Positions 1 to 35,428 of a stretch of 35,428 nt of DNA are shown here, piece after piece. Source of the stretch: a virus (lineage: Duplodnaviria > Heunggongvirae > Uroviricota > Caudoviricetes). Made by a program: the position numbers and the translations under genes. The notes beneath the pieces were generated by a model. That model searched no databases. It saw only the letters and a program-made list of their open reading frames with translations, and was not told where the DNA came from. How positions within the stretch are numbered: the stretch's first letter is position 1; the number at the start of each line of letters is the position of its first letter. The stretch lies in the IMG/VR virus record IMGVR_UViG_2923360383_000002; one strand, given 5' to 3'.

Positions 1-288
1 TTAACGGATCAACATCCAGATCAGCAGACACGCCACCACCGGCACAGCAAAATCCATCAGGCTTGCCACATCCCATGCACGTGGATCAAAACCGCCCCAC
101 CACGGCATGTTAATCCGCTTGCCATGCCCGAACATTTCAATCCAGCGATATTCTGCCTGGGTGTGTTCACGCGCAATGAAGAACGTACAACCGGCTATCG
201 CCCCGTAAGCCCAGTTTCCGGTAAAAAGACCAGCCAGTACCTGCACCGCCACGGCACAAAGCGCATGAAGTATCGACGTGATATCCAT
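1..288 (-). CDS. Hypothetical small membrane protein (95 aa) at the distal end of the tail-fibre cluster
   Basis: Complete ORF with ATG at 288 preceded by AGGA-like RBS; hydrophobic segments in the translation (LHALCAVAVQVLAGLF, VPVVACLLIWMLI). No family recognised. Confidence 0.4.
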   Translation of the reverse strand: MDITSILHALCAVAVQVLAGLFTGNWAYGAIAGCTFFIAREHTQAEYRWIEMFGHGKRINMPWWGGFDPRAWDVASLMDFAVPVVACLLIWMLIR

Positions 289-297
289 CTGCTATCC

Positions 298-576
298 TTA
301 AAACCACTCCCTGAGCGGGTGCTCTGGTGTAACCACCCACTCACGGAACACGGAATCATCAAATCCATCCTCAAGAAGACGGATATTAACAAAGTACCCT
401 TCGTTTCGCGTGTATTCTGGTTCTCCGTCATCAGAAACATCTGTCTCCCTGAACGTAAAACCAATCTCATCAACCAGAACGGCATTCTGCAGCTCTTCGT
501 CCTCTTCCCAGTTAAGTTTCCTGAGAAATGCCCTGAAATCTGCTTTATCACTGAAACGCAACGTGAAATCTCTCAC
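298..576 (-). CDS. Hypothetical acidic protein (92 aa), translationally coupled to stf, in the position normally held by tail fibre assembly protein Tfa
   Basis: Start ATG overlaps the stf stop (ATGA); does not resemble lambda Tfa as I recall it. Confidence 0.5.
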   Translation of the reverse strand: MRDFTLRFSDKADFRAFLRKLNWEEDEELQNAVLVDEIGFTFRETDVSDDGEPEYTRNEGYFVNIRLLEDGFDDSVFREWVVTPEHPLREWF

Positions 577-2636
577 TCCACAACCTCCCCAAGCTGCGCA
601 TCTGTTAGCTCTTTATGCCAGAGACGAAAATTCCTCACATGCCCAAATAAATGGCGTAATCCTGCTGTAGTTTGTCCACCAATGCGAATGGTTGCTGTAC
701 TCCGGATATATTCCCATTTGGTTTTAGTTTCGCTGGATATACGCCCGTTACTTACTGCACATGTAGACTGATCTGACTTTACACGCATCCCCATAACCAT
801 TTTTTTCAACGATGCGTTTTCGTTAACACGTCTATTTGATCCACCAATATCGCAATAAGGAAATCCGTCTGGCCCATCTGCCGAAGATCCGAAGCCAAGA
901 ATAATAGCCGCTCCGGTTTGATGACCGCCGGTATCAAAAACACGTGGCGCTGCATTTGGCGTTTTATACCAGTTCTTATGTACCTCACAAAGAACCGTAA
1001 AAGGAAGATTATAAAGATTATTCTTAATCGGAACTGTAACCATATCGCTTGCGCGCGTCGCCGCCGTCGTTCCTGATATAATAAAAGATGATACACACGA
1101 ACCATCCTCAACCTGAGGGGTGGCCAGATAAATATAGTCACCAGATTCAACGACACCACCTTTTTTTGGTGCGTATTGTATTGCAGAGGTTATGTAAGTT
1201 TCTTTACTTGCTTGAATCGTTGCCTCTGCAAAAATCCAGCCCGTAACTTCATCTTTGTTAACTCGTGCAGTGAGCCTGTCGGCAGCTACACCGGTGATTT
1301 CAACCAATAAAGACCGCGTATTAACAATGGCATATCCAAGATTAGATGAAGCGCTGCCATCGAAGGCTTCAAACCTGATCCTTAACAGGAGTTCCAAATC
1401 CGTTTTAAATCTGCACGATGTCGTCACACACTTATTATCGCCTGATACATCGACAGCCCCCGAGGTTGAAACTACTGCCATATTAAGGGTTGTACTTTGC
1501 CCAATTAATGATTCATTACAAACAAACTTTCCATAAGTAAAACCAAAACTATCAGTTCCAACCTCAGCGACATTCATATTTGCAGATTTACCCCAAGAAG
1601 CTGGAGTTGCTGAATTCAACATGTAGTTGGTTCGCTGACCTTCAATCAATAAACCTTCTTTTTCAAATCGTGGCTCATTAATTTCCGCCGTTTTCAGTTC
1701 GCCAGATTTATTGATATATGTTGCCGTTGATGCGCGACTGAAATTAACCTGTTTATCACTGGCAACCTGAACCACATTATCACCAATCTTCACTTTTTTA
1801 TAACCCGGAGAATAGCCCGTAATCATATCCAGCGAATCATTAAAGGGTATCCACACATCCGGCAGCGGCTGTAAAACATATCTGTACGGCTCTGCTGTCT
1901 GGTTTGCGTATTCTCTGGCAGCATCTTCACTTGCTTTTGCTGCCGTCTGGCTTGCTGCCGATGCTTTCGCCGAGTTCGCCGCCGCTGTTTCGCTCACCTT
2001 TGCGTTGGCTTCACTGTCTTTGGCATTCGTCTCACTGGTTTTCGCTGCCGTCTGGCTGGATTTTGCGTTTTTTTCGCTGGCCTTTGTGGCTGTCTCGCTA
2101 TTTTTCGCGTTGGTTTCTGATTTTTTGGCTGCTGTCGCGGAGTTTGCCGATGCAGTCTGCGAGGCCGCTGCCGCCTGTGCGCTGTTAGCTGCATTCGTTT
2201 CTGAGGTTTTCGCCGCGTTCTTCGATGATGCCGCTGCAGTTTCGGATTTCTTTGCTGCCGCTGCGCTCTGTGATGATGCTCCGGCATGACGTGCCACTTC
2301 ATTCACCATCAGCTCAAAACGGCGCAGTGCCTCCGGACGGGCATCATCCTCCGTCATGGCACCGAGAAAATCATTCAGCGTACCTGGTCTGGAACCTTCA
2401 TAGACGGTAATGGTCCCGGCATGTGAAGGTGGAAAACCTTCAACCAGCAGGGTGACGCTGTACTGGCCATACTCAACATCCATGCTGTAACGCCCGGCTT
2501 CATCAGGATTTTCAGAGGCCACCGTGTTCACCAGTACCGTGGTGCTGTTACGCTTTGCCTTCAGTTGAATAGTGCAGTTCTGTATTGGTTTTCCCGCACC
2601 ATCTTTCAGCACACCTGAGATTTTTACTGCTGCCAT
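573..2636 (-). CDS. stf: Side tail fibre protein (Stf-like) with lambda-Stf-type N-terminus, A/S/T/K-rich repeat shaft and a divergent C-terminal domain
   Basis: N-terminus MAAVKISGVLKDGAGKPIQNCTIQLKAKRNSTTV...YSMDVEYGQYSV closely matches lambda Stf; likely start is ATG at 2636 with GGAG RBS (the track start at 2642 is a GTG). Confidence 0.85.
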   Translation of the reverse strand: MAAVKISGVLKDGAGKPIQNCTIQLKAKRNSTTVLVNTVASENPDEAGRYSMDVEYGQYSVTLLVEGFPPSHAGTITVYEGSRPGTLNDFLGAMTEDDARPEALRRFELMVNEVARHAGASSQSAAAAKKSETAAASSKNAAKTSETNAANSAQAAAASQTASANSATAAKKSETNAKNSETATKASEKNAKSSQTAAKTSETNAKDSEANAKVSETAAANSAKASAASQTAAKASEDAAREYANQTAEPYRYVLQPLPDVWIPFNDSLDMITGYSPGYKKVKIGDNVVQVASDKQVNFSRASTATYINKSGELKTAEINEPRFEKEGLLIEGQRTNYMLNSATPASWGKSANMNVAEVGTDSFGFTYGKFVCNESLIGQSTTLNMAVVSTSGAVDVSGDNKCVTTSCRFKTDLELLLRIRFEAFDGSASSNLGYAIVNTRSLLVEITGVAADRLTARVNKDEVTGWIFAEATIQASKETYITSAIQYAPKKGGVVESGDYIYLATPQVEDGSCVSSFIISGTTAATRASDMVTVPIKNNLYNLPFTVLCEVHKNWYKTPNAAPRVFDTGGHQTGAAIILGFGSSADGPDGFPYCDIGGSNRRVNENASLKKMVMGMRVKSDQSTCAVSNGRISSETKTKWEYIRSTATIRIGGQTTAGLRHLFGHVRNFRLWHKELTDAQLGEVVE
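1900..2290. repeat. Imperfect tandem low-complexity repeats inside stf (encode AAKTSETNAKNSETA-type shaft)
   Basis: Reiterated gctgccg/ttttcgc-type nucleotide units; all three overlapping track ORFs here show repetitive translations. Confidence 0.6.
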
Positions 2637-2647
2637 ATCCACTCCAC

Positions 2648-2673
2648 AAAAAAGCCCGCCTGAACCGGCGGGC
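2648..2673 (-). terminator. Intrinsic terminator between lom and stf
   Basis: On the minus strand, hairpin GCCCGCC-ggttca-GGCGGGC followed by TTTTTT. Confidence 0.6.
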
Positions 2674-2700
2674 TGTCATAACACTGTGTTACCTGGCTAA

Positions 2701-3300
2701 TCAGAATTTATAACCGACACCCACGATGAAACCGTCAGTGCGCCAGTCGCCACTGCCGGAGCCTTCATAAGCAATATCAATGGCCACGGATTCGGTCGGG
2801 TTAAACTGCACGCCAGCCCCCCACGCCAGAGAGGTATTGCTGTGGCGACCGTCATCACTTCCGGTCAGCACATCGTGCGTATCCCCCTTGTTGTCGGTCA
2901 CCTGAAGATAATCCCCGGAAAAAGTCGACACACGGCTGTAAGTCACACCCGCGATCGCATACGCGCTGAACCATTCATTCACGCGCACAGATGGCCCCGC
3001 CATCACGCTGAACCAGCGGTTACGCACAGAATCCTCATGCCAGCGGGTATCGCTGTAGTGCGTTTTTTTCTCATCTTCAGCATTGGCATAACTGAAGGAC
3101 GTAATCAGCCCCAGTGTGTCCGTAAACTCATAACGGTATTTCACGTTAATCCCGTTCAGATTATCGCTGCCGGGAGCGTTCGTACGGGCATGAAGATACC
3201 CTGCGCTCAGTGTGGACTGATGTTCAGACGCCCATGCAGGCGCACCGGATACGGACAGACAGATGGCTGCGGACAAAATGGCTGCACAAACTTTACGCAT
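2701..3300 (-). CDS. lom: Outer membrane protein Lom (Ail/Lom family)
   Basis: Translation has signal peptide and C-terminus IAYEGSGSGDWRTDGFIVGVGYKF matching lambda Lom; position between J and stf as in lambda. Confidence 0.9.
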   Translation of the reverse strand: MRKVCAAILSAAICLSVSGAPAWASEHQSTLSAGYLHARTNAPGSDNLNGINVKYRYEFTDTLGLITSFSYANAEDEKKTHYSDTRWHEDSVRNRWFSVMAGPSVRVNEWFSAYAIAGVTYSRVSTFSGDYLQVTDNKGDTHDVLTGSDDGRHSNTSLAWGAGVQFNPTESVAIDIAYEGSGSGDWRTDGFIVGVGYKF

Positions 3301-3321
3301 AATTACCTCTCGCTTTTCTGC

Positions 3322-3348
3322 AATAAAAAAGGCGCCATTTCTGGCGCC
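3322..3348 (-). terminator. Intrinsic terminator between J and lom
   Basis: On the minus strand, hairpin GGCGCCA-gaaa-TGGCGCC followed by TTTTTTATT. Confidence 0.6.
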
Positions 3349-3367
3349 CGTATTGGGGTTATAAAAT

Positions 3368-6300
3368 TCAGCTAATCGTGATGCCTGCAGTGGCTTTCTT
3401 CATCACAACAACCAGCAAATCGCTGATACTTGCTGTGGGATACCAGCCATTTACCCACCATGCTGATACAGAAAACTCCAGCGTCATGTGGCCGCGACCA
3501 GCAGGCATATCAATAACACCACTGTAAACCAGCGTATTATCCATCGCGGTACGGTTATAAATTTCAGCACCGTTTTTCTTCACTATCAGGCGGCATGACG
3601 AATAAGTATCGCTGTTCTCCCGCTCATGTCTGGCACCGCTGAAAGCCACCGCCGGAATAACAATCTGCCGGTTAAACGGCTGATCGTCATAAACCCTGAC
3701 GGTAATGGTTCCTGATGGCCAACGCTCCGGTGCACGGGAGTCACGGGGGAAAGCCTTACCCACTGTTTTAACGAGATCGCCTTCAATCTGGTTTGCAGAC
3801 AGTTTCCCTCTGATGACACAGTTCTCGTTAATGGTGACATTATTGAGCGTGCCGGTATTCGCCGTGATGGCTCCACTGATATCCGCATTGCGGGCTGTCA
3901 GCCTGCCATCCGGCGTCAGGGAAAACGTCGGAGGATTGCCGGATGACGTGATGCTCACCGCAAACAGTCGCTTCAGGAACACGTCGTTCATGAACAGCTG
4001 ATTCCCCTGCGCCACAAACAGCGGCGTGGTGTTGCCGTTCTCCGGGGTAATCATCGCGATACGGTCCGCCTGCAGCAGAATACTGCTCAGGGTCTGACCA
4101 TCAACATCCTCAATCCCCGCGCCAATCCCGGCCACATAGGGAATACCGTTTTTTGTTTTCTGCACCTTCAGCATATACATGGCATTCAGCTCATTGCGCG
4201 TGTCTGACTGAACCCGCTGGATTTGCTGTATGGTCACGGCCTGGTCACCCAGCTTTTTATCCGTGGTCGAGGTAATTTCACTCCCTTTTTTATCCACGTA
4301 CTGGCGGACCTGTGCTATCTGTCGGGCGTTTTCTGACTGCCCCTGGCTGACAGTCTGTGAGATTTCACTGCTCACCCGGTCCACTTTCTGGCTCACCTGC
4401 GCGATGGCCAGTGTCTGGTCCTCATTCTTTTTCGCAACCAGCTGCGTGAGGCTGTTTTCCGCCTTCCCGATTTTCCGGGTCACTTCTGCGATATCCGTGT
4501 CCATCCGCTGACGGATGTCTTCTTCCAGTTGCGTGACCTCCGTACGCAGCGCTGAAGCATCAATGCGCTCTTTCAGTGCCTGGCCCAGAAGCGTCTCATC
4601 TATCAGCCCCCGGAAAATTTCCAGATACCCTTCACCATCATTGCTGGGCTGCCCGCTGGCTTCCACAAAAGCAGATTTTCCCACCAGGTTGACGCTTCGC
4701 ACGTAAAACCAGAAATCCGTCCCCGGCTTAATCCGGCTCCCCTGGACAGTCCACTGACTGCCGGTCCCCAGATAACGGGCAGATTTTTCCACCTGTGCCG
4801 TGTTCGTGATGCGTTTTTCTGAGAACCAGAATTCAAACTGTACCGTCGGGTCATACACCGCAAGACGCGGGACCGCCGTTATCTGAAAATACCCCGGCGT
4901 CAGCTCAATCCGAGACGGCGCTGCCGGTGCGGCAATCCGGAACGATACCGATGCCGGATCGCCCTGCTGCCCCCACGCATTTACTGCCCGGACTGTCAGC
5001 GTGTACCGCCCCAGCGCCAGTTGCGTGAAGCGGTATGTGGTTTCCGTCGTCCGGGCCGTGCTGACCAGCCGCTCACTGCCGTCATCCGCTGCCACGGTCA
5101 GGCGAAGCATAAAGCTCACGCCCTTCACCACCTTCGGCGTGTCCCAGCGCGCCAGCACCTGATATTCCCCGCTGTCTGCGGTAACTTCGGCGGTCAGGTG
5201 CTGCACCGCTGGCGGCGTGACACCATTCACCGTGCCGCTCTGGTCGCCGTCAAAGTGCGCCCCGTTATCCACGATGGCCTCTTTTGCCGGTACATGCTGT
5301 ACGGCGGTGATGGCATACGTACCGTCGTCATTCTCACGGATACTCACACAGCGGAACAGGCGCTGGCGCAGCGTCGGCAGCTTCAGCCCCCACACGCTGT
5401 ATCCGGCAACGCCGTCAGGAACACGGCTCACTTTCACCTTCACACCGTCGGTGACGGACTGGACCTCCACGCTCACCGGATTACCCTGCCCGTCAACCAG
5501 GCTTATCAGAGTGGTGCCGGAGGATGGCAGCGTGATTTCACGGTCGAGCGTCAGCGTCCGGGTCTGGCTGTTTACCGCCAGCACGCGCCCGCCGGTGCTG
5601 ATACCGGCATAGTCATCATCGCAGATTTCAATGACATCGCCCGGTACATGGCGAAGCCCTTCGGCACCCACGCTGAAGTCCACGGTCTGCGTTTCCAGCA
5701 GTTCCGTTTTAATCAGCCACAGCCCGGCGCGGTGCGCCTGCCCCCGGCTGGTACAGCCAAAGGCATCCATCTTCGTGACGTTACGACCGTAACGGGCAAT
5801 GGCCTGCGTATCTTCAACAAGCTCTGTCGCCGTCTCCCAGCCGTTATCCGGGTCAATCCAGTTCACCTCAACGGCATTATGGCGGTCCTTCAGGGCGCTG
5901 AAGCTGTAGCGGAACGGCGCGCCATCATCCGGCATCACCACATTACTGCGGTTATAGGTCCACACCTTATCCGACGGTCGGTCCTGCACGAACGTCAGCG
6001 TCTGCCCGTTCCATACCGGCATACAACGCATCGCCGAGCAGAAATCACTGAGAACATCCCACGCCTTACGCTGTGTGGTCAGCCAGGCATTACAGGTGAT
6101 GCGCGGCTCCGTGCCACCAAAGCCATCCGGCACCGACTGGTCGCAATACTGGCCGATGACATACAGCGCCCATTTATCCACATCCGCCGCACCAAGACGT
6201 TTCCCCATGCCGTAGCGCGGATGGGTCAGCATATCCCACAGACACCAGGCCATGTTGTTGCTGTATGCTGGCTTAAACGTTCCGTCCCAGATACCGCTGT

Positions 6301-7066
6301 ATTGCCGCGTCTGCGGGTTATAATTCGACGGCACCTGCAGAATACGCCCGCGAAGATGATAATTACGGCTCACCTGCTGGCTGCCGAACTGTTCCGAGTC
6401 CACCTGTACGCCGACCAGTGCCGTGTTCGGGTAGCACTGTTTCACATCGATGATTTCAGTGTATGACGACCAGAGCGTTTTGTTCTGCAGCTGGTCTGTG
6501 GTGCTGTCCGGCGTCATCCTGCGCATCCGGATGTTGAACGGGCGCGGCGGCAGGTTACCCACCACCACCGAGGCCAGATACTGCGAGGTGGTTTTGCCCT
6601 TAATGGTGATGTCTTTTTCCGTCACCCAGCCACCGTTACGCTGTATCTGAACCAGCAGGCGGACTTCCGACGGATTCCGGTCCCCCTTTGAGGTGGTTTC
6701 CACCAGTGCCTGCACACCGAAGGTAAAGCGCAGACGGTCAATGTTTGCCGACGTGATGGTCCGGGTGATCGGCGTGTCATATTTCACTTCCGTACCCAGC
6801 ACCGTCTCGGAGCCGGAGGATTCAAATCCCTCCGGCGGAGTCTGCTCCTGCTCACCTGCCCGGAACACCACCGTTACGCCGGAGATGTTGGTATTCCCCT
6901 CACTGTCCAGCACCGGTGTACTGTTCAGCAGCACGCTTTTTAAGCCATCCACCGGACCTTCAACCGGCCCTTCACTGATGGCATCGATCACACTCAGCAA
7001 CTGCGTGGACTTCAGATTGTCCTTCGCTTCGCGCGGGGTATGCCCCTTACTGCTGCCTTTACCCAT
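3368..7066 (-). CDS. J: Host specificity / tail tip protein J
   Basis: 1232-aa translation nearly colinear with lambda gpJ from [17 protein letters not shown] onward. Confidence 0.95.
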
Positions 7067-7126
7067 TCGTCATGCTCCATAAACGACAAAACCGCCCGGA
7101 GGCGGTTTCACATAAAATATTTTGCA

Positions 7127-7774
7127 TCATCGACCAATCATCACAACCTGACCACCATCCCCTTCGTCTGCCGTGCTGATCTCCTGAGATACCACGCGTG
7201 ACCCCACGCGCATTTCACCGTACAGAACGGGCAGAACATTCCCCTGGGCAACCATGTTATCCAGTGAGGAGAAATACGTGTTCTGTTTGCCGTTATCCGT
7301 TGTCTGTGTGCGGGGAGTTCTGGCTTTCGGTGCCAGCATCTGCGCCACACCGCCCAGGATCATACTGGCCCCTGCCGCATACATACCCGATACAGCCGCG
7401 GCACCCAGCCAGCCCACAGGGTTCCACCATGCCACCGCAATCAGCGCAGCCCCCAGCACTGCCTGAAAAACACCGCCACTTTTGGCACCCGCCAGACGCG
7501 GTACGATGTGGATCACGGCACCATTTGCCAGCGGCTCATTAAGACGGGCAGATAATTCGTTTTCGCCTGCATCACGCCCGGCAATGCGCACCTGATACCA
7601 GCCCTCATTCAGTTTCTGACGAAACGCCGGGAGCTGCGTGGCCAGCGCCCGGATAGCTTCGGCTCCCGTTTTCACACGAAGGTCGATGCGGTGGCCAAAT
7701 CGTTGCAAATCCCCGTAAAGGCAGATGCGTGCCATGCCCGGTGACGCCAGAGGGAGTGTGTGCGTCGCTGCCAT
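7127..7774 (-). CDS. I: Tail assembly protein I
   Basis: MAATHTLPLASPGMARICLYGDLQRFG...SQEISTADEGDGGQVV matches lambda gpI. Confidence 0.85.
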   Translation of the reverse strand: MAATHTLPLASPGMARICLYGDLQRFGHRIDLRVKTGAEAIRALATQLPAFRQKLNEGWYQVRIAGRDAGENELSARLNEPLANGAVIHIVPRLAGAKSGGVFQAVLGAALIAVAWWNPVGWLGAAAVSGMYAAGASMILGGVAQMLAPKARTPRTQTTDNGKQNTYFSSLDNMVAQGNVLPVLYGEMRVGSRVVSQEISTADEGDGGQVVMIGR

Positions 7775-8415
7775 TTGTCGGTATACCTCTCTCGTTTGCT
7801 CAGTTGTTCAGGAATATGGTGCAGCAGCTCGCCGTCGCCGCAGTAAATGGCGGCATGATTCGGCACCGATGAACCAAAGCAGCACAGCAGCACATCGCCC
7901 GGTTGTGCTGATGACAACGGCACCTGATACAGCCCTGTGGCCTCCAGATTATCCAGATAGAGATTCTGACCGTGACGCCACCAGTCATCCTCACGATGAA
8001 AATCCGGCATCTCAATCCCCGCCAGATGATAAGCATCCCGGAACAGCGTGTAACAGTCCGTCACCCCGTGCTCAAAGCGCCGCCCGGTAAGATGCGGCAC
8101 ACAGCGGAACTTATGAATCGCCCCCCGGCAGACCAGCCACCACGGCAAATCACTCTGCACCTGCAGCCGCCTGTCAGCCTCACTCAGCCAGGGCAGACCA
8201 CCGGGGTGACTGTGGACCAGCGCCACAATCTCACCCTGCATTTTGGCCTGCAGCCAGTCCTCCGGCGACATCCGGAAATAATCTTCCGGCTCACCGGAGA
8301 TATTCACGCAGGGGAAATATCTTTCCCCCTCCGGCGTTCTCACCACGAAGCCGCACGACTCCGCTGGCGCACATCGCCGGGCATGCGCCAGAATCGCTGA
8401 TTCTGTCTCTGTCAT
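7672..8415 (-). CDS. K: Tail assembly protein K (MPN/JAB plus NlpC/P60-like domains)
   Basis: MTETESAILAHARRCAPAESCGFVV, HSHPGG JAMM-type motif and DCYTL cysteine motif; lambda gpK-like. The ORF overlaps I by 103 nt. Confidence 0.85.
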   Translation of the reverse strand: MTETESAILAHARRCAPAESCGFVVRTPEGERYFPCVNISGEPEDYFRMSPEDWLQAKMQGEIVALVHSHPGGLPWLSEADRRLQVQSDLPWWLVCRGAIHKFRCVPHLTGRRFEHGVTDCYTLFRDAYHLAGIEMPDFHREDDWWRHGQNLYLDNLEATGLYQVPLSSAQPGDVLLCCFGSSVPNHAAIYCGDGELLHHIPEQLSKRERYTDKWQRRTHSLWRHRAWHASAFTGICNDLATASTFV

Positions 8416-8420
8416 GGGAT

Positions 8421-9119
8421 TTACTGCGAAAGTTTGTTAATGGAAAGGAAGCCGCCAAAGTTGCCGACGTTATTGCGAAACTTACAGCCGCTCAGGCATT
8501 TGCTGCATTTATCCTTCGTGATATCGGAAGTCGGCTGATCATATTCATCCGCGACCGCCGGACCGTGATAACCGCACTCATCACCGCGATAGGTCCAGGT
8601 GCAGGTATTAGCCAGCATGATGCGCCCCGGAAAAACGGCACCATCCGTTTCCGTCGGTGTGGACAGTACAAAGGAGGCACTGACCGCACTCAGTTCGCTG
8701 CACTGCTCGATGCGCCAGCGGCTGATCACCTCCTGCTCCGGATCGGCGTCGCTGTTTCCGTTGACGAAGTTCACCGCATCCAGAAAACGGGCGTAAACCT
8801 TACGCCTGACCACCGTTCCGCCGACCAGACTCTGCAGGTCTTCCGCCATCCCGGTGACCATGCCGTACAGATTAGAGACTTTAAGCGTTGGCCTTGCACT
8901 GGCTCCTTTGCCGTTCATCTCAAATCCACTTCCCTGAATGGGATAGGCCTGATACTGCCGCCGCTGCCAGGTGACTGGTTCACCTTTTTCGTTCTGCTCA
9001 TTACAGAAGAAATAACGATCTCCGCCGACCTCTGTCAGATCAATTTCCCAGAGCACGATCAGCGCGGATTGCTCCGTTTTAGTGCACTCATTGAGTGTTT
9101 CCTGCTGTATATCCTGCAT
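8421..9119 (-). CDS. L: Minor tail protein L
   Basis: Near-identical to lambda gpL across the translation (MQDIQQETLNECT...FGGFLSINKLSQ). Confidence 0.95.
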   Translation of the reverse strand: MQDIQQETLNECTKTEQSALIVLWEIDLTEVGGDRYFFCNEQNEKGEPVTWQRRQYQAYPIQGSGFEMNGKGASARPTLKVSNLYGMVTGMAEDLQSLVGGTVVRRKVYARFLDAVNFVNGNSDADPEQEVISRWRIEQCSELSAVSASFVLSTPTETDGAVFPGRIMLANTCTWTYRGDECGYHGPAVADEYDQPTSDITKDKCSKCLSGCKFRNNVGNFGGFLSINKLSQ

Positions 9120-9418
9120 CAGTGAGTGACCTCTTCAAAGGTACAGTTAAAATCGGTATACATGGCATTATCCGAAATGCTCCACTCCCTGCAGACAACC
9201 CGGACAGTCCTGTTGTGTTTTGGCGGACGCCACAAAAAAGCACGAATCCCGGCATGACGGGATAAAAAACTGTCCAGCGCGGCACGGGAATATTCATCTG
9301 TGACACGAAATACCGGTTTAAACGTTTTCAGATCCGCATTCAGACCACCAGCCCGTCTCTGTTCATATCCGTCACCAAACTTTACCGTAATAACTGATGG
9401 CTTTCGTGTCGTCTCCAT
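9119..9418 (-). CDS. M: Minor tail protein M
   Basis: VKFGDGYEQRRAGGLNADLKT and FLWRPP motifs as in lambda gpM; start taken at ATG 9418 with GAGG RBS (track ORF extends to 9505); stop overlaps the L start. Confidence 0.8.
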   Translation of the reverse strand: METTRKPSVITVKFGDGYEQRRAGGLNADLKTFKPVFRVTDEYSRAALDSFLSRHAGIRAFLWRPPKHNRTVRVVCREWSISDNAMYTDFNCTFEEVTH

Positions 9419-9452
9419 CCCCTCACGGGGGATCCAGTTAAAAACTTCAGGC

Positions 9453-18905: not shown

Positions 18906-20663
18906 TCACAGAATTAACAGGTCCTCATCAGGATCAAGCGTGGACAGAAAGTCATTCACGCCCCCGCCATTTACCAGAAAGCGGCTCATGGCTGTAAAAA
19001 GCGCAACAGGGCCGTCGATTTTGGCTTCCGGCGTGGATTTATTCGGGAAGATGTTGTCGTTTTTGTCCGGTTTTACAGTAACGTTAGACATCATCCAGTT
19101 CATGACCGGATGATTGCTGTGATGGAAACGCCCGGCATAAACCAGTGATTCCGTTTCCTTCATGGCCTCTGACAGATTGCGGACCGTCTGCGGAACCTCC
19201 ACCAGCGGTATCCCTTCTTCAGCCAGTGCCAGACTGAACTGCATTGCGCTCCACGGGTCAAATCCCAGTTCCCTGAGGTTTTCACCGCCAATCCATTCCA
19301 GTAAGTCACTTTTTATCTGAGCATGATCGATAACATCACCATCCGTCAGGATGAGCTTATCCATCTCCGCCCACTTCCGGTAAAGTTCTGCCTGCTGCCG
19401 CGAGCATCGTTCCAGCCGTCCTTCCGGAAGCCAGAATTTAAAATCAGCATGAACATGTCCGTTATCGGTTCGCCAGAGTTTTGCCGCCGCACAGATATCA
19501 ATCTTATGAGCAAGGTCGACGCCGACCCACATGGGATATGTTTTCAGCTCATGTTGTGGAGCAATGTATTCGCACTTCTCCCACTTAATCATATCCATCC
19601 AGGCAGATTCGGCAGTGACCCACACATTCATGTGTTTGGTAAAAAAATTCACCCGCGCAGAGACCTGCTCCTTCGCTTTTTTCGCCAGACGACGCAGATC
19701 ATCCCAGCGTTTACAGATGCCCAGGCCAGGATTCGCTTTCTGCCAGACCGTTTCATCAAACGGATCATCTCCCTCATCAAGCGTGTAAATGATCGCAAAG
19801 TAAGAGTCGTCTTTTACAGCGCCCTCCACGTCGCTGTTATAGCCTCGCAATACCTTGATGGCGTAATCACGCTGCTCGTAACAAATCCCTTCCTTGTTAA
19901 AGCCAGCCGTGGTGATACCAAATAACAGGGACTGCAGACGGGCACCGGTTGCCGTTTCCAGAACGTCCCACACGTCGCGGGTTTTATGTGCATGCAGCTC
20001 ATCAATAATGGCGCAGTGGATGTTCAGACCGTCCAGGTTGTTTGCATCCGAGGAAAGCGGTTCAAATTTTGATGCGCTCTGCTCCTGGTAAATCGCCAGC
20101 TTGTTGAAATCAAACAACCGCCCGAGTGTCGACCGGGCTTTTCTGACCATATTTTTGGCGTCTTCAAACACGATTCTGGCCTGGTCACGCGTGGTTGCGG
20201 CTGAATACACCTCAGCTCCGCCTTCACTATCTGCCCCCGTCATATACAGGCCGATACCCGATGACAGGGTTGATTTTGCGTTTTTACGGGCGACTTCGTT
20301 GTACGCCGTCCGGAACCGGCGCACCATCACCGGACGTCCGCTGCCATCGCTGCGCATGACAACTTCCCCGGTTTCTTCATTGACCAGCGGAATGACAAAA
20401 CCAAAAATATTAATGAGGATAAATACATGCCAGTCCATCAACTCAATGGGCTGGCCTGCCAGTGCCCCTTTTACATGAGGCACAAATTTGTAGAAATTCA
20501 GGATGTGCTGCGCACGGGGTTCACTGAAATAAATCCCCCGCTTTTCGCCGTACTTCAGATCATCAAGAAAACGCTGGCAGGCCAGGCGGACAAATTCGCC
20601 AGCAACAATTTCTCCTGCAACAACACGTTCGGCGTAGCGGATCCCGTCAGCCACTTTTGCCAT
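18906..20663 (-). CDS. Terminase large subunit
   Basis: 585-aa protein following the small subunit; stop/start overlap with TerS at 20663. Confidence 0.9.
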   Translation of the reverse strand: MAKVADGIRYAERVVAGEIVAGEFVRLACQRFLDDLKYGEKRGIYFSEPRAQHILNFYKFVPHVKGALAGQPIELMDWHVFILINIFGFVIPLVNEETGEVVMRSDGSGRPVMVRRFRTAYNEVARKNAKSTLSSGIGLYMTGADSEGGAEVYSAATTRDQARIVFEDAKNMVRKARSTLGRLFDFNKLAIYQEQSASKFEPLSSDANNLDGLNIHCAIIDELHAHKTRDVWDVLETATGARLQSLLFGITTAGFNKEGICYEQRDYAIKVLRGYNSDVEGAVKDDSYFAIIYTLDEGDDPFDETVWQKANPGLGICKRWDDLRRLAKKAKEQVSARVNFFTKHMNVWVTAESAWMDMIKWEKCEYIAPQHELKTYPMWVGVDLAHKIDICAAAKLWRTDNGHVHADFKFWLPEGRLERCSRQQAELYRKWAEMDKLILTDGDVIDHAQIKSDLLEWIGGENLRELGFDPWSAMQFSLALAEEGIPLVEVPQTVRNLSEAMKETESLVYAGRFHHSNHPVMNWMMSNVTVKPDKNDNIFPNKSTPEAKIDGPVALFTAMSRFLVNGGGVNDFLSTLDPDEDLLIL

Positions 20664-21145
20664 CAGTCTCTCGCTTTTAAAAGCTCTGCCAGCGGATCAA
20701 CATTATCCGGTCCGGCGGTATTTACTTTTGCCCGGCTTGCCGGTGACATACCAAATTCTGCAAGCATCGCCCGGATCCGCTTCCAGGCATCCGCTTTCAT
20801 CGCAGCAGCCGGGTGTGCCTTAATCAGCACATCACCGTTCTGCGTTTTCGAGCGGTAGGTGTACCCCTCAACATCGAGTGTTTCGCAGTGATGCCGGTAT
20901 TCGGTATAGGCTTCCACCAGTAGCTCAAGCGCACGCGCATCAAGCTGAGAAATGATCCCTTCCGCATTCAGCTCTTCCGCCATTCGCCTGAACCAGTACT
21001 TCCCCTGCGCCCCTAAATGTTGCGGAATTTTAGGGAGACCTTTTTCATCCTTTTTAGCGGTTTTTTTGAGGTCTTTAACTGGCCGCTTTGAGGGGTTGCC
21101 TCGTATCAAATGCAGGCGTGGCGGGGTTTTCGGGGGTCCAGACAT
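20663..21145 (-). CDS. Terminase small subunit
   Basis: 160-aa basic protein immediately upstream of TerL and downstream of the HNH gene. Confidence 0.75.
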   Translation of the reverse strand: MSGPPKTPPRLHLIRGNPSKRPVKDLKKTAKKDEKGLPKIPQHLGAQGKYWFRRMAEELNAEGIISQLDARALELLVEAYTEYRHHCETLDVEGYTYRSKTQNGDVLIKAHPAAAMKADAWKRIRAMLAEFGMSPASRAKVNTAGPDNVDPLAELLKARD

Positions 21146-21292
21146 AATCGGTTTTACCTATCAATCATTTAATCACATTCCAAAAAAAAGTTTTCGAACC
21201 TGCGGCGATGCGAGGAAAGGTCAGGCGGCGGTACTGAACAGCCAGGGTTGCAGAGATTTGACCCGCCCCTCCCCTGCAGATGGGAGCTGTTA

Positions 21293-21643
21293 TCAATTGA
21301 TGCGTTCGCGCGCTGTTTTTGCTTTATGACAGGGCCAGCACAGACTCTGCAGGTTACTGTCTGCATCCGTGCCACCATGAGCTTTCGGAATGATGTGGTC
21401 CACAGTTCTGGCTTCAACGGCTCTCCCATTGCGCAGGCAGTTCTGACACAGATGATTATCACGCTTCAGTATGCGCGCACGTATGGCATCCCATTTCGAG
21501 CCATAGCCACGCTGGTGGCGGCTCAGTCCGCGTTGATGCTGTACCCATCCTTCGCCACGATGTTTATCGCAGTAACCAGAACTGTCTGTGGTTGTACCTG
21601 CACATCCACGCTTACGGCAGGCGCGTGGGATTAGTGCTGGCAT
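21293..21643 (-). CDS. HNH endonuclease (packaging-associated, HK97 gp74-like)
   Basis: Cys-rich zinc-finger-like N-terminus plus DHIIPKAHGGTDADSNLQSLCWPCH HNH motif. Confidence 0.85.
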   Translation of the reverse strand: MPALIPRACRKRGCAGTTTDSSGYCDKHRGEGWVQHQRGLSRHQRGYGSKWDAIRARILKRDNHLCQNCLRNGRAVEARTVDHIIPKAHGGTDADSNLQSLCWPCHKAKTARERIN

Positions 21644-21781
21644 GTTTCGCCCTTATATAAATCAAAGGTGACCTGCATTGAGTATCTCCATGGAATAGAT
21701 TTGCTGCTGATATGAGACAGATCAATAGACTTCATGAGCCAACGGGTGTAGATATTACTTTTTACTTCAGAGGGTTAACTC

Positions 21782-22321
21782 ATGGATATTAAAGATAAAA
21801 TCAATACCATTTTGTTATGTGACATTGCCATCCACCTAGGTATCGAAACTGATATTGATCCACAGCTTGTTAAATATGCTGTGTCATCTGGTAATGATTG
21901 GGTTATCAAGGCCGAATATTCACATTTGGATGTTGACGAACCAAGTAAAGAAGATCGTGATTTTGTTACTGCTGTCTTGAATATGTATCGCGGACTTTCC
22001 AATGCTTTCAGGAAACTTAGTGATGACGAGCAAAAAGAATTAGTCCGTGACCATCATCTAAAAATACATGATGGGGCAATTCAGCTCCCAGGTTTCGACG
22101 GTAATAATGAATGCGATTACTTCAGTATCATTGAGGCATATCAGAAAATTGATCGCTTCCCCGAACAGAAACAGCCCATTGCCAATACTCATTCACGTAC
22201 AGAACATCTCTATAACGCAATGCTTGATGAGTTTAAGAAAATTGACGCTGTAAATCGAAGCTGGGATTTATCGAAGGAAGAACTGGCATCCATTCTTTCC
22301 ACAGCTCCACGCAGTTTCTAA
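21782..22321 (+). CDS. Hypothetical protein, possibly YfbU-family-like; plus-strand cargo gene between lysis and packaging modules
   Basis: ATG with AGAGGG RBS; AT-rich; weak pattern resemblance to YfbU family (recollection only). Confidence 0.4.
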   Translation: MDIKDKINTILLCDIAIHLGIETDIDPQLVKYAVSSGNDWVIKAEYSHLDVDEPSKEDRDFVTAVLNMYRGLSNAFRKLSDDEQKELVRDHHLKIHDGAIQLPGFDGNNECDYFSIIEAYQKIDRFPEQKQPIANTHSRTEHLYNAMLDEFKKIDAVNRSWDLSKEELASILSTAPRSF

Positions 22322-22326
22322 GTGCT

Positions 22327-22593
22327 TTAGGCGGGTTTCCAACCCGCCTTATTATGCTCGTATATAGAGAAGGAAGCACCCAAATTAACCAGCGCGGATT
22401 TCTTTTCCTCAATACGGCTGTTAAGTTCAGCAACTGCATGCGGGCGTATGGCCTCAAGAAAAGCACTATATTGATAGGCAGACTGGATTGTCACACCAAG
22501 CCCTGCACCACTTTCCAGTATACCTTTCTGTCGCTGTAGCTCTTTCATCTCGTTATAGATGTAATGTGCGTTACTTAGGTTTTCTACGTTCAC
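22327..22593 (-). CDS. Hypothetical protein (88 aa) downstream of Rz
   Basis: ORF begins with GTG at 22593 (alternative ATG at 22548); convergent with the 21782-22321 gene. Confidence 0.35.
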   Translation of the reverse strand: MNVENLSNAHYIYNEMKELQRQKGILESGAGLGVTIQSAYQYSAFLEAIRPHAVAELNSRIEEKKSALVNLGASFSIYEHNKAGWKPA

Positions 22594-22748
22594 GCCCTAA
22601 GTTCTTCCTGCAGTTAGCCTGCACTGATTTGTTATGCGCCAATATGTCCCGCTTCGTCTGTTGCATTATCATAAGTAATAGCGTAGGTTGACACCTTGGC
22701 TCTCTTTCGCCACCGGCGAATCTTTAGCGGATTATCCTTGGCCGGTTT

Positions 22749-23231
22749 TTATCTGAGACATTGCTCACGAATGTATAGCTGTGCCCCTTCCAGTTGCTTC
22801 TGCATCGTCATCAACCGTTCTCTGAGGGTGAAATAATCCCGTTCAGCTGTGTCTGCCAGTCTGGGGCTGGTTGCATTATCCACGCTGGTGGGTCCGGTGG
22901 CTTCACGCACGGCTGCGGAGCAACTGGCATTGACCCGCAGGCGCTTACGACCAGCGGCAACATCAGCGCGCAGAGTTTCATTTTCAGCTTTCGCATTGGC
23001 TAATTCTCTCGAGTACTTTGCATCGAGCGCAGCAACATCACGCTGACGCTGCTGCATGTCAGCGATGGTGGCGGTCAGCTGCTTCAGCTCACTGACTTTT
23101 TTATCACGCTGTTCTTTGTAGGTGATGGCGTTATCACGGTAATGATTGACCGCCCACGACAGGCAGACGATGATGCAGATAACCAGAGCATAAATAATCG
23201 CGGCGACTCTGCTCACTGATCTATTCCCCAA
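22749..23231 (-). CDS. Rz: Spanin inner-membrane subunit Rz
   Basis: [30 protein letters not shown] and [16 protein letters not shown] match lambda Rz. Confidence 0.9.
22811..22996 (-). CDS. Rz1: Spanin outer-membrane lipoprotein Rz1 (embedded in Rz, +1 frame)
   Basis: Lipobox LVVSAC and proline-rich [30 protein letters not shown], as in lambda Rz1. Confidence 0.85.
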
Positions 23232-23746
23232 CAGGCTAATGCGCTTTCTTGGTCACGACGAATAACCTGTCCATAGCAGTTATTTGAACGTATGCGGCAA
23301 TCGCGCCCACCATCTTTTATCCACCAGCGAATCGCCTCGCATGCGCCCTTACGATCACCAGCATTCAGCCGCTTATAAAACGTCGATGGAAAACACTTAC
23401 CGGGGCCAATGTTATAGGGACAAAATGACGCGATACCCGCTTTTTGTGGTTCGGTCAGTGGTACTTTAATATTGCGCTCCACCCATGCCAGCGCCTTATC
23501 ACGCTCAATGGCGTTGACCTGGTCGCATTTTTCCTTCGACAGTTTCATACCGGGAAAAACGGGTTTTCCATCCACCATCGTGGCACCCCGACAGATGGTC
23601 CAGATGCCGGAACCATCGCGGTATGCCGTTGTGTGGTTACCTTCTTTTTCATCCAGAAACTGGTCGAGAATATCAGGCGCGGGCGCACCGACGGCAATCA
23701 GTGCCAGAACGGCAGCCGACAGGCCGTATCTGATTTTTGCGTTCAT
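23213..23746 (-). CDS. SAR endolysin (T4-lysozyme-type, phage 21 R-like)
   Basis: N-terminal signal-anchor-release helix ([14 protein letters not shown]) and catalytic E-x8-D-x5-T triad ([16 protein letters not shown]). Confidence 0.85.
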
Positions 23747-23809
23747 GGATATTTATCAGGATTTATCGGTTTCTGCCCACGGACAGGTTTATCTGTTCCG
23801 GTCAGTGAC

Positions 23810-24160
23810 TTAAGGTTGTGATTCCGGAGGAGTCTTCAGAGAACCAGTAATTCTTCCTGGTAGCTTTCCTTTGTAGGTTATCCACACATTCTGCGCCTCT
23901 AAAATTACGGGGCGCGTTTCTGGCAACAGCTCGTCCCCTTCACATAACCCGGCAGCAACATCCAGGAAGACCTGTCTGATGCTCCTTCTGGCTGCTGCCT
24001 CATAAAACTCCAGCGCGGCACCTTCAACACGGTCCAGCGAGATGTCCAGGTCAAAAATTTCACCGTCAAAGCGTTTTTTGTCCCGTAACGCTAAAGTTAC
24101 CGTAACTTTATTCTCAAAATTGCGGATCCCTTTCACAATCAGTTCATAGTTTTGAGTCAT
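23810..24160 (-). CDS. Hypothetical protein (116 aa) inserted between holin and endolysin
   Basis: Own GGGGAGAG RBS 4 nt after the holin stop; no recognisable family. Confidence 0.5.
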   Translation of the reverse strand: MTQNYELIVKGIRNFENKVTVTLALRDKKRFDGEIFDLDISLDRVEGAALEFYEAAARRSIRQVFLDVAAGLCEGDELLPETRPVILEAQNVWITYKGKLPGRITGSLKTPPESQP

Positions 24161-24164
24161 TGAA

Positions 24165-24380
24165 TTACTCTCCCCGTGCAGCCTTACGCTTGTCTTCTCT
24201 GATTTTGAAGTACAGATTTGTCAGATAAGTCAGGAAGCCCAGAACCAGACTCCCCAGTACACCAATCGCAGCCCACTGTGACGGACTGACCTGATCAAGC
24301 CACTGTAAAAACCAGTAGCCAGCACTGCCTGCGGAGGTGCCGTAGGCAATGCCCGTTGAAATTTTGTCCATGGATTTCAT
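24165..24380 (-). CDS. Pinholin, phage 21 S-type (class II holin with dual start)
   Basis: [63 protein letters not shown] is essentially the S21 sequence; GGAGGTG RBS. Confidence 0.9.
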
Positions 24381-24671
24381 AGCCTCACCTCCGCAAATAA
24401 CGGATGGCGTAGTTTTACACTGAGAAATGAAAGGGATTTGAAAAGAAAAAACCGCAAAAACGGGCGAAACGATATATACAGTAAGGAAAGCACTCTATCC
24501 AACAAACCACCCACAGTTAATCGGAATAAAAGCAGAGTGCTTATGAATGATCGCCTGCCCGAAGGTTAGTATTTCTGCACAGCAATTTTGCAAAAAAAGC
24601 GATCATTCATAACTTAAACGTCTTTCAGTCACTCCGGGATTTCCCATCATCGCAGACTGAAAGACTCTAAC

Positions 24672-24746
<75 letters not shown>

Positions 24747-24749
24747 ATA

Positions 24750-24825
<76 letters not shown>

Positions 24826-24827
24826 AC

Positions 24828-24904
24828 TGGACCGCCACCGGGGACTCGAACCTCGCACACTCAACTTAAAGGGTTGACGCTCTTTCCTGATGAGCTAGTG
24901 GCGG
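24828..24904 (-). tRNA. tRNA-like gene; anticodon UUU (Lys) by position, with atypical C33 and mismatches - possibly divergent or a pseudo-tRNA
   Basis: 7-bp acceptor stem (CCGCCAC/GTGGCGG), TTCGAGT T-loop, CCA end; anticodon loop CCTTTAA; T-stem has one mismatch. Confidence 0.45.
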
Positions 24905-24905
24905 T

Positions 24906-24981
24906 TGGTGGCCCTTGCTGGATTTGAACCAGCGACCTGGCGATTATGAGTCGCTCGCTCTCACCACTGAGCTAAAGGGCC
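24906..24981 (-). tRNA. tRNA with CAU anticodon, ileX-like (Ile2 if lysidine-modified, otherwise Met)
   Basis: GGCCCTTTAGCTCAGTGGTGAGAGCGAGCGACTCATAATCGCCAGGTCGCTGGTTCAAATCCAGCAAGGGCCACCA; resembles E. coli ileX more than elongator Met. Confidence 0.8.
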
Positions 24982-24990
24982 GGGCGCAGG

Positions 24991-25019
24991 ATAATAACGT
25001 TACGAAATCAATGTTGCAA
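24991..25019 (-). promoter_or_regulatory. Candidate sigma70 promoter for the tRNA cluster
   Basis: On the minus strand, TTGCAA, 17-nt spacer, TATTAT, ending about 9 nt before the first tRNA 5' end. Confidence 0.4.
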
Positions 25020-25277
25020 GCATTCAAAAATCACCTGGTTAAAAATCACCCTTACCTCCTCCACCAGCGCATTCACCATAATTATCAGAGATAAACGACA
25101 AAAAAACGCACGGCAGCGGTTTTAAGCTGTATGCCGAAGTGACCACTCTTAACACAATAAACAAGAAAATGCGGACCGCGTTAGTGATTTTATCTTCTTT
25201 TCTAGGTAAATTAAGTCTCTACAAATTTAGCCATCAACAAGATATGCATTAATCAATGAGGCATAGCAAGGACCGTC

Positions 25278-26159
25278 ATGGAGAAGTCAACTTCCTTTAA
25301 GGTGTTTTATGACGCCAATGATAAAGAATTGTCAAAGCATGCTATTGACGCTGAAACACTTGGTAAATCAATACTTTCCATGACAACTCTTATTAATAAA
25401 GCTGATAGCTTGTTAAATGAGGGCAACAAATCTGTAAAAATTTTAGTCACTGCCCCCATCCAGAAAGGATCTGTGGGTATTGCATATACTGTAGTGCAAC
25501 TCCTACCGCATGCAATTGACGTTCTGCAAACTATCGGGATTGTTGGAACTGTGGGCGCAACAGCTCATGCCACCGCTTTATCGTTAATAAGACAATTAGG
25601 CTCAAAAAAAGTTGTTTCGATTACCAAAAAAGCAGGAACAGATAAGGCTGTTCTTGAATTTGAAGATGGTGAGATTGAATGCTCATCAGCAGTTGCAACC
25701 TTGGTAACTGAGCCAACAATTCGGGATGCGTTGATTTCTGTTGTTCAGGCTCCTTTAGATGGTAAAGACTCTCCCATTTTTAAAATTGTAGATGAGAATG
25801 ATAAAGTTTTGCTCAAGCTTGAAGGAGAGCAAACTGAAGAGATTAAACCCCTTCCCAGAGGGACGCTTTTGACCAAAACAGTTGAAGAAAAAGAGGTTAA
25901 TGTAAAATTTACCCAAGTTAACTTTCATAGTGAGAAGGGGTGGAGGATGGACTACAACCAAGATGAGCACTCCGTACTACTTACAGACTATGAGTTTTTA
26001 GCTAAAGTAAGGCAAGCAGAGGGAACGATCACTAGTGAAGATATGTTTTCTGTGCTTCTAGAAACAACACGTACAACTTCCGCACGAGGACAAACAGAAA
26101 AGTATGTTATCAAGAAAGTACTTCGTCATCGCGTGATTCAAGGGAAAAAATTGATCTAG
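25278..26159 (+). CDS. Hypothetical soluble protein (293 aa), first gene of the plus-strand cargo operon
   Basis: ATG with AAGGA RBS; AT-rich codon usage unlike flanking phage genes; no Walker or other motif recognised. Confidence 0.6.
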   Translation: MEKSTSFKVFYDANDKELSKHAIDAETLGKSILSMTTLINKADSLLNEGNKSVKILVTAPIQKGSVGIAYTVVQLLPHAIDVLQTIGIVGTVGATAHATALSLIRQLGSKKVVSITKKAGTDKAVLEFEDGEIECSSAVATLVTEPTIRDALISVVQAPLDGKDSPIFKIVDENDKVLLKLEGEQTEEIKPLPRGTLLTKTVEEKEVNVKFTQVNFHSEKGWRMDYNQDEHSVLLTDYEFLAKVRQAEGTITSEDMFSVLLETTRTTSARGQTEKYVIKKVLRHRVIQGKKLI

Positions 26160-26174
26160 CTTTGGTAGAAACTA

Positions 26175-26438
26175 ATGATTCAGCAACAGCTTTTACAAAT
26201 CGTTTTTTGGTTGGGGGTGCTTGTAAGTCTCCCGACCTTCTATCGCTTTGTTTATGCTGGTTCCGCGTTGTTGTGGCGTAAAATTTTTCCTACAAAAATC
26301 GTAGAACTAAGGTTTTACAGTGCTGAACGCATGCTTGAAAAAACGATTACTATCCACTTAGATGCTAAAGATGGAAAGAAGATCGTTGAGCTAATTGATG
26401 ATGCAACCGCGCACAGGCAGTCAAATAATGAGCGGTGA
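26175..26438 (+). CDS. Hypothetical small membrane protein (87 aa, one N-terminal hydrophobic helix)
   Basis: Starts 16 nt after the ORF A stop; hydrophobic segment LLQIVFWLGVLVSLPTFY. Confidence 0.5.
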   Translation: MIQQQLLQIVFWLGVLVSLPTFYRFVYAGSALLWRKIFPTKIVELRFYSAERMLEKTITIHLDAKDGKKIVELIDDATAHRQSNNER

Positions 26439-26826
26439 TAAAAAAAGCATTTTAAGTAGTAATTCTGGTCTAACAACAGGCGGGATTGGCGCAGTTCTAA
26501 CTACATTGGTACCACTATTGGCGCCTGACCCTAATAGTGAATGGAGAGCTTTTTTGTATGCCCTCGCCCCATTAGTGTCAGCAATGCTAACCTACATTAT
26601 GTTGTATGTTATCAATCGACATGGACTTGAGTCTCCAGCCGAAGCCGCCCTAAGAAATCGCCTTGAGCGAGATTTAAAAGGTATTGATGAGCAACTGAAA
26701 AGCCCTCATCTAAGCGAGAAATTTAAAGCTGAGCTTATTGCTGATCGGGAAGAAACTGTTAGAAAGATTGTTAACATTGGTAAGAATGTAGAAGTTTTAC
26801 CTATTGAAGTTACTAAAGAAGAATAA
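26398..26826 (+). CDS. Hypothetical membrane protein (about 132-142 aa, two hydrophobic helices plus charged C-terminal region)
   Basis: Overlaps the ORF B 3' end (alternative starts ATG 26398 or ATG 26428); hydrophobic segments GIGAVLTTLVPLLAP and AFLYALAPLVSAMLTYIMLYVI. Confidence 0.5.
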   Translation: MMQPRTGSQIMSGDKKSILSSNSGLTTGGIGAVLTTLVPLLAPDPNSEWRAFLYALAPLVSAMLTYIMLYVINRHGLESPAEAALRNRLERDLKGIDEQLKSPHLSEKFKAELIADREETVRKIVNIGKNVEVLPIEVTKEE

Positions 26827-26845
26827 AACGGCCCTTAGGCCGTTT
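26825..26845. terminator. Hairpin between the convergent plus-strand operon and the Q gene (likely bidirectional terminator)
   Basis: AAAACGGCC-ctta-GGCCGTTT; T-rich on the minus-strand side (TTTTATTCTTC). Confidence 0.55.
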
Positions 26846-26861
26846 AGAATATTCAAGAGGT

Positions 26862-27230
26862 TCACAATTCCATCTCGAGACGAACATCAAGCATTGAGAG
26901 ACAGCCATCGATAAAGCCCTCTGCCATCTGGATCTCTATCCGTATCAATTTCTCATCTTTTTTACGTGCCTTTGCAATCTTCCGTTTCGAGATGCCGTAT
27001 AGGTAATGAGCCACAATCAGAGAATGTTCGTACGGTTTTTTCTTTTTTAGTAAAGCAAGGCAGCTCTCAATGATAAGAGCGTCATCGTCTGTACAAGAAA
27101 TTCGTGTTTTACTTATCTGCGGCATAAGCCCCTTAAAACCAGCTGCTATAGGTGAATAGTCTACCCCAGAGCTATCACTCGCAGCCCATGCCCCCCACCG
27201 CTCAAGAACCATCTGAATATCACGCACCAT
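26862..27230 (-). CDS. Late-gene antiterminator Q (DLP12 QuuD-like family)
   Basis: MVRDIQMVLERWGAWAA...IAAGFKGL...AEGFIDGCLSMLDVRLEMEL resembles the QuuD-type Q protein as I recall it. Confidence 0.8.
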   Translation of the reverse strand: MVRDIQMVLERWGAWAASDSSGVDYSPIAAGFKGLMPQISKTRISCTDDDALIIESCLALLKKKKPYEHSLIVAHYLYGISKRKIAKARKKDEKLIRIEIQMAEGFIDGCLSMLDVRLEMEL

Positions 27231-27591
27231 CTTTACTATCTCTTATTACGTAAATCTTCACGCCCAACCGACCACCAGGAACGAGCTGACCGCGCACAAT
27301 ATTGATTTCATCAAACTGCTCGTCGTCTATAAGTAGTCCGGCATGCGTCAGCGCATCCAGTGGTGCTTTCAGGATATTGTCCAGGTCACGACGGCGCTTA
27401 TCCGGTGGCTCTGCAATCACCTTTATCGCCAGCCTTCCGGACAGGTTTGATTTTAACCGCTGCCGGCGAACAATTAGCGCCACATCACGGCGATAACGCT
27501 CACCGACTTTTGATACAAAATATGTGTTGCCACGACGTCGCCAGTAAGTATTCACCGTCGGCGGATAAGGCAAAACAAACTCAATACGCAT
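27220..27591 (-). CDS. rusA: Holliday junction resolvase RusA
   Basis: RusA-like motifs (RRRDLDNILKAPLDALTHAGLLIDDEQ); start taken at ATG 27591 with AAGAGG RBS. Confidence 0.85.
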   Translation of the reverse strand: MRIEFVLPYPPTVNTYWRRRGNTYFVSKVGERYRRDVALIVRRQRLKSNLSGRLAIKVIAEPPDKRRRDLDNILKAPLDALTHAGLLIDDEQFDEINIVRGQLVPGGRLGVKIYVIRDSKDGA

Positions 27592-27603
27592 CAATAACCT
27601 CTT

Positions 27604-28653
27604 TTACCCAAGCACGCCGGTTGCAAAGGCGTGATCAAGAAAACGAAAAATTAAATCAACCTGGGAACCATGCTTTTCTTCGAACGCCAGCGGATCCGCA
27701 TGAAGTTCGTTGTGATGTTCCCGGCACAACGGTAGCGTGAAAATATCGTGGGCCTTTGTTCCCATCCCTCCCTGACCGTGACCAATCAGGTGATGGGGAT
27801 CGTCGGCTGGCTGACCACAACACGCACACGGCTGTGTCTTCACCCAGCGCGTATATTTCTCATTTACCCAACGGCGACGTTTAGGTCGCCTCATGAAAGA
27901 TTCCGGAGAGTCCGGATCAACGGCAATGCTGACCACCGCCTTTTCCAGTGGTGGGTTCTGTTGCTGGTGGAAGTGAGGCAACGGCGCAAGATTTTTTGTG
28001 CGCTGCTTTAGTATGCTGGTGGCGGTCTGCTCTCCCGGTACGATGTCGCTTTCGCGGTACACCGCGCGGATTTTTTCCGCACGTAACCCCAGAGAACGAC
28101 GTAATACTGCCTCCGGAAGCGCGTCCGCCACTTGATTGCAGACCGCCCACCAGGATAATTCAGCCAGCGATAACTCCCGCTCCTGCGTGCCATTCATTGC
28201 ATGGCGTATGACGTCAATCATCCATGCTGCCAGGTTTTGTTGAGCAAGTTGCTCAAGTGATTCGGATGTCTGGTCACGCAGCTGGTTATCGCAGTGCCAG
28301 CACAACACCATCGCGCCGGTGCCGTAACGATGTATGACGGTTTCACTGTGATGATAGTCACCATGAGGCCACTGGCAGGATTTGACATGACGCAACAGCC
28401 AGCCAGACAGTGCACCAGCGCCGCCAGCAGCACGAATCACACGCTCATTGCTGAAAAACCGCAGTAATGATTTATCCTCCGCCAGCGGCTGGCGAACGGC
28501 AGGGACGATGCCGGACGGCAGACCACGCATGCTTTTCGGTTCCGGCTCCACCAGCACTCGAGGGTTATGGAATACCTGCATGGATTCACGGCCTGGTTTA
28601 AGGACCACCAGCCCAAGTTCCGGTACCGGAACAGGTCGAAGTAATACCCGCAC
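27604..28653 (-). CDS. DUF968-type protein (Qin YdfU-like) with C-terminal Cys/His HNH-like motif
   Basis: 349 aa; C-terminal QPCACCG...HHLIGHGQGG...CREHHNELH; GTG start with GGAGGT RBS; position upstream of rusA as in Qin/DLP12. Confidence 0.6.
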   Translation of the reverse strand: MRVLLRPVPVPELGLVVLKPGRESMQVFHNPRVLVEPEPKSMRGLPSGIVPAVRQPLAEDKSLLRFFSNERVIRAAGGAGALSGWLLRHVKSCQWPHGDYHHSETVIHRYGTGAMVLCWHCDNQLRDQTSESLEQLAQQNLAAWMIDVIRHAMNGTQERELSLAELSWWAVCNQVADALPEAVLRRSLGLRAEKIRAVYRESDIVPGEQTATSILKQRTKNLAPLPHFHQQQNPPLEKAVVSIAVDPDSPESFMRRPKRRRWVNEKYTRWVKTQPCACCGQPADDPHHLIGHGQGGMGTKAHDIFTLPLCREHHNELHADPLAFEEKHGSQVDLIFRFLDHAFATGVLG

Positions 28654-28654
28654 G

Positions 28655-28933
28655 TTACCTCCAGATGCGTTGCTGGAATGTGCGGGACGGACGCGGTGGG
28701 CGCTCGGAGTACGGCAGCCTGACGTAGATTATCCAGTGACGATAATCGAGGCTGAGGGCTTTCTTAACCTCGTATCCACGCCTGCGGTAACACTGAATTA
28801 TCCATTCAGCCTGCTCTTCAGTGCATGGAGGATGCTGGAACCAGTCTGATTTGAATGCGTGAAAACGCCGTCCGCACCTACTGGCAAAGACGGCAGAATC
28901 ATTAGAATTGTGTAATTTGGTATCGTGCGCCAT
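28655..28933 (-). CDS. Hypothetical protein (about 92 aa from MAHDTKL; track ORF extends to 29062)
   Basis: ORF between hok and the DUF968 gene; start uncertain. Confidence 0.4.
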   Translation of the reverse strand: MAHDTKLHNSNDSAVFASRCGRRFHAFKSDWFQHPPCTEEQAEWIIQCYRRRGYEVKKALSLDYRHWIIYVRLPYSERPPRPSRTFQQRIWR

Positions 28934-29100
28934 CGGTTGTCTCTGCTGGCGCAGCAGGTGCCAGTTGTTCAGGCTGGCGTGCGAATTGTAAACCAGAATG
29001 CCAGGAAAAAACAAAACCCGCCGAAGCGGGTTACGTGCGGGTGCGTTGAGGATGCCTGACACATCAGAGGTGGCGAGGGATTTCTCCCCCGCCAGGTCTC

Positions 29101-29256
29101 TTACTCCTCAGGTTCGTAAGCTGTGAAGACAGCGACCTCCGTCTGGCCGGTTCGGATTCGTACCTCGCAGAGGTCTTTCCTCGTTACCAGTGCCGTCACA
29201 ATGACGGTTAAACAGATGACGATCAGGGCGATTAGCATCGCCTTTTGCTGCTTCAT
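29101..29256 (-). CDS. hokD: Hok/Gef-family type I toxin (HokD/RelF-like, 51 aa)
   Basis: MKQQKAMLIALIVICLTVIVTALVTRKDLCEVRIRTGQTEVAVFTAYEPEE matches HokD; AGGAG RBS; in-frame upstream extension to 29313. Confidence 0.85.
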   Translation of the reverse strand: MKQQKAMLIALIVICLTVIVTALVTRKDLCEVRIRTGQTEVAVFTAYEPEE

Positions 29257-29493
29257 AGCCTGCTTCTCCTTGCCTTTCGGCGCGTAAGAGGCTAACCTAG
29301 ATTTGCCGTTCATAGATTGAGCCTCAGATTAATGTTAAGCGTCTTGCCGGACGCGTAATGTTAACTGGGGCTTTTCTCTATCTGCCTTTCAGTGTTCATG
29401 CCTGAGACAGATAGCCTCAAGCACCCGCAGCCATTCTACTTAACTCACGTCACCTCGCCAATATGAAATCAATCAGAAAGGTGATCCATAAAA

Positions 29494-30180
29494 TCACTCC
29501 TTCTCTTCTTTTCCGTAGTGGAGTTGGCCAATTTTGATAAGAGGGCGTCCCTGAGATTTGCGGTGTAGATTGGTATCGCGCAGAGAATACACACAGCCAC
29601 AATATTCCTGCTGATAGAATTTTTCGCGCTTGCTGATTTCAATCATACGGGACGAGCCGCCCTGCTTGCGCCAGTTATAATCCCAGTACACCATACCCGG
29701 ATAATGCGCAACAGCTCGCCGCCCACACTCGTTAACCTGCTGCATATTTTTCCAGCGTGAAATGCCCAGTGAACTACTGATCACACTGAAACCATTTTCA
29801 GCAGCGTACAACGCTGTCCGCTCAAAACGCATGTCAAAACACATGGTACAACGGATCCCCCTCTCAGGCTCCCATTCCATTCCTTTGGCACGTTCAAACC
29901 AGTTGTCGGTGTCGTAATCAGCATCGATAAACGGCACGCCGTGTTGTTCAGCAAAGCGAATATTTTCATCCTTACGAATTAAATACTCTTTCTGAGGATG
30001 AATGTTCGGGTTGTAGAAAAAGATGGTGTAGTCGATTCCCGAGGCCTGAAGCGCCTCCATCACTTCACCGGAACATGGAGCACAGCAAGAGTGCAGTAGT
30101 AGTTTGTTTGCCCCGTTTGGGAGCTCCAATTTAGGCCGTTTGAAATCAGCAATAGTCATAAATATTTTTATTGGGGTCAT
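29494..30180 (-). CDS. DUF208-family protein (QueH-like, epoxyqueuosine reductase family)
   Basis: N-terminal [11 protein letters not shown] cysteine motif and further Cys residues (CTMCFD, CGCVYS) typical of DUF208/QueH as I recall; unverified. Confidence 0.45.
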
Positions 30181-30333
30181 GAAAATAGCACAGAGTGTAG
30201 CATCAGAGCAGGGCTATCGGGAATATATGTCTAAATCTGGTAATATCTGGTTTTGACGCAAAGCGGACAACCACGCTGGCTCTACCCTGCGCCATGAAAA
30301 TGTCAATTCACATCTGAACTAATGCTCTTTAAT

Positions 30334-30759
30334 CTAGTAACGTCTAAAATACCTAACATTTCCTTGATAAAATGCCAGTACACGCTGCATAGCTTCGCTC
30401 TTCCGGCACTCGCGACAGATTATGTTCATACGCCTGTCGTAGCGGCGTATTTCGCCGTCTGGTAACGACCAGATAAGGTCCGGATCAACCACTGCAGGTT
30501 TCTTCAGCTTTGCCCTTGAGAGCTTTTTACGGGCATTTTGCCAGTCCTTACGCGCCTGTTCAGACGGGAATAACCCGTAACCAGAGTTGTATACATCGCC
30601 ACTGGCAACCAGTTCTCTGGCCAGAACGCTCATCAGATATCTTGTCGCACCTGTCTTGGCTTCCAGTTGCCGTAACGTCTCGCGCCCACTCCGGCGTACT
30701 AGCTCAACAACCTGCCCTTTAATTTTTTCCCGCTCTTCTTGTGTAAATACTTTTGCCAT
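30334..30759 (-). CDS. Hypothetical protein (141 aa)
   Basis: Start taken at ATG 30759 with GGAGGTG RBS (the track start is a TTG). Confidence 0.45.
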   Translation of the reverse strand: MAKVFTQEEREKIKGQVVELVRRSGRETLRQLEAKTGATRYLMSVLARELVASGDVYNSGYGLFPSEQARKDWQNARKKLSRAKLKKPAVVDPDLIWSLPDGEIRRYDRRMNIICRECRKSEAMQRVLAFYQGNVRYFRRY

Positions 30760-30774
30760 AAGCACCTCCGGCAA

Positions 30775-31545
30775 TCACTTTTCCGATACAACACGGCGGG
30801 AAGAATCAGTAATCTGTCGAACAATATCCCGGTGCTTGTTCAACTCCCGCAGCGCGGCGCAGACTCGCTCCCACTTCTGAACATCACTTTTCGCCCTGCG
30901 CAGCGCCAGGTTTGCCCTGCGAAGGGACGGAAAAATCAGCTCATCTGCTTGCGTTTCGGTAAACGATGGCAACGGCTGCACAATGTCCGCCACAGTTTCT
31001 GTTTTAATTTCTTCCTGTGTTGCGGCTTCCCGGACTGGTAACGCAGCACCTGCTGGCTGAGGAAAGGCCTTACCATCACTTTCCGTTACCAGCGCGGCTT
31101 TCGGCTCTGCTGGTAAATTATCGCCCGGCATGCAGTAACGAAATTTACCGTTCTGATTAACGCGTGCCAGCCGCCCCGTTGCGGTTACCACCGCCAGCGT
31201 GGAAGCAACCTTGCGAGTACTGACACCGAACTTACCCGCCAGTTCCTCACACGTTTTAGCCCCATCCTGACCGATAAACTCAATCATCATGTCTGCGGTA
31301 ACTTTTTGTTCGACCTCCCCGGTCAGCATATCCTGTGCTTCAGATTTTACTGGCCGCTCTTCGGTTACCCGGGATTCACCTTCGCCAGCCAGAAACCAGG
31401 TGTGACCAGTTTTATCAACGACGCCATTTCTTTTGAGTTCCCACAGCTCGTTAACAGCCTCTTCACGACTGATTCCAAGGCGAGCTGCCACCACATGTGA
31501 AGAGGCTTTTTTCAGTGCTTTCAGTGCGTCAGATACGGTTTCCAT
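30775..31545 (-). CDS. Hypothetical protein (256 aa), acidic with N-terminal helix-turn-helix-like region
   Basis: GGAGG RBS; sits between the replication genes and the nin-type region. Confidence 0.5.
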   Translation of the reverse strand: METVSDALKALKKASSHVVAARLGISREEAVNELWELKRNGVVDKTGHTWFLAGEGESRVTEERPVKSEAQDMLTGEVEQKVTADMMIEFIGQDGAKTCEELAGKFGVSTRKVASTLAVVTATGRLARVNQNGKFRYCMPGDNLPAEPKAALVTESDGKAFPQPAGAALPVREAATQEEIKTETVADIVQPLPSFTETQADELIFPSLRRANLALRRAKSDVQKWERVCAALRELNKHRDIVRQITDSSRRVVSEK

Positions 31546-31566
31546 TAAAATTTCCTCCGGACAAAA

Positions 31567-32313
31567 TTACTTCACAACCCTCATATTGCTGACATTTGGA
31601 CGCCAGCTATCCCAGTTAAACGTCACCCATCGACCACCGTTCATGGTCATGCGGTCCATAATCCTCTCACCAAGAAGCGTACTCATTGCGGCATGATTCA
31701 GGTTTGTTAACATCCCGACACTGCACAGTGATGCTGTCCGGCGATCAATTATCTGGTGCAATACCACCTGCTCGTTTTTCGTCTCCCGCTGAACGCCTAT
31801 TTCATCCAGGACCAGCAAATCAACCCCGCAAAGCTCCTGTAAAAATTTTTCCCCGGATTTGCCGTTGTCGTAGCTGTCATGCAACACGCTCATGACGTCA
31901 GACACGGTGACGATAATCACGCTGCGCCCCTTCACCATCAGCCGGTTGCCCATCGCCGCTGCAAGGTGATTTTTCCCGGTGCCGGTTTTACCGCTGAACA
32001 CAAAATTCGTGCACCCGGTCATCAGTTCGTCAGCTATGGATTTGGCCTGGCTCAGCGCGTATTTTTGCCCGTCGTTCTGCACCTGATAATTTGCAAACGA
32101 GCATTTGCTGTGCAGAGGCTGGATGCCCGAACGATTCAGGATTTTTTCCACCCGCAACTGGCGATTCTGGCGGTTAATCTCCTCGCTGCGTTTTCGTCCT
32201 TCAGCAAGTTGCCATTCCCGCCACTCCTCCACCGTCCGGTACGGTGGAACCGACCCCTGTGGTGCAAGTCTGCGAATACGTTCAAGAACCCCAACTGCCG
32301 CAATGTTTTTCAT
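31567..32313 (-). CDS. DnaC/IstB-like replication ATPase (helicase loader; Rac YdaV-like)
   Basis: Walker A GKTGTGKNHLA and Walker B LLVLDEIG; immediately downstream of the initiator gene. Confidence 0.8.
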   Translation of the reverse strand: MKNIAAVGVLERIRRLAPQGSVPPYRTVEEWREWQLAEGRKRSEEINRQNRQLRVEKILNRSGIQPLHSKCSFANYQVQNDGQKYALSQAKSIADELMTGCTNFVFSGKTGTGKNHLAAAMGNRLMVKGRSVIIVTVSDVMSVLHDSYDNGKSGEKFLQELCGVDLLVLDEIGVQRETKNEQVVLHQIIDRRTASLCSVGMLTNLNHAAMSTLLGERIMDRMTMNGGRWVTFNWDSWRPNVSNMRVVK

Positions 32314-32319
32314 GACACG

Positions 32320-33282
32320 TCACCCCCTGAATCCCGGCGGTATTTCAGTGTCCGGTTCAGAAATGTGATTCACGCAACGCTGCGCAGGCGAACGCCCCAG
32401 GCGGATAACCAGTTCATCCCATTTTTCCCGGAGTTTTGCCGGACTCATGATGTTTTTTACCCAGAACGAATCCCGCTGGAGACGCCCAAACATTTCACAA
32501 ATTTGTCTGTGAGTTCTGCCATCCAGCATCCGCATTGTGCGAACGTCATTGGCCCATGCTGTCCAGTTGGGTTCTTTCGGTCTAGTGATCTCGCCATCAT
32601 CGCTGGCCGCCTGCTCGTAAAGACTCACGATTCGTCCCCAGATCCACTGTGCGCACACCAAATCTTCCTGACTTCCCCACTGGCGTTTTTTCGCACTGAA
32701 CACAACCGCGTCAGGGTGTCGGGTTAAAAAATCCTGTTCAGCCGTCTGCGGGTCCGGTTGCGAAGCGTCCGGACAAGAAGATCTTTTATCTGACGGATCA
32801 GGTTTTAATACTGACGGATCGGGGTCAATCATCGCCCCCCTAATCGGCAGTTTTTTATCAACAGTTGATCCATCAAAATTTGACGGGTCAACCGTTGAGG
32901 GGTCAATATTTGACGGGTCAACTGTTAACGGGTCATTTTTTGCCGGGCTAATTTTTCTTTTCGGTTTATATGACTCACGCGCCGCCGCCGCAGCTGCTTC
33001 GAGTTTTTCCACATTAAGCCGATAGATATTGCTTACATTACGCCCACCGACCTTACGCTCTTCCTTCGTCAGCCAGCCCTCTTTCGCCAGTTCTGCAATA
33101 GCCGATTTCACTGTGGATTCACTTCTTGCACCGATCTGACGCCGGATAGTTTCAATGGCAGGCCATGACACGCCCTCGTCATTGCTGTAGTCTGCAAGAC
33201 GGGCCATAACCGCCACCCTGGATAAGATCATGCCGGTGAAGGCGCACCCTTCCCAGACAAGACCATGAAGCTTGCTGCTCAT
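32320..33282 (-). CDS. Replication initiator (O-like / Rac YdaU-like) with N-terminal winged helix and internal repeat peptide
   Basis: Start taken at ATG 33282 with GGGGG RBS; repeated DPSNIDPSTVDPSNFDGSTVD segment is encoded by the iteron DNA. Confidence 0.7.
   Translation of the reverse strand: MSSKLHGLVWEGCAFTGMILSRVAVMARLADYSNDEGVSWPAIETIRRQIGARSESTVKSAIAELAKEGWLTKEERKVGGRNVSNIYRLNVEKLEAAAAAARESYKPKRKISPAKNDPLTVDPSNIDPSTVDPSNFDGSTVDKKLPIRGAMIDPDPSVLKPDPSDKRSSCPDASQPDPQTAEQDFLTRHPDAVVFSAKKRQWGSQEDLVCAQWIWGRIVSLYEQAASDDGEITRPKEPNWTAWANDVRTMRMLDGRTHRQICEMFGRLQRDSFWVKNIMSPAKLREKWDELVIRLGRSPAQRCVNHISEPDTEIPPGFRG
32790..32940. repeat. Iteron-like direct repeats (candidate origin of replication) inside the initiator gene
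   Basis: At least six copies of a TGACGG(A/G)TCA-like unit, followed by an AT-rich stretch at about 32934-32970. Confidence 0.55.
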
Positions 33283-33304
33283 AAAACCCCCGAACACCGT
33301 GCTT

Positions 33305-33730
33305 TTAGTGCATCACCACAGCATTCCCTGCCGGGCCGCCGCGATTCATCTGGTCATACAAAACAACCGCTGACGCAACAAAATCATCGACATCCTTCAC
33401 CAGCCGATCCCTCCGTTCGACGATCTCACGGTAATATTCAGAACTGTGGCTGCGCATACGGGCCACCAGCAAAGGCGGCATCGCCTTTTCGATCGCCGGT
33501 AACAGAGCCTGCATTTTTTCAACAGCATCAGGGGTGTCTTTATCCAGCCAACGGAAAATTTTCTGGGTATTACGGGCCAGGGCTTCCGGATGGCTGTCGT
33601 CATACAGTTCCGGGAACGTCATTCCCAGCTCGAAATACGCTTTGGTAATTTTCGCAGCCGGTACTTTTTCGCCGTCCGGATGCGCCCAGGCATTCATCGC
33701 CATGCGGATGTGTTCATGCTTGATTTTCAT
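33305..33730 (-). CDS. YdaT-like protein (CII-position regulator/toxin family of Rac-type prophages)
   Basis: Starts MKIKHEHI; start overlaps the Cro-like stop (ATGA). Confidence 0.5.
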   Translation of the reverse strand: MKIKHEHIRMAMNAWAHPDGEKVPAAKITKAYFELGMTFPELYDDSHPEALARNTQKIFRWLDKDTPDAVEKMQALLPAIEKAMPPLLVARMRSHSSEYYREIVERRDRLVKDVDDFVASAVVLYDQMNRGGPAGNAVVMH

Positions 33731-33981
33731 GAATCAACTCCCATCAGCTTTTTCGTAGTAGTTTTATTCCTGCCAATAGTTAAAATTGCATCGGCAGAAA
33801 ATAATCCGTTTGATGCAAGAGCGATTTTTTCAGCGTAATTTGTTTCGCCGGTATATTCTGTGCGAGGCAATTTTCCGTTATCCATCCATTTATAGATTGC
33901 TCTTTGGCTGACACCACAAACGTCGGCCACAACAGCAACGCGAACAGTTTTGATTACATCTTCAAGTGTTTTCTGGTTCAT
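33727..33981 (-). CDS. Cro-like / YdaS-like HTH regulator
   Basis: Start ATG 33981 with GAGGGTG RBS (MNQKTLEDV...); HTH-like VCGVSQRAIYKWMDNGKLP; divergent from the repressor gene. Confidence 0.65.
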   Translation of the reverse strand: MNQKTLEDVIKTVRVAVVADVCGVSQRAIYKWMDNGKLPRTEYTGETNYAEKIALASNGLFSADAILTIGRNKTTTKKLMGVDS

Positions 33982-34060
33982 ATCACCCTCACAATGTGAA
34001 CTTTGAGTACATGCTATAACAGAACTGACAGTACATTCAAGAGCGAATATCATTGAACTT
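33982..34060. promoter_or_regulatory. Divergent immunity control region (operators/promoters between Cro-like and repressor genes)
   Basis: 79-bp intergenic region containing two AGTACAT copies. Confidence 0.5.
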
Positions 34061-34480
34061 ATGGTTCATGAAGATAAAGCGCGTAAAGAGTTCGCCAGTA
34101 GGCTTGCGCTAGCCTGTGAAAACGCTGGTTATGAACAACATGGAAGGCAGGCAGAAATTGCCCGTCGAATGAAATTAACACCAAAAGCGGTTAGCAAATG
34201 GTTTAATGGCGAAACAATTCCTCGCCGGGAGAAATTAAGGGAATTAGCAACACTAATAGGAACAACACCAACCTATCTTTTGGGAGAGGATACAGAAGAA
34301 AGTGGACAGGTACGTTTCTATCAGGAGTTAAATCCAAGACAAAAAATCATCATTGACCTTCTGGACGAGCTCCCTGACAGTGAGACAGATGAACTTTTAA
34401 AAACTCTTGAAGAGAAAAAACAGAAGTACAATGCAATTTACGAAGAGTTAGCACGAAAGAAAAAACAAAAAGCCTCTTAA
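34061..34480 (+). CDS. CI-like prophage repressor (XRE-family HTH, RacR-like; no peptidase domain)
   Basis: HTH-like GRQAEIARRMKLTPKAVSKWFNGETIP; divergent from the Cro-like gene. Confidence 0.7.
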   Translation: MVHEDKARKEFASRLALACENAGYEQHGRQAEIARRMKLTPKAVSKWFNGETIPRREKLRELATLIGTTPTYLLGEDTEESGQVRFYQELNPRQKIIIDLLDELPDSETDELLKTLEEKKQKYNAIYEELARKKKQKAS

Positions 34481-34916
34481 ACCAGCATAAATCCGGTAGC
34501 GCCTTCCTCCGGGTTTGTGCTTCACTTTATCCCATCTCATTTTTTTACACACAAAATGTACTAAAAGTACTTTACAAAAATGAACGCAAAGTACATTATA
34601 TACCTGCCACCCACCCCGCCCCACAGAATGCAGGGCAATACTTCGAGTTACCAGGCAGTGGTCAGGGGTTAAGTAGCCAGCCCGAGGCGTAAGAACATGA
34701 CGGCAGGGTTCAACTTTAATAACTATGCAGCAGGTTTTTGTTCCGCTACCCCGGCGTTAAGGGGAAACAGAGGATTTCTCAGTGGGCGAAGTCAAACATC
34801 AGAATGGAAGGCATCCCGGGATCGGCAAAGAAGCAGCAATGGCGCTTTATATTGACATCAGCGCCATTGCCGGACAGGTAAGAATTATCAGAGCGGTAAC
34901 TAAGCGGTATGCGCCT

Positions 34917-35117
34917 TTACTTCAGAAAGTCTCTGGTGAGTGCACCGAAGATATTGTCAACGATTTCGTCATCGAACTGCGAGGACTCATCTTCAGTTAC
35001 AAGGTGACCACAATTTTTGCAGATGGCTCCCGCGAAACTGTCAGAGCCCTGCGGCTTAAAGGATGTGTCAAAGACTTCGCCACCACATTCTGGGCAAGAA
35101 AACTTGATTGTACTCAT
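34917..35117 (-). CDS. Small zinc-ribbon protein (about 66 aa)
   Basis: CPECGG...CKNCG motif; ATG at 35117 with GAGAGGAAA RBS. Confidence 0.45.
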   Translation of the reverse strand: MSTIKFSCPECGGEVFDTSFKPQGSDSFAGAICKNCGHLVTEDESSQFDDEIVDNIFGALTRDFLK

Positions 35118-35209
35118 AACCAATTTCCTCTCGAGTAACAGACCCCTCAGAGGATACCACCTCGCCTGACGTGGTTAAAAGCAGGCAACGCTAACCACAA
35201 GGAGCCGAC

Positions 35210-35428
35210 ATGCAGAAACGAGAACCCGTCATCATCGCGCCAGACTATACCGATGATGAACTTTATGAGTGGATGCGCCAGAAAATTAATGCAGCGCAGG
35301 ATCTGAAATGGGCCAATGAAGCCAGGGCTAAGCAGGCTGAAAATCTGTCCGCTCTGGAGCAGGATATCACCAATCTGGAAAAAGCAGCGGCATTAAGCAT
35401 TGCCAGAATGATTACATACCCGCGTTAA
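35210..35428 (+). CDS. Hypothetical protein (72 aa)
   Basis: Complete ORF ending at the window edge, preceded by AAGGAG; no family recognised. Confidence 0.35.
   Translation: MQKREPVIIAPDYTDDELYEWMRQKINAAQDLKWANEARAKQAENLSALEQDITNLEKAAALSIARMITYPR

What the first reader, a model, noticed from the sequence alone, without database searches (positions are those of the whole stretch)
1..2636. Tail fibre locus with divergent Stf C-terminus and two unrecognised coupled ORFs in place of Tfa
The Stf N-terminus is lambda-like but the C-terminal receptor-binding portion is unrelated to lambda Stf as I recall it. The downstream gene, translationally coupled by an ATGA overlap, is a 92-aa acidic protein unlike Tfa, followed by a 95-aa membrane protein. 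This may be a non-canonical fibre chaperone, or a receptor-blocking/exclusion function.
Basis: partly seen in the sequence, partly recalled or inferred. Interest (0 to 1): 0.45.

Follow-up and report, generated by a model that had tools for sequence, protein, structure and literature searches.

The report
Lectin-headed side fibre with two partners
A lambda-like prophage of E. coli carries a side tail fibre whose tip is a sugar-binding head instead of lambda's own tip. It comes with a small uncharacterised partner protein found in about 200 phages, followed by a very common small membrane protein of unknown function. The cassette is common and already catalogued, but what its two small genes do has not been worked out.

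Summary
All genes are on the minus strand: stf (573-2636/2642), a 92-aa acidic ORF (298-576) and a 95-aa three-helix membrane ORF (1-288). One detail is wrong: the stf/orf92 overlap is GTGA, not ATGA.

Stf has a lambda N-terminus (75% identity). Its C-terminal ~435 aa are unrelated to lambda's tip. They match the polysaccharide-binding head-spike fibre of the Rhodobacter gene transfer agent, and end in what looks like a LamG-like domain.

The same three genes occur in phage 21 and in at least 364 complete E. coli genomes, always annotated hypothetical.

The 92-aa protein is not Tfa by sequence or fold. It is tied to this fibre head: about 200 phage records each, with near-identical taxonomic spread, covering temperate and virulent families. 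In all 34 loci examined it abuts or overlaps (1-4 nt) a fibre ORF with the same terminal motif. I read it as a fibre-head partner, either an adaptor/cap or an assembly factor.

The 95-aa protein is a separate module. It is absent from virulent phages with the same fibre, follows unrelated fibre types in other temperate phages, and occurs in 35% of E. coli genomes. An envelope or exclusion role is plausible but untested.

This is a common cassette with unknown functions, of moderate interest.

The parts
573..2642 (-). stf, the side tail fibre gene. The longest ORF is 689 aa from GTG at 2642; the probable true start is ATG at 2636, giving 687 aa.
   Evidence: RefSeq annotates 573-2636 in the identical prophage. 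PHROG 1419 tail protein, E = 0.
2241..2630 (-). Lambda-type N-terminal tail-attachment domain of Stf (aa 5-134).
   Evidence: PF08400, 224 bits. 75% identity to lambda orf-401. Matches the lambda Stf chain in PDB 9e7m at E 5e-49.
1893..2315 (-). Ala/Ser/Thr/Lys-rich shaft (aa ~110-250), with repeated AAKTSETNA-like motifs.
   Evidence: Weak repeated matches to the lambda Stf shaft. Composition seen directly in the translation. TRF finds no DNA tandem repeat here.
1005..1874 (-). First head domain (aa ~257-546), homologous to the RcGTA head-spike fibre Rcc01080. It starts at the conserved PLPDVWIPFNDSL ... INEPRFEKEGLLIEGQ motifs.
   Evidence: NCBIfam NF048003, 47.5 bits against a cut-off of 36. 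PDB 6tb9 sequence match at E 7e-6 over aa 301-546. The motifs are conserved in distant homologues.
576..1010 (-). Terminal head domain (last 145 aa), probably a LamG/concanavalin-like jelly roll, ending in GHVRNFRLWHKELTDAQL.
   Evidence: The phage 21 homologue (50% identical) hits PF13385 Laminin_G_3 at E 1e-5, 26.0 bits against a cut-off of 27.6. Five further homologues hit at E 0.001-0.04. The window protein itself gives no hit. The terminal motif is conserved in the close and intermediate homologues and recognisable in looser form in the distant ones, across the 34 upstream fibre ORFs.
298..576 (-). orf92: a 92-aa acidic alpha/beta protein, the partner of the fibre head. GTG start overlapping the stf stop (GTGA).
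   Evidence: PHROG 1361. AlphaFold2 pLDDT 89.8. 54 family representatives at 50% identity. 194 phage records.
584..588 (-). GGAGG Shine-Dalgarno for orf92, inside the 3' end of stf, 7 nt before the GTG.
   Evidence: Read from the sequence.
1..288 (-). orf95: a 95-aa three-helix membrane protein. Helices span residues 4-23, 26-53 and 74-94. The invariant core is REHTQAEYRW ... MPWWGGFD.
   Evidence: PHROG 1443. 563 homologues. AlphaFold2 pLDDT 95.3. Invariant columns listed.
295..299 (-). AAGGA Shine-Dalgarno for orf95, overlapping the orf92 stop codon. The intergenic gap is 9 nt.
   Evidence: Read from the sequence.
2653..2674 (-). Terminator-like GC hairpin plus T-run between lom and stf.
   Evidence: Phage 21 annotates a terminator at the equivalent position, between its J-homologue (central tail fibre) and stf; no lom is listed there.
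2701..3300 (-). lom (Ail/Lom outer-membrane protein). Context gene.
   Evidence: PF06316, 416 bits.
3368..7066 (-). J, the central tail fibre / host specificity protein. Context gene.
   Evidence: Annotated gpJ in the identical prophage.

Best explanation
This is the distal host-recognition cassette of a lambdoid prophage. It has three functional units.

(1) Stf is a modular chimera. The lambda-type N-terminus and Ala/Ser-rich shaft anchor it to the tail (shown by homology). The last ~435 aa form a non-enzymatic, lectin-like head. That head consists of a domain homologous to the capsule-binding head-spike fibre of RcGTA, followed by a probable LamG-like jelly roll. By inference it binds a surface polysaccharide (O-antigen, capsule or LPS) as primary receptor.

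(2) orf92 is a cytoplasmically made, acidic alpha/beta protein, translated in a fixed ratio with Stf through the GTGA overlap. It is the dedicated partner of that head type; the genomic coupling is shown. I infer that it docks on the conserved terminal domain, probably through its invariant, flexible C-terminal P-x-R-x-W tail, and stays as a cap or adaptor. In branched-fibre relatives its gene sits between the proximal fibre gene and a distal fibre gene (S74-type or T-shaped). Its sequence tracks the downstream gene rather than the head. In this prophage no distal fibre exists, so it would act only as a cap or assembly factor.

(3) orf95 is an independent accessory gene of temperate phages, parked at the 3' end of fibre modules of many kinds. 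It encodes a three-helix inner-membrane protein with an almost invariant 35-residue polar/aromatic segment. I infer that it acts on a conserved envelope component of the producing or lysogenic cell. A superinfection-exclusion or DNA-entry block is the most likely single role. It does not act on the fibre.
For: Stf chimera. The RcGTA head-spike fibre is a single subunit that binds capsular polysaccharide (PMC7296036, PMC10218006).

The cassette recurs. It is in phage 21 (CPT_21_22/23/24), PhiR40_1 (97.7% identical) and ev243. At least 364 E. coli genomes carry this allele pair of orf92 and orf95.

orf92 is coupled to the head.
- The terminal domain is found in 202 phage records and orf92 in 194, with near-identical organism breakdown (Escherichia 162/158, Salmonella 16/15, Campylobacter 8/8, Dhillonvirus 3/3).
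- In all 34 loci with upstream sequence, a large ORF ends at the start of the small ORF, and its C-terminus ends in the same motif, looser in the distant loci.
- This holds in virulent Queuovirinae, Tequintavirus, Dhillonvirus and Vequintavirus. Drexlerviridae-sized (~50 kb) records appear in both hit lists, but I did not confirm their taxonomy or check their synteny. It also holds in environmental contigs at 28-35% identity.

orf92 is a distinct protein. Its confident fold has no Tfa-like match. R89 and W91 are invariant and P87 nearly invariant, in a tail with low pLDDT.

Sequence decoupling. Window versus VogelGryff: terminal domain 88%, orf92 43%. Window versus phage 21: 50% and 63%. VogelGryff versus IrisVonRoten, which have similar distal fibres: 79% and 60%.

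orf95 is independent.
- It is absent from the virulent loci above.
- It is present after stf+orf92+distal fibre, after a P2-like S74 fibre, after Tfa with a 4-nt overlap in phiHAP-1, after a Uetakevirus tail fibre and after gpJ in Comamonas.
- It stands alone in an Aeromonas chromosome.
- It occurs in 1899 of 5426 E. coli genomes, median two copies, and is 55-65% identical across classes of bacteria.
Against: No direct evidence of a physical Stf-orf92 contact.

The adaptor reading does not explain loci, including this one, where no distal fibre follows. In several environmental contigs orf92 is followed by holin-like genes. Co-variation with the downstream gene could simply reflect linkage.

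The LamG assignment is below threshold for homologues and absent for the window protein itself.

For orf95, no promoter-like site was found anywhere in 1-3400. A terminator-like hairpin separates stf from lom. orf95 is tightly coupled to late genes in most contexts. All of this points to late lytic expression, which fits a lysogenic-conversion or exclusion role poorly.

Distant orf95 relatives occur away from fibre genes: in a ~44-kb Aeromonas phage and in ~235-240-kb jumbo Aeromonas phages, whose lifestyle I did not check.
Confidence: 0.5

Rival explanations
1. orf92 is a transient, non-structural folding or oligomerisation chaperone for the Stf head. It would be a functional analogue of lambda Tfa, T4 gp38 or P2 G with an unrelated fold, released before or at virion completion.
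Against: The homologous RcGTA head-spike fibre was produced in E. coli as a functional capsule-binding fusion without any partner, and the gene next to it is a capsule gene (PMC10218006). Beta-sandwich lectin domains are not the trimeric beta-helix or needle tips that known fibre chaperones serve (general knowledge). orf92 diverges independently of the head it would fold (88% against 43%).
Confidence: 0.3
2. orf92 is itself the distal adhesin: a small receptor-binding tip carried on the LamG-like domain, as gp38 is in T2/T6-type phages. Its variable loop would set host range.
For: There is a hypervariable, indel-rich segment at residues ~41-59, between conserved strands. orf92 diverges faster than the fibre head.
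Against: In many phages a large dedicated distal receptor-binding fibre follows it. The protein is strongly acidic and small. The lectin-like head already supplies a plausible binding site.
Confidence: 0.08
3. orf95 is a late lytic membrane function, such as a lysis-timing or membrane-integrity accessory, or protection of progeny from adsorbing to debris. It would not be a lysogen-expressed exclusion protein.
For: It is tightly coupled to late genes (9 nt here, 0-4 nt in Leclercia and phiHAP-1). There is no promoter-like site. In Uetakevirus phiv142-3 it lies directly upstream of a holin-family gene, holin, endolysin and endopeptidase.
Against: In this window the lysozyme and Rz genes are about 22 kb away (22749-23746). 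orf95 lacks the charged C-terminal tail typical of holins (sequence). It exists as a lone chromosomal gene in Aeromonas.
Confidence: 0.2
4. orf95 specifically masks or modifies the receptor recognised by this Stf, so that lysogens or debris do not trap the phage.
For: Its position next to the receptor-binding gene parallels cor (phi80/N15) and T5 llp (own knowledge, not tested here).
Against: The same, highly conserved protein follows structurally unrelated fibres in different bacterial classes. It is missing from virulent phages with the same fibre head. It is a polytopic inner-membrane protein, not a lipoprotein.
Confidence: 0.07

Closest known systems
Lambda Stf-Tfa side tail fibre module (Ur-lambda; Pfam PF08400 + PF02413)
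   Same: Same genomic slot (J-lom-stf-accessory). The N-terminal 160 aa are 75% identical. An accessory gene overlaps the 3' end of stf. Phage 21 and two prophages keep a tfa 3' remnant after the cassette.
   Different: The C-terminal receptor-binding part is unrelated. The accessory protein is half the size, acidic, alpha/beta, and has no Caudo_TAP homology.
RcGTA head-spike fibre Rcc01080 (NCBIfam NF048003; PDB 6tb9/6tsu sequence)
   Same: Sequence homology over about 245 residues of the Stf head. The GTA protein is a lectin-like, capsule-polysaccharide-binding protein (PMC10218006).
   Different: The GTA protein sits as a single subunit on capsid pentons through an N-terminal Leu-Gly repeat and has no orf92-like neighbour. 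Here the domain is fused to a tail-fibre shaft and is always followed by orf92.
Branched or two-part lateral tail fibres of T5-like and other siphoviruses (DT57C LtfA/LtfB; IrisVonRoten proximal fibre + T-shaped RBP)
   Same: IrisVonRoten, VogelGryff, ESCO3, KarlBarth and CarlMeissner carry the same head (55-88% identity in the terminal domain). In each, an orf92 homologue lies between the proximal and distal fibre genes. BASEL annotates the IrisVonRoten homologue as 'tail fiber protein'.
   Different: This prophage has no distal fibre gene anywhere in the window. The published descriptions do not assign a role to the small protein (PMC10713586, PMC8594841, bioRxiv 2024.09.12.612763).
Receptor-adjacent exclusion genes and fibre-adjacent morons (cor of phi80/N15, llp of T5, Z/fun of P2)
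   Same: orf95 is a small envelope protein encoded right after receptor-binding genes of temperate phages. In phiHAP-1 it lies between tfa and the sheath gene. From my own knowledge, that is the position of Z/fun in P2.
   Different: No sequence or structural similarity to any of them was found. orf95 is a three-helix polytopic protein rather than a lipoprotein, and no exclusion phenotype is known.

Membership tests
Lambda-type side tail fibre (PF08400 phage_tail_N) | N-terminal domain scoring above the Pfam gathering threshold, and located after J/lom. | tested here: met
   223.9 bits against a cut-off of 26.6. 75% identity to lambda orf-401. Gene order J-lom-stf.
Lambda Stf receptor-binding C-terminus (orf-314 / T4 gp37-like tip) | Sequence similarity of the C-terminal part to lambda orf-314. 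| tested here: not met
   Best BLASTP E = 5.8.
GTA head-spike fibre domain (NCBIfam NF048003) | HMM score above the curated cut-off. | tested here: met
   47.5 bits against 36, over aa 332-531. phmmer hit to the 6tb9 Rcc01080 sequence at E 7e-6.
Laminin_G_3 / concanavalin-like jelly roll (PF13385) | HMM score above the gathering threshold (27.6 bits) on the terminal domain. | tested here: inconclusive
   The window protein gives no hit. The phage 21 homologue scores 26.0 bits (E 1e-5), and five other homologues score E 0.001-0.04, all aligned to the profile's C-terminal end. No structure model was made of this domain.
Tail fibre assembly protein Tfa (PF02413 Caudo_TAP) | Sequence homology to Tfa / Caudo_TAP. 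| tested here: not met
   No Pfam hit for orf92 or for 21 relatives. BLASTP against lambda Tfa gives E = 16.
Tail fibre assembly protein Tfa (PF02413 Caudo_TAP) | Gene immediately 3' of the fibre gene, with translational coupling. | tested here: met
   GTGA overlap here; ATGA or TAATG in relatives.
Tail fibre assembly protein Tfa (PF02413 Caudo_TAP) | Required for fibre folding or assembly. | not testable with these tools
   Needs genetics or biochemistry.
Intramolecular chaperone fibres (Peptidase_S74) | S74 domain at the C-terminus of the fibre. | tested here: not met
   No PF13884 hit in Stf. S74 is found only in the separate distal fibre genes of relatives.
PHROG 1361 (unknown function) | Full-length HMM match. 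| tested here: met
   orf92 scores E 1.3e-40 over 1-92 of 92 positions.
PHROG 1443 (unknown function) | Full-length HMM match. | tested here: met
   orf95 scores E 4.4e-57 over 1-95 of 97 positions.
Holins | Small TMD protein with a charged C-terminal tail, encoded next to the endolysin. | tested here: not met
   orf95 ends ...LIWMLIR with a single basic residue. The lysozyme and Rz genes lie at 22749-23746. There is no holin PHROG hit.
Known anti-phage defence / exclusion proteins (PADLOC-DB v2) | HMM match to a catalogued defence protein. | tested here: not met
   No hit at E <= 1 for orf92 or orf95. An exclusion phenotype was not testable.

The most novel reading that the evidence does not exclude
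Two novel readings are not excluded. First, orf95 (PHROG 1443) may be a new, very widespread phage-encoded inner-membrane superinfection-exclusion or envelope-conversion protein. It is carried in about a third of complete E. coli genomes, often in several copies. Second, orf92 (PHROG 1361) may define a new class of fibre-joint adaptor that lets lectin-headed proximal fibres carry exchangeable distal fibres. That would make it a universal 'socket' for branched lateral fibres across at least five phage families.
Probability: 0.25. Interest if true: 0.65.

Novelty: new variant of a known kind. Interest (0 to 1): 0.42.

Why it matters
Side and lateral tail fibres set the first step of host recognition and are the main handle for engineering phage or delivery-particle host range. 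If orf92 is needed for, or is part of, lectin-headed fibres, then any chimera built from the roughly 200 phage fibres and thousands of prophage fibres of this type must carry its cognate orf92. The orf92 boundary would also be the natural splice point for exchanging distal fibres.

orf95 is one of the commoner unannotated prophage genes in E. coli (35% of complete genomes). Assigning it an envelope or exclusion role would explain part of prophage-mediated phage resistance.

Neither point overturns current understanding. Both fill gaps in a well-known architecture.

Tried and rejected
The interface therefore could not be modelled.
- The Foldseek AFDB50 library was not available.
- Profile searches of both families against PDB sequences found nothing credible. 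The only hit was a telomerase p19 match at E 0.004, judged spurious.
- Pfam, NCBIfam and PADLOC gave no hit for either small protein.
- The search for related loci failed with the family alignment and found nothing with P0285.
- Two large proteins that matched the orf92 profile in several stretches (P0286, P0303) are internally repetitive and were judged spurious.
- Literature searches found no description of either small protein. They covered phage 21, the two BASEL papers, DT57C, a tail-fibre atlas preprint, the Eligo Stf chimeras, epsilon15/Kapi1 and 'Ybl63'.
- DT57C LtfC is a different protein, a 140-aa collar.
- Kapi1 hyp24, a candidate seroconversion gene between the tailspike and int, is only 34 aa and was not pursued as an orf95 homologue.
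- There is no distal-fibre homologue anywhere in the window.
- No promoter-like site was found in 1-3400.
- There is no DNA tandem repeat in the shaft region.
- All source names for both proteins are 'hypothetical', apart from 'Prophage protein', 'Ybl63' and one 'tail fiber protein'.
Full report
**Anatomy**

The region lies entirely on the minus strand of a lambdoid prophage. Bases 1-600 are 100% identical to a prophage next to zinT in E. coli APEC 16-1068.

The gene order is J (3368-7066), lom (2701-3300), a terminator-like hairpin (2653-2674), stf (573-2642), orf92 (298-576) and orf95 (1-288). For stf, the ATG at 2636 with a GGAG upstream is the start RefSeq uses.

orf92 starts with GTG and overlaps the stf stop codon as GTGA. 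orf95 starts 9 nt after the orf92 stop, with AAGGA overlapping that stop.

orf92 is acidic (pI 4.3) and hydrophilic, with no signal sequence. orf95 is hydrophobic (GRAVY +0.61).

The rest of the window holds ordinary lambdoid functions: HK97-type capsid, TerL, lysozyme and Rz at 22.7-23.7 kb, and replication genes.

**The fibre**

Residues 5-161 are 75% identical to lambda Stf. They match PF08400 and the lambda Stf chain in PDB 9e7m. The C-terminal part has no similarity to lambda orf-314.

Residues 301-546 align with the RcGTA head-spike fibre Rcc01080 (PDB 6tb9 sequence, E 7e-6). The region also passes the NCBIfam GTA_spike_fiber cut-off.

In RcGTA that protein is a single, flexible, lectin-like subunit that binds capsular polysaccharide. 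It was made as a functional fusion in E. coli without a partner (PMC7296036, PMC10218006).

The last 145 residues end in GHVRNFRLWHKELTDAQL. Homologues of this domain give sub-threshold Laminin_G_3 hits aligned to the end of the profile: phage 21 at 26.0 bits against a cut-off of 27.6, and five others at E 0.001-0.04. The window protein itself gives none. The LamG-like fold is therefore an inference.

Stf contains no S74 intramolecular chaperone domain.

**The cassette is common and already catalogued, but unnamed**

- The same three genes are in phage 21 (side tail fiber, hypothetical protein, putative membrane protein), in PhiR40_1 (97.7% identical DNA) and in ev243. mEp460 matches about 40% of the 2.7-kb query, across all three genes, at ~80% DNA identity.
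- All three proteins fall into PHROG families. Those of the two small proteins have unknown function.
- Every source name for the small proteins is 'hypothetical', apart from 'Prophage protein', 'Ybl63' and one 'tail fiber protein'.
- At least 364 complete E. coli genomes carry this allele pair of orf92 and orf95.
- Phage 21 and two prophages retain 20-36 codons of the tfa 3' end directly after orf95. This indicates that the cassette replaced an ancestral Stf-C/tfa segment.

**orf92 is a partner of the fibre head**

A profile search over 1.8 billion representative proteins found 54 family members, 85-110 aa long. Invariant positions are M1, D3, L6, F8, D36, G60, N64, R66, R89 and W91. I38, G39, V63 and P87 are nearly invariant.

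AlphaFold2 gives a confident alpha/beta fold (pLDDT 89.8). Only the C-terminal P-x-R-x-W tail has low confidence.

Its genomic behaviour is that of an obligate fibre partner:
- tblastn finds orf92 in 194 phage records and the 145-aa terminal fibre domain in 202, with almost the same organism breakdown.
- The records span lambdoids and virulent Queuovirinae, Tequintavirus, Dhillonvirus and Vequintavirus. Drexlerviridae-sized (~50 kb) records are in both hit lists, but I did not confirm their taxonomy.
- In all 34 loci I could examine, including environmental contigs with only 28-35% identity, a large ORF ends at the start of the small ORF. That ORF's C-terminus ends in the same motif, which is clear in the close and intermediate loci and looser in the distant ones.

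**Chaperone or structural adaptor?**

Points favouring a retained adaptor or cap:
- In 13 loci the next gene is a distal fibre: S74-type, T-shaped or gp37-like.
- orf92 similarity follows that downstream gene rather than the head. Window versus VogelGryff: head 88%, orf92 43%. Window versus phage 21: 50% and 63%. VogelGryff versus IrisVonRoten: 79% and 60%.
- DNA homology with VogelGryff breaks close to the stf 3' end, at window base 611.
- The GTA homologue of the head needs no chaperone (PMC10218006).

Points favouring a transient chaperone:
- This window has no distal fibre anywhere, nor does phage 21.
- In several environmental contigs orf92 is followed by holin-like genes.

The conserved core function must therefore concern the upstream fibre itself.

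I could not co-fold the pair. I put the adaptor/cap reading slightly ahead of the transient-chaperone reading. A receptor-blocking role for orf92 is very unlikely, since it is a cytoplasmic acidic protein.

**orf95 is a separate module**

It has 563 homologues, 55-65% identical from Escherichia to Aeromonas and Comamonas. The segment REHTQAEYRWI..FG.GKR.NMPWWGGFD.R.W is almost invariant.

AlphaFold2 predicts three helices (residues 4-23, 26-53, 74-94) at pLDDT 95. No library or structure search gives a lead.

Where it is and is not found:
- Absent from all virulent phages that carry the same fibre plus orf92.
- In temperate elements it closes fibre modules of unrelated kinds: after stf+orf92 (here and phage 21), after stf+orf92+distal fibre, directly after a P2-like S74 fibre in Leclercia, overlapping tfa in Halomonas phiHAP-1, after a Uetakevirus tail fibre just before lysis genes, and after gpJ in a Comamonas prophage.
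- A lone chromosomal gene in Aeromonas.
- Distant relatives sit away from fibre genes in Aeromonas phages, including ~235-240-kb jumbo phages.
- Present in 1899 of 5426 complete E. coli genomes, median two copies, up to eight.

This pattern excludes a role in fibre assembly. It also argues against masking of the receptor that this particular fibre binds. It fits a generic envelope function carried by temperate phages, such as an exclusion or DNA-entry block, but nothing here demonstrates that.

Against lysogenic expression: no promoter-like site was found in 1-3400, a terminator-like hairpin lies upstream of stf, and orf95 is tightly coupled to late genes. A late lytic membrane role is therefore the main rival.

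**Verdict**

Its interpretation is partly supported. There is indeed a non-Tfa fibre accessory protein. The membrane protein is not a fibre-specific receptor blocker; it is an independent and very common accessory gene.

The cassette is neither rare nor new as a sequence. What is new here is the evidence that PHROG 1361 is the dedicated partner of lectin-headed fibres across many phage families, and that PHROG 1443 is a mobile terminal gene of fibre modules in temperate phages.

Both functional assignments are inferences that need the experiments listed.

Noticed in passing
L002 3907-3966 (phage 21), L014 4907-4966, L013 4859-4966: A 20-36-codon remnant of the lambda tfa 3' end (80-86% identical to Tfa residues 156-191) lies directly downstream of orf95 on the same strand. 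This indicates that the Stf-C/orf92/orf95 cassette replaced an ancestral Stf-C/tfa by recombination. No remnant was detected downstream in the prophage identical to the window (L015).
   Followed up: partly
window 29494-30180 (-): The prophage encodes a full-length epoxyqueuosine reductase QueH homologue (PF02677, 221 bits), an unusual cargo in the early/replication region.
   Followed up: no
window 2653-2674 (-): A strong terminator-like hairpin (8 bp, 7 GC, followed by a T-run) sits between lom and stf. The stf-orf92-orf95 unit would then need antiterminated late transcription or a promoter of its own. None was found by the consensus scan.
   Followed up: no
L004 6001-6309 (Aeromonas rivipollensis chromosome): An orf95 homologue (55% identical) is a stand-alone chromosomal gene between a pirin gene and a RIO1 kinase gene. 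Two lipid A acyltransferase genes are nearby, and there are no phage genes within 6 kb.
   Followed up: no
L015 3921-5000 (just outside window base 1): In the identical APEC prophage, about 1.08 kb of AT-rich (39% GC) unannotated DNA separates orf95 from zinT. Only its last 109 bp are shared with PhiR40_1 and PhiR47_1. The window starts exactly at the orf95 stop codon.
   Followed up: partly
L016 5289-, L007, L008, L013, L018 (distal fibre genes after orf92 homologues): Otherwise different distal fibres share an N-terminal motif, roughly T-x-T-(V/N)-IP-x-DI-x-x-LK. It could be the docking peptide for the proximal fibre/orf92 joint.
   Followed up: no
phage records MG065692, MG065666, MG065676 and others: Eight 'Campylobacter phage' records and two or three 'Listeria' records carry this E. 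coli-type fibre head plus orf92. They look like coliphage genomes (T5-like or rV5-like sizes) deposited under another host name.
   Followed up: no
window 124-771 (+), 2005-2289 (+), 1994-2302 (-): Long ORFs, antisense or out of frame, overlap orf92/orf95 and the Ala/Ser-rich Stf shaft. They are mechanical products of the composition and have no support as genes.
   Followed up: no
window 21782-22321 (+) and 27604-28653 (-): There is a YfbU-domain protein on the opposite strand between the terminase and lysis genes, and a DUF968 protein in the early region. Both are accessory genes of unknown role in this prophage.
   Followed up: no

Follow-up and report, generated by a model that had tools for sequence, protein, structure and literature searches.

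An exchangeable slot in a lambdoid prophage holds a Kamadhenu-like protein of the YfbU family, and this moron slot is both real and well delimited. It lies between the spanin and HNH endonuclease genes of the window, by which we mean the whole 35,428-nt stretch of tailed-phage DNA analysed here (IMG/VR record IMGVR_UViG_2923360383_000002), and contains two convergent ORFs, of 179 and 88 codons. For the larger, YfbU-like gene, an antiphage role exercised in the lysogen is, by analogy, the most likely function, and we would put its probability at about 0.5. The smaller gene belongs to a widespread family of phage proteins, and from their distribution across lineages the two genes appear to be neighbours by history, not partners.

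A delimited exchange unit between Rz and the HNH gene

The late genes of the phage run on the minus strand (Table 1), and the YfbU-like gene is the sole plus-strand gene in the stretch from holin to terminase, diverging from the HNH gene and converging on the 88-aa ORF. A sequence-only reading of this DNA had described the arrangement as a convergent cargo pair separated by 5 nt, with the larger gene AT-rich and equipped with its own ribosome-binding site (RBS), and these particulars hold up. The gap between the two 3' ends occupies 22322-22326, a GAGGG Shine-Dalgarno motif (21770-21774) stands 7 nt 5' of the ATG, and the GC content of the 179-aa gene is 37-40% versus about 52% in the flanks. 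The contrast in composition with the neighbours applies to the YfbU-like gene; p76, the conserved core of the small gene, has a GC content of 0.46.

Table 1. Features of the cargo block and its surroundings. Positions are those of the window, except in the last row, which uses the coordinates of its own locus.
Feature	Position	Strand	Remarks
Late genes, large terminase to holin	18906-24380	minus	
Large terminase	18906-20663	minus
P27-type small terminase	20663-21145	minus
HNH endonuclease	21293-21643	minus	PF01844, E 1.9e-16; left anchor of the slot
Complete inserted cargo block	21644-22748		HNH start codon to Rz stop codon
Region upstream of the YfbU-like gene	21644-21781	plus	divergent from HNH; also holds the minus-strand RBS of HNH
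Weak candidate promoter	-35 TTCATG 21731-21736; -10 TATTAC 21753-21758	plus	position-weight scan
YfbU-family gene (179 aa, ATG)	21782-22321	plus	candidate Kamadhenu-like antiphage gene
88-aa ORF (GTG start)	22327-22593	minus
Read-through of 12 codons plus stop codon	22327-22365	minus	lineage-specific
Hairpin, 9-bp GC-rich stem	22329-22349	plus	U-rich tail on plus strand only
Conserved 76-codon core of the small gene (p76, GTG start)	22366-22593	minus
Remnant of o-spanin gene 3' end, non-coding	22594-22662	minus	would encode ..KQTKRDILAHNKSVQANC
Spacer of 86 nt adjoining the Rz stop codon	22663-22748		common to GNAT-cargo relatives
Rz i-spanin	22749-23231	minus	PF03245, E 1.6e-49; right anchor of the slot
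Rz1	22811-22996		embedded within Rz; from ORF list
Lysozyme	23213-23746	minus
DUF1327/YdfR protein	23810-24160	minus
Class II holin	24165-24380	minus
Vibrio cassette (locus L343)	repeats 5331-5398 and 6559-6680; genes 5475-6561

Taking the HNH protein as an anchor, we collected 80 IMG/VR relatives (HNH 88-100% identical) and located the nearest upstream lysis marker, which was found in 50 of them; slot states were counted in these 50 loci. Half (25/50) have an empty slot, in which the stop codon of Rz and the start codon of HNH are separated by just 46 nt. The block seen in the window is present in 15, one of which has an IS5 inside the YfbU-like gene, and another seven carry an alternative cargo, either a GNAT acetyltransferase with a 66-aa ORF (orf66; five loci) or orf66 alone (two loci). 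The three that remain hold other inserts. The sequence-only reading had called this interval a cargo site and had proposed a comparison across related prophages as a check; the occupied, empty and alternative states confirm the idea, and the interval it had marked out coincides with the exchange unit.

The junctions are sharp. On the left, every pairwise alignment loses homology precisely at the start codon of HNH (21643/21644), so that each version of the cargo supplies the RBS of the HNH gene itself. On the right, the junction is at the 3' end of Rz, with homology to empty-site and alternative-cargo relatives back at 22750-22779. Relatives that differ in slot content are 97-98% identical in the flanks. 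The interval is one indel block, a real unit of exchange at a swap-prone spot in the prophage, and the locus is a clean example of a prophage swap site documented in empty, occupied and alternative states. The IS5-type element mentioned above belongs to a single IMG/VR prophage (L264, reverse complement 5749-6944); it is 1196 bp long, is flanked by a 4-bp target duplication, and sits at the equivalent of 22040-22043 in the window.

Among complete E. coli genomes the interval is present in 306 of 5426, with at least 80% coverage in 223, always on the chromosome and with the two genes labelled 'YfbU family protein' and 'hypothetical protein' in RefSeq. Two deposited E. coli phages also carry it. 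As 1012 of the 5426 genomes have the HNH module, at 1120 places in all, roughly a fifth of the prophages with this module hold the block.

The position had been likened to that of lambda bor, and the comparison is apt in both position and orientation: each is a lone opposite-strand gene directly after the spanins and before the packaging genes (the Rz-cos junction in lambda), unlike its neighbours in base composition and present in some relatives while absent from others. The YfbU-like gene has two of the features by which a moron is recognised, presence or absence between near-identical phages and deviant base composition. The likeness ends there, however. The 179-aa protein has no relation to Bor in sequence or fold (a Pfam scan for similarity to the Bor lipoprotein returned YfbU and a sub-threshold restriction-enzyme match only), its promoter is not evident, and the block in the window includes, in addition, a late-strand gene and a spanin-gene scar. 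An Rfam search of 21200-23300, the 86-nt spacer included, gave no match.

Elsewhere in the window, a second lone plus-strand ORF (25278-26159; 293 aa, GC 0.34-0.39, no Pfam match) sits between the gene for antiterminator Q (26862-27230) and a tRNA array, the slot in which Shiga-toxin phages carry stx. The array itself comprises four minus-strand tRNA genes (Gly-tcc, Thr-tgt, Lys-ttt, Met-cat; 24672-24981) just 5' of the holin gene.

Both ORFs are genes, and the larger encodes a YfbU-family protein

Compared with their counterparts in Klebsiella and other homologues, the two ORFs show dN/dS ratios of 0.05-0.12 (179-aa gene) and 0.12-0.27 (small gene). Given these low ratios, the numerous homologues, and RefSeq annotation of both in 223 genomes, the two are genuine genes under purifying selection rather than chance ORFs.

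That the larger protein might belong to the YfbU family had been a guess, with a Pfam search named as the way to settle it. PF03887 (UPF0304) matches residues 46-172 with 46.3 bits against a cut-off of 25 (E 6.5e-12). A profile built from the subfamily matches the YfbU structures 1wpb and 4lr3 in the PDB (E 2.7e-9), and the protein has the two-domain all-helical YfbU fold over its full length. A PDB search with the single sequence gave no match; YfbU was reached by the subfamily profile only. The gene is not the orthologue of chromosomal yfbU, as the score against the corresponding equivalog model (NCBIfam NF003936) is 34.8 bits where the cut-off is 90. The prophage gene is AT-rich and variably present, its product is 16% identical to E. 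coli chromosomal YfbU, and where the latter reads GFDAATE the prophage protein reads GFDGNNE.

This GFDGNNE motif is invariant, together with H137 and Y144, in a clade of at least 1811 clusters at 90% identity. No PADLOC v2 model matches the 179-aa protein, and a search of the literature on enterobacterial prophage genes by RefSeq protein accessions and PHROG identifiers found no paper. Across 77 IMG/VR loci with YfbU-like proteins 28-100% identical to that of the window, the larger genes to either side are for the most part encoded on the other strand (upstream in 68 loci, downstream in 62). In the loci matched by the E. coli-phage query proteins the gene lies between lysis and HNH/terminase genes, a placement seen in several unrelated head and terminase backgrounds. 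A copy of 32% identity in the P2-like Yersinia phage vB_YenM_324 (L259 3956-4534) lies among hypothetical genes, 3' of the tail-fibre and tail-fibre-assembly genes.

Expression signals of the YfbU-like gene

A consensus promoter scan detected no plus-strand promoter upstream of the YfbU-like gene. The weak candidate from the position-weight scan has a 16-nt spacer and ends 23 nt 5' of the ATG; at the aligned position, two relatives (L130 and L135) have a better version (TTAACA/G, 16-nt spacer, TATTAA/T). The scans thus yield no clear sigma-70 promoter, and it is from the orientation of the gene that we infer independent transcription in the lysogen.

A hairpin that begins 8 nt 3' of the YfbU-like stop codon, and thus falls inside the last codons of the 88-aa ORF, has a predicted free energy of -16.2 kcal/mol (z-score -3.2) and is kept in the Klebsiella and APEC copies. 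It was not called by a consensus terminator scan. Since its U-rich tail is present on the plus strand only, it is likely to be the terminator of the YfbU-like transcript.

The small gene ends lysis modules in other temperate phages

The 88-aa ORF matches the entire profile of phrog_5415, a family of uncharacterised small phage proteins (positions 1-76 of 76, E 2e-38), and differs from it in having a 12-residue read-through tail and in standing apart from the spanin gene that usually precedes it. Its 276 close homologues, from Citrobacter, Salmonella, Klebsiella and E. coli, are nearly all 76 aa long. Where Klebsiella has TCT TAA at the end of the gene, the aligned DNA of the window has TCT ATA TAC, which shows that the 88-aa ORF is the 76-aa protein after loss of its stop codon, now reading 12 more codons through the hairpin. 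This loss and read-through account for the gap of 5 nt between the convergent genes here as opposed to 41 nt in Klebsiella.

In a set of 1.8 billion representative proteins the p76 family forms 99 clusters at 50% identity. An AlphaFold (AF2) model predicts a helical hairpin (H3-28 and H39-70, pLDDT 77), the two helices being joined by an invariant loop, GLGVTIQS.YQ, and a disordered tail at residues 78-88 of the 88-aa ORF (pLDDT below 50). All 70 diverse relatives that we examined match phrog_5415, and a Pfam search with them returned no family. PDB searches by single sequence and by profile gave no match, PADLOC v2 has no match for the protein, and Foldseek produced nothing significant (best E 0.76 in the PDB and 0.034 in BFVD).

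Of the 64 callable IMG/VR loci with p76, 55 have a spanin-type ORF as its immediate upstream neighbour; eight have the antisense shadow of such an ORF there, and one has something else. The first gene downstream, on the other hand, falls into 24 different clusters and is on the opposite strand in 44 of the 64. With such uniform neighbours upstream and such diverse ones downstream, p76 marks the point at which, in temperate phages, the lysis module stops on its 3' side and a hypervariable slot begins. The genes in that slot are mostly antisense orphans without a Pfam or PADLOC match (examples are L183 5277-5750, L240 5323-5703, L252 5264-5944, L223 8253-8867, L247 5287-5682 and L002 3359-3922). 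Ten other cargo genes of the slot received no Pfam or PADLOC assignment, except for one marginal HEPN-type match (E 0.004) in a 204-aa protein, which has an R-x4-H motif.

The family extends beyond lysis modules, as copies in virulent phages attest: p76 is found in EP_H11 (111 kb), PCSE1 (70 kb) and the Ackermannviridae phage Bue1, where it is one of a series of small early-type genes in the vicinity of primase or helicase genes (L255 3004-3249, L256 3001-3234, L257 3001-3240). Two classifications of p76 were tried and rejected. It is not a spanin, having neither an N-terminal transmembrane helix nor a lipobox and being modelled as a soluble helical hairpin; nor is it a moron in its own right, for it shares the strand of the late operon and usually closes other lysis cassettes.

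A spanin scar records the mosaic origin of the block

How the small gene came to stand after a lambda-type Rz can be read from the DNA around it. Homology with other-cassette prophages spans the small gene plus about 70 nt 5' of its GTG and stops, for the E. coli C3, D53-1, APEC 102026, Klebsiella and Enterobacter loci, at 22660-22662. In those loci the stretch is the end of a lipoprotein o-spanin ORF (..KQTKRDILAHNKSVQ.NC), and the prophages that share it together with p76 have GH19 or GH108 endolysin cassettes. In the window the same stretch is non-coding, lies downstream of the lambda-type Rz and carries the RBS of p76; it is a recombination scar from a different type of lysis cassette. The scar predates exchange of the inner cargo, because 22609-22748 is common to the window and GNAT-cargo relatives (in one of these, L004, homology extends over 22609-23300 at 96.8% identity). 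The whole is thus a mosaic cargo block that entered the junction between Rz and HNH by recombination, in a lambdoid prophage whose head and terminase are of the HK97 type; p76 came in together with the spanin-gene fragment, and it would be read from the late transcript.

Distant relatives occur in two-gene cassettes and near defence genes

Among about 72 species-level loci in genomes, 29 have a gene for a transmembrane protein on the same strand, 1-25 nt 5' of the YfbU-like gene. The partner, about 167-171 aa long, has a single transmembrane helix at its N terminus and is matched by neither Pfam nor PADLOC; it typically lies at about 5465-5990 with the YfbU-like gene starting at 6001 (L025, L028-L030, L032, L036-L038, L041-L043, L045-L047 and others; L341-L345). 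The two genes make a candidate two-gene mobile module that is not in PADLOC v2. In Vibrio the pair forms a single cassette between two attC/VCR-type repeats, within an array of 17 attC-type repeats in 12.5 kb, and the same cassette occurs in four different neighbourhoods. Phage loci, by comparison, have no conserved partner gene, and the window has no homologue of the transmembrane partner or of the FRG protein described below. As a partner gene goes with most of the bacterial relatives but with none of the phage copies, the lone phage protein may work differently.

In four or five loci (L035 6545-7228; L074 5008-5832; L083, L088, L092) the YfbU-like gene is directly adjacent to a gene for an FRG-domain protein (PF08867), which matches the PADLOC candidate PDC-S15 (E 6e-82). 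More broadly, of 141 neighbours up to three genes away, at least 11 are matched by PADLOC models (TIR, type I restriction-modification, and several PDC and HEC candidates), a raw tally from which the background rate of such neighbours is not subtracted. Two Saccharibacteria relatives (L053 1642-2361; L085 3999-4703) have an N-terminal extension of 50-60 residues which, judged by eye, looks like a ribbon-helix-helix and thus a putative DNA-binding domain. At another locus (L016 4998-5516 and 5523-6035), a 172-aa YfbU-family gene is followed after 6 nt by a 170-aa ORF, an arrangement found on at least 146 Enterococcus faecium plasmids.

What the YfbU-like gene might do

The sequence-only reading had left both genes without a function. 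For p76 this stands, Pfam, PDB and fold searches having yielded none; for the YfbU side it no longer holds in full, as antiphage activity has been published for Kamadhenu. This protein of 180 aa, a YfbU-domain system of one gene encoded on the Lactococcus plasmid pUCCL624_130, causes abortive infection (Grafakou et al., NAR 2024; PMC11381338), and all of the phage mutants that escape it alter G22 of a Sak-like (single-strand annealing) phage protein (PNAS 2025; PMC12184496). Like Kamadhenu, the prophage protein is the product of a single gene of about 180 aa, has PF03887 as its only domain and the full YfbU fold, and is carried by a mobile element. The two differ in host phylum and in type of element (Lactococcus plasmid versus E. 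coli prophage slot), and they are likened here by length, domain, fold and gene number. No Lactococcus protein is among the best 120 of the 1811 matches of the clade profile search, and none is among the matches listed when PLSDB was searched by tblastn with Enterococcus and Bacillota YfbU proteins.

The antiphage reading combines the Kamadhenu precedent with the moron-type placement of the gene and the mobile, defence-adjacent contexts of its relatives. Imagine a lysogen in which transcription of the YfbU-like gene runs counter to the late operon, starting in the region upstream of the gene and stopping at the hairpin. The protein would then be made in the lysogen and could provide single-gene abortive infection or defence against superinfection in the manner of Kamadhenu. 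Upon induction of the prophage, late transcription, antiterminated by Q, would cross the hairpin and silence the gene from the antisense strand. p76 would take no part in this; independent of the YfbU-like gene, it would be what it is in other phages, the last gene after the spanins.

A moron-like position fits any conversion function equally well, as lambda bor illustrates, and one might suppose that the YfbU-like gene serves lysogenic conversion, its target being host physiology (the response to DNA damage, cell death or ribosome-associated stress) and not incoming phages. E. coli yfbU has been reported as required for death after DNA damage, on the basis of one deletion phenotype (PMC2646832), and YfbU has been found in high-order assemblies with reported ribosome contacts (PMC3210124). 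Yet the protein is remote from chromosomal YfbU by both identity and equivalog score (16%; 34.8 bits versus 90), antiphage activity is the only phenotype tested for a YfbU protein from a mobile element, and its relatives sit in integron cassettes and beside defence genes, so that we consider a role in host physiology unlikely. We find it less probable still that the protein serves the lytic cycle of the phage itself or counter-defence, for example by poisoning host YfbU oligomers to block a death pathway. Phage-encoded paralogues of host proteins are often inhibitors, and the fold is the same as that of host YfbU, which was crystallised with 16 chains per entry. But in almost every phage locus the gene faces the late operon in antisense, so that late transcription should work against it; half of the close relatives do without any cargo in the slot, and one copy has been disrupted by IS5 in a region that is otherwise intact.

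A different set of alternatives concerns p76. The sequence-only reading had presented the convergent genes as a pair, and they might form a functional module in which the overlapping 3' ends tie a toxin or defence protein to a regulator or antidote: they are adjacent in the 223 E. coli genomes and in Klebsiella prophages, are gained or lost jointly relative to empty-site relatives, and the hairpin is situated within the small ORF. The pair does not survive comparison across lineages, however, where each gene is common without the other. Of the 64 called IMG/VR p76 loci, 60 have no YfbU-like neighbour, nor do the p76 loci of E. coli C3 and D53-1, quite apart from the copies of p76 among the early-type genes of virulent phages. 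Conversely, the YfbU-like gene occurs without p76 in Enterobacter prophages (with lambda-type terminases), in most phage loci below 89% identity and in every one at or below 82%. In E. coli APEC 102026 (L005 4709-4948) p76 is a pseudogene with an internal stop and the adjacent YfbU-like gene is intact, and the overlap at the 3' ends stems from a lineage-specific loss of a stop codon. A toxin-antitoxin-like or defence pair was rejected since the genes occur separately, and a coupled module of any kind strikes us as very improbable. Could p76 instead be an accessory component or regulator of the lysis cassette, with the YfbU-like gene as unrelated cargo? In temperate phages it comes directly 3' of the spanins, often overlapping the o-spanin stop codon, and this order holds across GH19, GH108 and lambda-type cassettes. 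On the other side, a transmembrane segment and a lipobox are both missing from the protein, whose predicted form is a soluble helical hairpin; in virulent phages its gene lies near primase or helicase genes and away from lysis genes, and the copy in the window has been cut off from its native cassette. A role in lysis is thus doubtful, and of these explanations the antiphage reading of the YfbU-like gene remains the one that we prefer.

Implications

To our knowledge, YfbU has been without a biochemical function ever since its structure was solved in 2004. For mobile YfbU-domain proteins, one abortive-infection gene from Lactococcus is the only lead to a function, and a lone YfbU-like gene is present in about 4% of complete E. 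coli genomes. The locus is of moderate interest, chiefly as a way into the question of what YfbU does, and the YfbU-like gene is a testable and unsurprising defence candidate, a candidate and not a discovery. Natural isogenic relatives with an empty site would allow tests of function in the best genetic system available. Rather tentatively, we suggest that the GFDGNNE clade as a whole could be a widespread, uncatalogued antiphage family (at least 1811 clusters) with two modes of organisation. In bacterial genomes and Vibrio integrons it would be paired, in a cassette of two genes, with a small partner anchored in the membrane; in temperate phages it would stand alone and antisense in the lysis-terminase junction, where the late transcription of the prophage itself would give self-immunity. 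If this is true, the E. coli prophage copy would be a tractable system in which to learn what the YfbU fold senses, perhaps phage annealing proteins.

Follow-up and report, generated by a model that had tools for sequence, protein, structure and literature searches.

The 116-aa ORF between the pinholin gene and the lysozyme gene of this prophage encodes a member of the YdfR family (Pfam DUF1327), an assignment that is virtually certain. The gene is probably an accessory rather than a component of the lysis system. In the explanation that fits the data best, to which we give about an even chance, it belongs to the late operon as an optional accessory, and its product is a cytoplasmic protein that binds the catalytic half of RNase E and/or RNA and does not belong to the lysis machinery. 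That RNase E or RNA is the target of the protein, as the analogy with K-12 YdfR suggests, seems possible but somewhat doubtful.

The gene family and the gene order are already known from the Qin prophage of K-12 and from most E. coli genomes; the remaining value lies in the hypotheses on the function of a very common prophage gene. Three results narrow these toward a cytoplasmic role on a host factor or RNA, and away from the lysis machinery: the report of 2026 on RNase E, the occurrence of the domain alone in tail modules of other genera, and the modular C-terminal tail.

Lysis cassette and prophage context

The window, that is, the whole stretch of 35,428 nucleotides that was analysed, is a lambdoid prophage whose head module is HK97-like and whose tail module resembles that of lambda. 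The head, tail, terminase, and lysis modules are all present and the integrase is annotated as frameshifted; the prophage appears to be largely intact. It also encodes a Q antiterminator, RusA, hokD, and dicB, and four tRNA genes are clustered shortly before the holin gene. The ORF predicted originally is present in the ORF list, and its strand, which the prediction did not give, is minus, as is that of all neighbouring genes. The holin gene is located upstream of the ydfR-family gene, and the lysozyme gene, followed by Rz with Rz1, downstream (Table 1). The N-terminus of the pinholin, MKSM, is the dual-start motif of the S21 pinholin/antiholin pair.

Table 1. Positions of the ydfR-family gene, its surroundings in the window, and stand-alone relatives (positions in the last three rows are those of the loci named)
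Feature	Position	Strand	Description	Basis
YdfR-family (DUF1327) gene	23810..24160	-	ATG start, 116 aa + stop	ORF list, PF07041, PHROG 406/2091, RefSeq
Codons 1-72	23945..24160	-	conserved N-terminal domain	similarity to K-12 YdfR, AlphaFold2 model, stand-alone homologues
Codons 73-116 + stop	23810..23944	-	variable C-terminal tail (CEGDELLPETRPVILEAQNVWITYKGKLPGRITGSLKTPPESQP)	breakdown of DNA similarity to K-12 ydfR
Shine-Dalgarno-like GGGGAGAG	24168..24175	-	for ydfR start, in last holin codons	read from sequence
Pinholin gene, class II (S21-type)	24165..24380	-	71 aa, dual start M1/M4	PF04971 E 1e-35
Spacer between ydfR and lysozyme gene	23747..23809	-	63 nt	sequence and consensus scan
RrrQ-type lysozyme gene	23213..23746	-	177 aa, signal-anchor-release type	PF00959 E 1e-24, hydrophobic N-terminus
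Rz i-spanin gene	22749..23231	-	RefSeq start: 23216	PF03245 E 2e-49; PHROG 'Rz-like spanin'
Rz1 o-spanin gene	22811..22996	-	embedded in Rz	PF06085 E 2e-18; PHROG 'Rz-like spanin'
YfbU-family gene	about 21782..22321	+	just beyond lysis cassette
Four tRNA genes	24672..24981	-	between late promoter region and holin gene
First ORF of reversed block	25278..26159	+	293 aa, no Pfam family	PADLOC candidate PDC-S42, full length, E 4e-27
Second ORF of reversed block	26175..26438	+	small, no matches found
Third ORF of reversed block	26395..26826	+	small, no matches found
Epoxyqueuosine reductase (QueH) gene	about 29494..30159 (L001 26795-27460)	-	near hokD
Stand-alone DUF1327 gene, L004	4001-4219
Stand-alone DUF1327 genes, L006, L007, L010	around 4001-4231
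Stand-alone DUF1327 gene, L017	3959-4219

The distances given in the original prediction, 4 nt from the holin stop codon to the ATG of the ydfR-family gene (24161-24164) and 63 nt from its end to the lysozyme start, are exact on the sequence. The ribosome-binding site, which had been called strong, is a credible one, with the GGAG core of GGGGAGAG (24175..24168) located 9 nt before the ATG; "strong" is a generous word for it. Simple consensus scans of the strand of these genes found no promoter- or terminator-like site between the holin, ydfR-family, and lysozyme genes. Therefore, the ydfR-family gene is almost certainly co-transcribed with the lysis genes, in agreement with the co-expression proposed originally. 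In the spacer before the lysozyme gene, no Shine-Dalgarno sequence is recognisable. Six complete E. coli chromosomes carry this cassette of 1.9 kb with 100% identity, and RefSeq labels its genes there 'class II holin family protein', 'YdfR family protein', 'lysozyme', and 'lysis protein'.

Several other features of the prophage should be mentioned. Three of the four tRNA genes are Gly-TCC, Thr-TGT, and Lys-TTT; the fourth, with the anticodon CAT, is assigned to Met by ARAGORN and to Ile by RefSeq. Three ORFs located between the tRNA/lysis region and the gene for the Q antiterminator form a block that is opposite in direction to its neighbours, and the 293-aa protein of this block matches a PADLOC defence candidate. 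The YfbU-family gene is in the opposite orientation to the adjacent lysis cassette. An IS1 insertion adjoins dicB.

The same gene order is found in the Qin prophage of K-12, where essQ (71 aa) is followed, after a gap of 4 nt, by ydfR (b1555, P76160), rrrQ (177 aa), and rzpQ/rzoQ. The holin is 82% identical to K-12 EssQ, and the lysozyme is 94% identical to K-12 RrrQ. Qin is a defective prophage, in contrast to the largely intact one described here. The S protein of phage 21 is 98.6% identical to the holin, including the dual start, whereas R21 is only 34% identical to the endolysin. Because the lysozyme resembles RrrQ so much more than R21, the cassette is of the Qin/RrrQ type rather than strictly of the phage 21 type. 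The original description as a phage-21-type cassette with an inserted gene thus applies to the extra gene, as compared with the S-R order of phage 21, but not to the endolysin.

Both cassettes follow a common logic of holin, then muralytic enzyme, then spanins, and both are preceded by tRNA genes at the same place, two in phage 21 (Asn and Thr) and four here. In phage 21, however, S21 runs straight into R21 without an intervening gene, and R begins at the final base of the stop codon of S. In K-12, the lysozyme start overlaps with the ydfR stop (ATGA), and in the window the two are separated by the spacer. R21 uses the annotated ribosome-binding site at the end of S21, and the equivalent site serves ydfR here. 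This means that the ydfR-family gene occupies the translational slot held by the endolysin gene in phage 21.

Family, fold, and distribution

The 116-aa protein matches DUF1327 (PF07041) over its full length, with 143.7 bits and an E value of 2e-42 (model positions 1-92 of 93, residues 1-112), the gathering threshold being 25 bits. It also matches PHROG 406, over the full length, and PHROG 2091 with E values of about 1e-66, both of which are labelled 'unknown function', and it is identical to the RefSeq entry WP_042068861.1, 'YdfR family protein'. It is therefore not an unrecognised protein, as had been supposed. Residues 1-74 can be aligned with those of K-12 YdfR without a gap, with 60 of the 74 identical (81%) and 96% similar. 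Tyr5 and Tyr53-Glu54, which are conserved in the family, are present. For the first 70 codons, the dN/dS values are 0.26 against K-12, 0.23 against BP-4795, and 0.31 against the PhiR12_2_star homologue, at dS values of up to about 2; the N-domain is under purifying selection. These values and the full-length DUF1327 match establish that the ORF is a true gene rather than a chance ORF. The homology search and the comparison of related cassettes that the original prediction had proposed thus led to this family and to the gene order of Qin. It had also considered that homologues might belong to a common, characterised lysis-cassette gene; the gene is common (K-12 Qin and thousands of E. coli genomes) but not characterised.

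The protein is soluble and mildly acidic, with a calculated pI of 5.2. A Kyte-Doolittle scan found no transmembrane segment, as predicted originally: the maximum mean over 19 residues is 0.75, as compared with 1.72 for the holin and 1.87 for the signal-anchor of the endolysin. None of the core features of a lysis protein, such as a membrane segment, a signal-anchor or lipobox, or a muralytic domain, is present, and no lysis-related family was matched in Pfam or PHROG. Furthermore, no second Pfam family was found even at E values up to 10, and neither the sequence search of the PDB nor the PADLOC defence models gave a match at E values up to 1.

Two domain assignments were considered and rejected. 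Some members of the family have a helix start like 'KKxAK', which had led to the idea of a double-stranded-RNA-binding domain (dsRBD). Membership was rejected: Pfam gave no dsrm match at E values up to 10, and a profile comparison (hhalign) of the aligned N-domains with four dsRBD sequences gave a probability of 0.2%. A weak resemblance to the α-β-β-β-α fold of dsRBDs was retained. A HicB-like antitoxin N-domain, to which a β3-α-β pattern had pointed, was supported by neither a Pfam nor a structure match.

The AlphaFold2 model of the full-length protein is confident only at residues 4-70, and residues 73-116 have pLDDT values below 50. When the N-domain was modelled from a more diverse N-domain alignment, the mean pLDDT was 90.4. 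In this model, three antiparallel strands (residues 5-14, 18-27, and 34-43) are followed by a long helix (residues 50-71). Structure searches turned up no convincing relative, and no entry of the viral structure library reached an E value of 1e-3.

The C-terminal tail is quite different in character. The DNA similarity to K-12 ydfR is lost after about codon 70 and is regained about 14 nt before the lysozyme start. The tail of K-12 YdfR has 33 residues and is predicted to be helical (PMC13232886), whereas that of the present protein has 44 residues, modelled as low-confidence strands; the two are unrelated after about residue 70. At least four types of tail occur among the homologues, in proteins of 103-104, 114-116, 161, and 176-183 aa. 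The tail is thus exchanged between YdfR variants. No Pfam domain was found in the C-terminal extensions of the longer members (161-287 aa). Rare proteins with tandem domains exist in the family. P0190 (176 aa) and P0192 (170 aa) look like tandem copies of the DUF1327 N-domain, with two stretches of each protein matched by the profile; the Pfam scan scored the C-terminal copy only, and weakly.

The YdfR/DUF1327 family is very small. A protein-cluster search (5.8 billion) returned 319 clusters with the single-sequence query and 334 with the profile, and the organisms named among them are nearly all Escherichia or Shigella; a HMMER scan of 1.84 billion representatives returned 87 at an E value of 1e-3 or better. 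Its most divergent members, 72-76 aa in length, stand alone; they correspond to residues 1-72 only and are 25-39% identical to the 116-aa protein. Tyr53-Glu54 is invariant, and Tyr5 nearly so, across these stand-alone homologues.

The stand-alone N-domain genes (72-86 aa) are all located in tail modules, outside lysis cassettes, and three different positions were seen. A Serratia prophage has the gene between that for a gpT-like tail-assembly chaperone (DUF1799) and the tape-measure gene, and siphophage contigs from metagenomes have it between the gpL-like and gpK-like genes. An 86-aa version in Citrobacter portucalensis directly follows the tape-measure gene. A search for related loci with a narrower alignment yielded a single locus. 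In other words, the conserved domain has the behaviour of a late-operon gene that is optional and mobile, and the three positions in tail modules show that its location is not tied to lysis. Each stand-alone gene is followed by a reverse-strand ORF, and the same convergent arrangement is seen after ydfR in some E. coli cassettes (L013 and L016). These reverse-strand ORFs are not homologous to one another and have no Pfam family, and a conserved convergent partner gene was therefore rejected.

DNA similar to ydfR is present in 4348 of the 5426 complete E. coli genomes (about 80%), at up to 10 places per genome, and in 1903 of the 5426 a copy covers at least 80% of the present allele. Among 50,697 phage records, 101 have a YdfR homologue and 438 an S21-type holin. 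The gene is not found wherever this type of cassette occurs: phage 21 and about three quarters of the deposited phages with this type of holin do not carry it. Among Shiga-toxin phages, classified by record name, the gene is a lineage marker. Homologues were found in 41 Stx1a-converting phages and S21-type holins in 47; the corresponding numbers are 15 and 17 for Stx2c, and 2 and 124 for Stx2a. In other words, the gene is carried by most Stx1a and Stx2c phages and by few Stx2a phages.

In every Escherichia locus inspected (K-12, 94EC, O157:H7 F8952, HM670, SCU-313, BP-4795, and PhiR12_2_star), the holin stop codon is followed by 4 nt, ydfR, and then the lysozyme gene, and the coordinates of six further phage records agree on the position of ydfR. 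Some variants of the cassette have an additional reverse-strand ORF between ydfR and the lysozyme gene, and BP-4795 has further genes, such as ant, between R and Rz. This means that Escherichia lysis cassettes of this type tolerate insertions.

Reports on K-12 YdfR and possible functions

A search of the literature library for the function of DUF1327 found no paper that discusses it. The one informative study is that of Göpel et al. on the K-12 protein (RNA Biol 2026, PMC13232886). Residues 1-72 of K-12 YdfR, to which the conserved N-domain of the present protein corresponds, were recovered three times in a two-hybrid screen, and full-length YdfR gave a two-hybrid signal with RNase E residues 1-597. 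In addition, Strep-tagged YdfR was eluted from lysates together with FLAG-tagged RNase E 1-598, and unusually large amounts of DNase-resistant nucleic acid co-purified with YdfR (PMC13232886). The lysates were prepared without nuclease treatment (PMC13232886), and the contact between YdfR and RNase E may therefore be bridged by RNA. A YdfR fusion with a short linker failed to interact with full-length RNase E. Overexpression of YdfR caused no growth defect and changed few transcripts, and ydfR was essentially silent in standard growth, with almost no reads (PMC13232886). The absence of a growth defect argues against a lytic or toxic activity.

We propose the following course of events. Transcripts from the Q-dependent late promoter would cover the ydfR-family gene along with the lysis genes, and its translation would start from the ribosome-binding site in the last codons of the pinholin gene. 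The working part of the protein would be the conserved N-domain of about 72 residues, to which the exchangeable tail is attached. Late in infection, the cytoplasmic protein would bind the catalytic N-terminal half of RNase E and/or RNA, and this binding would modulate the turnover of RNA, for example of the long late transcript. By analogy, the present allele might behave like K-12 YdfR toward RNase E or RNA, with a consequence for phage RNA or lysis. In the most specific form of this model, the N-domain serves temperate phages as a modulator of RNase E, on whose catalytic half it acts either directly or via bound RNA; made with the lysis genes, it protects or reshapes the long late transcript or sets the ratio of holin to endolysin expression. 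This form is rather unlikely to be correct in full.

Several points stand against RNase E or RNA as the target. The evidence for binding concerns another allele and comes from the two-hybrid assays and the co-purification without nuclease treatment, so that it may reflect bridging by RNA. The very few transcripts changed on overexpression and the failure of the short-linker fusion also count against this target, as do the acidic character of the protein and the fact that no RNA-binding motif is recognisable in it.

The original prediction had named a lysis regulator or cargo as the possible roles, and of these cargo fits better: the gene is absent from most cassettes with the same holin, and its distant relatives are in tail modules. 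A regulator of lysis timing, which might bind the cytoplasmic tail of the pinholin or antiholin or control the amount of the SAR endolysin, thereby adjusting the time of depolarisation, is unlikely. The gene does lie 4 nt after the stop codon of an S21-type holin and before the lysozyme gene at all the Escherichia loci, and this constant place right after the pinholin gene could reflect a functional link with lysis instead of one inherited insertion site. It also holds the translational slot of R21 and separates from that slot a lysozyme gene for which no Shine-Dalgarno sequence is visible here. Nevertheless, lysis proceeds without ydfR in phage 21 and in about three quarters of the deposited phages with the same type of holin, homologues of the conserved domain are found far from lysis genes, and K-12 YdfR causes no growth defect on overexpression. 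In a high-throughput CPRG screen for envelope defects, the K-12 ydfR deletion was positive, i.e. envelope-leaky, in the supplementary tables only (PMC3879167). This phenotype would suit a lysis regulator, but the result is unvalidated, and we suspect that the resistance cassette was polar on rrrQ, which follows ydfR.

Cargo might also mean a gene that benefits the lysogen or serves in conflicts, through superinfection exclusion, anti-phage defence, or anti-defence, while riding in the late operon. The patchy, lineage-specific distribution with up to 10 copies per genome is consistent with such a role, as are the C-terminal modules, which vary as they often do in conflict genes, the location of homologues at insertion hot spots of tail modules beside unrelated reverse-strand ORFs, and the candidate defence gene (PDC-S42) nearby in the same prophage. 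We consider it quite unlikely, however. No PADLOC model matched at E values up to 1, and the gene has no promoter of its own. Together with the near silence of K-12 ydfR in standard growth (PMC13232886), this makes production in lysogens unlikely, although exclusion or defence would require it; a role in anti-defence during the lytic cycle is untouched by this objection. It is highly improbable that the protein is dispensable, the ORF being either a translated spacer that uncouples the translation of lysozyme from that of holin or a selfish hitch-hiker between recombination targets. The C-terminal half is freely replaced, many members in the databases are truncated, frameshifted, or fused, and the conserved holin and lysozyme genes on either side could spread ydfR by homologous recombination. 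But purifying selection acts on the N-domain (dN/dS of 0.23-0.31, with dS reaching about 2), the domain is retained with its invariant Tyr-Glu pair at 25-39% identity in stand-alone proteins of other genera, it folds confidently in the model, and a binding partner has been reported (PMC13232886).

Comparison with morons and phage modulators of RNase E

An accessory of the late operon that acts on RNase E or RNA has two kinds of counterpart among phage genes. Lambdoid phages carry morons, for example bor, lom, and, in the tail module, HK97 gp15; the classical moron is flanked by a promoter and a terminator of its own and is atypical in base composition. Like them, the ydfR-family gene is optional, and YdfR/DUF1327 genes are found at varying positions between conserved late genes, the homologues in tail modules being at insertion points like that of gp15. 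Unlike classical morons, it has no promoter or terminator of its own, and its expression apparently goes with that of the late operon rather than taking place in the lysogen. A moron-like base composition was rejected as well: the GC content of ydfR is 0.45-0.52, like that of its neighbours.

Modulators of RNase E are known from phages, namely T4 Srd, T7 gp0.7, and phiKZ Dip, and T4 Srd is reported to bind the N-terminal half of the enzyme. These proteins are dissimilar to YdfR in sequence, and no family relationship is claimed. Their phages are virulent, and their effects on RNA decay have been demonstrated; YdfR is likened to them by its reported binding. The likeness is that of small phage proteins directed to the RNase E of the host, and the N-terminal half is the reported site for T4 Srd as well as for K-12 YdfR (PMC13232886). 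If this reading is true, YdfR would be a widespread factor for the takeover of host RNA decay, carried by about 80% of E. coli genomes and equipped with exchangeable C-terminal modules, and the few phage proteins that are directed against RNase E would be joined by an example from temperate phages.

Follow-up and report, generated by a model that had tools for sequence, protein, structure and literature searches.

A conserved three-hairpin RNA downstream of the tRNA genes of a lambdoid prophage, probably part of an autonomous tRNA operon

Two long inverted repeats at the end of a tRNA array in a lambdoid prophage are best explained as hairpins P1 and P2 of a three-hairpin noncoding RNA, which would form the 3′ part of an autonomous prophage tRNA operon and act in trans; we put the probability of this reading at about 0.55. 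The RNA lies in a window of 35,428 bp, which is the whole stretch of DNA that was analyzed, and extends on the minus strand from position 24671 to 24488 (about 185 nt, or about 230 nt with the spacer and terminator). The features of the unit are as follows, from the promoter downstream.

24991..25019, minus strand: predicted sigma-70 promoter of the tRNA operon, with TTGCAA, 17 nt, TATTAT, and a GC-rich discriminator (CCTGCGCC) (promoter scan)
24906..24981, minus strand: tRNA-Met (CAU), first gene of the array (ARAGORN; Rfam tRNA model, 72.5 bits)
24828..24904, minus strand: tRNA-Lys (UUU), in the hypervariable second slot (ARAGORN; Rfam, 44.4 bits)
24750..24825, minus strand: tRNA-Thr (UGU) (ARAGORN and Rfam)
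24672..24746, minus strand: tRNA-Gly (UCC) with an encoded CCA, last tRNA of the array (ARAGORN and Rfam)
24614..24670, minus strand: hairpin P1, with the 11-bp repeat (repeat search, folding, alignment A3)
24541..24612, minus strand: hairpin P2, with the 14-bp repeat (repeat search, folding, RNAalifold and pair counts on alignment A2)
24488..24540, minus strand: hairpin P3 (repeat search, folding, pair counts on alignment A2)
24441..24464, minus strand: weak intrinsic terminator, 4-bp stem CCGU/GCGG followed by UUUUUUCUUUU (−4.5 kcal/mol)
24165..24380, minus strand: class II (phage 21 type) holin, first downstream lysis gene (Pfam PF04971, E = 1.4e-35)

The holin gene is given as context and lies outside the RNA. 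The terminator-like hairpin and U-run at about 24441–24464, like P3, had been overlooked in the preliminary description of this DNA.

The inverted repeats and their folding

The preliminary description had reported an 11-bp and a 14-bp perfect inverted repeat immediately downstream of the tRNA array. Both were recovered in a repeat search: the arms of the 14-bp repeat lie at 24541–24554 and 24599–24612 with a spacing of 44 nt, those of the 11-bp repeat lie at 24620–24630 and 24655–24665 with a spacing of 24 nt, and each pair is 100% complementary. Their placement downstream of the array was also correct, as ARAGORN and Rfam located four minus-strand tRNA genes at 24981–24672. The gap after tRNA-Gly, given as 7 nt, is 6 nt, since the CCA end is at 24672 and the 11-bp arm starts from 24665. 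The window contains only three perfect inverted repeats that are 11 bp or longer and have arms within 80 nt, two of them being the P1 and P2 repeats. By our own estimate, about 0.007 perfect 14-bp inverted repeats with a spacing of up to 50 nt would be expected by chance at this length.

RNA folding, one of the checks proposed in the preliminary description, supported a structured minus-strand RNA. Hairpins P1 and P2 folded with −23.2 kcal/mol (z = −4.5) and −25.6 kcal/mol (z = −5.4), respectively, and neither value was equaled in 200 dinucleotide shuffles. The third hairpin, P3 (24488–24542), contains a 9-bp perfect repeat and folded with −20.2 kcal/mol (z = −4.5); again, no shuffle was as stable. 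The minus-strand RNA of the 291 nt from tRNA-Gly to the holin start codon (24381–24671) reached −90.4 kcal/mol (z = −3.9), whereas the plus-strand RNA of the same 291 nt reached only −64.8 kcal/mol.

The repeats had also been proposed to be termination structures, which they do not resemble. An intrinsic terminator was defined as a G+C-rich stem of about 5–12 bp with a loop of 3–8 nt and a U-tract immediately after the stem. The loops of 24 and 44 nt are unfit for this role, P2 has no U-tract, and the real terminators come after P3. P2 runs directly into GCACUCU, which already belongs to P3, and P1 runs into GUUUAAGUUAUG. The terminator scan reported neither hairpin.

Distribution of the region

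Conservation, another of the proposed checks, likewise spoke for the region, with copies retained in E. coli genomes and in diverged prophages. The 291-nt region was found in 539 of 5426 complete E. coli genomes (about 10%), always on the chromosome and mostly at 95–99% identity, and none of the copies in these 539 genomes is annotated. Among 50,697 phage records, blastn detected it in six, at 77–99% identity; these represent five distinct phages, including HK639, in which it has a single location and 77% identity to the window copy. Two motif scans of IMG/VR yielded at least 120 stretches each and together 72 distinct 280-nt versions among the matches listed; representatives at less than 93% identity numbered 29 among the IMG/VR matches listed.

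We also scanned one genome per species and checked the matches with a covariance model. True copies were present in six species: E. coli, Shigella flexneri, Enterobacter hormaechei, Citrobacter sedlakii, Yokenella regensburgei, and Phytobacter ursingii. A ninth pattern match, in a gammaproteobacterial metagenome-assembled genome, was attributed to chance. The carriers include ST131 and avian-pathogenic E. coli, and copies are either unannotated or lie under spurious "hypothetical protein" calls.

Compensatory changes in the P2–P3 core

The P2–P3 core is about 125 nt long (about 185 nt with P1 included). We aligned it across the 29 diverged representatives (alignment A2). RNAalifold predicted 38 pairs in four helices for this alignment, and ten of the pairs showed compensatory double changes. 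Among the 1078 cells of P2 and P3 that were scored, 97.5% were paired, compared with 36–51% when the 3′ partners were slid by 1–3 columns. Changes on both sides of a pair were seen in 56 cells at the ten pairs, against a shuffle mean of 18, and none of 500 shuffles reached the observed values; since the sampled sequences are related, shuffle controls of this kind overstate significance, and it is the slid-partner control that bears the argument for P2 and P3.

The pairing was specific to one strand. In P2 and P3, we counted 138 G–U cells versus 10 A–C cells, and 97.5% of the cells were paired on the tRNA-sense strand versus 85.6% on the opposite strand. Because the G–U pairs fit the tRNA-sense strand only, these results indicate an RNA that is made in the direction of the tRNAs and the late genes, rather than a DNA palindrome. 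They speak against the protein-binding site on DNA that the preliminary description had considered. The small RNA it had listed as another option is strongly favored by the covarying helices, the one-strand G–U pairs, and the conservation of the loops across genera.

In P2, an outer stem of 13–15 bp encloses an inner 8-bp hairpin, whose 9-nt loop AAAUUGCUG sits inside the near-invariant stretch UUUUGCAAAAUUGCUGUG; the hairpin also holds a conserved ACCUUYGGG segment. Its two helices (helices 1 and 2) were 97–100% paired in A2, with compensatory change at five pairs. P3 is built on a basal stem of 8 bp, above which come an internal loop and two short stems; its upper part bears the near-invariant GGGUGGUUUGUUGGAU. 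Helices 3 and 4, which belong to P3, were 96–97% paired in A2, and four of the eight basal pairs showed compensatory change. An alignment of the window copy with those of RMDEC332 (92% identity), GN05064 (87%), and OW1E2 and HK639 (both about 77%) gave the same picture of compensating stems and invariant loops. The covariance model of P2 and P3 (R1) scored 126 bits for the window copy and 145 bits for the copy in the late region of HK639.

We also considered that the region might encode a small protein. Short open reading frames exist, such as MMGNPGVTERRLSYE in P1; however, alignments of diverged copies contain one-nucleotide indels within the conserved block, and these shift the frame between variants. 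Together, these results show that an RNA structure is conserved by compensatory changes, that it is specific to the tRNA-sense strand, and that several of its loops are invariant across genera. The covariation support for a structured RNA family is solid. Recent horizontal spread could account for part of the strong sequence conservation of the stems and loops.

P1 is an optional module

The 11-bp stem of P1 was kept in 19 diverged sequences among the matches listed (alignment A3). Compensatory changes were found at four of the 11 stem pairs and at six of the 22 pairs tested, along with many switches from A–U to G–U, and the covariation was modest, in that 13 of 500 shuffles reached the covariation score. 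Within P1, an asymmetric internal loop (UGCGAUGAU / GGAGU) is invariant, and a small GGG/CCC stem lies further inside. The core sequences of a hammerhead or a k-turn did not fit this internal loop by eye, and the Rfam ribozyme models gave no match. An outer 5-bp extension is restricted to the lineage of the window. Among the matches listed, six distinct versions of the family are without P1, and in these the tRNA CCA is joined directly to P2.

Organization and setting of the tRNA operon

All 17 distinct sequences found upstream of the array in diverged loci retain the operon promoter, with a −35 element of TTGCRN, 17 nt, a −10 element of TAYYAT or TAATAT, and a GC-rich discriminator, and tRNA-Met starts 9–10 nt past the −10 element. 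We take this layout to resemble that of stable-RNA (rRNA and tRNA) promoters. Further upstream, the loci have unrelated sequences, in many cases with an intrinsic terminator at the end. The only promoter-like site that the promoter scan detected between P1 and the tRNAs lies inside tRNA-Gly.

Among the matches listed, a tRNA array was located directly upstream of the RNA in 26 of 30 representatives. A typical array comprises Met(CAU), a variable slot, Thr(UGU), and Gly(UCC); the second slot is occupied by Lys in the window and by Arg, Phe, Leu, or odd tRNA-like genes in related loci. The gap between the last tRNA, usually tRNA-Gly, and the RNA was about 5–6 nt with P1 and about 1–4 nt without P1 in most copies examined. 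The RNA lies on the same strand as the tRNAs, after the last CCA and ahead of the operon terminator, as a trailer of the 3′ETS type does. A strict intrinsic terminator occurs within about 155 nt past P3 in 47 of the 72 unique versions among the matches listed, and ten of them have two; equivalent terminators are annotated in the HK639 record. The terminator of the window is a decayed copy of the GCCCGC-UUUU-GCGGGC terminator of the family. Since this terminator is weak, the window RNA may often run on into the holin mRNA.

Pfam matches place the unit in a minus-strand lambdoid late region with RusA, Q (PF06530, 27230–26862), the phage-21-type holin, DUF1327, lysozyme, and Rz. Q and the tRNAs are separated by three plus-strand ORFs, the largest of which matches the PADLOC candidate defense family PDC-S42.

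The genes that flank the unit differ between copies. The upstream Q proteins belong to four Pfam families without mutual match (PF06530, PF06323, PF03589, and PF06576), the downstream holins also belong to four families (PF04971, PF16080, PF16931, and PF05106), and some copies precede a methylase gene or further tRNAs instead of a holin gene. Because the flanking Q and holin families vary, the promoter, the tRNA array with its hypervariable slot, the structured RNA, and the terminator would together constitute an independent, compact, and mobile RNA-only "moron" that travels independently of the adjoining Q and lysis modules. The unit appears to be inserted between the Q antiterminator and the lysis genes, the classic site downstream of Q.

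Comparison with known RNAs

We compared the region with known RNA families. At gathering thresholds, cmscan of the window with Rfam 15 reported the four tRNAs and a sok element elsewhere but nothing on P1–P3, and a search at E values up to 10 with permissive filters gave nothing credible there. The HK639 copy had only sub-threshold Rfam matches, to istR, isrB, and rsmX, which reach from the annotated terminator as far as the 3′ half of P3 and which we read as terminator-driven. P1–P3 matched none of the Rfam families AgvB, AsxR, STnc100, Esr41, IsrK, and sok, and blastn with word sizes of 7 and 9 against the PasA, PasC, and PasD loci of E2348/69 produced chance-level matches only. The conserved motifs, searched as DNA or RNA, were found in no paper of the searchable literature, and keyword searches gave nothing relevant. 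P1–P3 is apparently an undescribed family of conserved structured RNAs, absent from Rfam 15 and the searchable literature, although its kind, a phage tRNA-operon-associated noncoding RNA, is already known.

The stable RNAs "species 1" and "species 2" of phage T4 (rnaC and rnaD) are encoded with the T4 tRNA cluster. Like P1–P3, they are structured non-tRNA RNAs of about 100–200 nt at the end of a phage tRNA cluster, and both they and P1–P3 are presumably matured from a tRNA precursor. However, there is no detectable sequence similarity between them, the blastn search of 50,697 phage records having returned lambdoid relatives only, and T4 is a virulent phage that uses a middle or late promoter, whereas P1–P3 belongs to a prophage unit with its own promoter at the Q–lysis junction. 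A bacterial counterpart, 3′ETS-leuZ, is a sponge RNA that comes from the glyW-cysT-leuZ tRNA operon of E. coli, namely from its 3′ external transcribed spacer. Each of the two RNAs is situated after the last CCA and before the terminator of its operon, and release by RNase E, known for 3′ETS-leuZ, would be expected for P1–P3. In contrast to 3′ETS-leuZ, which is about 50 nt long and essentially a terminator plus a seed, P1–P3 has three conserved hairpins over about 185 nt and a separate terminator.

In the rRNA operons of E. coli, the small RNAs rrA, rrB, and rrF arise between dual terminators (PMC8144298). They share with P1–P3 a position at the tail of a stable-RNA operon and an origin in the operon's own transcript, but P1–P3 precedes the terminators instead of lying between them. 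Other small RNAs, namely AgvB, AsxR, PasA, PasC, PasD, and STnc100, are encoded at the moron site downstream of Q and PR′ (PMC4104026; bioRxiv 10.64898/2026.05.13.724894), and the Pas RNAs adjoin prophage holin genes (bioRxiv 10.64898/2026.05.13.724894). These RNAs and P1–P3 occupy the same niche between Q and holin in lambdoid prophages, frequently have tRNA genes as neighbors, and are restricted to Enterobacteriaceae prophages. They differ in that the moron-site RNAs are 50–240 nt long, bind Hfq, and are often convergent or antisense, whereas P1–P3 has the orientation of the late operon and is joined to a tRNA array. The put RNAs of HK022 and HK639 resemble P1–P3 in having adjacent stem-loops with conserved unpaired bases and terminators downstream in a lambdoid phage; they suppress these terminators in cis via the β′ zinc-binding domain of RNA polymerase (PMC9378689). 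P1–P3 gave no model match to put RNAs, differs from them in size and position, and is found in carriers that encode Q.

Alternative explanations

The main rival to a trans-acting RNA is a cis-acting processing or stability element, RNA processing having been among the options of the preliminary description. According to this explanation, which we consider somewhat unlikely, the hairpins cap the 5′-monophosphate end that is left when the tRNAs are excised from the Q-dependent late transcript, thereby shielding the lysis and morphogenesis mRNA from 5′-end-dependent RNase E and the tRNA precursor from 3′ exonucleases. The hairpins keep the same orientation and the same place ahead of the lysis genes, they are very stable, and in nearly every copy, with or without P1, a stable hairpin starts no more than about 6 nt from the 3′ end of the tRNA; all of this is consistent with such a role. 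However, any stable hairpin would serve this purpose, leaving the invariant loops, the internal loop, and the three-hairpin architecture across genera unexplained; moreover, one or two terminators intervene between the RNA and the lysis genes, and some copies are followed by the methylase gene or the further tRNAs rather than by a holin gene. Cis and trans roles could also coexist. We regard it as very unlikely that the hairpins act in cis as a put-like antiterminator, in which the nascent hairpins would bind RNA polymerase and cause readthrough of the following terminators into the lysis genes. The layout is superficially similar, with adjacent stem-loops bearing conserved unpaired bases, one to three terminators, and essential late genes, and a putL-like RNA is annotated in the early operon of the carrier HK639. 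Nevertheless, at E values up to 10, the covariance model of P2 and P3 matched nothing in the complete HK022 genome and nothing in the putL-like RNA of HK639 (34187–34312), and the core of about 125 nt compares with about 70 nt for put (PMC9378689). In addition, the RNA is not located just downstream of an early promoter but in the late region after a tRNA array, every carrier examined encodes a Q protein for late antitermination, and constitutive readthrough from the tRNA promoter into the holin gene would be expected to kill the lysogen.

A base-pairing small RNA or sponge that depends on Hfq or ProQ, similar to 3′ETS-leuZ or an anti-sRNA, is really a sub-case of the trans-acting explanation. 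The seed would be the stretch between P3 and the terminator or one of the loops. The moron site downstream of Q that is shared with AgvB, AsxR, and the Pas RNAs (PMC4104026; bioRxiv 10.64898/2026.05.13.724894), the 3′ terminator with its U-tail, and the A/U-rich spacer ahead of the terminator in copies of the HK639 type all agree with this form of action. We nevertheless judge it distinctly improbable, as the pre-terminator spacer is wholly different between the window type and the HK639 type, the conserved bases are in structured regions, and there is no similarity to the small RNA families of Rfam or to the PasA, PasC, and PasD loci. Least probable of all, in our view hardly worth crediting, is that the repeats are a feature of the DNA itself (an operator, a site of recombination or a mosaic boundary, or a palindrome that arose by chance) or decayed tRNA genes. 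Perfect inverted repeats do fold alike on both DNA strands, the site lies at a mosaic junction, and P2, at 72 nt, is as long as a tRNA. Against a DNA feature, the pairing is upheld by G–U pairs that exist on the tRNA-sense strand only, and the helices are preserved by compensatory changes. Against decayed tRNAs, ARAGORN found only the four upstream tRNAs, and the Rfam tRNA models had no match on P1–P3 (24488–24671) even at E values up to 10.

Possible action of the RNA

The preferred reading, a trans-acting RNA released from the tRNA operon, leads to the following model. The whole operon would be transcribed as one precursor, from which cuts by RNase P and RNase E-type enzymes would free the tRNAs; the sequence after the CCA, AG|UUAG (AG|UUUU in copies without P1), resembles the preference of RNase E. 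The trailing RNA of about 190–230 nt would persist as a stable species, with the hairpins and the terminator capping its two ends, and would act in trans via its invariant loops. During lytic growth or induction, Q-modified polymerase would be expected to read through the whole unit into the lysis genes. The ends and the stability of the RNA, the activity of the promoter, and the action in trans are all proposals.

A search for complements to the 16-nt conserved loops elsewhere in the window found none with up to three mismatches. The sole open stretch of the RNA, from P3 to the terminator, is not conserved across the family. Because the RNA is almost entirely folded and its only open stretch is unconserved, a protein partner seems likelier than seed pairing of the Hfq type. 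More specifically, P1–P3 might represent a new class of protein-binding regulatory RNA of phages, co-expressed with a variable set of phage tRNAs, an idea that we hold to be unlikely but tangible. One possibility for its role is a decoy or inhibitor of a host factor that targets RNA, such as a tRNA-cleaving defense nuclease, an RNase, or a tRNA-modification enzyme, in which case the tRNA array and the RNA would make up one counter-defense or host-takeover cassette. Less likely still, P1–P3 might be a new kind of RNA that cleaves or processes itself and so sets the 3′ end of tRNA-Gly.

Should the RNA prove stable and act in trans, it would be a new player in prophage–host RNA regulation and possibly also in a tRNA-centered arms race between phages and host defense. 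The covariance model R1 could seed an Rfam family and improve the annotation of prophages, and HK639, as a culturable carrier phage, makes the RNA a concrete, testable candidate.

Variation and decay of the tRNA adjoining the P1–P3 RNA

The tRNA directly upstream of the P1–P3 RNA, the conserved structured RNA of three hairpins, varied in identity between loci, while its body and 3′ end were unchanged. Gly(UCC) was replaced by Val(UAC) through anticodon substitutions in RMDEC332 (L004, 3291-3361) and a second related locus (L156), and the position was held by tRNA-Glu(UUC) in the Yokenella locus (L169, 2303-2377). In phage HK639, which has a diverged copy of the RNA, the tRNA-Gly was degenerate:

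L001 3177-3248 (HK639 record ~44443-44514), degenerate tRNA-Gly, upstream of the P1–P3 RNA

This copy scored 27.5 bits, under the Rfam threshold of 29, had a broken acceptor stem and gave no ARAGORN call. P1–P3 were intact beside it, so the RNA persists despite the decay of the adjoining tRNA.

Within the tRNA array, slot two was hypervariable among relatives, being occupied by Lys, Arg, Phe or Leu. The tRNA-Lys of the window (24828-24904, minus strand) had the lowest score of its four tRNAs (44 bits). At eight representative loci (L024, L067, L106, L130, L137, L145, L154 and L162), ARAGORN reported a "tRNA-???" with a two-base anticodon in this slot, which marks tRNA-like genes whose anticodon loops are unusual.

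The structured RNA region was covered by "hypothetical protein" CDSs in two deposited phage genomes, which are probably spurious ORF calls:

ON470583.1 18592-18882, "hypothetical protein" CDS
ON470580.1 16397-16688, "hypothetical protein" CDS

Putative terminators around the tRNA operon

Two terminator-like hairpins lie in this region:

24441-24464, minus strand, decayed terminator after P3 (GCCCGU-UUUU-GCGGUU, -4.5 kcal/mol)
26826-26845, minus strand, hairpin AAACGGCC-TAAG-GGCCGTTT with a T-rich tail

Since the family consensus terminator, GCCCGC-UUUU-GCGGGC, is decayed in the window copy, transcription begun at the tRNA promoter may, in this one prophage, run on in the direction of the holin gene. 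The second, strong hairpin was placed 16 nt past the Q stop codon and adjoined the stop of a convergent plus-strand ORF; it is probably a bidirectional terminator and possibly tR′.

Other features of the prophage

The interval between Q and the tRNA operon held three ORFs on the strand opposite to the late operon:

25278-26159, plus strand, ORF with a 293-aa product
26175-26438, plus strand, ORF
26395-26826, plus strand, ORF

None of the three had a Pfam match. The 293-aa protein matched PDC-S42, a PADLOC candidate defence family (E = 4e-27), and these ORFs (25278-26826) may represent a defence moron beside the tRNA/RNA cassette.

Rfam also gave a strong match in the early region:

29251-29426, minus strand, sok antitoxin RNA

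Its score of 110.6 bits, against a gathering threshold of 59, implies that this part of the prophage carries a toxin-antitoxin locus of the hok/sok type.

Two other inverted repeats were found, each a possible part of an operator, an origin or a terminator:

32860-32926, imperfect palindrome (33 nt, 79% complementary, 1 nt between arms) that includes repeated TTGACGGGTCAAC-like units
34836-34870, perfect 11-bp inverted repeat GCAATGGCGCT / AGCGCCATTGC with a 13-nt loop

What the first reader, a model, noticed from the sequence alone, without database searches (positions are those of the whole stretch)
24828..24904. Atypical third tRNA: UUU anticodon position with C33 and a mismatched T-stem
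The cloverleaf folds (7-bp acceptor stem, TTCGAGT T-loop, encoded CCA), but the anticodon loop reads CCTTTAA, giving C at the nearly invariant U33 position, and the T-stem has one mismatch. It may be a divergent Lys-type tRNA, a decoding-altered tRNA, or a decaying pseudogene.
Basis: seen in the sequence. Interest (0 to 1): 0.45.

Follow-up and report, generated by a model that had tools for sequence, protein, structure and literature searches.

The report
Prophage tRNA lacking the U-turn uridine
This is a real tRNA-shaped gene in an E. coli prophage that carries a lysine anticodon on an arginine-tRNA body and has C where almost every tRNA has U beside the anticodon; it belongs to a widespread group of prophage tRNA look-alikes, for which I found no published description, that keep a conserved body but have a crippled anticodon loop, so it is probably not an ordinary lysine tRNA.

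Summary
Window 24828-24904 (minus strand) is a 77-nt cloverleaf with anticodon loop CCUUUAA (C33, UUU), an A51.C63 T-stem mismatch and an encoded CCA. It is not a sequencing error: identical copies occur in hundreds of E. coli genomes, viral contigs and metagenomes.

It is not a diverged host tRNA-Lys (61% identity). It is 84% identical to the prophage tRNA-Arg argN, and two loop substitutions (U33C, C35U) from an Arg(UCU) relative with the same anticodon stem. The low Rfam score (44.4 bits), C1-G72, U73 and the T-stem mismatch are family traits; argN scores 43.0.

The gene is slot 2 of a CAU-X-Thr(UGU)-Gly(UCC) array. Across Enterobacteriaceae, slot-2 genes keep a strongly conserved tRNA body but have lost U33. 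Most have 5-6-nt loops (C-NNN-R-U) with a freely drifting triplet; here U33 is replaced by C.

C33 is reported to block t6A37 formation by E. coli enzymes, U73 is suboptimal for LysRS, the prophage has little extra demand for Lys codons, and within E. coli the gene varies as much as flanking non-coding DNA. Most likely it is a retired Arg-tRNA derivative and at best a weak decoder. The main rival is a nuclease-proof spare tRNA-Lys (PARIS, PrrC). Expression and charging are untested.

The parts
24828..24904 (-). The tRNA in question ('X'): 77 nt, Arg-type body, anticodon UUU with C33, U73, encoded CCA
   Evidence: ARAGORN. Rfam tRNA 44.4 bits. Sequence read directly. 84% identical to argN and to an Arg(UCU) relative, 61% to host lysT.
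24866..24872 (-). Anticodon loop CCUUUAA. C33 is at 24871 and the anticodon UUU at 24868-24870.
   Evidence: Read from the sequence. It is the host lysT loop CUUUUAA with U33C, and two substitutions from the CUUCUAA loop of the Arg(UCU) relative L286, which has the same stem. No other base at position 33 was found on this body in viral contigs. Metagenome copies are all (C/U)CUUUAA.
24841..24853 (-). T-stem A51.C63 mismatch (A51 at 24853, C63 at 24841), spanning the T-loop
   Evidence: cmscan alignment. The same A.C occurs in 14 of 37 distinct family sequences from several genera, argN included, so it is an inherited trait.
24906..24981 (-). Slot 1: CAU tRNA, identical to Stx-phage ileZ. PGAP calls it tRNA-Ile (lysidine type); ARAGORN calls it Met.
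   Evidence: Its loop CUCAUAA is kept in about 209 of 211 copies across the same arrays.
24750..24825 (-). Slot 3: tRNA-Thr(UGU), 100% identical to K-12 thrU
24672..24746 (-). Slot 4: tRNA-Gly(UCC), 100% identical to K-12 glyT
24991..25019 (-). Sigma-70-like promoter match (TTGCAA, 17 nt, TATTAT) ending about 9 nt upstream of the first tRNA
   Evidence: Consensus scan only. The number of sites found is no higher than in shuffles, so this is a candidate. It lies in the 125 nt upstream of the array that is shared with a prophage carrying a different Q gene.
24541..24665 (-). Two perfect inverted repeats just downstream of the array (24620-24630/24655-24665 and 24541-24554/24599-24612); possible transcript-end or processing hairpins
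   Evidence: They were not called as intrinsic terminators by the simple scan.
26862..27230 (-). Q antiterminator gene that defines the late-operon context of the array
   Evidence: Pfam PF06530, E = 5e-52.

Best explanation
The gene is a remodelled descendant of the prophage arginine tRNA that normally follows ileZ in lambdoid tRNA arrays (argN and its Arg-UCU relatives).

Two loop changes relative to Arg(UCU) relatives with the same stem (C35U and U33C) gave it a lysine-looking anticodon but removed the U-turn uridine. It is the E. coli/Shigella branch of a wider enterobacterial family. In that family the slot-2 gene of the CAU-X-Thr(UGU)-Gly(UCC) array keeps an intact, strongly conserved tRNA body while U33 is lost. 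U33 is deleted in most genera, giving 5-6-nt loops with a drifting triplet, and is replaced by C here.

Most likely mechanism: X is co-transcribed with the array and cut out by RNase P, since the spacers are only 1-3 nt. It folds as a tRNA but contributes little or nothing to decoding. It is a 'retired' Arg tRNA that persists as a structured unit of the array. Whatever keeps the body conserved in other genera is not codon reading.

Shown here: the sequence features, descent from the Arg scaffold, family-wide loss of U33, body conservation with stem covariation, an unconstrained triplet, no extra Lys-codon demand, and no visible constraint within E. coli.

Inferred: transcription and processing, poor decoding, absence of t6A37, and weak lysylation.
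For: Descent:
- X is 84% identical to argN and to the Arg(UCU) relative L286, 61% to host lysT.
- It keeps A20, the main E. coli ArgRS determinant, along with C1-G72, U73 and A51.C63, as argN does (PMC9976931).
- L286 has loop CUUCUAA on the same UCAAC/GUUGA stem.
- The low score comes from the scaffold: argN scores 43.0 bits and X 44.4.

Family:
- About 46 genome loci from at least 12 genera, and about 95 viral contigs, carry the body with non-canonical loops.
- Loop lengths among 37 distinct sequences are 6 nt (25), 7 nt (8) and 5 nt (4).
- Stems are maintained with compensatory changes at 7:66, 27:43 (six pair types), 30:40 and 52:62. 96.8% of cells pair, against 37-55% when partners are slid.
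- When non-tRNA flanks are saturated, the body stays about 95% identical while the triplet is at about 34%, which is random.
- A sample anchored on the Thr gene shows the body nearly invariant.
- Internal control: the slot-1 loop is CUCAUAA in about 209 of 211 copies.

Poor decoder:
- C33 removes the U-turn uridine (established tRNA structural knowledge).
- Reconstituted E. coli TsaBCDE did not t6A-modify a U33C tRNA (PMC8887486).
- Lys identity needs A73, and an unmodified transcript is charged 140-fold less well than native tRNA (PMC9976931). X has U73.

Demand (codons per 1000, prophage late genes versus host):
- AAA 31.8 vs 27.1 and AAG 15.7 vs 10.4, so Lys is barely enriched.
- AUA 5.0 vs 1.6, ACA 11.8 vs 4.3 and GGA 13.8 vs 6.7, so the codons read by the other three tRNAs are enriched.
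- AGA 5.6 vs 0.9 and AGG 4.1 vs 0.8, so the Arg codons are enriched most.

Relaxed constraint in E. coli:
- X has 0.255 distinct variants per site, against ileZ 0.118, Thr 0.171, Gly 0.133 and downstream non-coding 0.140.
- Lineages carrying U8C+C11U, a D-stem deletion or G18A are not recognised as tRNA by PGAP or Rfam.
Against: - The loop is exactly the host tRNA-Lys loop apart from position 33, which is unexpected for a merely broken loop.
- UUU is the dominant LysRS determinant (PMC9976931), so some lysylation is plausible.
- C33 tRNAs can function in translation: initiator tRNAs of multicellular eukaryotes carry C33 (PMC8887486).
- The window's allele is intact, common, and sits in an apparently complete prophage (inferred from a related annotated prophage and window ORFs). 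It also occurs in deposited phage genomes.
- All stem differences from argN keep or improve pairing.
- No variant of this body with another base at position 33 or another anticodon was found, which could reflect constraint.
- The within-E. coli polymorphism test rests on few, non-independent mutational events (14 variants in 55 sites).
- 'Retired but conserved' leaves the reason for body conservation in other genera unexplained.
- No expression, processing, modification or charging data were available.
Confidence: 0.45

Rival explanations
1. X is a working, nuclease-proof spare lysine tRNA. LysRS charges it through its UUU anticodon, and it keeps translation going when a defence system destroys host tRNA-Lys. 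Its foreign body and C33 make it a poor substrate for those nucleases.
For: - The loop equals the host tRNA-Lys loop except at position 33.
[quoted passage not shown] U39A abolishes cleavage and U16C impairs it. T5 escapes with a variant tRNA-Lys (PMC11464382, PMC12409363).
- X reads U36AAGUU41 and has C16, so it lacks both determinants.
- PrrC cuts 3' of U33 (PMC2610378), and t6A37 is a positive determinant for it (Bacusmo 2018, cited in PMC12409363). C33 changes the scissile nucleotide and is reported to block t6A formation by E. coli TsaBCDE (PMC8887486).
- The G30:C40 to A30:U40 change relative to argN removes the paired CNG motifs that P2 OLD uses (PMC12445682).
- X sits beside Thr(UGU), the other main PARIS and OLD target.
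- Lys codons are not enriched in the phage, so supply is not the reason to carry a Lys tRNA.
Against: - U73 instead of A73, and the probable absence of t6A37, both reduce lysylation and AAA/AAG decoding (PMC9976931, PMC8887486).
- The neighbouring Thr and Gly are identical to the host genes, so they are cleavable. The array as a whole is not built from resistant variants.
- The same array in other genera carries slot-2 genes with 5-6-nt loops that cannot decode. The Thr-Gly partnership is therefore not specific to a Lys decoder.
- There is no visible purifying selection on X within E. coli, and lesion-bearing lineages are frequent.
- Lack of AriB and OLD motifs follows automatically from having an Arg body and is not evidence of adaptation.
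Confidence: 0.3
2. X and its U33-less relatives are tRNA mimics that act through the tRNA body. They could be non-cleavable decoys or competitive inhibitors of tRNA-targeting defence nucleases (OLD, PARIS, PrrC-type). Alternatively they could be RNase P punctuation needed to mature the neighbouring tRNAs.
For: - The body is strongly conserved and its stems covary, while the triplet is unconstrained. C32, R37 and Y38 are partly constrained at 76-86%.
- Loop length clusters at 6 nt instead of drifting freely.
- Spacers are 1-3 nt, so RNase P cleavage at X's 5' end creates ileZ's 3' end.
- Authors of the AriB study raise competition by viral tRNAs as a possibility (PMC12409363).
- X lacks the OLD CNG motifs while its neighbours keep them.
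Against: - No direct evidence exists for binding or inhibition.
- A stoichiometric decoy against a catalytic nuclease is a weak strategy.
- RNase P does not need the anticodon stem, yet that stem covaries.
- A precise deletion of X would serve processing equally well.
- The E. coli branch tolerates body lesions such as U8C and the D-stem deletion, which argues against strong body-dependent selection here.
Confidence: 0.12
3. X is charged with arginine through its retained Arg body (A20) and inserts Arg at Lys codons, acting as a recoding or mistranslating tRNA.
For: - A20, the main determinant for E. coli ArgRS, is retained, as is the Arg-type D-loop (PMC9976931).
- U73 is not the Lys discriminator.
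Against: - C35, the other major ArgRS determinant, is lost, and U35 is a Lys determinant (PMC9976931).
- Mistranslation at one of the most common codons would probably be harmful.
- C33 weakens decoding in any case.
Confidence: 0.04
4. The feature is an artefact: a sequencing or assembly error at position 33, or a chance tRNA-like fold.
For: None found.
Against: - The identical sequence occurs in hundreds of independent assemblies and in metagenomes.
- Two independent tRNA finders detect it.
- It lies in register inside a four-tRNA array with 1-3-nt spacers.
Confidence: 0.01

Closest known systems
argN (tRNA-Arg UCG) of the ileZ-argN-argO array of Stx-converting and other lambdoid phages
   Same: Same position, directly after ileZ and downstream of Q. 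84% sequence identity. Same C1-G72, U73, A20 and A51.C63 T-stem mismatch, same 77-nt architecture and a similar Rfam score.
   Different: argN has a canonical loop CUUCGAA (U33, anticodon UCG) and a CAG/CUG anticodon stem. X has CCUUUAA (C33, UUU) and a CAA/UUG stem. In X's array the next genes are thrU and glyT copies, not argO.
Phage T5 tRNA-Lys(UUU), the virally encoded tRNA that neutralises PARIS (PMC11464382, PMC12409363)
   Same: A phage-borne UUU-anticodon tRNA whose anticodon stem-loop lacks the AriB site U36AAUC|A41 and whose D-loop has C16 instead of U16. X reads U36AAGUU41 and has C16.
   Different: T5 tRNA-Lys is reported as a tRNA-Lys variant, and its AriB resistance and PARIS rescue are shown experimentally. 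X has an Arg-type body, C33 and U73, sits in a temperate phage, and nothing about its activity is tested.
Initiator tRNA-Met of multicellular eukaryotes (natural C33)
   Same: A natural, conserved C at position 33 next to an ANN-reading anticodon. C33 acts as an anti-determinant for the bacterial and yeast t6A37 machineries (PMC8887486).
   Different: Those are eukaryotic initiators acting in the P site, with a t6A machinery adapted to C33. X is an elongator-type gene in a bacterial virus whose host enzymes reportedly reject C33.
Phage tRNA-Thr(UGU) variants that resist P2 OLD, e.g. tRNA-Thr6 (PMC12445682)
   Same: Resistance in those tRNAs comes from changing the 30:40 base pair, which destroys the CNG motif in the anticodon stem. 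X differs from argN by exactly a 30:40 change (G:C to A:U) that removes both CNG motifs.
   Different: Those are Thr decoders shown to rescue OLD toxicity. X is not a Thr tRNA, and the Thr gene next to it keeps the OLD-sensitive CUG/CAG stem.
Slot-2 'type B' tRNA-like genes of CAU-X-Thr-Gly prophage arrays in Enterobacter, Buttiauxella, Dryocola, Cedecea, Salmonella and others
   Same: Same array position and the same acceptor, D and T arms (79-84% overall identity). Same CAAC/GUUG anticodon stem core. U33 is absent.
   Different: Type B is 73-74 nt with 5-6-nt loops (C-NNN-R-U) and a 4-nt variable loop, and ARAGORN cannot assign an anticodon. X keeps a 7-nt loop with C33 and a readable UUU triplet, and a 5-nt variable loop.

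Membership tests
Canonical elongator tRNA (Rfam RF00005) | Cloverleaf with 7/4/5/5-bp stems and a covariance-model score above the gathering threshold | tested here: met
   44.4 bits against a threshold of 29, full-length match with one non-standard T-stem pair. ARAGORN also calls it.
Canonical elongator tRNA (Rfam RF00005) | Seven-nucleotide anticodon loop with U33 (U-turn) and a purine at 37 | tested here: not met
   The loop is 7 nt with A37, but position 33 is C. Only 1 of about 136 other distinct tRNAs in the fetched loci lacks U33.
Canonical elongator tRNA (Rfam RF00005) | Conserved tertiary nucleotides U8, A14, G18G19 and T-loop UUCRANY | tested here: met
   U8, A14, G18G19 and UUCGAGU are all present in the window's copy. 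Other E. coli lineages have lost some of them: U8C, G18A.
E. coli tRNA-Lys(UUU) isoacceptor | Anticodon U34 U35 U36 | tested here: met
   UUU at 24868-24870, minus strand. Identity rule from PMC9976931.
E. coli tRNA-Lys(UUU) isoacceptor | Discriminator A73 | tested here: not met
   U73. Replacing A73 with any other base lowers lysine acceptance (PMC9976931).
E. coli tRNA-Lys(UUU) isoacceptor | Common descent with host lys genes (body homology) | tested here: not met
   61% identity to lysT against 84% to argN.
E. coli tRNA-Lys(UUU) isoacceptor | Aminoacylation with lysine, plus mnm5s2U34 and t6A37 modification | not testable with these tools
   Needs charging assays and mass spectrometry. The literature predicts no t6A37 on a C33 substrate in E. 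coli (PMC8887486).
Prophage argN-type tRNA-Arg family | Shared body (acceptor CCGCCAY, D arm with A20, T arm CGRGG/UUCGAGK/CYCCG) and a position after ileZ, downstream of Q | tested here: met
   Q is at 26862-27230.
Prophage argN-type tRNA-Arg family | Arg anticodon with C35 (UCG or UCU) | tested here: not met
   Position 35 is U, so X is a descendant of the family and not a functional Arg member.
Nuclease-evading phage tRNAs (T5 tRNA-Lys type) | Absence of the nuclease recognition elements (AriB U36AAUC|A41 and U16; OLD paired CNG motifs) | tested here: met
   X has U36AAGUU41, C16 and a CAA/UUG stem. Motifs taken from PMC12409363 and PMC12445682.
Nuclease-evading phage tRNAs (T5 tRNA-Lys type) | Demonstrated resistance to cleavage and rescue of infection or translation | not testable with these tools
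   Requires in vitro cleavage and plaque assays.
U33-less slot-2 tRNA-like family (type B, defined here) | Conserved body, slot 2 of a CAU-X-Thr(UGU)-Gly(UCC) array, no U at the position 5' of the triplet | tested here: met
U33-less slot-2 tRNA-like family (type B, defined here) | Shortened 5-6-nt loop and a 73-74-nt gene | tested here: not met
   X is 77 nt with a 7-nt loop. It is best described as a sister or intermediate form.
tRNA pseudogene | Loss of fold-critical nucleotides, or a neutral substitution pattern | tested here: inconclusive
   The window's copy has an intact fold. However, variation within E. coli is at least as high as in non-coding flanks, and sister lineages carry disabling lesions.

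The most novel reading that the evidence does not exclude
Lambdoid prophages of Enterobacteriaceae carry a dedicated class of U33-less tRNA mimics. These have a conserved Arg-type tRNA body, and the U-turn uridine is deleted or replaced. They would act through the tRNA body against tRNA-targeting defence nucleases such as P2 OLD, PARIS AriB or PrrC, as uncleavable decoys. In the E. coli C33/UUU form they might also act as a cleavage- and t6A-independent emergency Lys decoder. The variable triplet would then track the specificity of the nucleases encountered.
Probability: 0.15. Interest if true: 0.8.

Novelty: new variant of a known kind. Interest (0 to 1): 0.55.

Why it matters
Phage-encoded tRNAs are currently being reinterpreted as counter-measures to tRNA-cleaving immune systems (PARIS, OLD, PrrC, retron Eco7). 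This gene bears on that question in three ways.

- **Annotation:** a gene that NCBI's pipeline labels 'tRNA-Lys' in many of the roughly 15% of complete E. coli genomes carrying the family is an arginine-tRNA derivative lacking the U-turn uridine. It should not be counted as an ordinary Lys tRNA in codon-usage or tRNA-supply studies.
- **A possible new RNA class:** prophage arrays across many enterobacterial genera conserve a tRNA body whose anticodon loop cannot decode. That points to a tRNA function independent of codon reading, such as a decoy or a processing element. I found no description of this in the searchable literature.
- **A natural experiment:** C33 is reported to block t6A37 formation in E. 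coli, and t6A37 is a positive determinant for PrrC. The gene therefore offers a direct test of whether loss of U33 is a route to nuclease evasion.

If it turns out to be only a decaying relic, the practical value is limited to correcting the annotation.

Tried and rejected
- **Sequencing error or chance fold:** rejected. Identical copies occur in hundreds of assemblies and in metagenomes.
- **Diverged copy of host tRNA-Lys:** rejected. Identity to lysT is 61%, against 84% to argN.
- **Low covariance score and T-stem mismatch as signs of decay in this copy:** rejected. argN scores 43.0 bits and shares the mismatch, which occurs in 14 of 37 family sequences.
- **Codon supply as the reason for a Lys tRNA:** rejected. 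Lys codons are 1.2-1.5x the host level, while the codons read by the other three tRNAs are 2-3x and Arg AGA/AGG are 5-6x. My first codon-usage calculation used coordinates from a non-collinear RefSeq record and is invalid. It was redone on the window's own ORFs.
- **Hypermutation or diversifying selection on the type-B loop triplet:** not supported. Triplets are identical wherever the flanks are at least 93% identical, and random only where the flanks are saturated.
- **Another known RNA family:** Rfam gives no hit other than tRNA for X. Type-B copies match no family at E <= 0.01; an atypical long-arm Kluyvera copy reached 37.5 bits as tRNA.
- **Thermodynamic folding:** the MFE is not the cloverleaf and the z-score is only -1.46, so it is uninformative for an unmodified tRNA.
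- **MAFFT alignment of the family:** it shifted the 3' strand of the anticodon stem by one column. I used an anchor-based parse for that stem and the formal pair-count tool only for the other stems.
- **Literature searches:** searches for a description of these arrays or of U33-less prophage tRNAs found nothing. One search was badly specified.
- **Named isolated phages with the type-B array:** none found. Only the E. coli window-type occurs in named phage records.
- **Window-type body with another base at position 33 or another anticodon:** none found.
Full report
**1. The observation**

- ARAGORN calls a 77-nt tRNA-Lys(UUU) at 24828-24904.
- Rfam's tRNA model matches it end to end at 44.4 bits, against a gathering score of 29.
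- It has a 7-bp acceptor stem beginning C1-G72, U73 and an encoded CCA.
- The anticodon stem is UCAAC/GUUGA and the loop is CCUUUAA, so position 33 is C.
- The T arm is CGAGG-UUCGAGU-CCCCG, with one A51.C63 mismatch.

It is the second gene, in transcription order, of a four-gene array with 1-3-nt spacers: a CAU tRNA at 24906-24981, this gene, Thr(UGU) at 24750-24825 and Gly(UCC) at 24672-24746.

It is not an error. The identical 77-mer recurs in complete E. coli genomes, IMG/VR viral contigs and metagenomes. Non-U33 is rare in comparable genes: one of about 136 distinct tRNAs outside this family in all the loci I fetched. The unmodified sequence does not fold into the cloverleaf as its minimum-energy structure. 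The fold therefore rests on the covariance model and on family covariation.

**2. Context**

The window is a lambdoid prophage.
- A related prophage in E. coli Ecol_224 has the same array and is fully annotated: tail, HK97-type head, terminase, lysis genes, tRNAs, Q, RusA, replication and immunity genes.
- The window is only a mosaic relative of it.
- In the window the Q antiterminator is a different gene at 26862-27230 (Pfam PF06530).
- A 1.9-kb insert with three opposite-strand ORFs lies between Q and the array. One of these ORFs matches the PADLOC candidate defence family PDC-S42.
- A sigma-70-like promoter match ends about 9 nt upstream of the first tRNA. This is a consensus match only.
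- Two perfect inverted repeats follow the array.

**3. What the gene is by descent**

The neighbours are ordinary. The CAU tRNA is identical to ileZ of Stx phages. The Thr and Gly genes are 100% identical to E. coli K-12 thrU and glyT.

The gene in question is not related to host tRNA-Lys (61% identity). It is 84% identical to argN, the tRNA-Arg(UCG) that follows ileZ in Stx-converting phages.
- It shares with argN the C1-G72 pair, U73, A20 (the main E. coli ArgRS determinant; PMC9976931), the 77-nt architecture and the A51.C63 mismatch.
- argN scores 43.0 bits with the Rfam model, essentially the same as this gene. The low score is therefore a property of the scaffold and not of C33.
- All stem differences from argN keep or improve pairing: U7.G66 to C-G, G3.U70 to G-C, G30:C40 to A:U, and U27.G43 to U-A.
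- One viral contig (L286) carries a canonical Arg(UCU) loop, CUUCUAA, on exactly this gene's anticodon stem and acceptor. The window's CCUUUAA is two substitutions from it: U33C and C35U.

**4. The wider family**

Searching by the conserved 5' part in one genome per species, and by a type-B D-arm/T-arm pattern in viral contigs, showed that this body is widespread. A third scan anchored only on the neighbouring Thr gene leaves X itself unconstrained. The body occurs in Escherichia, Shigella, Salmonella, Citrobacter, Enterobacter, Klebsiella, Kluyvera, Buttiauxella, Dryocola, Cedecea, Pluralibacter, Yokenella, Pseudescherichia and Serratia. It is usually slot 2 of a CAU-X-Thr(UGU)-Gly(UCC) array.

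Only a minority have canonical 7-nt loops (Arg UCG, Arg UCU). Most are 73-74 nt with 5-bp anticodon stems and loops of 6 or 5 nt, to which ARAGORN cannot assign an anticodon. The 6-nt loops have the form C-NNN-R-U, which is what a normal loop looks like with U33 deleted.

The body is strongly conserved:
- The cloverleaf stems are maintained, with compensatory changes at 7:66, 27:43 (six pair types), 30:40 and 52:62.
- 96.8% of cells pair in register, against 37-55% when the partners are slid.
- Between loci whose non-tRNA flanks are saturated, the body remains about 95% identical. The triplet is at about 34% identity, which is random. C32, R37 and Y38 are intermediate at 76-86%.
- Triplets are identical where flanks are closely related, so there is no sign of hypermutation.
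- As an internal control, the slot-1 loop in the same arrays is CUCAUAA in about 209 of 211 copies.

My first two search patterns forced conservation of part of the body. The Thr-anchored sample does not, and it gives the same picture, with one clearly decayed copy among about 60.

The window's gene is intermediate between the Arg type and the short-loop type in sequence (84% to each). It shares their common theme, which is that U33 is gone.

**5. Is it a working lysine tRNA?**

For:
- The loop is the host tRNA-Lys loop with only U33C.
- The UUU anticodon is the major LysRS determinant (PMC9976931).
- The allele is intact and common, and occurs in deposited phage genomes.

Against:
- U73 replaces the A73 determinant. 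Lysylation of an unmodified tRNA-Lys transcript is 140-fold lower than of the native tRNA (PMC9976931).
- Reconstituted E. coli TsaBCDE failed to t6A-modify a U33C tRNA (PMC8887486).
- U33 forms the U-turn (established structural knowledge).
- Lys codons are barely enriched in the prophage: AAA 31.8 vs 27.1 and AAG 15.7 vs 10.4 per 1000.
- The other three tRNAs match enriched codons: AUA 5.0 vs 1.6, ACA 11.8 vs 4.3 and GGA 13.8 vs 6.7.
- The most enriched codons are Arg AGA and AGG, at 5.6 vs 0.9 and 4.1 vs 0.8. An earlier calculation used misregistered coordinates and is void.

Within 87 arrays of the window type, this gene shows 0.255 distinct variants per site. The comparison values are 0.118 (ileZ), 0.171 (Thr), 0.133 (Gly) and 0.140 (downstream non-coding DNA).

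Of the 797 complete E. coli genomes carrying the family, 278 have copies at least 99% identical to the window's. Among the records listed, only copies at about 98.7% identity or higher were annotated tRNA-Lys. The lower-identity copies I fetched carry U8C+C11U, a 1-nt D-stem deletion, G18A or a second T-stem mismatch. They are neither annotated by PGAP nor found by Rfam at E <= 1. These lesions trace to few lineages and the numbers are small. I read this as 'no detectable purifying selection', not as proof of neutrality.

**6. The counter-defence reading**

Recent work shows the following.
[quoted passage not shown] U39A abolishes cleavage and U16C impairs it. T5 escapes through variant tRNAs (PMC11464382, PMC12409363).
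- PrrC cuts tRNA-Lys 3' of U33 (PMC2610378), with t6A37 as a positive determinant (Bacusmo 2018, cited in PMC12409363).
- P2 OLD, the classic anti-lambda system, removes the anticodon arm of thrU, Gly(UCC) and others at paired CNG motifs (PMC12445682; bioRxiv 10.64898/2026.07.10.737580).

The window's gene reads U36AAGUU41, has C16, has a CAA/UUG stem where argN has CAG/CUG, and has C at the PrrC scissile nucleotide. On sequence it should therefore escape all three. Its neighbours, Thr(UGU) and Gly(UCC), are the main OLD targets.

However, most of these features come automatically with an Arg-type body. The neighbours are host-identical and so cleavable. The same array in other genera carries slot-2 genes that cannot decode at all. 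I therefore rank the 'nuclease-proof spare tRNA-Lys' as the main rival (0.30) and not as the best explanation.

**7. Verdict**

The best-supported account (0.45) is a remodelled, largely retired descendant of the prophage Arg tRNA. It is the E. coli branch of a family of U33-less slot-2 tRNA-like genes for which I found no published description. It is probably transcribed and processed with the array but is at best a weak decoder.

The reason the body is conserved across genera is unknown. A body-dependent role, as a decoy for tRNA-targeting nucleases or as RNase P punctuation, is possible (0.12) and would be the most interesting outcome.

I found no description of this gene's C33 or of the short-loop family in the searchable literature. 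I class it as a new variant of a known kind (phage-encoded tRNA). None of transcription, processing, modification, charging or nuclease resistance has been tested, and the experiments that would decide are listed separately.

Noticed in passing
window 25278-26826 (+ strand), between Q (26862-27230, -) and the tRNA array: A 1.9-kb insert runs opposite to the late operon and is absent from the otherwise related Ecol_224 prophage. It holds three ORFs. The 293-aa ORF (25278-26159) matches the PADLOC candidate defence family PDC-S42 (E = 4e-27). The 87-aa and 143-aa ORFs have no Pfam or PADLOC hit. A Salmonella array has a DUF3800 gene in the same place (L131), so this may be a moron or defence hotspot.
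   Followed up: partly
window 24672-24825; literature PMC12445682 and bioRxiv 10.64898/2026.07.10.737580: The array's Thr(UGU) and Gly(UCC) genes are 100% identical to host thrU and glyT. These are among the principal tRNAs cleaved by P2 OLD, the classic anti-lambdoid defence, and Thr(UGU) is also a main PARIS target. A lambdoid prophage carrying extra, cleavable copies of exactly these tRNAs may be replenishing them by dosage.
   Followed up: partly
L146, L150, L152, L170, L173, L177, L181, L182, L186 (Escherichia spp., Shigella); L183 (Kluyvera): Further variants of the same body have an expanded anticodon arm. One is an 81-nt form with a 7-bp stem and a 6-nt loop, conserved across several Escherichia species; ARAGORN calls it Ser(GGA). 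The other is an 84-nt Kluyvera form with a long hairpin.
   Followed up: no
L223, L225, L311, L312, L226 and about 40 other viral contigs: In many other viral contigs the Thr(UGU) gene is preceded by a different conserved element instead of the X gene. That element ends ...CCCCTGAAGAACCA and has a complementary GGTTCTGAGGGGG upstream, so it looks like a long hairpin ending in CCA. I did not identify it.
   Followed up: no
L259 (viral contig), slot-1 gene: A single ileZ-like gene has loop CCUAUAA (C33, anticodon UAU) in place of CUCAUAA. It is the only other C33 tRNA seen, and it lies in the same kind of array.
   Followed up: partly
L002 2643-2719 (Stx2a phage argN) and L003 (PPompW copy): These copies have a G3.U70 wobble pair in the acceptor stem, which is the classic AlaRS identity element. 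The window's copy has G3-C70. I did not pursue whether argN could be mischarged.
   Followed up: no
window 29251-29426 (-): Rfam sok antitoxin RNA scores 110.6 bits, consistent with a hok/sok type I toxin-antitoxin module in the early region. hokD is annotated in the related prophage.
   Followed up: no
window 24541-24665: Two perfect inverted repeats (14 nt and 11 nt arms) lie directly downstream of the array and before the holin gene. They may be late-operon terminator or processing structures. The simple terminator scan did not call them.
   Followed up: partly
Phage records ON470580.1 and ON470583.1 versus PV340566.1; RefSeq genomes: Annotation of this gene is inconsistent. Two deposited phage genomes with 99.5-99.8% identical arrays omit it, a third calls it tRNA-Lys, and among the RefSeq records listed only copies at about 98.7% identity or higher are annotated.
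   Followed up: yes
L002 4217-4428; L183 3102-3293; L129 1030-1225: The Rfam sRNA family STnc100 hits close to these tRNA arrays in other loci, strongly in the Stx phage and the Kluyvera locus. No hit reached threshold in the window.
   Followed up: no
L140 (Phytobacter ursingii): A chimeric gene has the X 5' half joined to a glyT-like 3' end (...GGTTCGATGCCCGCTGCCGCTCCA). This suggests recombination between array members.
   Followed up: no

Follow-up and report, generated by a model that had tools for sequence, protein, structure and literature searches.

The late genes of lambda are controlled by a constitutive promoter, by early termination and by the loading of Q at a DNA site within that promoter. 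Lambda Q is encoded next to the promoter, pR', from which a 194-nt leader is made. Here we asked where the same logic would operate in a viral DNA in which Q is separated from the late genes by a block of antisense genes. The window, which is the whole 35,428-nt stretch of DNA that was analysed (IMG/VR record IMGVR_UViG_2923360383_000002), encodes a Q of the PF06530 family, which PMC9388147 calls the Q21 family (E 5.2e-52; score 175 bits, cutoff 26). The same model also matches the Q proteins of phage 21, Sp5 and E. coli 537-20 as well as QuuD, and the window Q has distant similarity to the Q21 chains in PDB entries 6P18 and 6JNX (E 7.6e-5; ~30% identity over 80 residues). In contrast, lambda Q comes from PF03589, an unrelated family, and its loading is NusA-dependent.

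Q is followed by a hairpin and an antisense island

The first-pass annotation had described a Q gene followed by a hairpin and then by antisense cargo, and this layout was confirmed. The Q stop is at 26862, the spacer that follows is 35 nt long (26827-26861) with a hairpin as its only feature, and the next ~1.55 kb (25278-26826) are filled by three plus-strand ORFs, antisense to the minus-strand Q gene (Table 1). The hairpin has folding energies of -15.1 kcal/mol (minus strand) and -14.4 kcal/mol (plus strand), with z near -4.5 for both and none of 200 shuffles equally stable; on the minus strand it is followed by UUUUAUUCUUCUUU. A consensus promoter scan found no promoter-like match within the 35-nt spacer.

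Table 1 Features of the window from Q to the first late protein gene, in the direction of late transcription; positions relative to the predicted pR' start are given with the feature.
Feature	Coordinates	Strand	Evidence
Q antiterminator gene, 122 aa, Q21 family	26862..27230	-	PF06530 match
Bidirectional terminator hairpin between Q and island	26826..26845	both	terminator scan, folding
Island ORF3, 132 aa from ATG (listed ORF begins at TTG 26395)	26428..26826	+	ORF list
Island ORF2, 87 aa	26175..26438	+	ORF list
Island ORF1, 293 aa, candidate defence protein	25278..26159	+	PADLOC PDC-S42, NCBIfam LAPAL_fam, phrog_3243
A-rich tract ATAAAATCA, -46..-38	25185..25193	-	semi-conserved aaaAaAtca, 59-60 distinct modules
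Palindrome GCGGTCCGC, -32..-24, where a -35 hexamer would stand; candidate Q-binding element	25171..25179	-	
-10 hexamer TATTGT of predicted pR'	25154..25159	-	conservation, alignment with Sp5 TATCAT
Invariant TGtTAAGAGTGGT, -7..+6, holds predicted start A25147	25142..25154	-	identical in four Q clades
Degenerate tR'-type terminator, 3-bp CGC/GCG stem then seven U, +30..+48	25100..25118	-	folding
tRNA promoter TTGCAA-17-TATTAT	24991..25019	-	scan, conservation, Sp5 counterpart
Four tRNA genes (Met/Ile-CAT, Lys, Thr, Gly)	24672..24981	-	ARAGORN, Rfam
tRNA-to-holin spacer, highly structured; holds TTGGAT-18-TATATA	24381..24671	-	folding
S21-type class II holin, first late protein gene	24165..24380	-	PF04971 at 1.4e-35

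A probable pR' module on the tRNA side of the island

An alignment with QuuD-type phages, suggested in the first-pass annotation, was carried out and resolved the location of pR'. A block covering window positions 25095-25201 is also present in SfIV, cdtI, DLP12/434B and E. coli 537-20, behind antisense cargo in each, and in H-19B and Sakai Sp5, where it begins ~20 nt past the Q stop. We put at about 85% the probability that this block contains a Q-dependent late cassette that combines pR' and its Q-recognition site with a short leader and tR'. The cassette would span about 25197-25100 (minus strand), between the island and the tRNA genes, and transcription would start at or next to A25147. 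This predicted start is 1714 nt from the Q stop rather than within the ~100 nt that we would call adjacent, and it falls inside 24985-25277, in line with the earlier proposal that pR' is not beside Q but could lie distal to the island in that interval.

The start site was carried over from Sp5, in which pR' was mapped by dRNA-seq and gives a 258-nt transcript to tR' with an RNase E site, GU/AUU, at +173 (Sy et al. 2020). That study used an older genome version, and the Sp5 coordinate given here is derived from the published distances: in the Sp5 stretch (L010), the sole GUAUU (917-921) and the U-run of tR' (998-1003) both imply a start at A746. This base sits 7 nt past TATCAT, and TTTACG-16-TATCAT is the only plus-strand promoter match that the scan reports in the Sp5 stretch. 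The base homologous to A746 in the window is 25147.

Upstream of this -10, no -35 hexamer can be recognised (AACGCG stands at 17 bp), which is why the consensus scan does not call the site, and the module was therefore identified by homology. This absence is common to the whole clade and is not peculiar to the window copy. The palindrome GCGGTCCGC occurs once in the window and is the invariant element in this part of the promoter, being unchanged across all 79 clade-A loci that carry the module, while -22..-14 varies within the clade. In the -10 hexamer, T-12 is conserved in at least 60% and A-11 and T-7 in at least 90% of ~60 distinct module variants, and the inner bases vary. The region of TGtTAAGAGTGGT, within which TAAGAG/AAGAGT over -4..+3 is invariant, is a candidate for a sigma-dependent pause or Q-loading region. 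Downstream of +1, the window's clade shows no clear, conserved -10-like pause element that has a T at position 6; Sp5 has TACATT at +7..+12, where the window reads TCACTT/CACTTC. Further upstream, the A-rich tract could possibly be the proximal subsite of an UP element. A copy of the core with one mismatch in island ORF1 (~25383-25392) is without the flanking signature and was taken as a chance match. The scan also flagged the palindrome as a plus-strand terminator, which we rejected because its stems are 4 bp, or AT-rich in other clades.

A hairpin beside a U-run is present at ~+27..+50 in 90 of 113 distinct modules, with stem sequences that differ from one to the next; the median hairpin energy of -9.6 kcal/mol covers all 113 modules, with 23 scored as zero. 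The window hairpin, at -2.5 kcal/mol, is the weakest among the 90. When the whole leader is folded, the window scores -9.2 (z +0.76) and Sp5 -21.9 (z -3.7). A 5' stem pairing +2..+6 with +13..+17 is nearly invariant; its rare changes break pairs, the window has one broken pair (G5/G14), and the comparison of distinct modules gave no covariation for or against RNA structure in this stem. The near-absent terminator hairpin counts against this assignment, since it may offer Q little to antiterminate at this spot.

The palindrome changes with the Q clade

In 209 of the 229 related loci from viruses, 0.7-3 kb separate the module from Q, and this gap nearly always holds antisense cargo; in the other 20 the two are adjacent. 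Within the window's own Q clade (clade A), it was found in 79 of 83 loci, 15 of them adjacent and 64 at 725-2569 nt from Q, and nearly all of the split loci carry opposite-strand cargo, drawn from at least 14 unrelated cassettes. Because the split layout is this common among related E. coli prophages, the arrangement in the window is real but ordinary.

Across 222 loci, each of four Q clades goes with its own palindrome (element at -34..-21), and there is no cross-pairing. The clade palindromes are GCGGTCCGC in the window, GCGTACGC, TTTACGTACGTAAA in DLP12 and TTTACGATCGTAAA in the Sp5-type phages. The block is homologous between loci and strictly linked to the Q clade, and its distance from Q varies; the pairing is strict although variable cargo separates the two partners. 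Since the palindrome changes with the Q clade, it is a candidate Q-binding element. We tentatively hypothesize, as a possibility that we would rate below even odds, that short Q21-family proteins (116-144 aa) bind as symmetric dimers to the clade palindrome centred at -28, which would then be the Q-binding element, and that in the window's clade, where it replaces the -35, Q may also aid initiation at pR'. If this is true, a dimer on a palindrome would be a recognition mode unlike the tandem direct repeats of Q21, and Q-aided initiation would account for the prophage tolerating a near-absent tR' hairpin.

Comparison with known late promoters

Phage 21, for which coordinates were taken from the annotated GenBank record, resembles the window in its PF06530 Q and in the order of elements, which for the promoter and leader of the window is a predicted one: promoter, start, ~50-nt transcript ending in a U-run, tRNAs and an S21-type pinholin cassette. 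The order in the record is -35, QBE in the spacer, -10, start, SDPE, a terminator ending near +50, tRNAs and S21. Both also have a TAAG motif at or near the start (in phage 21 within the pause element TAAGCT at +2..+7). However, the phage 21 cassette begins 7 nt past Q, compared with 1.7 kb in the window, and it has a perfect TTGACA -35 where the window has none. Its QBE consists of two direct 8-bp repeats, ATTGAGCA and AATGAGCA, at -27..-12, whereas the clade-specific element of the window is a palindrome of 9 bp at -32..-24; a tandem pair of direct 8-bp subsites was not found in the promoter spacer of the window's clade.

The Stx phages (Sp5, Sp15, 933W and H-19B) share with the window the region from -7 to ~+50, which runs from TGaTAAGAGTGGTTAC through a hairpin to a U-run, a palindrome centred at -27.5/-28, and a downstream tRNA promoter with an ileZ-type tRNA homologous to that of the window. 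Their Q is 144 aa long and ~50% identical to the window Q. In contrast to the split arrangement in the window, the Stx-phage module adjoins Q and overlaps its 3' end, its palindrome TTTACGATCGTAAA doubles as the -35, and a second terminator at +258 defines the StxS RNA. The window is without that 200-nt extension; a StxS-type locus, with a 258-nt pR' transcript and a 3' Hfq-binding fragment, was not found there, and the shared first ~50 nt pass into a tRNA leader.

The same split is seen in DLP12 of E. coli K-12 (quuD, antisense nmpC, essD) and in the hybrid phage 434B, which bears the DLP12 quuD-nmpC-module-lysis segment; both have a PF06530 Q, and in the window, as in DLP12, opposite-strand cargo lies between Q and the module. 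DLP12 carries an IS5-interrupted porin gene in this position, whereas the window has a defence candidate. The DLP12 module, with palindrome TTTACGTACGTAAA, stands 169 nt before an S21-type holin with no tRNA genes, and its terminator hairpin is strong (-11.5 kcal/mol, compared with -2.5 kcal/mol in the window). A published reporter for the DLP12 lysis operon has its forward primer at L009:3183-3202, which places its '+1' near 3304, compared with a module start at 3659; the reverse primer has no match in the DLP12 stretch L009. The module is probably included in the published fragment, which nevertheless does not confirm the start site.

Alternative routes to the late genes

The state of the leader raises the possibility that an ancestral pR' is decaying here, such that the late genes would be without proper Q control or would be reached mainly through the tRNA promoter or by read-through. 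The terminator stem is down to 3 bp, the leader folds no better than its shuffles and the 5' stem has lost a pair. Nevertheless we consider decay unlikely. No damage is seen in the palindrome, the -10 signature or the -7..+6 block; 19 complete E. coli genomes and 2 viral contigs carry this variant at 98-100% identity, and E. coli strains 94EC and E10 are 100% identical here; the late operon consists of long intact ORFs; and the whole clade lacks the -35. Alternatively, transcription could begin at the early promoter, or at or within Q, and run antisense across the island. Any lambdoid phage can be expected to show some low-level read-through out of its early operon, but as the source of late transcription this route is highly improbable, given a spacer that offers no promoter-like match and has a strong hairpin followed by UUUUAUUCUUCUUU, and given that it would leave a conserved, Q-linked module past the island without a role.

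Two promoter-like elements had been put forward in the first-pass annotation. One, TTGCAA-17-TATTAT, precedes the late genes and is the top minus-strand consensus match in its interval (9/12), yet it lies downstream of the U-run, has no terminator between itself and the tRNA genes, and does not track Q, being identical in phages with a Q from the Q82 family (PF06323), which is unrelated. In Sp5 the counterpart (TTGCAG-17-TATTAT) is beyond tR', just upstream of ileZ, where a separate primary start driving the tRNAs has been described (Sy et al. 2020). It is very unlikely to be the Q-dependent late promoter, and we list it as a tRNA promoter. The other, TTGGAT-18-TATATA, is indeed present at 24502-24473 (-), 93 nt before the start codon of the holin gene, but it fails the scan, with an 18-bp spacer and a -10 that goes unreported because it has no T at position 6. 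Moreover it lies inside a predicted strong RNA hairpin, has no equivalent in DLP12 or SfIV, whose holin directly follows the module, and has no link to Q or comparative support. The chance that it is the late promoter seems negligible, though it could conceivably serve as a weak constitutive promoter. Across 24000-27400 there are 3 promoter-like sites, compared with 5.4 +/- 2.7 in shuffles, and as a consensus match neither element goes beyond chance.

A model for late transcription

With the Q-dependent cassette beyond the island as the favoured reading, Q would be produced from an early operon whose transcript ends at the hairpin between Q and the island, would diffuse to the distal site, and would load onto RNA polymerase initiated there. 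The modified polymerase would then move leftward across the weak tR' and the tRNA cluster, past the structured spacer and on into the S21-type lysis genes and the ~20-kb structural operon, with the island transcribed away from pR'. A collision between late and island transcription had been anticipated; with pR' running leftward from 25147 and the island rightward from 25278, the two diverge and so would not collide, which removes the supposed conflict for this prophage. The sole convergent pair is early-operon transcription through Q and transcription of the island, and the bidirectional hairpin lies between them.

For annotation of the many E. coli and Shigella prophages with a short Q21-family Q, these results suggest searching for TGtTAAGAGTGGT after a clade palindrome, and not beside Q, as such late promoters are often 1-3 kb from Q behind antisense cargo. 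The four natural Q/site pairs could also be used for work on Q specificity.

Cargo and structured RNA around the module

The island is a moron whose antisense cargo occupies a recombination hot spot, the gap from Q to pR', which is marked as a site where porins, defence candidates and unknown genes are carried. The divergent intergenic regions of seven loci with the same cassette yielded no conserved island promoter. At a permissive threshold, Rfam matched only the four tRNAs, and the tRNA-to-holin spacer folds at -92.7 kcal/mol (z -4.6), a stability reached by none of 200 shuffles. ORF1 matches PDC-S42 at 4e-27 and LAPAL_fam at 6e-56, in addition to phrog_3243. Neither ORF2 nor ORF3 has a significant family match among the Pfam, phrog, PADLOC and NCBIfam profiles; homologues of ORF3 are found alongside ORF1 in 8 related loci.

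Layout of the late region

The late genes of the window lie on the minus strand, and we see, as the first-pass annotation had described, that Q is parted from them by a hairpin-bearing spacer and an antisense island (table). A stretch of 3.2 kb matches 19 complete E. coli genomes at 98-100% identity, and the late operon upstream of it holds long intact ORFs, including terminase, portal, capsid, tape-measure and a J-like protein. The CAT-anticodon tRNA is called tRNA-Met by ARAGORN but tRNA-Ile by RefSeq in relatives (ileZ2 in Sakai), and is probably a lysidine-modified tRNA-Ile2. A possible second moron is the 179-aa ORF found between Rz and the small terminase gene, on the strand opposite to the late operon.

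Features of the late region in the window
Feature	Coordinates	Strand	Remarks
DUF968 gene	27604-28653	-	high-coordinate side of rusA
rusA	27220-27594	-	between DUF968 gene and Q
Q, 122 aa	26862-27230	-	PF06530, E 5e-52
Spacer after Q, 35 nt			between Q and island
Hairpin in this spacer	26826-26845		
Island, three ORFs	25278-26826	+	
Non-coding stretch, 296 nt			between island and tRNA genes
41-aa ORF	25039-25164	-	overlaps pR' leader
Predicted -10, TATTGT	25159-25154	-	
Predicted start site	A25147	-	
tR'-type terminator	25100-25118	-	
TTGCAA-17-TATTAT	25019-24991	-	
Four tRNA genes	24672-24981	-	
CAT-anticodon tRNA	24906-24981	-	
tRNA-to-holin spacer, 291 nt	about 24381-24675	-	
TTGGAT-18-TATATA	24502-24473	-	
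S21-type holin	24165-24380	-	then YdfR-like gene, SAR endolysin, Rz
179-aa ORF	21782-22321	+	

Probable location of pR' by comparison

Both elements proposed earlier as late promoters, TTGCAA-17-TATTAT before the tRNAs and TTGGAT-18-TATATA near the holin, exist in the sequence. Consensus promoter matches alone mean little in this region, where a scan gave 3 sites against 5.4 +/- 2.7 in shuffles. Phages 689R5, 606R7 and PPompW have lysis genes and a tRNA leader in common with the window, but their Q (229 aa) is from the unrelated Q82 family (PF06323) and lies ~195 nt from the first tRNA. Their similarity to the window starts only from about 25095 downward, after the U-run, and includes an identical TTGCAA-17-TATTAT; this element therefore does not track Q, which argues against it as the late promoter.

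Upstream of the U-run, the window has an extra block in common with E. coli 537-20, whose Q also belongs to PF06530 but whose antisense island differs. Searching with 25095-25290 as query, we found this block in SfIV, cdtI, Stx2a_1447, mEp390, ev243 and 434B, among others, in each case with a PF06530 Q 1.5-2.9 kb upstream and antisense genes in between; the 434B segment that carries it corresponds to quuD-nmpC::IS5-essD of DLP12. The block starts about 20 nt past the Q stop in H-19B and Sakai Sp5. Alignment with related phages, a check that the first-pass annotation had suggested, thus revealed a module upstream of the U-run, and by homology we place pR' there with good confidence.

Predicted start site

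The pR' promoters of Sp5 and Sp15 have been mapped by dRNA-seq (Sy et al. 2020, PMC7547250), with a 3' end at tR', 258 nt downstream, by Term-seq, an RNase E cut in GU|AUU at +173 of the pR' transcript, and a separate primary start called for the promoter driving the downstream tRNAs. Because the published coordinates refer to NC_002695.1 and our comparison sequence is version.2, we derived the start from distances. At the Sp5 locus (L010), the sole GUAUU (917-921) and the tR' U-run (998-1003) both yield +1 = A746, which sits in tatcatgataagAGTGG, 7 nt past TATCAT. Independently of this derivation, TTTACG-16-TATCAT (712-739) was the only plus-strand match in a promoter scan of that stretch. 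The homologous base, A25147, is the predicted start in the window. The Sp5 element TTGCAG-17-TATTAT, directly before ileZ, is the counterpart of TTGCAA-17-TATTAT and putatively the tRNA promoter described in PMC7547250.

The Sp5 pR' transcript also includes, at about +24..+51 (L010:769-796), a terminator-like hairpin of canonical form with seven U, whereas the published 3' end is at +258; ~50-nt RNAs ending there may have escaped the libraries. The 41-aa ORF over the window leader has a 36-aa counterpart in E. coli 537-20 (L003:2547-2657), the RefSeq 'antiterminator' WP_086259018.1, which looks like a spurious call over a regulatory RNA region.

Likeness to phage 21

PF06530 is the Q21 family (PMC9388147). 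The phage 21 features, taken from its annotated genome (OL657228.1) and numbered from its start site, are a -35 TTGACA, QBEu ATTGAGCA and QBEd AATGAGCA at -27..-12, a -10 AACACT followed by the start site, SDPE TAAGCTG at +2..+8, and a terminator end near +50, with tRNA-Asn 5 nt further, then tRNA-Thr and S21. The window module has the same architecture and, by this analogy, most likely works alike: Q would bind promoter DNA and load onto the paused sigma-containing complex, and the Q-loaded polymerase would become resistant to terminators. Q acts in trans: pR' is routinely driven by Q supplied from a plasmid, with the promoter on another replicon. The split DLP12 segment is, moreover, present in the 434B hybrid, and the distance from Q to promoter is therefore no obstacle.

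In contrast to phage 21, the window clade is without a -35 hexamer (AACGCG at 17 bp). An A-tract at -46..-38 appears to resemble the UP-element proximal subsite, whose consensus is AAAAAARNR.

Split modules and palindromes across Q clades

Viral loci with relatives of three Q clades (240 fetched) were pooled with those retrieved previously and with the window itself; 229 of the pooled loci had both Q and module. Of 83 loci in the window's clade, where Q is 62-100% identical, 79 had the module, in about 60 distinct versions, with the -50..+30 consensus ....aaaAaAtca.Ta.cGCGGTCCGCA.....t...ttA.t.TGtTAAG|AGTGGTtaCT.cGcCAC..a.cTtAaac. Conservation of A-11 and T-7 (>=90% of versions) and T-12 (>=60%) with variable inner bases is what a functional -10 would be expected to show.

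The Q-linked element of this clade is a palindrome centred at -28, whereas phage 21 has paired direct repeats. It reads GCGGTCCGC in the window clade (79 loci), GCGTACGC in the 537-20 clade (65), TTTACGTACGTAAA with QuuD (76) and TTTACGATCGTAAA with Q933 / H-19B (2). Across these loci, which are not independent samples, Q clade and palindrome showed zero cross-pairings despite the variable cargo between them, and QuuD and Q933, 79% identical, have sites differing in the central two bases only; the palindrome is therefore our best candidate for the Q-binding element. The -7..+6 sequence TGtTAAGAGTGGT is common to all Q clades and may act in pausing or loading, through polymerase or sigma, and not in Q specificity. 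Q residues about 79-110 (alignment columns about 80-112) vary between clades in parallel with the palindromes (KKDEKLIRIEIQ window, RCSDGTIRKELQ 537-20, CCSDGYIGKRLQ QuuD, GCSDTCIGKRLH Q933), IGKRL being common to QuuD and Q933, the clades with near-identical sites; this is likely the DNA-reading segment.

In the window clade, 15 loci have the module 14-44 nt after Q and the other 64 have it 725-2569 nt away; counting every clade, the split form occurs in 209 loci and the adjacent form in 20. The window layout is thus usual in this phage group and adds one more case to a known, very common arrangement of which DLP12 in E. coli K-12 is a familiar example. The gap is a cargo hot spot, holding at least 14 unrelated cassettes in the relatives (L007-L090) and, in the window clade, almost only antisense ORFs. 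Specialist interest lies in this hot spot and in the candidate palindromes. ORF1 of the window's island hits PDC-S42, a defence candidate in PADLOC (4e-27), as well as NCBIfam LAPAL_fam and phrog_3243; ORF2 and ORF3 have no significant family match.

Transcription geometry and terminators

The collision between late and island transcription expected earlier does not arise, since pR' (leftward from 25147) and the island (rightward from 25278) diverge; only early transcription through Q is convergent with the island. The post-Q hairpin (-15.1 and -14.4 kcal/mol on the two strands, z about -4.5), which has a U-rich stretch after it on the minus strand, would end both the rightward island transcript and the Q transcript.

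The tR'-type terminator of the window is degenerate: seven U follow a stem of 3 bp (CGC/GCG), and the hairpin, at -2.5 kcal/mol, is the weakest among 90 modules with a hairpin beside the U-run, and the median over 113 distinct modules is -9.6, with 23 lacking a detected hairpin there scored zero. The whole leader folds no better than shuffles, compared with -21.9 kcal/mol (z -3.7) for Sp5. This weak variant is fixed in the 19 complete genomes of E. coli, in which the late operon appears to be intact.

By terminator scan the tRNA-to-holin spacer has no canonical terminator; it folds at -92.7 kcal/mol (z -4.6) and contains 11-bp and 14-bp inverted repeats. Because the constitutive tRNA promoter lies downstream of tR', the barrier that silences the holin must be in this spacer, some feature of which must stop tRNA-promoter transcripts before the holin.

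Follow-up and report, generated by a model that had tools for sequence, protein, structure and literature searches.

The 35,428-nt stretch of viral DNA analysed here (hereafter the window) carries on its minus strand a 70-codon open reading frame (MNGKSRLASYAPKGKEKQA followed by MKQQKAMLIALIVICLTVIVTALVTRKDLCEVRIRTGQTEVAVFTAYEPEE), the C-terminal 51 residues of which constitute a Hok peptide that starts with MKQQKAML at the ATG in position 29256 and ends with EPEE. The ORF matches the Pfam signature HOK_GEF (PF01848) over its residues 25-66 (E = 3e-23, 81.6 bits for a cutoff of 22), with an alignment that covers profile positions 1-42 of 42. The 51-residue peptide is identical in alignment to HokD/RelF of E. 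coli K-12, to which an earlier note on this DNA had matched it from the letters alone. On the same strand, the Rfam model RF01794 matches over its full length (model positions 1-157, 29251-29426(-), 110.6 bits for a gathering score of 59, E = 1.6e-24). As this RNA-level match is independent of the Pfam match, the two together place the identification of Hok far beyond chance. The NCBIfam Hok and HokA models gave matches below their curated cutoffs (48.5 vs 73) and were therefore left out of the family assignment. PADLOC returned no match for Hok, and a weak Pfam match to DUF6232 (E = 0.006, below cutoff) was disregarded.

Positions 22000-35428 of the window recur with 100% identity in the E. 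coli 94EC chromosome, inside a Qin-like lambdoid prophage with the gene order dicB, ydfC, cI/cro-like regulators, replication genes, DUF1627, DUF977, QueH, hokD, DUF968, RusA, Q, tRNAs, holin and lysozyme. The upstream neighbour of hok is a QueH/DUF208 gene (29494-30180(-), E = 1e-65), and relBE genes are absent, in agreement with the earlier note on both counts. Downstream, on the same strand, come a gene for a 92-residue protein, the DUF968, RusA and antiterminator Q genes and then four tRNA genes. The cassette is located in the nin region (QueH-hok-orf92-DUF968-RusA-Q) of this Qin-like lambdoid E. coli prophage. The 92-residue ORF between hok and DUF968 (28655-28933(-)) has no Pfam or NCBIfam match. 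In some relatives (K-12, PPompW and a Rac-type phage), a rem gene is found directly downstream of hok, and the window has none.

The presence and foldability of every hok/mok/sok element are supported (Table 1). Judging from its sequence, the locus very probably forms a hok/mok/sok type I toxin-antitoxin cassette that is complete and canonical and falls in the hokD/hokW allele group. Neither the family nor this allele group is new, and the cassette brings little new biology. RefSeq annotates only the 51-residue hokD CDS on the identical 94EC sequence (L131, 7245-7400, corresponding to 29101-29256 of the window), leaving mok and Sok unannotated, and among phage records this ORF goes by the names MokW, HokD, gef, 'host killer protein' or 'hypothetical'. 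With an automated label 'hokD' that comes without mok or Sok, an intact type I toxin-antitoxin locus can be mistaken for an orphan toxin gene.

Table 1. Observed and predicted features of the hok/mok/sok locus, in window coordinates
Feature	Position	Strand	Description
hok promoter	29433-29461	-	-35 TTGGCG, 17-nt spacer, -10 TAGAAT; consensus scan
Full-length hok mRNA, predicted (~419 nt)	29008-29426	-	5' end from Rfam model position 1 and homology to the R1 hok mRNA 5' end (GGGUGCUUGAGG)
tac (translational activator)	29415-29426	-	mRNA nt 1-12; pairs with fbi when the RNA is full-length and with ucb once it is truncated
ucb (upstream complementary box, anti-SD)	29365-29372	-	mRNA nt 55-62; in the full-length fold its partner is the mok SD region
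mok SD, sokT target hairpin and dcb	29288-29325	-	GAGG 29325-29322; dcb 29293-29288; hypervariable Sok-recognition loop 29323-29299
mok reading frame, 70 codons	29101-29313	-	in frame with hok; start offset 57 nt
hok toxin CDS, 51 residues	29101-29256	-	SD AAGGAG 29271-29266
GGAGAAGCAGGCTAT, unoccupied target site	29255-29269	-	15-mer, single copy in the window; 15-bp duplication flanks the insert in K-12-type Qin prophages
3'-UTR hairpin	29071-29094	-	mRNA nt 333-356; homologue of the stem at which R1 hok mRNA is trimmed
fbi (fold-back inhibition), CCUCAACGCACCC	29039-29051	-	complementary to tac
Intrinsic terminator of the hok transcript	29006-29032	-	7-bp GC-rich stem, UUCG loop, T run; placed by scan at 29032-29015
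sok promoter	29270-29298	+	-35 TTGCCT 29270-29275, 17-nt spacer, -10 TAACCT 29293-29298; read from the sequence
Sok antisense RNA, predicted (~77 nt)	29305-29381	+	14-nt single-stranded 5' tail, long hairpin, GGGGCUUUUCUCU tail

Promoters, transcripts and predicted RNA folds

The -10 box of the hok promoter is conserved in related loci and ends 6 nt before the inferred start site at 29426. RF01794 bears the name 'sok antitoxin', but its match is on the hok-sense strand. Since it runs from GGGUGCUUGAGG, the mRNA 5' end, to the hok AUG, what it describes is the leader of the hok mRNA and not the Sok RNA strand. A literal reading of this 'sok' match would thus give both the wrong strand and the wrong extent for Sok. 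The same match vindicates the existence of the leader region that the earlier note had placed at 29314-29493, with other limits, as the mRNA leader extends from 29426 to 29257 and does not begin at 29493.

The predicted 419-nt hok transcript has a minimum free energy (MFE) of -173.8 kcal/mol (z = -6.9 relative to shuffles). In its MFE fold, tac pairs with fbi (nt 376-388), and ucb with the mok SD region (nt 100-107). In RNAs truncated at their 3' ends to 29066, 29062 or 29058, nt 1-8 of tac pair with nt 54-60 in the MFE fold, and the SD (nt 102-107) with dcb (nt 134-139). Removal of the 3' end thus switches the predicted MFE structure to one where tac forms a stem with ucb, and the mok SD a stem with dcb that gives the sokT hairpin. 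A closed-to-open rearrangement of the same kind has been described for the hok mRNA of plasmid R1 (PMC9841398). By analogy with the latter, the 3'-UTR hairpin is likely to represent the 3' end of the truncated mRNA. The earlier note had expected fold-back structure of an autonomous hok/sok locus, and the predicted tac-fbi and ucb-mok SD pairings, together with the refolding of the truncated form, agree with this expectation. Its placement was nevertheless off, as fbi and the terminator are 3' of the ORF, outside the 29101-29493 segment.

Conservation of these pairings was assessed over 90 unique homologues. The tac-fbi pairs are 98.6% canonical (34-51% in slid controls), and the window-derived structure as a whole has 92.7% canonical pairs, compared with 34-42% in slid controls. 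Changes on both sides of a pair occurred at 50 pairs, as against 19-36 in controls, a comparison that is biased towards the structure because the latter was derived from one of the aligned sequences. If the homologues are made to adopt the structure of the window, pairing in the sokT hairpin reaches only 62%, and compared with the Rfam consensus its upper stem contains gaps and non-canonical pairs.

The hok terminator is the sole terminator-like site on the minus strand from the cro-like gene (~34000) to Q (27230), and it may also serve as an early-operon terminator upstream of Q.

The sok promoter is convergent with that of hok and is located inside the mok extension. A simple sigma-70 consensus scan, which found the hok promoter, missed it because its -10 hexamer TAACCT matches the consensus at only three of six positions. 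In 82 unique related IMG/VR loci, both hexamers (TTGCCT or TTGACC; TAACCT or TAATCT) are conserved, as is the distance between them, and in the window they match those of sokW, the validated promoter. We accepted the sok promoter on the basis of this homology and conservation. The ends of Sok were set by homology to annotated K-12 sokC, and the predicted 5' end is at mok +9, as is that of annotated sokC relative to mokC. The predicted RNA folds with -29.9 kcal/mol (z = -5.1), and its 5' tail is complementary to the region of the mok start codon. A Sok RNA and its promoter are thus predicted at positions homologous to those of K-12 sokC and of validated sokW. The antisense RNA that the earlier note had postulated upstream of hok therefore finds a good candidate, although its promoter falls within the mok extension itself. 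Examination of both strands yielded a predicted promoter on each, that of hok by scan and that of sok by reading and homology, as well as a predicted structured RNA on each.

Relatives of the cassette and the relBE insertion in K-12-type prophages

We aligned the locus with those of Stx2 phage I, a Rac-type phage, PPompW and an IncY phage-plasmid, with K-12 hokA to hokE and with an R1-type plasmid locus. All cassette elements appear in register across this alignment. Four primers and probes from the hokW-sokW study were looked up in the locus of Stx2 phage I, and it contains them all.

The hokW-sokW locus of Sakai prophage 5 (Sp5) and 933W-type Stx2 phages (PMC8621323) shares 92.6% identity with the window across mRNA nt 1-390. 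The two loci share the hok and sok promoter hexamers, the extended Sok hairpin, an in-frame 70-codon mok, a 51-residue Hok, fbi and a lambdoid prophage as carrier. They differ in the Sok-recognition loop and first mok codons (29323-29299), which are only 68% identical between flanks at 94-95%, meaning that their Sok 5' tails differ as well. The C-terminus of Hok reads FTAYEPEE in the window and FVDYESEK in HokW, and the window has an intrinsic terminator after fbi, which hokW lacks. Finally, the window locus resides in the nin region upstream of DUF968-RusA-Q, whereas that of the Stx2 phage is near the attachment site and an EaA-like ORF. For hokW-sokW, the toxicity of Hok was shown experimentally, both the hokW and sokW RNAs were detected by Northern blotting, and sokW expressed from its own promoter neutralises hokW toxicity (PMC8621323). 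Mutation of the sokW -10 box, with a mutagenic primer that alters positions 1, 3 and 6 of TAACCT, abolishes this neutralisation (PMC8621323). In Sp5, HokW is made after RecA-dependent induction, and phage release was approximately doubled (PMC8621323), the sole direct evidence on a biological role.

The hok/mok/sok (parB) locus of plasmid R1, the founder of the family, has the same order of elements as the window (tac, ucb, mok SD, sokT, dcb, hok SD, 3' processing hairpin and fbi), and the sok promoter of both is convergent, its boxes 17 nt apart. The Hok peptide of R1 has diverged from that of the window, and its identity to HokW is 44% (PMC8621323). Plasmid R1 has an out-of-frame mok (offset 58 nt) and a longer 5' hairpin, whereas mok is in frame in the window, whose Sok hairpin has an extra 16-nt extension. 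The R1 locus is plasmid-borne, with a role in post-segregational killing, whereas that of the window is in a prophage.

K-12 hokC/mokC/sokC (gef) resembles the window in its in-frame mok with a 57-nt offset, in the relative position of the Sok 5' end and in its closely related Hok peptide. It differs in being part of the chromosomal backbone rather than of a prophage, with an IS186 element located 20 bp past the hokC stop codon. No match to fbi is present in its aligned 3' region, and it lacks the Sok hairpin extension found in the window.

In the Qin prophage of K-12, hokD (relF) is the third gene of the relBEF operon. Window positions 29270-29007, which encompass the hok SD, CDS, 3' hairpin, fbi and terminator, are 97.7% identical to K-12, and downstream synteny to DUF968 (ydfU) and Q is common to both. 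The homology to K-12 Qin is limited to this segment, as K-12 lacks everything 5' of the hok SD, namely the promoter, tac, ucb, the Sok gene and the mok start. Consistently, the hok leader was not found in the 9-kb stretch of MG1655 Qin that was examined. It was reported that K-12 hokD is devoid of the canonical components owing to rearrangement (PMC12214031), and that an ancestral hokD ORF, some 70 codons long, was the site of relBE integration (PMC6379469).

Three IMG/VR loci, L079 among them, have a split arrangement, and the insertion was traced in L079 (9280-12610), L132 (4500-7850) and L001 (4276-6359). In L079, the hok leader and Sok region run up to GGAGAAGCAGGCTAT, which is followed by a 3301-bp insert and then by the same 15-mer leading into hokD. 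The ends of the insert form imperfect inverted repeats that match at 18 of 25 positions, a score that none of 20,000 random pairs reached. The insert codes for a transposase with an rve_3 integrase core (ISNCY family in RefSeq), followed by ydfW, flxA, ydfV, relB and relE. We thus attribute the loss of the 5' parts of K-12 hokD to the insertion of this relBE-carrying ISNCY element at GGAGAAGCAGGCTAT. The integration of relBE into hokD is itself published, as cited above, and none of the papers in the library searched ties relBE or hokD to ISNCY.

In the collection of 5426 complete E. coli genomes, at least 80% of the 501-nt locus query is present in 3847 and the hok leader (at least 80% of mRNA nt 1-100) in 4126. 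The relE-hokD junction was found in 1166 genomes. The junction between an orphaned leader and the IS was found in 693, and there the leader and Sok gene survive 3.3 kb upstream. Taken together, the homology break, the anatomy of the insert and the genome counts indicate that the K-12 relBE-hokD arrangement is derived, and that the relBE-less state is intact and common. The earlier note had implied that the missing relBE genes were an anomaly of the window, and the genome counts reverse this view. The window itself does not belong with the K-12-type relBEF operons, in which hokD directly follows relE, depends on the relB promoter and has neither a hok leader nor a Sok gene of its own, as the window has no relBE, its homology to K-12 ends at 29270 and its insertion target is single-copy and unoccupied. 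The relBE-hokD locus of K-12 is a transposon-disrupted exception, and as such is unsuitable as a reference for judging other hokD-like loci.

Most chromosomal hok loci of K-12 are damaged, hokA, hokC and hokE by IS elements and hokD by rearrangement, and the window cassette might likewise be an inactive relic that is recognizable by sequence but has lost regulated expression of Hok and Sok. The weak match of the sok -10 box to the consensus points in the same direction. In addition, intact chromosomal loci tested in earlier work gave no post-segregational killing, as summarised in bioRxiv 10.1101/2025.08.07.668861, and the biological role is hence uncertain. Such decay nevertheless appears improbable for the window. 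The locus contains no IS or indel, its elements are all intact and in register, and the fold has been preserved while pairs changed on both sides. Of 79 unique related loci, 47 encode exactly the same Hok peptide, and its recognition-region allele is kept in 1631 genomes. Moreover, hokW-sokW, which is nearly identical, is a functional locus (PMC8621323). We therefore retain the complete type I cassette as the preferred reading.

Reading frames, predicted mechanism and Sok-recognition alleles

The in-frame upstream extension that the earlier note took for a mok-like reading frame has the features of one, with an ATG at 29313 preceded 8 nt upstream by a GAGG SD sequence, and K-12 mokC is in frame with hok in the same way. 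Among close relatives, the mok start is offset by 57 nt in 63 loci, giving an in-frame product of 70 residues, by 58 nt in 6 loci, giving an out-of-frame product of 68 residues, and by 56 nt in 9 loci, giving a 19-codon ORF. The upstream start is thus kept in 78 of 79 related loci in variable frames, and the Hok peptide is nearly invariant overall. As both the frame and the first codons of mok vary, the conserved item is an upstream translated start and not the Mok peptide.

These data also bear on whether the real product might be the 70-residue, N-terminally extended protein, acting as a phage membrane or lysis protein without mok-hok coupling. Several phage records annotate only this ORF, as MokW or gef, and the upstream ATG is in frame in the window and in the 63 relatives mentioned above. 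That reading is very improbable, however, as the other relatives start upstream out of frame or with the short ORF, the first five codons or so are the most variable stretch of the locus, and hok retains its own AAGGAG SD and ATG. Moreover, the toxic HokD of K-12 is the 51-residue ORF alone. This peptide, identical to that of the window, is toxic on overexpression (bioRxiv 10.1101/2025.08.07.668861).

The UAC codon of Hok Tyr47 and the G that follows it (UACG) are retained in the window (29116-29118(-)). In the K-12 hokD mRNA, the same Tyr47 position is reportedly subject to low-level (6%) A-to-I editing to Cys (PMC12214031).

A complete cassette would function as follows, with the transcript ends, processing, toxicity and Sok instability of the window locus inferred by analogy with R1 and hokW-sokW. 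The hok promoter would give rise to a stable mRNA of ~419 nt, kept translationally silent by tac-fbi pairing and by masking of the mok SD with ucb, as suggested by the predicted fold and the conserved pairing. In a step modelled on R1, fbi would be lost as the 3' end is slowly trimmed as far as the hairpin at 29094-29071. According to the predicted fold of the truncated RNA, tac would then pair with ucb, and the mok SD would move into the sokT hairpin with dcb. As in R1, ribosomes starting at the mok AUG would open the downstream structure and thereby allow translation of the 51-residue Hok membrane toxin. The convergent sok promoter, presumed constitutive, would produce a short-lived Sok RNA of ~77 nt. 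By comparison with R1 and sokW, its 5' tail would bind the mok start region, block translation of both mok and hok and trigger RNase III cleavage. Should Sok synthesis stop, Hok would be made and would depolarise the inner membrane. Other roles, in prophage retention or in the exclusion of other phages, are possible.

It is scarcely conceivable that hok is a mere passenger expressed by read-through from the early (PR) operon and QueH with no autonomous promoter or antisense control, since, for all that it has the orientation of QueH and the early-right genes and is preceded by no terminator-like site on the minus strand from ~34000 onwards, a promoter-like site is found 7 nt upstream of the conserved mRNA 5' end, tac has to be a defined 5' end, paired with fbi or ucb, in order to work, and the promoter-to-terminator unit is conserved as a block next to varying upstream neighbours. 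QueH is the upstream neighbour of hok in only 9 of 94 related viral loci, so that this slot appears variable. We rejected a functional link between QueH and hok on the same count, their adjacency being incidental.

The 82 unique related loci were collected from IMG/VR (those compared in the mok and Sok-recognition regions comprising L011-L130), and a 15-mer scan of viral contigs gave about a dozen chance matches lacking a hok gene, which were discarded. Along the transcribed unit, sequence variation is highest at mRNA nt 104-128 (29323-29299 of the window), i.e. in the sokT loop and the first mok codons. This peak is the complement of the Sok 5' tail, and it comprises at least 8 common alleles. 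The allele of the window is present in 1631 genomes and that of hokW in 609, and the two co-reside in strains PV15-279 and E2865. Copies per carrying genome amount to 1.05 for the window allele, 1.16 for the hokW allele and 2.09 for leaders. A crude per-genome count revealed no consistent depletion of same-allele co-residence. As the pattern is inconsistent and confounded by phylogeny and prophage immunity, we make no claim on allele avoidance.

To judge from their sequences, allele differences could prevent the Sok of one prophage from silencing the hok of another. A more specific and rather doubtful proposal is that prophage hok/sok cassettes are mutually orthogonal sensors of prophage induction. 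The cassette is co-directional within the early-right transcription unit of the prophage, ~4.6 kb downstream of the cro-like gene, and no terminator-like site separates the two on the minus strand. Given this arrangement, antiterminated early transcription could run head-on into the convergent sok promoter upon induction. If so, it would account for the unexplained RecA-dependent loss of sokW RNA in Sp5.

Additional genes of the prophage are worth mentioning. Alongside QueH, a tRNA-modification enzyme (epoxyqueuosine reductase), it carries the four tRNA genes (24672-24981(-)), which correspond to Gly-tcc, Thr-tgt, Lys-ttt and a tRNA with a CAT anticodon that is assigned to Met by ARAGORN and to Ile by RefSeq. 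A cassette of three genes on the opposite strand (25278-26826(+)) separates Q from the tRNA genes, at the place that stx genes occupy in Stx phages. None of its three proteins has a Pfam match. The gene at 25278-26159(+) encodes a 293-residue protein with a match to PDC-S42, a candidate defence family of PADLOC (E = 4e-27), and this cassette may represent a prophage-borne defence module.

Follow-up and report, generated by a model that had tools for sequence, protein, structure and literature searches.

Results

Organization of the prophage and its cargo

The window, by which we mean the whole stretch of 35,428 nucleotides analysed here, is a lambdoid prophage in which tail, head, lysis, Q and replication modules can be recognized. 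Read along the minus strand, its genes begin with cI-like and cro-like regulators, YdaT, an O-like HTH protein and a DnaC/IstB-like ATPase, continue with DUF1627, DUF977, queH, hok/mok together with sok, DUF968, RusA and the Q antiterminator, and end with four tRNAs, the lysis, terminase, head and tail genes, Lom and the tail fibre (Table 1). The queH gene belongs to the early-right region, with the replication genes on one side and Q on the other, and has the same orientation as the early-right operon, in agreement with the preliminary description of this DNA, which had placed a DUF208/QueH-like gene in the early region of a prophage. A prophage integrated beside tRNA-Ser/mtfA in Escherichia coli 94EC is 99.4% identical to the window over 16.5 kb.

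Table 1. Coordinates of queH and of the other features discussed in the text. Positions refer to the window unless another sequence is named.
Feature	Position	Strand	Basis or remark
queH coding sequence, 221 aa (stop codon included)	29494..30159	-	PF02677 match; identity to WP_000150294.1; starts of homologues
Longest ORF, 228 aa	29494..30180	-	Read from the sequence
7-codon N-terminal extension, first ATG at 30180	30160..30180	-	First ATG unconserved; homologues do not align
N-terminal cysteine motif, residues 27-37 (C32, C33, C36 in the 228-aa ORF; C25, C26, C29 in the 221-aa protein)	30070..30102	-	Sequence; alignment with T. maritima QueH
CTMC, residues 111-114 (C111, C114)	29839..29850	-	Aligns with T. 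maritima C87, C90
CGC, residues 194-196 (C194, C196)	29593..29601	-	Aligns with T. maritima C169, C171
Candidate extended -10 promoter, TGCTACACT	30194..30202	-	34 nt upstream of ATG 30159; comparison of upstream regions
hok/mok toxin gene (PF01848) and sok antisense RNA (RF01794, 110 bits)	29101-29426	-	Directly downstream of queH
isrK-like Rfam match	29011-29092	-	Rfam; weak, 27 bits against a gathering score of 50
Three-ORF block between the Q antiterminator and the tRNA array	25278-26826	+	Opposite to the phage operons; all hypothetical according to PGAP
Four-tRNA array: Gly-UCC, Thr-UGU, Lys-UUU, Met/Ile2-CAU	24672-24981	-	Closely follows Q; head of the late operon
YfbU-family gene between the lysis and terminase modules	21782-22321	+	Opposite strand; other prophage cargo
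Lom/Ail outer-membrane protein between J and the tail-fibre genes	2701-3300	-	Other prophage cargo
queH of Escherichia phage HannyBb	L009 6001-6687		
queH of the K. pneumoniae IncFIB/IncFII plasmid pRHB38-C06_2	L011 5001-5669		Neighbours are a TonB fragment and methionine-salvage genes
Slot downstream of queH, O157:H7 Z1626	L012 5851-7861		
Slot downstream of queH, TUM14759	L010 6281-6619		

Variable cargo occupies the position after queH, namely hokD in the window, a Dcm methylase and an NgoMIV-type restriction enzyme in O157:H7 Z1626 and DUF1971 in TUM14759; in three further contexts that were inspected queH follows DUF1627-DUF977 of the same replication-module type. Stx phages such as 933W and VT2-Sakai share the hok/sok segment at ~95% identity and do not carry queH. 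The isrK-like match overlaps the only terminator-like hairpin of the region (29032-29015); the match is located downstream of hok and inside a long ORF at 28655-29062. The first protein of the three-ORF block comprises 293 aa and matches the PADLOC candidate defence family PDC-S42 (E 4e-27) while having no Pfam domain.

The tRNA array had been noted in the preliminary description as forming a notable combination with a tRNA-modification enzyme on the same prophage. The array is indeed present; the functional pairing of the two does not hold. Queuosine is found only on the tRNAs with a GUN anticodon, i.e. those for Asn, Asp, His and Tyr (PMC9508795), and none of the four phage tRNAs has such an anticodon (the CAU-anticodon tRNA is named Ile by PGAP). 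A functional link between queH and the array was rejected for this reason, and the substrates of QueH must therefore be host tRNAs. The two are co-occurring translation-related cargoes at different loci and not a functional pair. The related prophage of TUM14759 has only Thr and Gly. The composition of the array could serve codon supply or the replacement of tRNAs cut by anticodon nucleases.

Two further associations suggested by the genomic context were considered and rejected. No Tgt/DpdA, QueC, QueD or QueE was found in the annotation of the identical prophage or in Pfam scans of the remaining ORFs of the window, arguing against a 7-deazaguanine DNA-modification cluster, and a component of a defence system was rejected because PADLOC gave no match for the QueH protein. 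Nevertheless, a neofunctionalised QueH homologue, one that would act on 7-deazaguanine bases in phage DNA or in defence or counter-defence, deserves mention given that other phages use Q-pathway enzymes for DNA modification and that hok/sok, an R-M system and a PADLOC candidate defence gene are found in neighbouring slots. PreQ0-derived DNA bases are also mentioned in PMC5372724. However, besides the missing pathway partners and the missing PADLOC match, the protein is 87-92% identical to housekeeping QueH and has the same invariant residues, leaving little room for a changed specificity, and we consider neofunctionalisation highly improbable.

Family assignment of the QueH protein

The protein matches the Pfam family PF02677 (QueH) with 221.5 bits (E 1.1e-65; curated cutoff 23.5 bits) across profile positions 1-174 of 175. 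It is identical to RefSeq WP_000150294.1, a MULTISPECIES Enterobacteriaceae entry that is found on at least 1000 contigs and named 'epoxyqueuosine reductase QueH'. By sequence, the entries for Thermotoga maritima QueH are its sole solved relatives (E 8e-22, ~29% identity). An AF2 model built from 20 homologues and of moderate confidence (pLDDT 72, pTM 0.74) had T. maritima QueH as all of its top five PDB matches (7LC5 and 7LC7 among them; E 2e-9, TM 0.73 normalised to the target), followed by TtuA and LarE, which are [4Fe-4S] PP-loop enzymes, and by other PP-loop folds; the predicted structure is consistent with the adenine-nucleotide-alpha-hydrolase-like fold seen in PDB 7LC5. An NCBIfam search with the window protein returned no model match despite its PGAP name. 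In PHROGs the protein is assigned to phrog_3217, annotated as 'unknown function', the profile of which spans residues 41-228 only. The profile begins past the CCAPC motif, suggesting that the gene calls in the member phages are truncated.

The CCxP(C/D) ... CxxC ... CxC set of conserved residues is complete in the window protein (C32, C33, C36, C111, C114, C194 and C196), with C32, C33 and C36 aligning with C9, C10 and D13 of T. maritima QueH. All seven positions carry the majority residue of 85 diverse representatives, i.e. near-full-length family members from a search of 1.8 billion cluster representatives, and are invariant in 20 close homologues. The two CTMC cysteines are present in 82/85 and 81/85 of the diverse members, and the CGC positions are Cys in 60 and 65 of those that are neither gapped nor truncated there. 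At the position of T. maritima D13, Cys is found in 70 of the 75 ungapped sequences; therefore, CCAPC is normal for the family and T. maritima QueH is the outlier, and the idea that CCAPC is a deviation from the CCAPD of the solved enzyme was rejected. We take the conserved cysteine set to be the putative metal-site residues, as reportedly assigned by Li et al. 2021; the details of the site given here rest on the alignment and on the titles of PDB entries, which include C9S and D13N mutants of T. maritima QueH.

In total, the suggestion of a QueH-type protein, drawn originally from the N-terminal motif and additional cysteine clusters, is borne out by the HMM search against DUF208/QueH with its full-length match, by the sequence and fold matches to T. 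maritima QueH, by the presence in the ORF of all three clusters and by the recovery of all seven family-conserved positions among the expected metal-binding residues. Judged by its sequence, the prophage gene is a genuine and intact queH for the B12-independent enzyme of the last step in queuosine synthesis. The naming of this exact protein as QueH is already known from RefSeq/PGAP for ~1000 E. coli genomes.

Translation start and expression signals

The most likely start of queH is the second ATG of the longest ORF (M8, at 30159), giving a product of 221 aa. We prefer this start because homologues begin at M8, the first ATG is unconserved and the identical gene is annotated by PGAP as 221 aa. 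Specifically, the M8 position is the start in 20/20 close homologues, none of which aligns to the 7-codon extension, and the first ATG is missing from the TUM14759 prophage and from the plasmid and chromosomal copies of queH. The seven codons between the two ATGs are probably an untranslated 5' leader. Reading the sequence before the ATG revealed no Shine-Dalgarno motif.

Across contexts a TGnTAnAnT element is present 31-35 nt before the conserved ATG, and the remaining flank is unalignable. The element has the form TGCTACACT in the phage, IncF-plasmid and Erwinia copies and the forms TGCTACAAT and TGCTAAAAT in the two contigs of chromosomal origin (L008, L007); the Providencia version is TATACT at 32 nt, lacking the TG. 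This element looks like an extended -10 promoter that moved together with queH. A generic scan for sigma-70 -35/-10 pairs gave nothing on the coding strand upstream of queH, the candidate -10 being missed as well. Riboswitch control was rejected: Rfam, at gathering scores and at E<=1, detected no cobalamin, preQ1 or other RNA upstream of queH and gave only sok and the weak isrK-like match, both of which are downstream.

A terminator scan found none flanking queH and none between DUF977 and queH. Because no terminator separates queH from the upstream early genes, expression could also come solely from read-through from the phage pR. This possibility bears on what the gene is used for: QueH may be functional and serve the lytic cycle instead of the lysogen, being made from the delayed-early right operon after induction and tuning the host Q-tRNAs for phage translation. 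Besides the missing terminator, the orientation of queH with the early-right operon between the replication genes and Q fits such a role, as does its retention in the same slot by HannyBb, a plaque-forming free phage. On the other hand, the conserved promoter-like element is also found upstream of the chromosomal copies, the slot otherwise holds cargo acting in lysogens (hok/sok, an R-M system) and, as we infer, tRNA turnover during a short cycle leaves little time for a change in modification. A role in the lytic cycle appears unlikely on balance; it is compatible with our main explanation, the two not being mutually exclusive.

Distribution of queH

A queH coding sequence is present in 994 of 5426 complete E. 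coli genomes (~18%), including O104:H4, an O157:H7, an O111:H11, APEC O18 and EC958. These copies are found at many chromosomal positions and in many lineages, 984 of the 994 having at least 80% of full length; a few strains have two copies, and all listed copies are annotated 'epoxyqueuosine reductase QueH'. In the E. coli contexts inspected, queH is always located in lambdoid prophages, after the replication module and adjoining variable cargo. Among 50,697 phage records, HannyBb is the sole isolated phage with a close copy (97% aa identity over the 221-aa protein; 95% by tblastn of the 228-aa ORF). In HannyBb, the gene occupies the same slot, has different replication genes upstream and is annotated 'hypothetical protein'.

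An allele with 84% nt identity is carried by Klebsiella IncF plasmids, eleven Klebsiella records matching at 83.5-84.8% nt. Thus queH is mobile on more than one kind of element, i.e. on prophages and on conjugative Klebsiella plasmids. In comparison, queG is found in 5425 of the 5426 complete E. coli genomes. QueG is also present in Photorhabdus and Rahnella, genera that have members with a chromosomal QueH.

Origin of the phage-borne gene and selection on it

Outside phages, the nearest relatives are the proteins that bear the name QueH in Enterobacter, Klebsiella, Citrobacter koseri and E. albertii (87-92% aa identity), followed at greater distance by those of Erwinia (86% aa) and Providencia (83% aa). 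In Erwinia and Providencia the chromosomal neighbourhoods of queH are purL/glrK and tmcA/purC, and in two contigs at 90% (L007, L008), which are non-phage chromosomal, queH lies beside a LysR regulator, an acetyltransferase and CsbD. A neighbour-joining tree built without bootstrap places the three phage alleles in a single clade, with the allele of the Klebsiella plasmid and K. variicola as sister, and ~65 nt of upstream sequence are common to the plasmid copy and the phage copies. The simplest reading of these data is a single capture from an Enterobacteriaceae replicon. Synonymous sites are saturated between phage and chromosomal copies and, therefore, either the capture took place long ago or its donor has yet to be sampled.

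Comparison of the window allele with that of HannyBb (dN 0.013, dS 0.279, dN/dS 0.048) indicates that phage-borne queH is under strong purifying selection. The gene could instead be carried along as a passenger, with no role under selection in E. coli, and persist by linkage to successful prophage modules. Such a reading would agree with the universality of queG, which makes queH redundant whenever B12 is available, with the restriction of queH to ~18% of E. coli genomes and with its lack of a name in phage databases (PHROG 3217, 'unknown function'). However, three features taken together argue against a decaying passenger: between phage-borne alleles dN/dS is 0.05 at a dS of 0.28, all catalytic-site residues are retained, and 984/994 copies reach at least 80% of full length in many lineages and integration sites. 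Moreover, queH is retained while the flanking cargo varies. We consider a mere passenger very unlikely.

Discussion

Proposed role of the prophage QueH

In E. coli, oQ-tRNA is made by way of Tgt and QueA (PMC5372724, PMC9508795) and is reduced to Q by QueG (PMC5372724). QueG depends on cobalamin, and a passage of PMC4646009 that cites Frey 1988 states that the conversion of oQ to Q in E. coli and Salmonella needs a cobamide; because of this dependence of QueG, E. coli is unable to finish Q without cobalamin. QueH is a non-orthologous, iron-dependent replacement of QueG (PMC5372724, PMC9508795). Staphylococcus aureus has both enzymes, and their different expression profiles have been read as reflecting cofactor availability (PMC13443448). 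Given that queG is near-universal in E. coli, the activity of a prophage queH is always one that the cell already has, though with another cofactor requirement.

Combining the family assignment with the context and distribution data, we suggest that the prophage gene encodes a functional oQ reductase QueH that is iron-sulfur dependent and cobalamin independent, a reading to which we assign a probability of about 0.7. As a QueH, it would be expected to bind a [4Fe-4S] cluster with an iron next to it. Most likely it would finish Q on host tRNAs without need of cobalamin, in the lysogen, during infection or both. In this model, queH would be a moron derived from an Enterobacteriaceae chromosome or plasmid, from which it was captured along with a short promoter region of its own, and would now occupy the variable slot that separates the replication module of lambdoid prophages from their nin/Q region. 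Expression in E. coli would be driven from this promoter. Host Tgt and QueA would supply oQ, and the phage QueH would convert oQ to Q at position 34 of tRNA-Asn, -Asp, -His and -Tyr, completing Q on host tRNAs when cobalamin is unavailable.

That lysogens benefit from this activity under B12 limitation is a conjecture, which we hold with less confidence than the enzymatic assignment, because no phenotype is known to distinguish oQ from Q. More broadly, we tentatively suggest, at rather less than even odds, that about one fifth of E. coli strains may have been turned by a lambdoid prophage into cobalamin-independent producers of queuosine, in which Q34 is kept mature and a fitness edge is gained. 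Queuosine influences how NAU/NAC codons are decoded, and E. coli that has lost it is affected pleiotropically in metal and oxidative stress (PMC9508795).

If this scenario is correct, a B12-independent bypass in ~18% of strains would be an unusual lysogenic conversion, one that acts on the epitranscriptome and not on toxins or surfaces. Q34 would stay fully mature under B12 scarcity in the gut or after the loss of BtuB, e.g. through phage or colicin resistance, and lysogens would have a translational or stress-fitness edge. A phage-borne queH could also confound studies of tRNA modification that treat E. coli as a QueG-only organism. Phage annotation resources miss the gene, PHROG 3217 being of 'unknown function' and the HannyBb copy a 'hypothetical protein'.

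Our search of the literature found no discussion of QueH/DUF208 as phage or prophage cargo, the matches to DUF208 being to other DUF numbers, and a search on the accession WP_000150294.1 returned nothing relevant. The biology of phage-carried queH is apparently undescribed in the searchable literature. Clearly, the enzyme family, the reaction and the protein name are all established, and what we describe is a known gene in an under-discussed context and not a new system. Accordingly modest is the hypothesis that we offer, namely lysogenic conversion to B12-independent queuosine synthesis.

Comparison with known systems

The prophage enzyme can be set beside four known systems. The first is T. 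maritima QueH, of solved structure (PDB 7LC5, 7LC7, 9DEU; IPR003828), which has the same fold and whose C9, C10, C87, C90, C169 and C171 align with cysteines of the window protein. The two differ at Asp13 of the T. maritima enzyme, where the window protein has Cys. Moreover, members of the gammaproteobacterial subgroup, the window protein among them, share a conserved basic tail of ~25 residues at the C-terminus and an additional invariant cysteine, Cys152, neither of which is present in the T. maritima enzyme; finally, the queH of the window is carried by a phage, whereas that of T. maritima is chromosomal.

QueG likewise converts oQ34 to Q34 (EC 1.17.99.6), acting on the tRNAs that QueH acts on and being present in the same cells (PMC5372724). 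Its fold and cofactor are unrelated, and it needs cobalamin whereas QueH does not (PMC4646009, PMC13443448). In E. coli, queG is core (5425/5426 genomes) and queH is accessory and prophage-borne (994/5426).

The QueH proteins of Enterobacteriaceae chromosomes and of the Klebsiella IncF plasmid are the closest counterparts, sharing length and invariant residues with the phage copy at 87-93% aa identity. These genes have the candidate extended -10 at the same distance from the start as in the phage and, on the two chromosomal contigs inspected, differ in being located in non-phage neighbourhoods, whereas the queH of the window lies between the phage replication module and hok/sok.

With lambdoid morons such as lom and bor of lambda or hok/sok of the Stx phages, queH shares the character of an accessory gene of host origin that is inserted between conserved modules, is variable in presence and in its neighbours and, in the case of queH, plausibly has its own promoter. 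Classical morons usually also have their own terminator, whereas none was detected for queH. The cargo described here is a tRNA-modification enzyme and has no surface, toxin or defence function of the kind known from such genes.

Follow-up and report, generated by a model that had tools for sequence, protein, structure and literature searches.

A probable iteron-type replication origin inside the initiator gene of a lambdoid Escherichia coli prophage

Origins inside initiator genes

Phage lambda has its replication origin within the initiator gene, flanked by the parts that encode the N-terminal DNA-binding region and the C-terminal loader-binding region of the protein (PMC3349717). Lambda, P22 and phage L are each reported to have distinct iterons inside their initiator genes (PMC3349717, PMC8022706), with four repeats of about 20 bp in P22 and six repeats of 11 bp in phage L, located in the coding regions of ori-binding proteins that are only distantly related (PMC8022706). 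We analysed a stretch of viral DNA of 35,428 nucleotides (IMG/VR record IMGVR_UViG_2923360383_000002; hereafter the window), in which an array of short repeats is very probably, judging from its sequence, where vegetative replication of a lambdoid E. coli prophage begins, again inside the gene of its own initiator. The arrangement is the one known from lambda, and the window origin is a further example of the lambdoid iteron origin.

The correspondence with ori-lambda extends to several features. The lambda iterons occupy aa 117-145 of 299 and the window array aa 116-165 of 320, an equivalent relative position. Read along the transcript, both have several dyad-symmetric iterons first and then an A/T-rich patch, which is weaker in the window, and an inverted repeat, and in both hybrid junctions are located at the origin. 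The two differ in detail. Whereas the lambda iterons are 18 bp long, spaced by 20-24 bp and in mixed frames, the window boxes are 10 bp long and recur in frame with a fixed period of 15 bp. The window also has a second, GATC-bearing box cluster, an initiator with an unrelated N-terminal domain (HTH_36) and a DnaC-type loader instead of P, and its A/T-rich part is much weaker, at 65-70% AT compared with about 80% over 38-40 bp in the lambda tract.

The gene 18 origins of P22 and phage L resemble the window origin in their published description; their iteron sequences are unrelated to it, and their initiator is paired with the DnaB-type helicase gp12. In iteron origins of plasmids and phage-plasmids (P1 oriR, pSC101, RK2), initiator repeats stand beside an unwinding region with clustered GATC sites. 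The window differs from these in that its origin lies in the reading frame of the initiator, the initiator does not belong to the Rep_3/RepA family by sequence, and a search of 32700-33000 found no DnaA box or IHF consensus.

The Rac prophage of E. coli K-12 has the same gene layout as the window (racR / ydaS / ydaT / initiator / DnaC-type loader), and its initiator YdaU ends, like the window initiator, in a PPGFRG tail; the terminal 19 residues alone align. In Rac, oriJ has been cited as active in replication (PMC3945230), and the papers on it give no sequence features and concern an initiator of another type. We considered whether the window origin might correspond to Rac oriJ and rejected this, as the DUF1376 domain at the N-terminus of YdaU is not similar to the window protein and a scan of ydaU revealed no comparable repeat array. 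The dnaT gene of E. coli precedes dnaC much as the window initiator gene precedes its DnaC-type gene (PMC13377028); DnaT shares only its tail with the window initiator, however, and is recruited by PriA/PriB to forks and not to sequence-specific iterons.

The O-like initiator and the box array

The array lies in an early operon with the order cI / cro / CII-like YdaT / O-like / loader, in which a cro-like gene and then a divergent cI-like repressor gene are found upstream of the YdaT-family gene (Table 1). The list of open reading frames begins the initiator gene at GTG 33297; RefSeq homologues begin at MSSKL, which corresponds to the ATG used here. The database label for the protein is 'helix-turn-helix domain-containing protein' only, and its homologue in Sakai Sp12, ECs_2276, is annotated as 'phage replication protein'.

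A Pfam search places HTH_36 at aa 30-76 (E 2.2e-6; 27.8 bits at a cutoff of 25). The AlphaFold model, for which 39 homologues served as input, has three helices and a beta-hairpin wing in the N-terminal domain (pLDDT 72-88), and a Foldseek comparison of this domain with the PDB yielded weak matches to MarR/PadR/ArsR winged-helix proteins (E 5e-3 to 3e-2). Residues 1-170 of lambda O gave no alignment to the N-terminal half of the protein. On these profile and alignment results, the N-terminal domain is of the HTH_36 type and not lambda-O-like. The C-terminal domain is helical and confidently modelled, found no match in the PDB by Foldseek, and aligns over 119 residues with aa 171-277 of lambda O at 39% identity (E 5e-26); a tblastn search with it matched 347 phage records, lambda among them. 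Thus the designation of the gene as an O-like initiator, made in an earlier sequence-only reading of this DNA, holds for the C-terminal domain and fails for the N-terminal one. Between the two domains, the linker at aa 110-181 has pLDDT below 50 and is predicted to be disordered. The product of the next gene is 80% identical to Rac YdaV (E 4e-156) and showed no similarity to lambda P on comparison, and the predicted partner of the O-like protein is a DnaC-type loader, not lambda P.

The repeated element is a 10-bp near-palindrome of the form TGAC-SS-RTCA that occurs in seven copies at 32791-32935; counted as TGAY-SS-RTCA, there are seven to eight boxes in 145 bp. All of them are in frame in the minus-strand gene, within the linker and flanked by the two folded domains, and are read as DPS-type repeats (NDPLT VDPSN IDPST VDPSN FDGST and, further along, IDPDPSVLKPDPSD / DPDPSVLKPDPSD). 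Along the coding strand, the A-rich tract (32975-32936) is followed by the tandem units, a degenerate unit and a second box cluster, and then by GATAAAAGATCTTCTT ahead of an inverted repeat. The tandem units run from 32935 to 32866 in the order TGACCCGTTA, TGACCCGTCA, TGACCCCTCA, TGACCCGTCA, TGATGGATCA, and a G-rich spacer of about 20 bp separates the degenerate unit from the second cluster.

Table 1. Features of the replication region, in window coordinates. Letters in the rows for single boxes are those of the plus strand.
Feature	Position	Strand	Remarks
DnaC/IstB-type AAA+ helicase loader gene	31567..32313	minus	Pfam IstB_IS21, E 7e-19
O-like replication initiator gene	32320..33282	minus	320 aa from ATG 33282
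C-terminal tail region ...VNHISEPDTEIPPGFRG	32323..32385	minus	match to the terminal 21 residues of E. coli DnaT; proposed loader-docking peptide
Lambda-O-type C-terminal domain, aa 182-300	32383..32739	minus	match to lambda O
Near-invariant 78-bp core	32752..32829		box cluster, GATAAAAGATCTTCTT, then inverted repeat GTCCGG-N11-CCGGAC (32752-32774)
Second box cluster, coding strand TTGACCCCGATCCGTCAG + TGATCCGTCAG	32791..32829		21 bp apart, A/T-rich spacer; GATC in each box
Box TGACGGATCA	32791-32800	plus	
Box TGACGGATCG	32812-32821	plus	overlaps TCGGGGTCA, 32819-32827
Degenerate sixth unit and A6 tract, coding strand ACTGTTGATAAAAAA	32851..32865		within low-stability patch 32849-32881
Five tandem iterons, exact 15-bp spacing	32866..32935		coding-strand core TGACCCGTCA; family consensus T-GA-N4-TCA-A
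Box TGATCCATCA	32866-32875	plus	
Box TGACGGGTCA	32881-32890 and 32911-32920	plus	
Box TGAGGGGTCA	32896-32905	plus	
Box TAACGGGTCA	32926-32935	plus	
A-rich tract (coding strand)	32935..32975		AT-rich segment of the sequence-only reading; precedes the iterons along the gene
N-terminal winged-helix DNA-binding domain, aa 1-104	32971..33282	minus	predicted iteron reader
YdaT-family (CII-like) gene	33305..33730	minus	directly upstream, same early operon; Pfam YdaT_toxin, E 2.8e-10; synteny

Tandem Repeats Finder reports periods of 15 bp (5.2 copies) and 30 bp (2.3-2.5 copies, 82-84% matches) at 32858-32956. No other multi-copy tandem array exists in the 35-kb window; the one further array (34553-34598) has 1.9 copies. 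The motif TGAYSSRTCA occurs six times in the window, 0.66 occurrences being expected, and none of 100 shuffled sequences reached six; four of the six matches fall within 130 bp. Matches at 10966 and 12502, in a long minus-strand ORF (9453..12686), are at about chance expectation and were set aside. With the relaxed pattern TGA-N4-TCA, the 300-bp bin of the array holds five sites, compared with a mean of 0.16 per bin and two in the runner-up. GATC sites are also concentrated here, with four in 90 bp compared with 3.1 per kb across the window, and three of the four lie within conserved boxes; this clustering suggests input from Dam or SeqA. The sequence-only reading had described at least six units in about 150 bp, translated as DPS-type repeats, and both the count and the translation bear it out.

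Constraint on the box DNA and mosaic relatives

We considered whether the array could be a low-complexity DPS-type peptide repeat, grown by slippage in a flexible linker, for which a 15-bp period of exactly five codons, the predicted disorder of the linker and the existence of in-frame, unit-sized indels would all be natural. The composition of the units argues otherwise. In 41 tandem units, drawn from nine phages and prophages that have diverged from one another (window, SfII, phiNP, Kp4866-6, 733R5, Flotzy, YeP1, EKP1, phiP27), the fixed positions are T-GA....TCA-A, and this DNA-level pattern is present in every lineage sampled. The serine codon is TCA in 37 of the 41, compared with 12.8% of the serine codons that these genes have outside the linker. 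At the third codon position that precedes GA, the base is T in 38 of the 41, even though its codon specifies nine different residues, and the central residue also varies (A, P, G, T, Q, C). Binomial P values for these biases are inflated, since the units within an array are related by duplication and are not independent. In one unit of the window, TGATGGATCA, the box type is reverse-complemented, at the cost of a Pro-to-Gly change in the protein; such an inversion is sensible because the DNA site is symmetric.

Conservation along the linker leads to the same view. Mean pairwise nucleotide identity among ten relatives is 0.08-0.3 over most of the linker and peaks at 0.65-0.70 in the iterons and 0.69-0.74 in the second cluster, values equal to those of the folded N-terminal domain. 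In the core, from TTGACCCCGATCCGTCA to CCGGAC (32829-32752), nearly every column is identical in prophages of Escherichia, Salmonella, Pantoea and Morganella, with flanks that diverge on either side, and the DPS..DPS encoded by the second cluster is invariant in 39 homologues. Taken together, these patterns indicate that selection acts on the DNA of the boxes and not on the peptide, and we regard a purely coding repeat as very improbable.

A scan of viral contigs with the N-terminal domain returned 100% identical copies only and informs on polymorphism, not diversity: the exact array is present in 56 of 80 near-identical contigs, and the variants are point changes and in-frame deletions of unit size, 15 bp in the tandem iterons of close relatives and 21 bp in the second cluster. 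In O157 strains, a common variant breaks a box (TGACCCC to TGCCCCC), which counts against the reading of the array as an origin.

More distant relatives form a mosaic. Where the N-terminal domains are 52-72% identical, TGA-N4-TCA at 15-bp spacing is kept, with different centres and from four to seven or more copies. Remote relatives, with 37-42% identity in this domain, have other repeats in the same position: three copies of GGTGGGGCAGGAGCTGCC in Min27, with the form GGGGCAGGAGCTG(C/A)CC in Min27 and SI5, four copies of CCTGTGCC in ZF40, and three copies of TAGGTCAAAT in Vibrio PF430-3. HannyBb, whose N-terminal domain is unrelated, has four copies of TCAAAATG there and matches the window sequence from just past the box cluster onwards. 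The iterons are retained together with the N-terminal domain in homologues whose tail and loader are of the lambda-P type. Recombination junctions fall at the inverted repeat 32752-32774. The repeat sequence thus co-varies with the N-terminal domain, in a mosaic structure where iterons move together with that domain and exchange points lie at the conserved inverted repeat. The lambda-like layout with ori inside the gene, as the sequence-only reading had proposed, is supported by the C-terminal homology, the position of the array in the protein, the DNA-level constraint and the change of repeats with the N-terminal domain.

The symmetry of the array also raises the question of whether it acts through secondary structure, as a cruciform or a single-stranded hairpin that serves as a PriA/primosome-type loading site, rather than through duplex iterons. 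Folded as single-stranded DNA, 32845-32945 reaches -19.2 kcal/mol, compared with -8.1 +/- 2.2 for shuffled sequences (z -5.0), the arms of the array (33 nt each) are 79% complementary, an overall dyad symmetry, and the initiator bears a DnaT-like tail. This dyad symmetry is, however, an automatic result of palindromic boxes separated by palindromic spacers. The long hairpin is not conserved, as relatives keep the boxes but differ in their spacers and in how many units they have, and the core (32735-32850) has no special folding (z -0.76). Structure-based loading is for these reasons the least probable of the alternatives that we weighed, and duplex iterons remain the preferred interpretation.

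Proposed unwinding and helicase loading, and distribution

An origin of this type would be expected to include a segment that opens easily, and the window offers candidates that are weaker than the lambda tract. Three low-stability patches near the array have 65-70% AT over 40 bp and fall among the top 1-3% least stable windows; the best 40-bp windows have a dG of -48.3 at 65-70% AT, compared with -44.4 at 80% AT in lambda. The AT-rich segment named in the sequence-only reading is present, with 65% AT over 40 bp at 32931-32970 (window mean 49%, sd 9%), and 32951-32971 is within the 0.8% least stable 20-step windows. It is nevertheless a weak element that, along the gene, comes before the iterons and not after them, and it is not conserved, being part of a 48-bp insertion without counterpart in SfII-type relatives and absent in SfII, Kati, 689R6 and phiNP. 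Likewise, the interval 32790-32970 given by that reading contains the boxes, while the conserved part, 32752-32829, is on the other side and partly outside it. None of the tracts is clearly the unwinding element.

This weakness bears on a further possibility, namely that the boxes are genuine sites for the O-like protein that serve autoregulation, handcuffing copy control or phage exclusion, with replication starting elsewhere. There is a parallel in lambda, where multicopy iterons (with oop) inhibit the replication of incoming rep-lambda phages (PMC3349717). However, there is no second repeat array in the replication region or in the rest of the window, the position of the array equals that of ori-lambda beside a homologous C-terminal domain, and the conserved core holds an A/T patch and an inverted repeat in a lambda-like layout. 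A role confined to such functions consequently seems improbable to us, and we favour an origin. In searches for other signals, no promoter-like or terminator-like site was found inside the initiator gene, the single promoter match (34025-34053) being upstream of the cI-like gene; Rfam returned no match in the array region; and GC skew is monotonic and tracks gene orientation, which makes it uninformative.

We suggest the following sequence of events at this origin. Initiator dimers would bind the 10-bp boxes through the N-terminal winged helix, occupying the five tandem sites and the GATC-bearing second cluster, and the bound protein would form a multi-protein complex that distorts the DNA. 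With a period of 15 bp, adjacent boxes would face different sides of the helix and every second box would be almost in phase, in keeping with the 30-bp period of the array being the stronger one. An adjacent low-stability segment would then open, the conserved candidate being GATAAAAGATCTTCTT together with the box spacers (32772-32812). The lambda-O-type C-terminal domain and the DnaT-like tail would recruit host DnaB by way of the phage DnaC-type loader, and rightward early transcription from the cro-side promoter may pass through the origin as it does in lambda.

In its last 21 residues, the initiator matches the C-terminus of DnaT (VNTVSEPDSQIPPGFRG) and that of Rac YdaU. This GFRG tail occurs on initiators that precede a DnaC-type gene, as in the window, Sp12, OkiPb01692, Rac and phiP27, and on others that have no loader gene after them, in SfII, Kati, 689R6, HannyBb, EC261, P0112, P0100 and P0076, where they presumably use the host DnaC-type loader. 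Initiators with the same N- and C-terminal domains and the same iterons that end instead in W-x-D/N-V/T-L, a tail type also found in lambda O, are followed by Phage_lambda_P in four of four cases. Tail type thus co-varies with loader type in these gene neighbourhoods, a pattern that offers a testable starting point for explaining the recruitment of DnaC-type loaders. We raise, tentatively, the possibility that the extreme C-terminal tail acts as a portable docking peptide and selects the helicase loader. If so, the origin would be a sequence-specific stand-in for the PriA/PriB/DnaT platform, and the tail of DnaT would be favoured over its N-terminal domain as the contact to DnaB-DnaC, a step described as unknown (PMC13377028).

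Evidence on the replication of present-day copies is circumstantial. A circular record of 15,977 bp that covers immunity, replication, Q and the lysis region carries the array, with no annotated plasmid rep gene and no MOB-suite replicon type; it could be circumstantial support for an origin or an assembly artefact. In O157 Sakai, the module corresponds to ECs_2276/ECs_2275 of prophage Sp12, which is listed among the prophages with DnaC-type loaders and was not seen to excise, circularise or replicate, both integrase and repressor being disrupted (PMC2669165). Because of these disruptions, the failure of Sp12 to replicate is uninformative with respect to the origin, and firing of the present copy is a matter of extrapolation from its sequence. 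Within the literature covered, searches with the box TGACCCGTCA gave only unrelated primer matches, none in a phage context, and searches for ydaU/ydaV gave no match.

For annotation, the analysis locates the likely origin of a prophage replication module and suggests a rule for finding such origins, which is to look for in-frame repeats in a disordered linker right behind a winged-helix domain. The module is carried by at least 1,516 of 5,426 complete E. coli genomes, O157:H7 with its prophage Sp12 included, and related modules are found in phages of Salmonella, Klebsiella, Pantoea, Morganella, Shigella and Yersinia.

Symmetry and variation of the iteron array

The candidate origin, an array of 10-bp near-palindromic boxes (TGA-N4-TCA) inside the O-like initiator gene, has dyad symmetry across its whole length, with two arms of 33 nt each that are 79% complementary. 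As single-stranded DNA, the same segment folds much more strongly than shuffled sequences (z -5.0). Exact, unit-sized, in-frame deletions within the array distinguish close relatives among the 80 near-identical viral contigs (L010-L089): L043 lacks one 15-bp iteron, as does OkiPb01692, and L062 lacks one 21-bp box. In O157 strains, the third box is broken by a common A-to-C change. A stretch of 90 bp contains four GATC sites, compared with 3.1 per kb in the window, and three of the four lie inside conserved boxes. This clustering points to possible Dam or SeqA control.

Elsewhere in the window, the strict iteron motif occurs at two isolated sites, both within a long minus-strand ORF (9453..12686); chance alone would give about as many. 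The only tandem repeat besides the array has a 24-bp unit, AAAATGAACGAAAAGTACATTACA, present roughly twice.

Coordinates of the array and of other prophage features
Feature	Position	Strand	Remark
Isolated motif matches	10966-10975, 12502-12511
tRNA cluster	24672-24981	-	Gly-tcc, Thr-tgt, Lys-ttt, Met-cat
sok antitoxin RNA	29251-29426	-	Rfam match, 110.6 bits
MKNIAA start of DnaC-like protein	32296-32313	-	lambda P: 1283-1300 of L100
Initiator C-terminal tail	32323-32385	-	matches DnaT and YdaU ends
GATC sites	32780, 32796, 32817, 32867
Unit-sized deletions in relatives	32812-32832, 32921-32935
Dyad-symmetric, folding segment	32845-32945
Tandem repeat	34553-34598		just past 3' end of cI-like gene

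A circular record carrying the array

The same array is found at 2037-2091 of NZ_CP148542.1, a circular record of 15,977 bp that was deposited as a plasmid and contains solely the prophage cI-cro-initiator-loader-Q-lysis segment. This record has neither an annotated plasmid rep gene nor a MOB-suite replicon type. Either it is a lambda-dv-like replicon, or prophage DNA that had over-replicated gave rise to it during assembly.

Initiator tail and loader type

With its tail, VNHISEPDTEIPPGFRG, the initiator matches the C-terminal 21 residues of E. coli DnaT as well as the end of Rac YdaU. Tail type and loader are correlated in the sequences compared (L102-L104, L107-L110): initiators with a GFRG tail are accompanied by a DnaC-type gene or by no loader gene, whereas those with a W..DVL-type tail, which lambda O also carries, are followed by a lambda-P gene in all four cases.

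The DnaC-like protein and lambda P, which are unrelated, share the N-terminal start MKNIAA (11/20 identities in the alignment, E 0.19). The likeness could be due to chance or, alternatively, could reflect a common signal, for coupling or for docking, where the O and loader genes meet.

Other prophage features

The sok match indicates a hok/sok-type toxin-antitoxin locus, whose O157 homologue is annotated hokD. The tRNA cluster comprises four genes. In Sakai Sp12, Arg, Arg and Ile tRNAs lie directly downstream of the Q gene.
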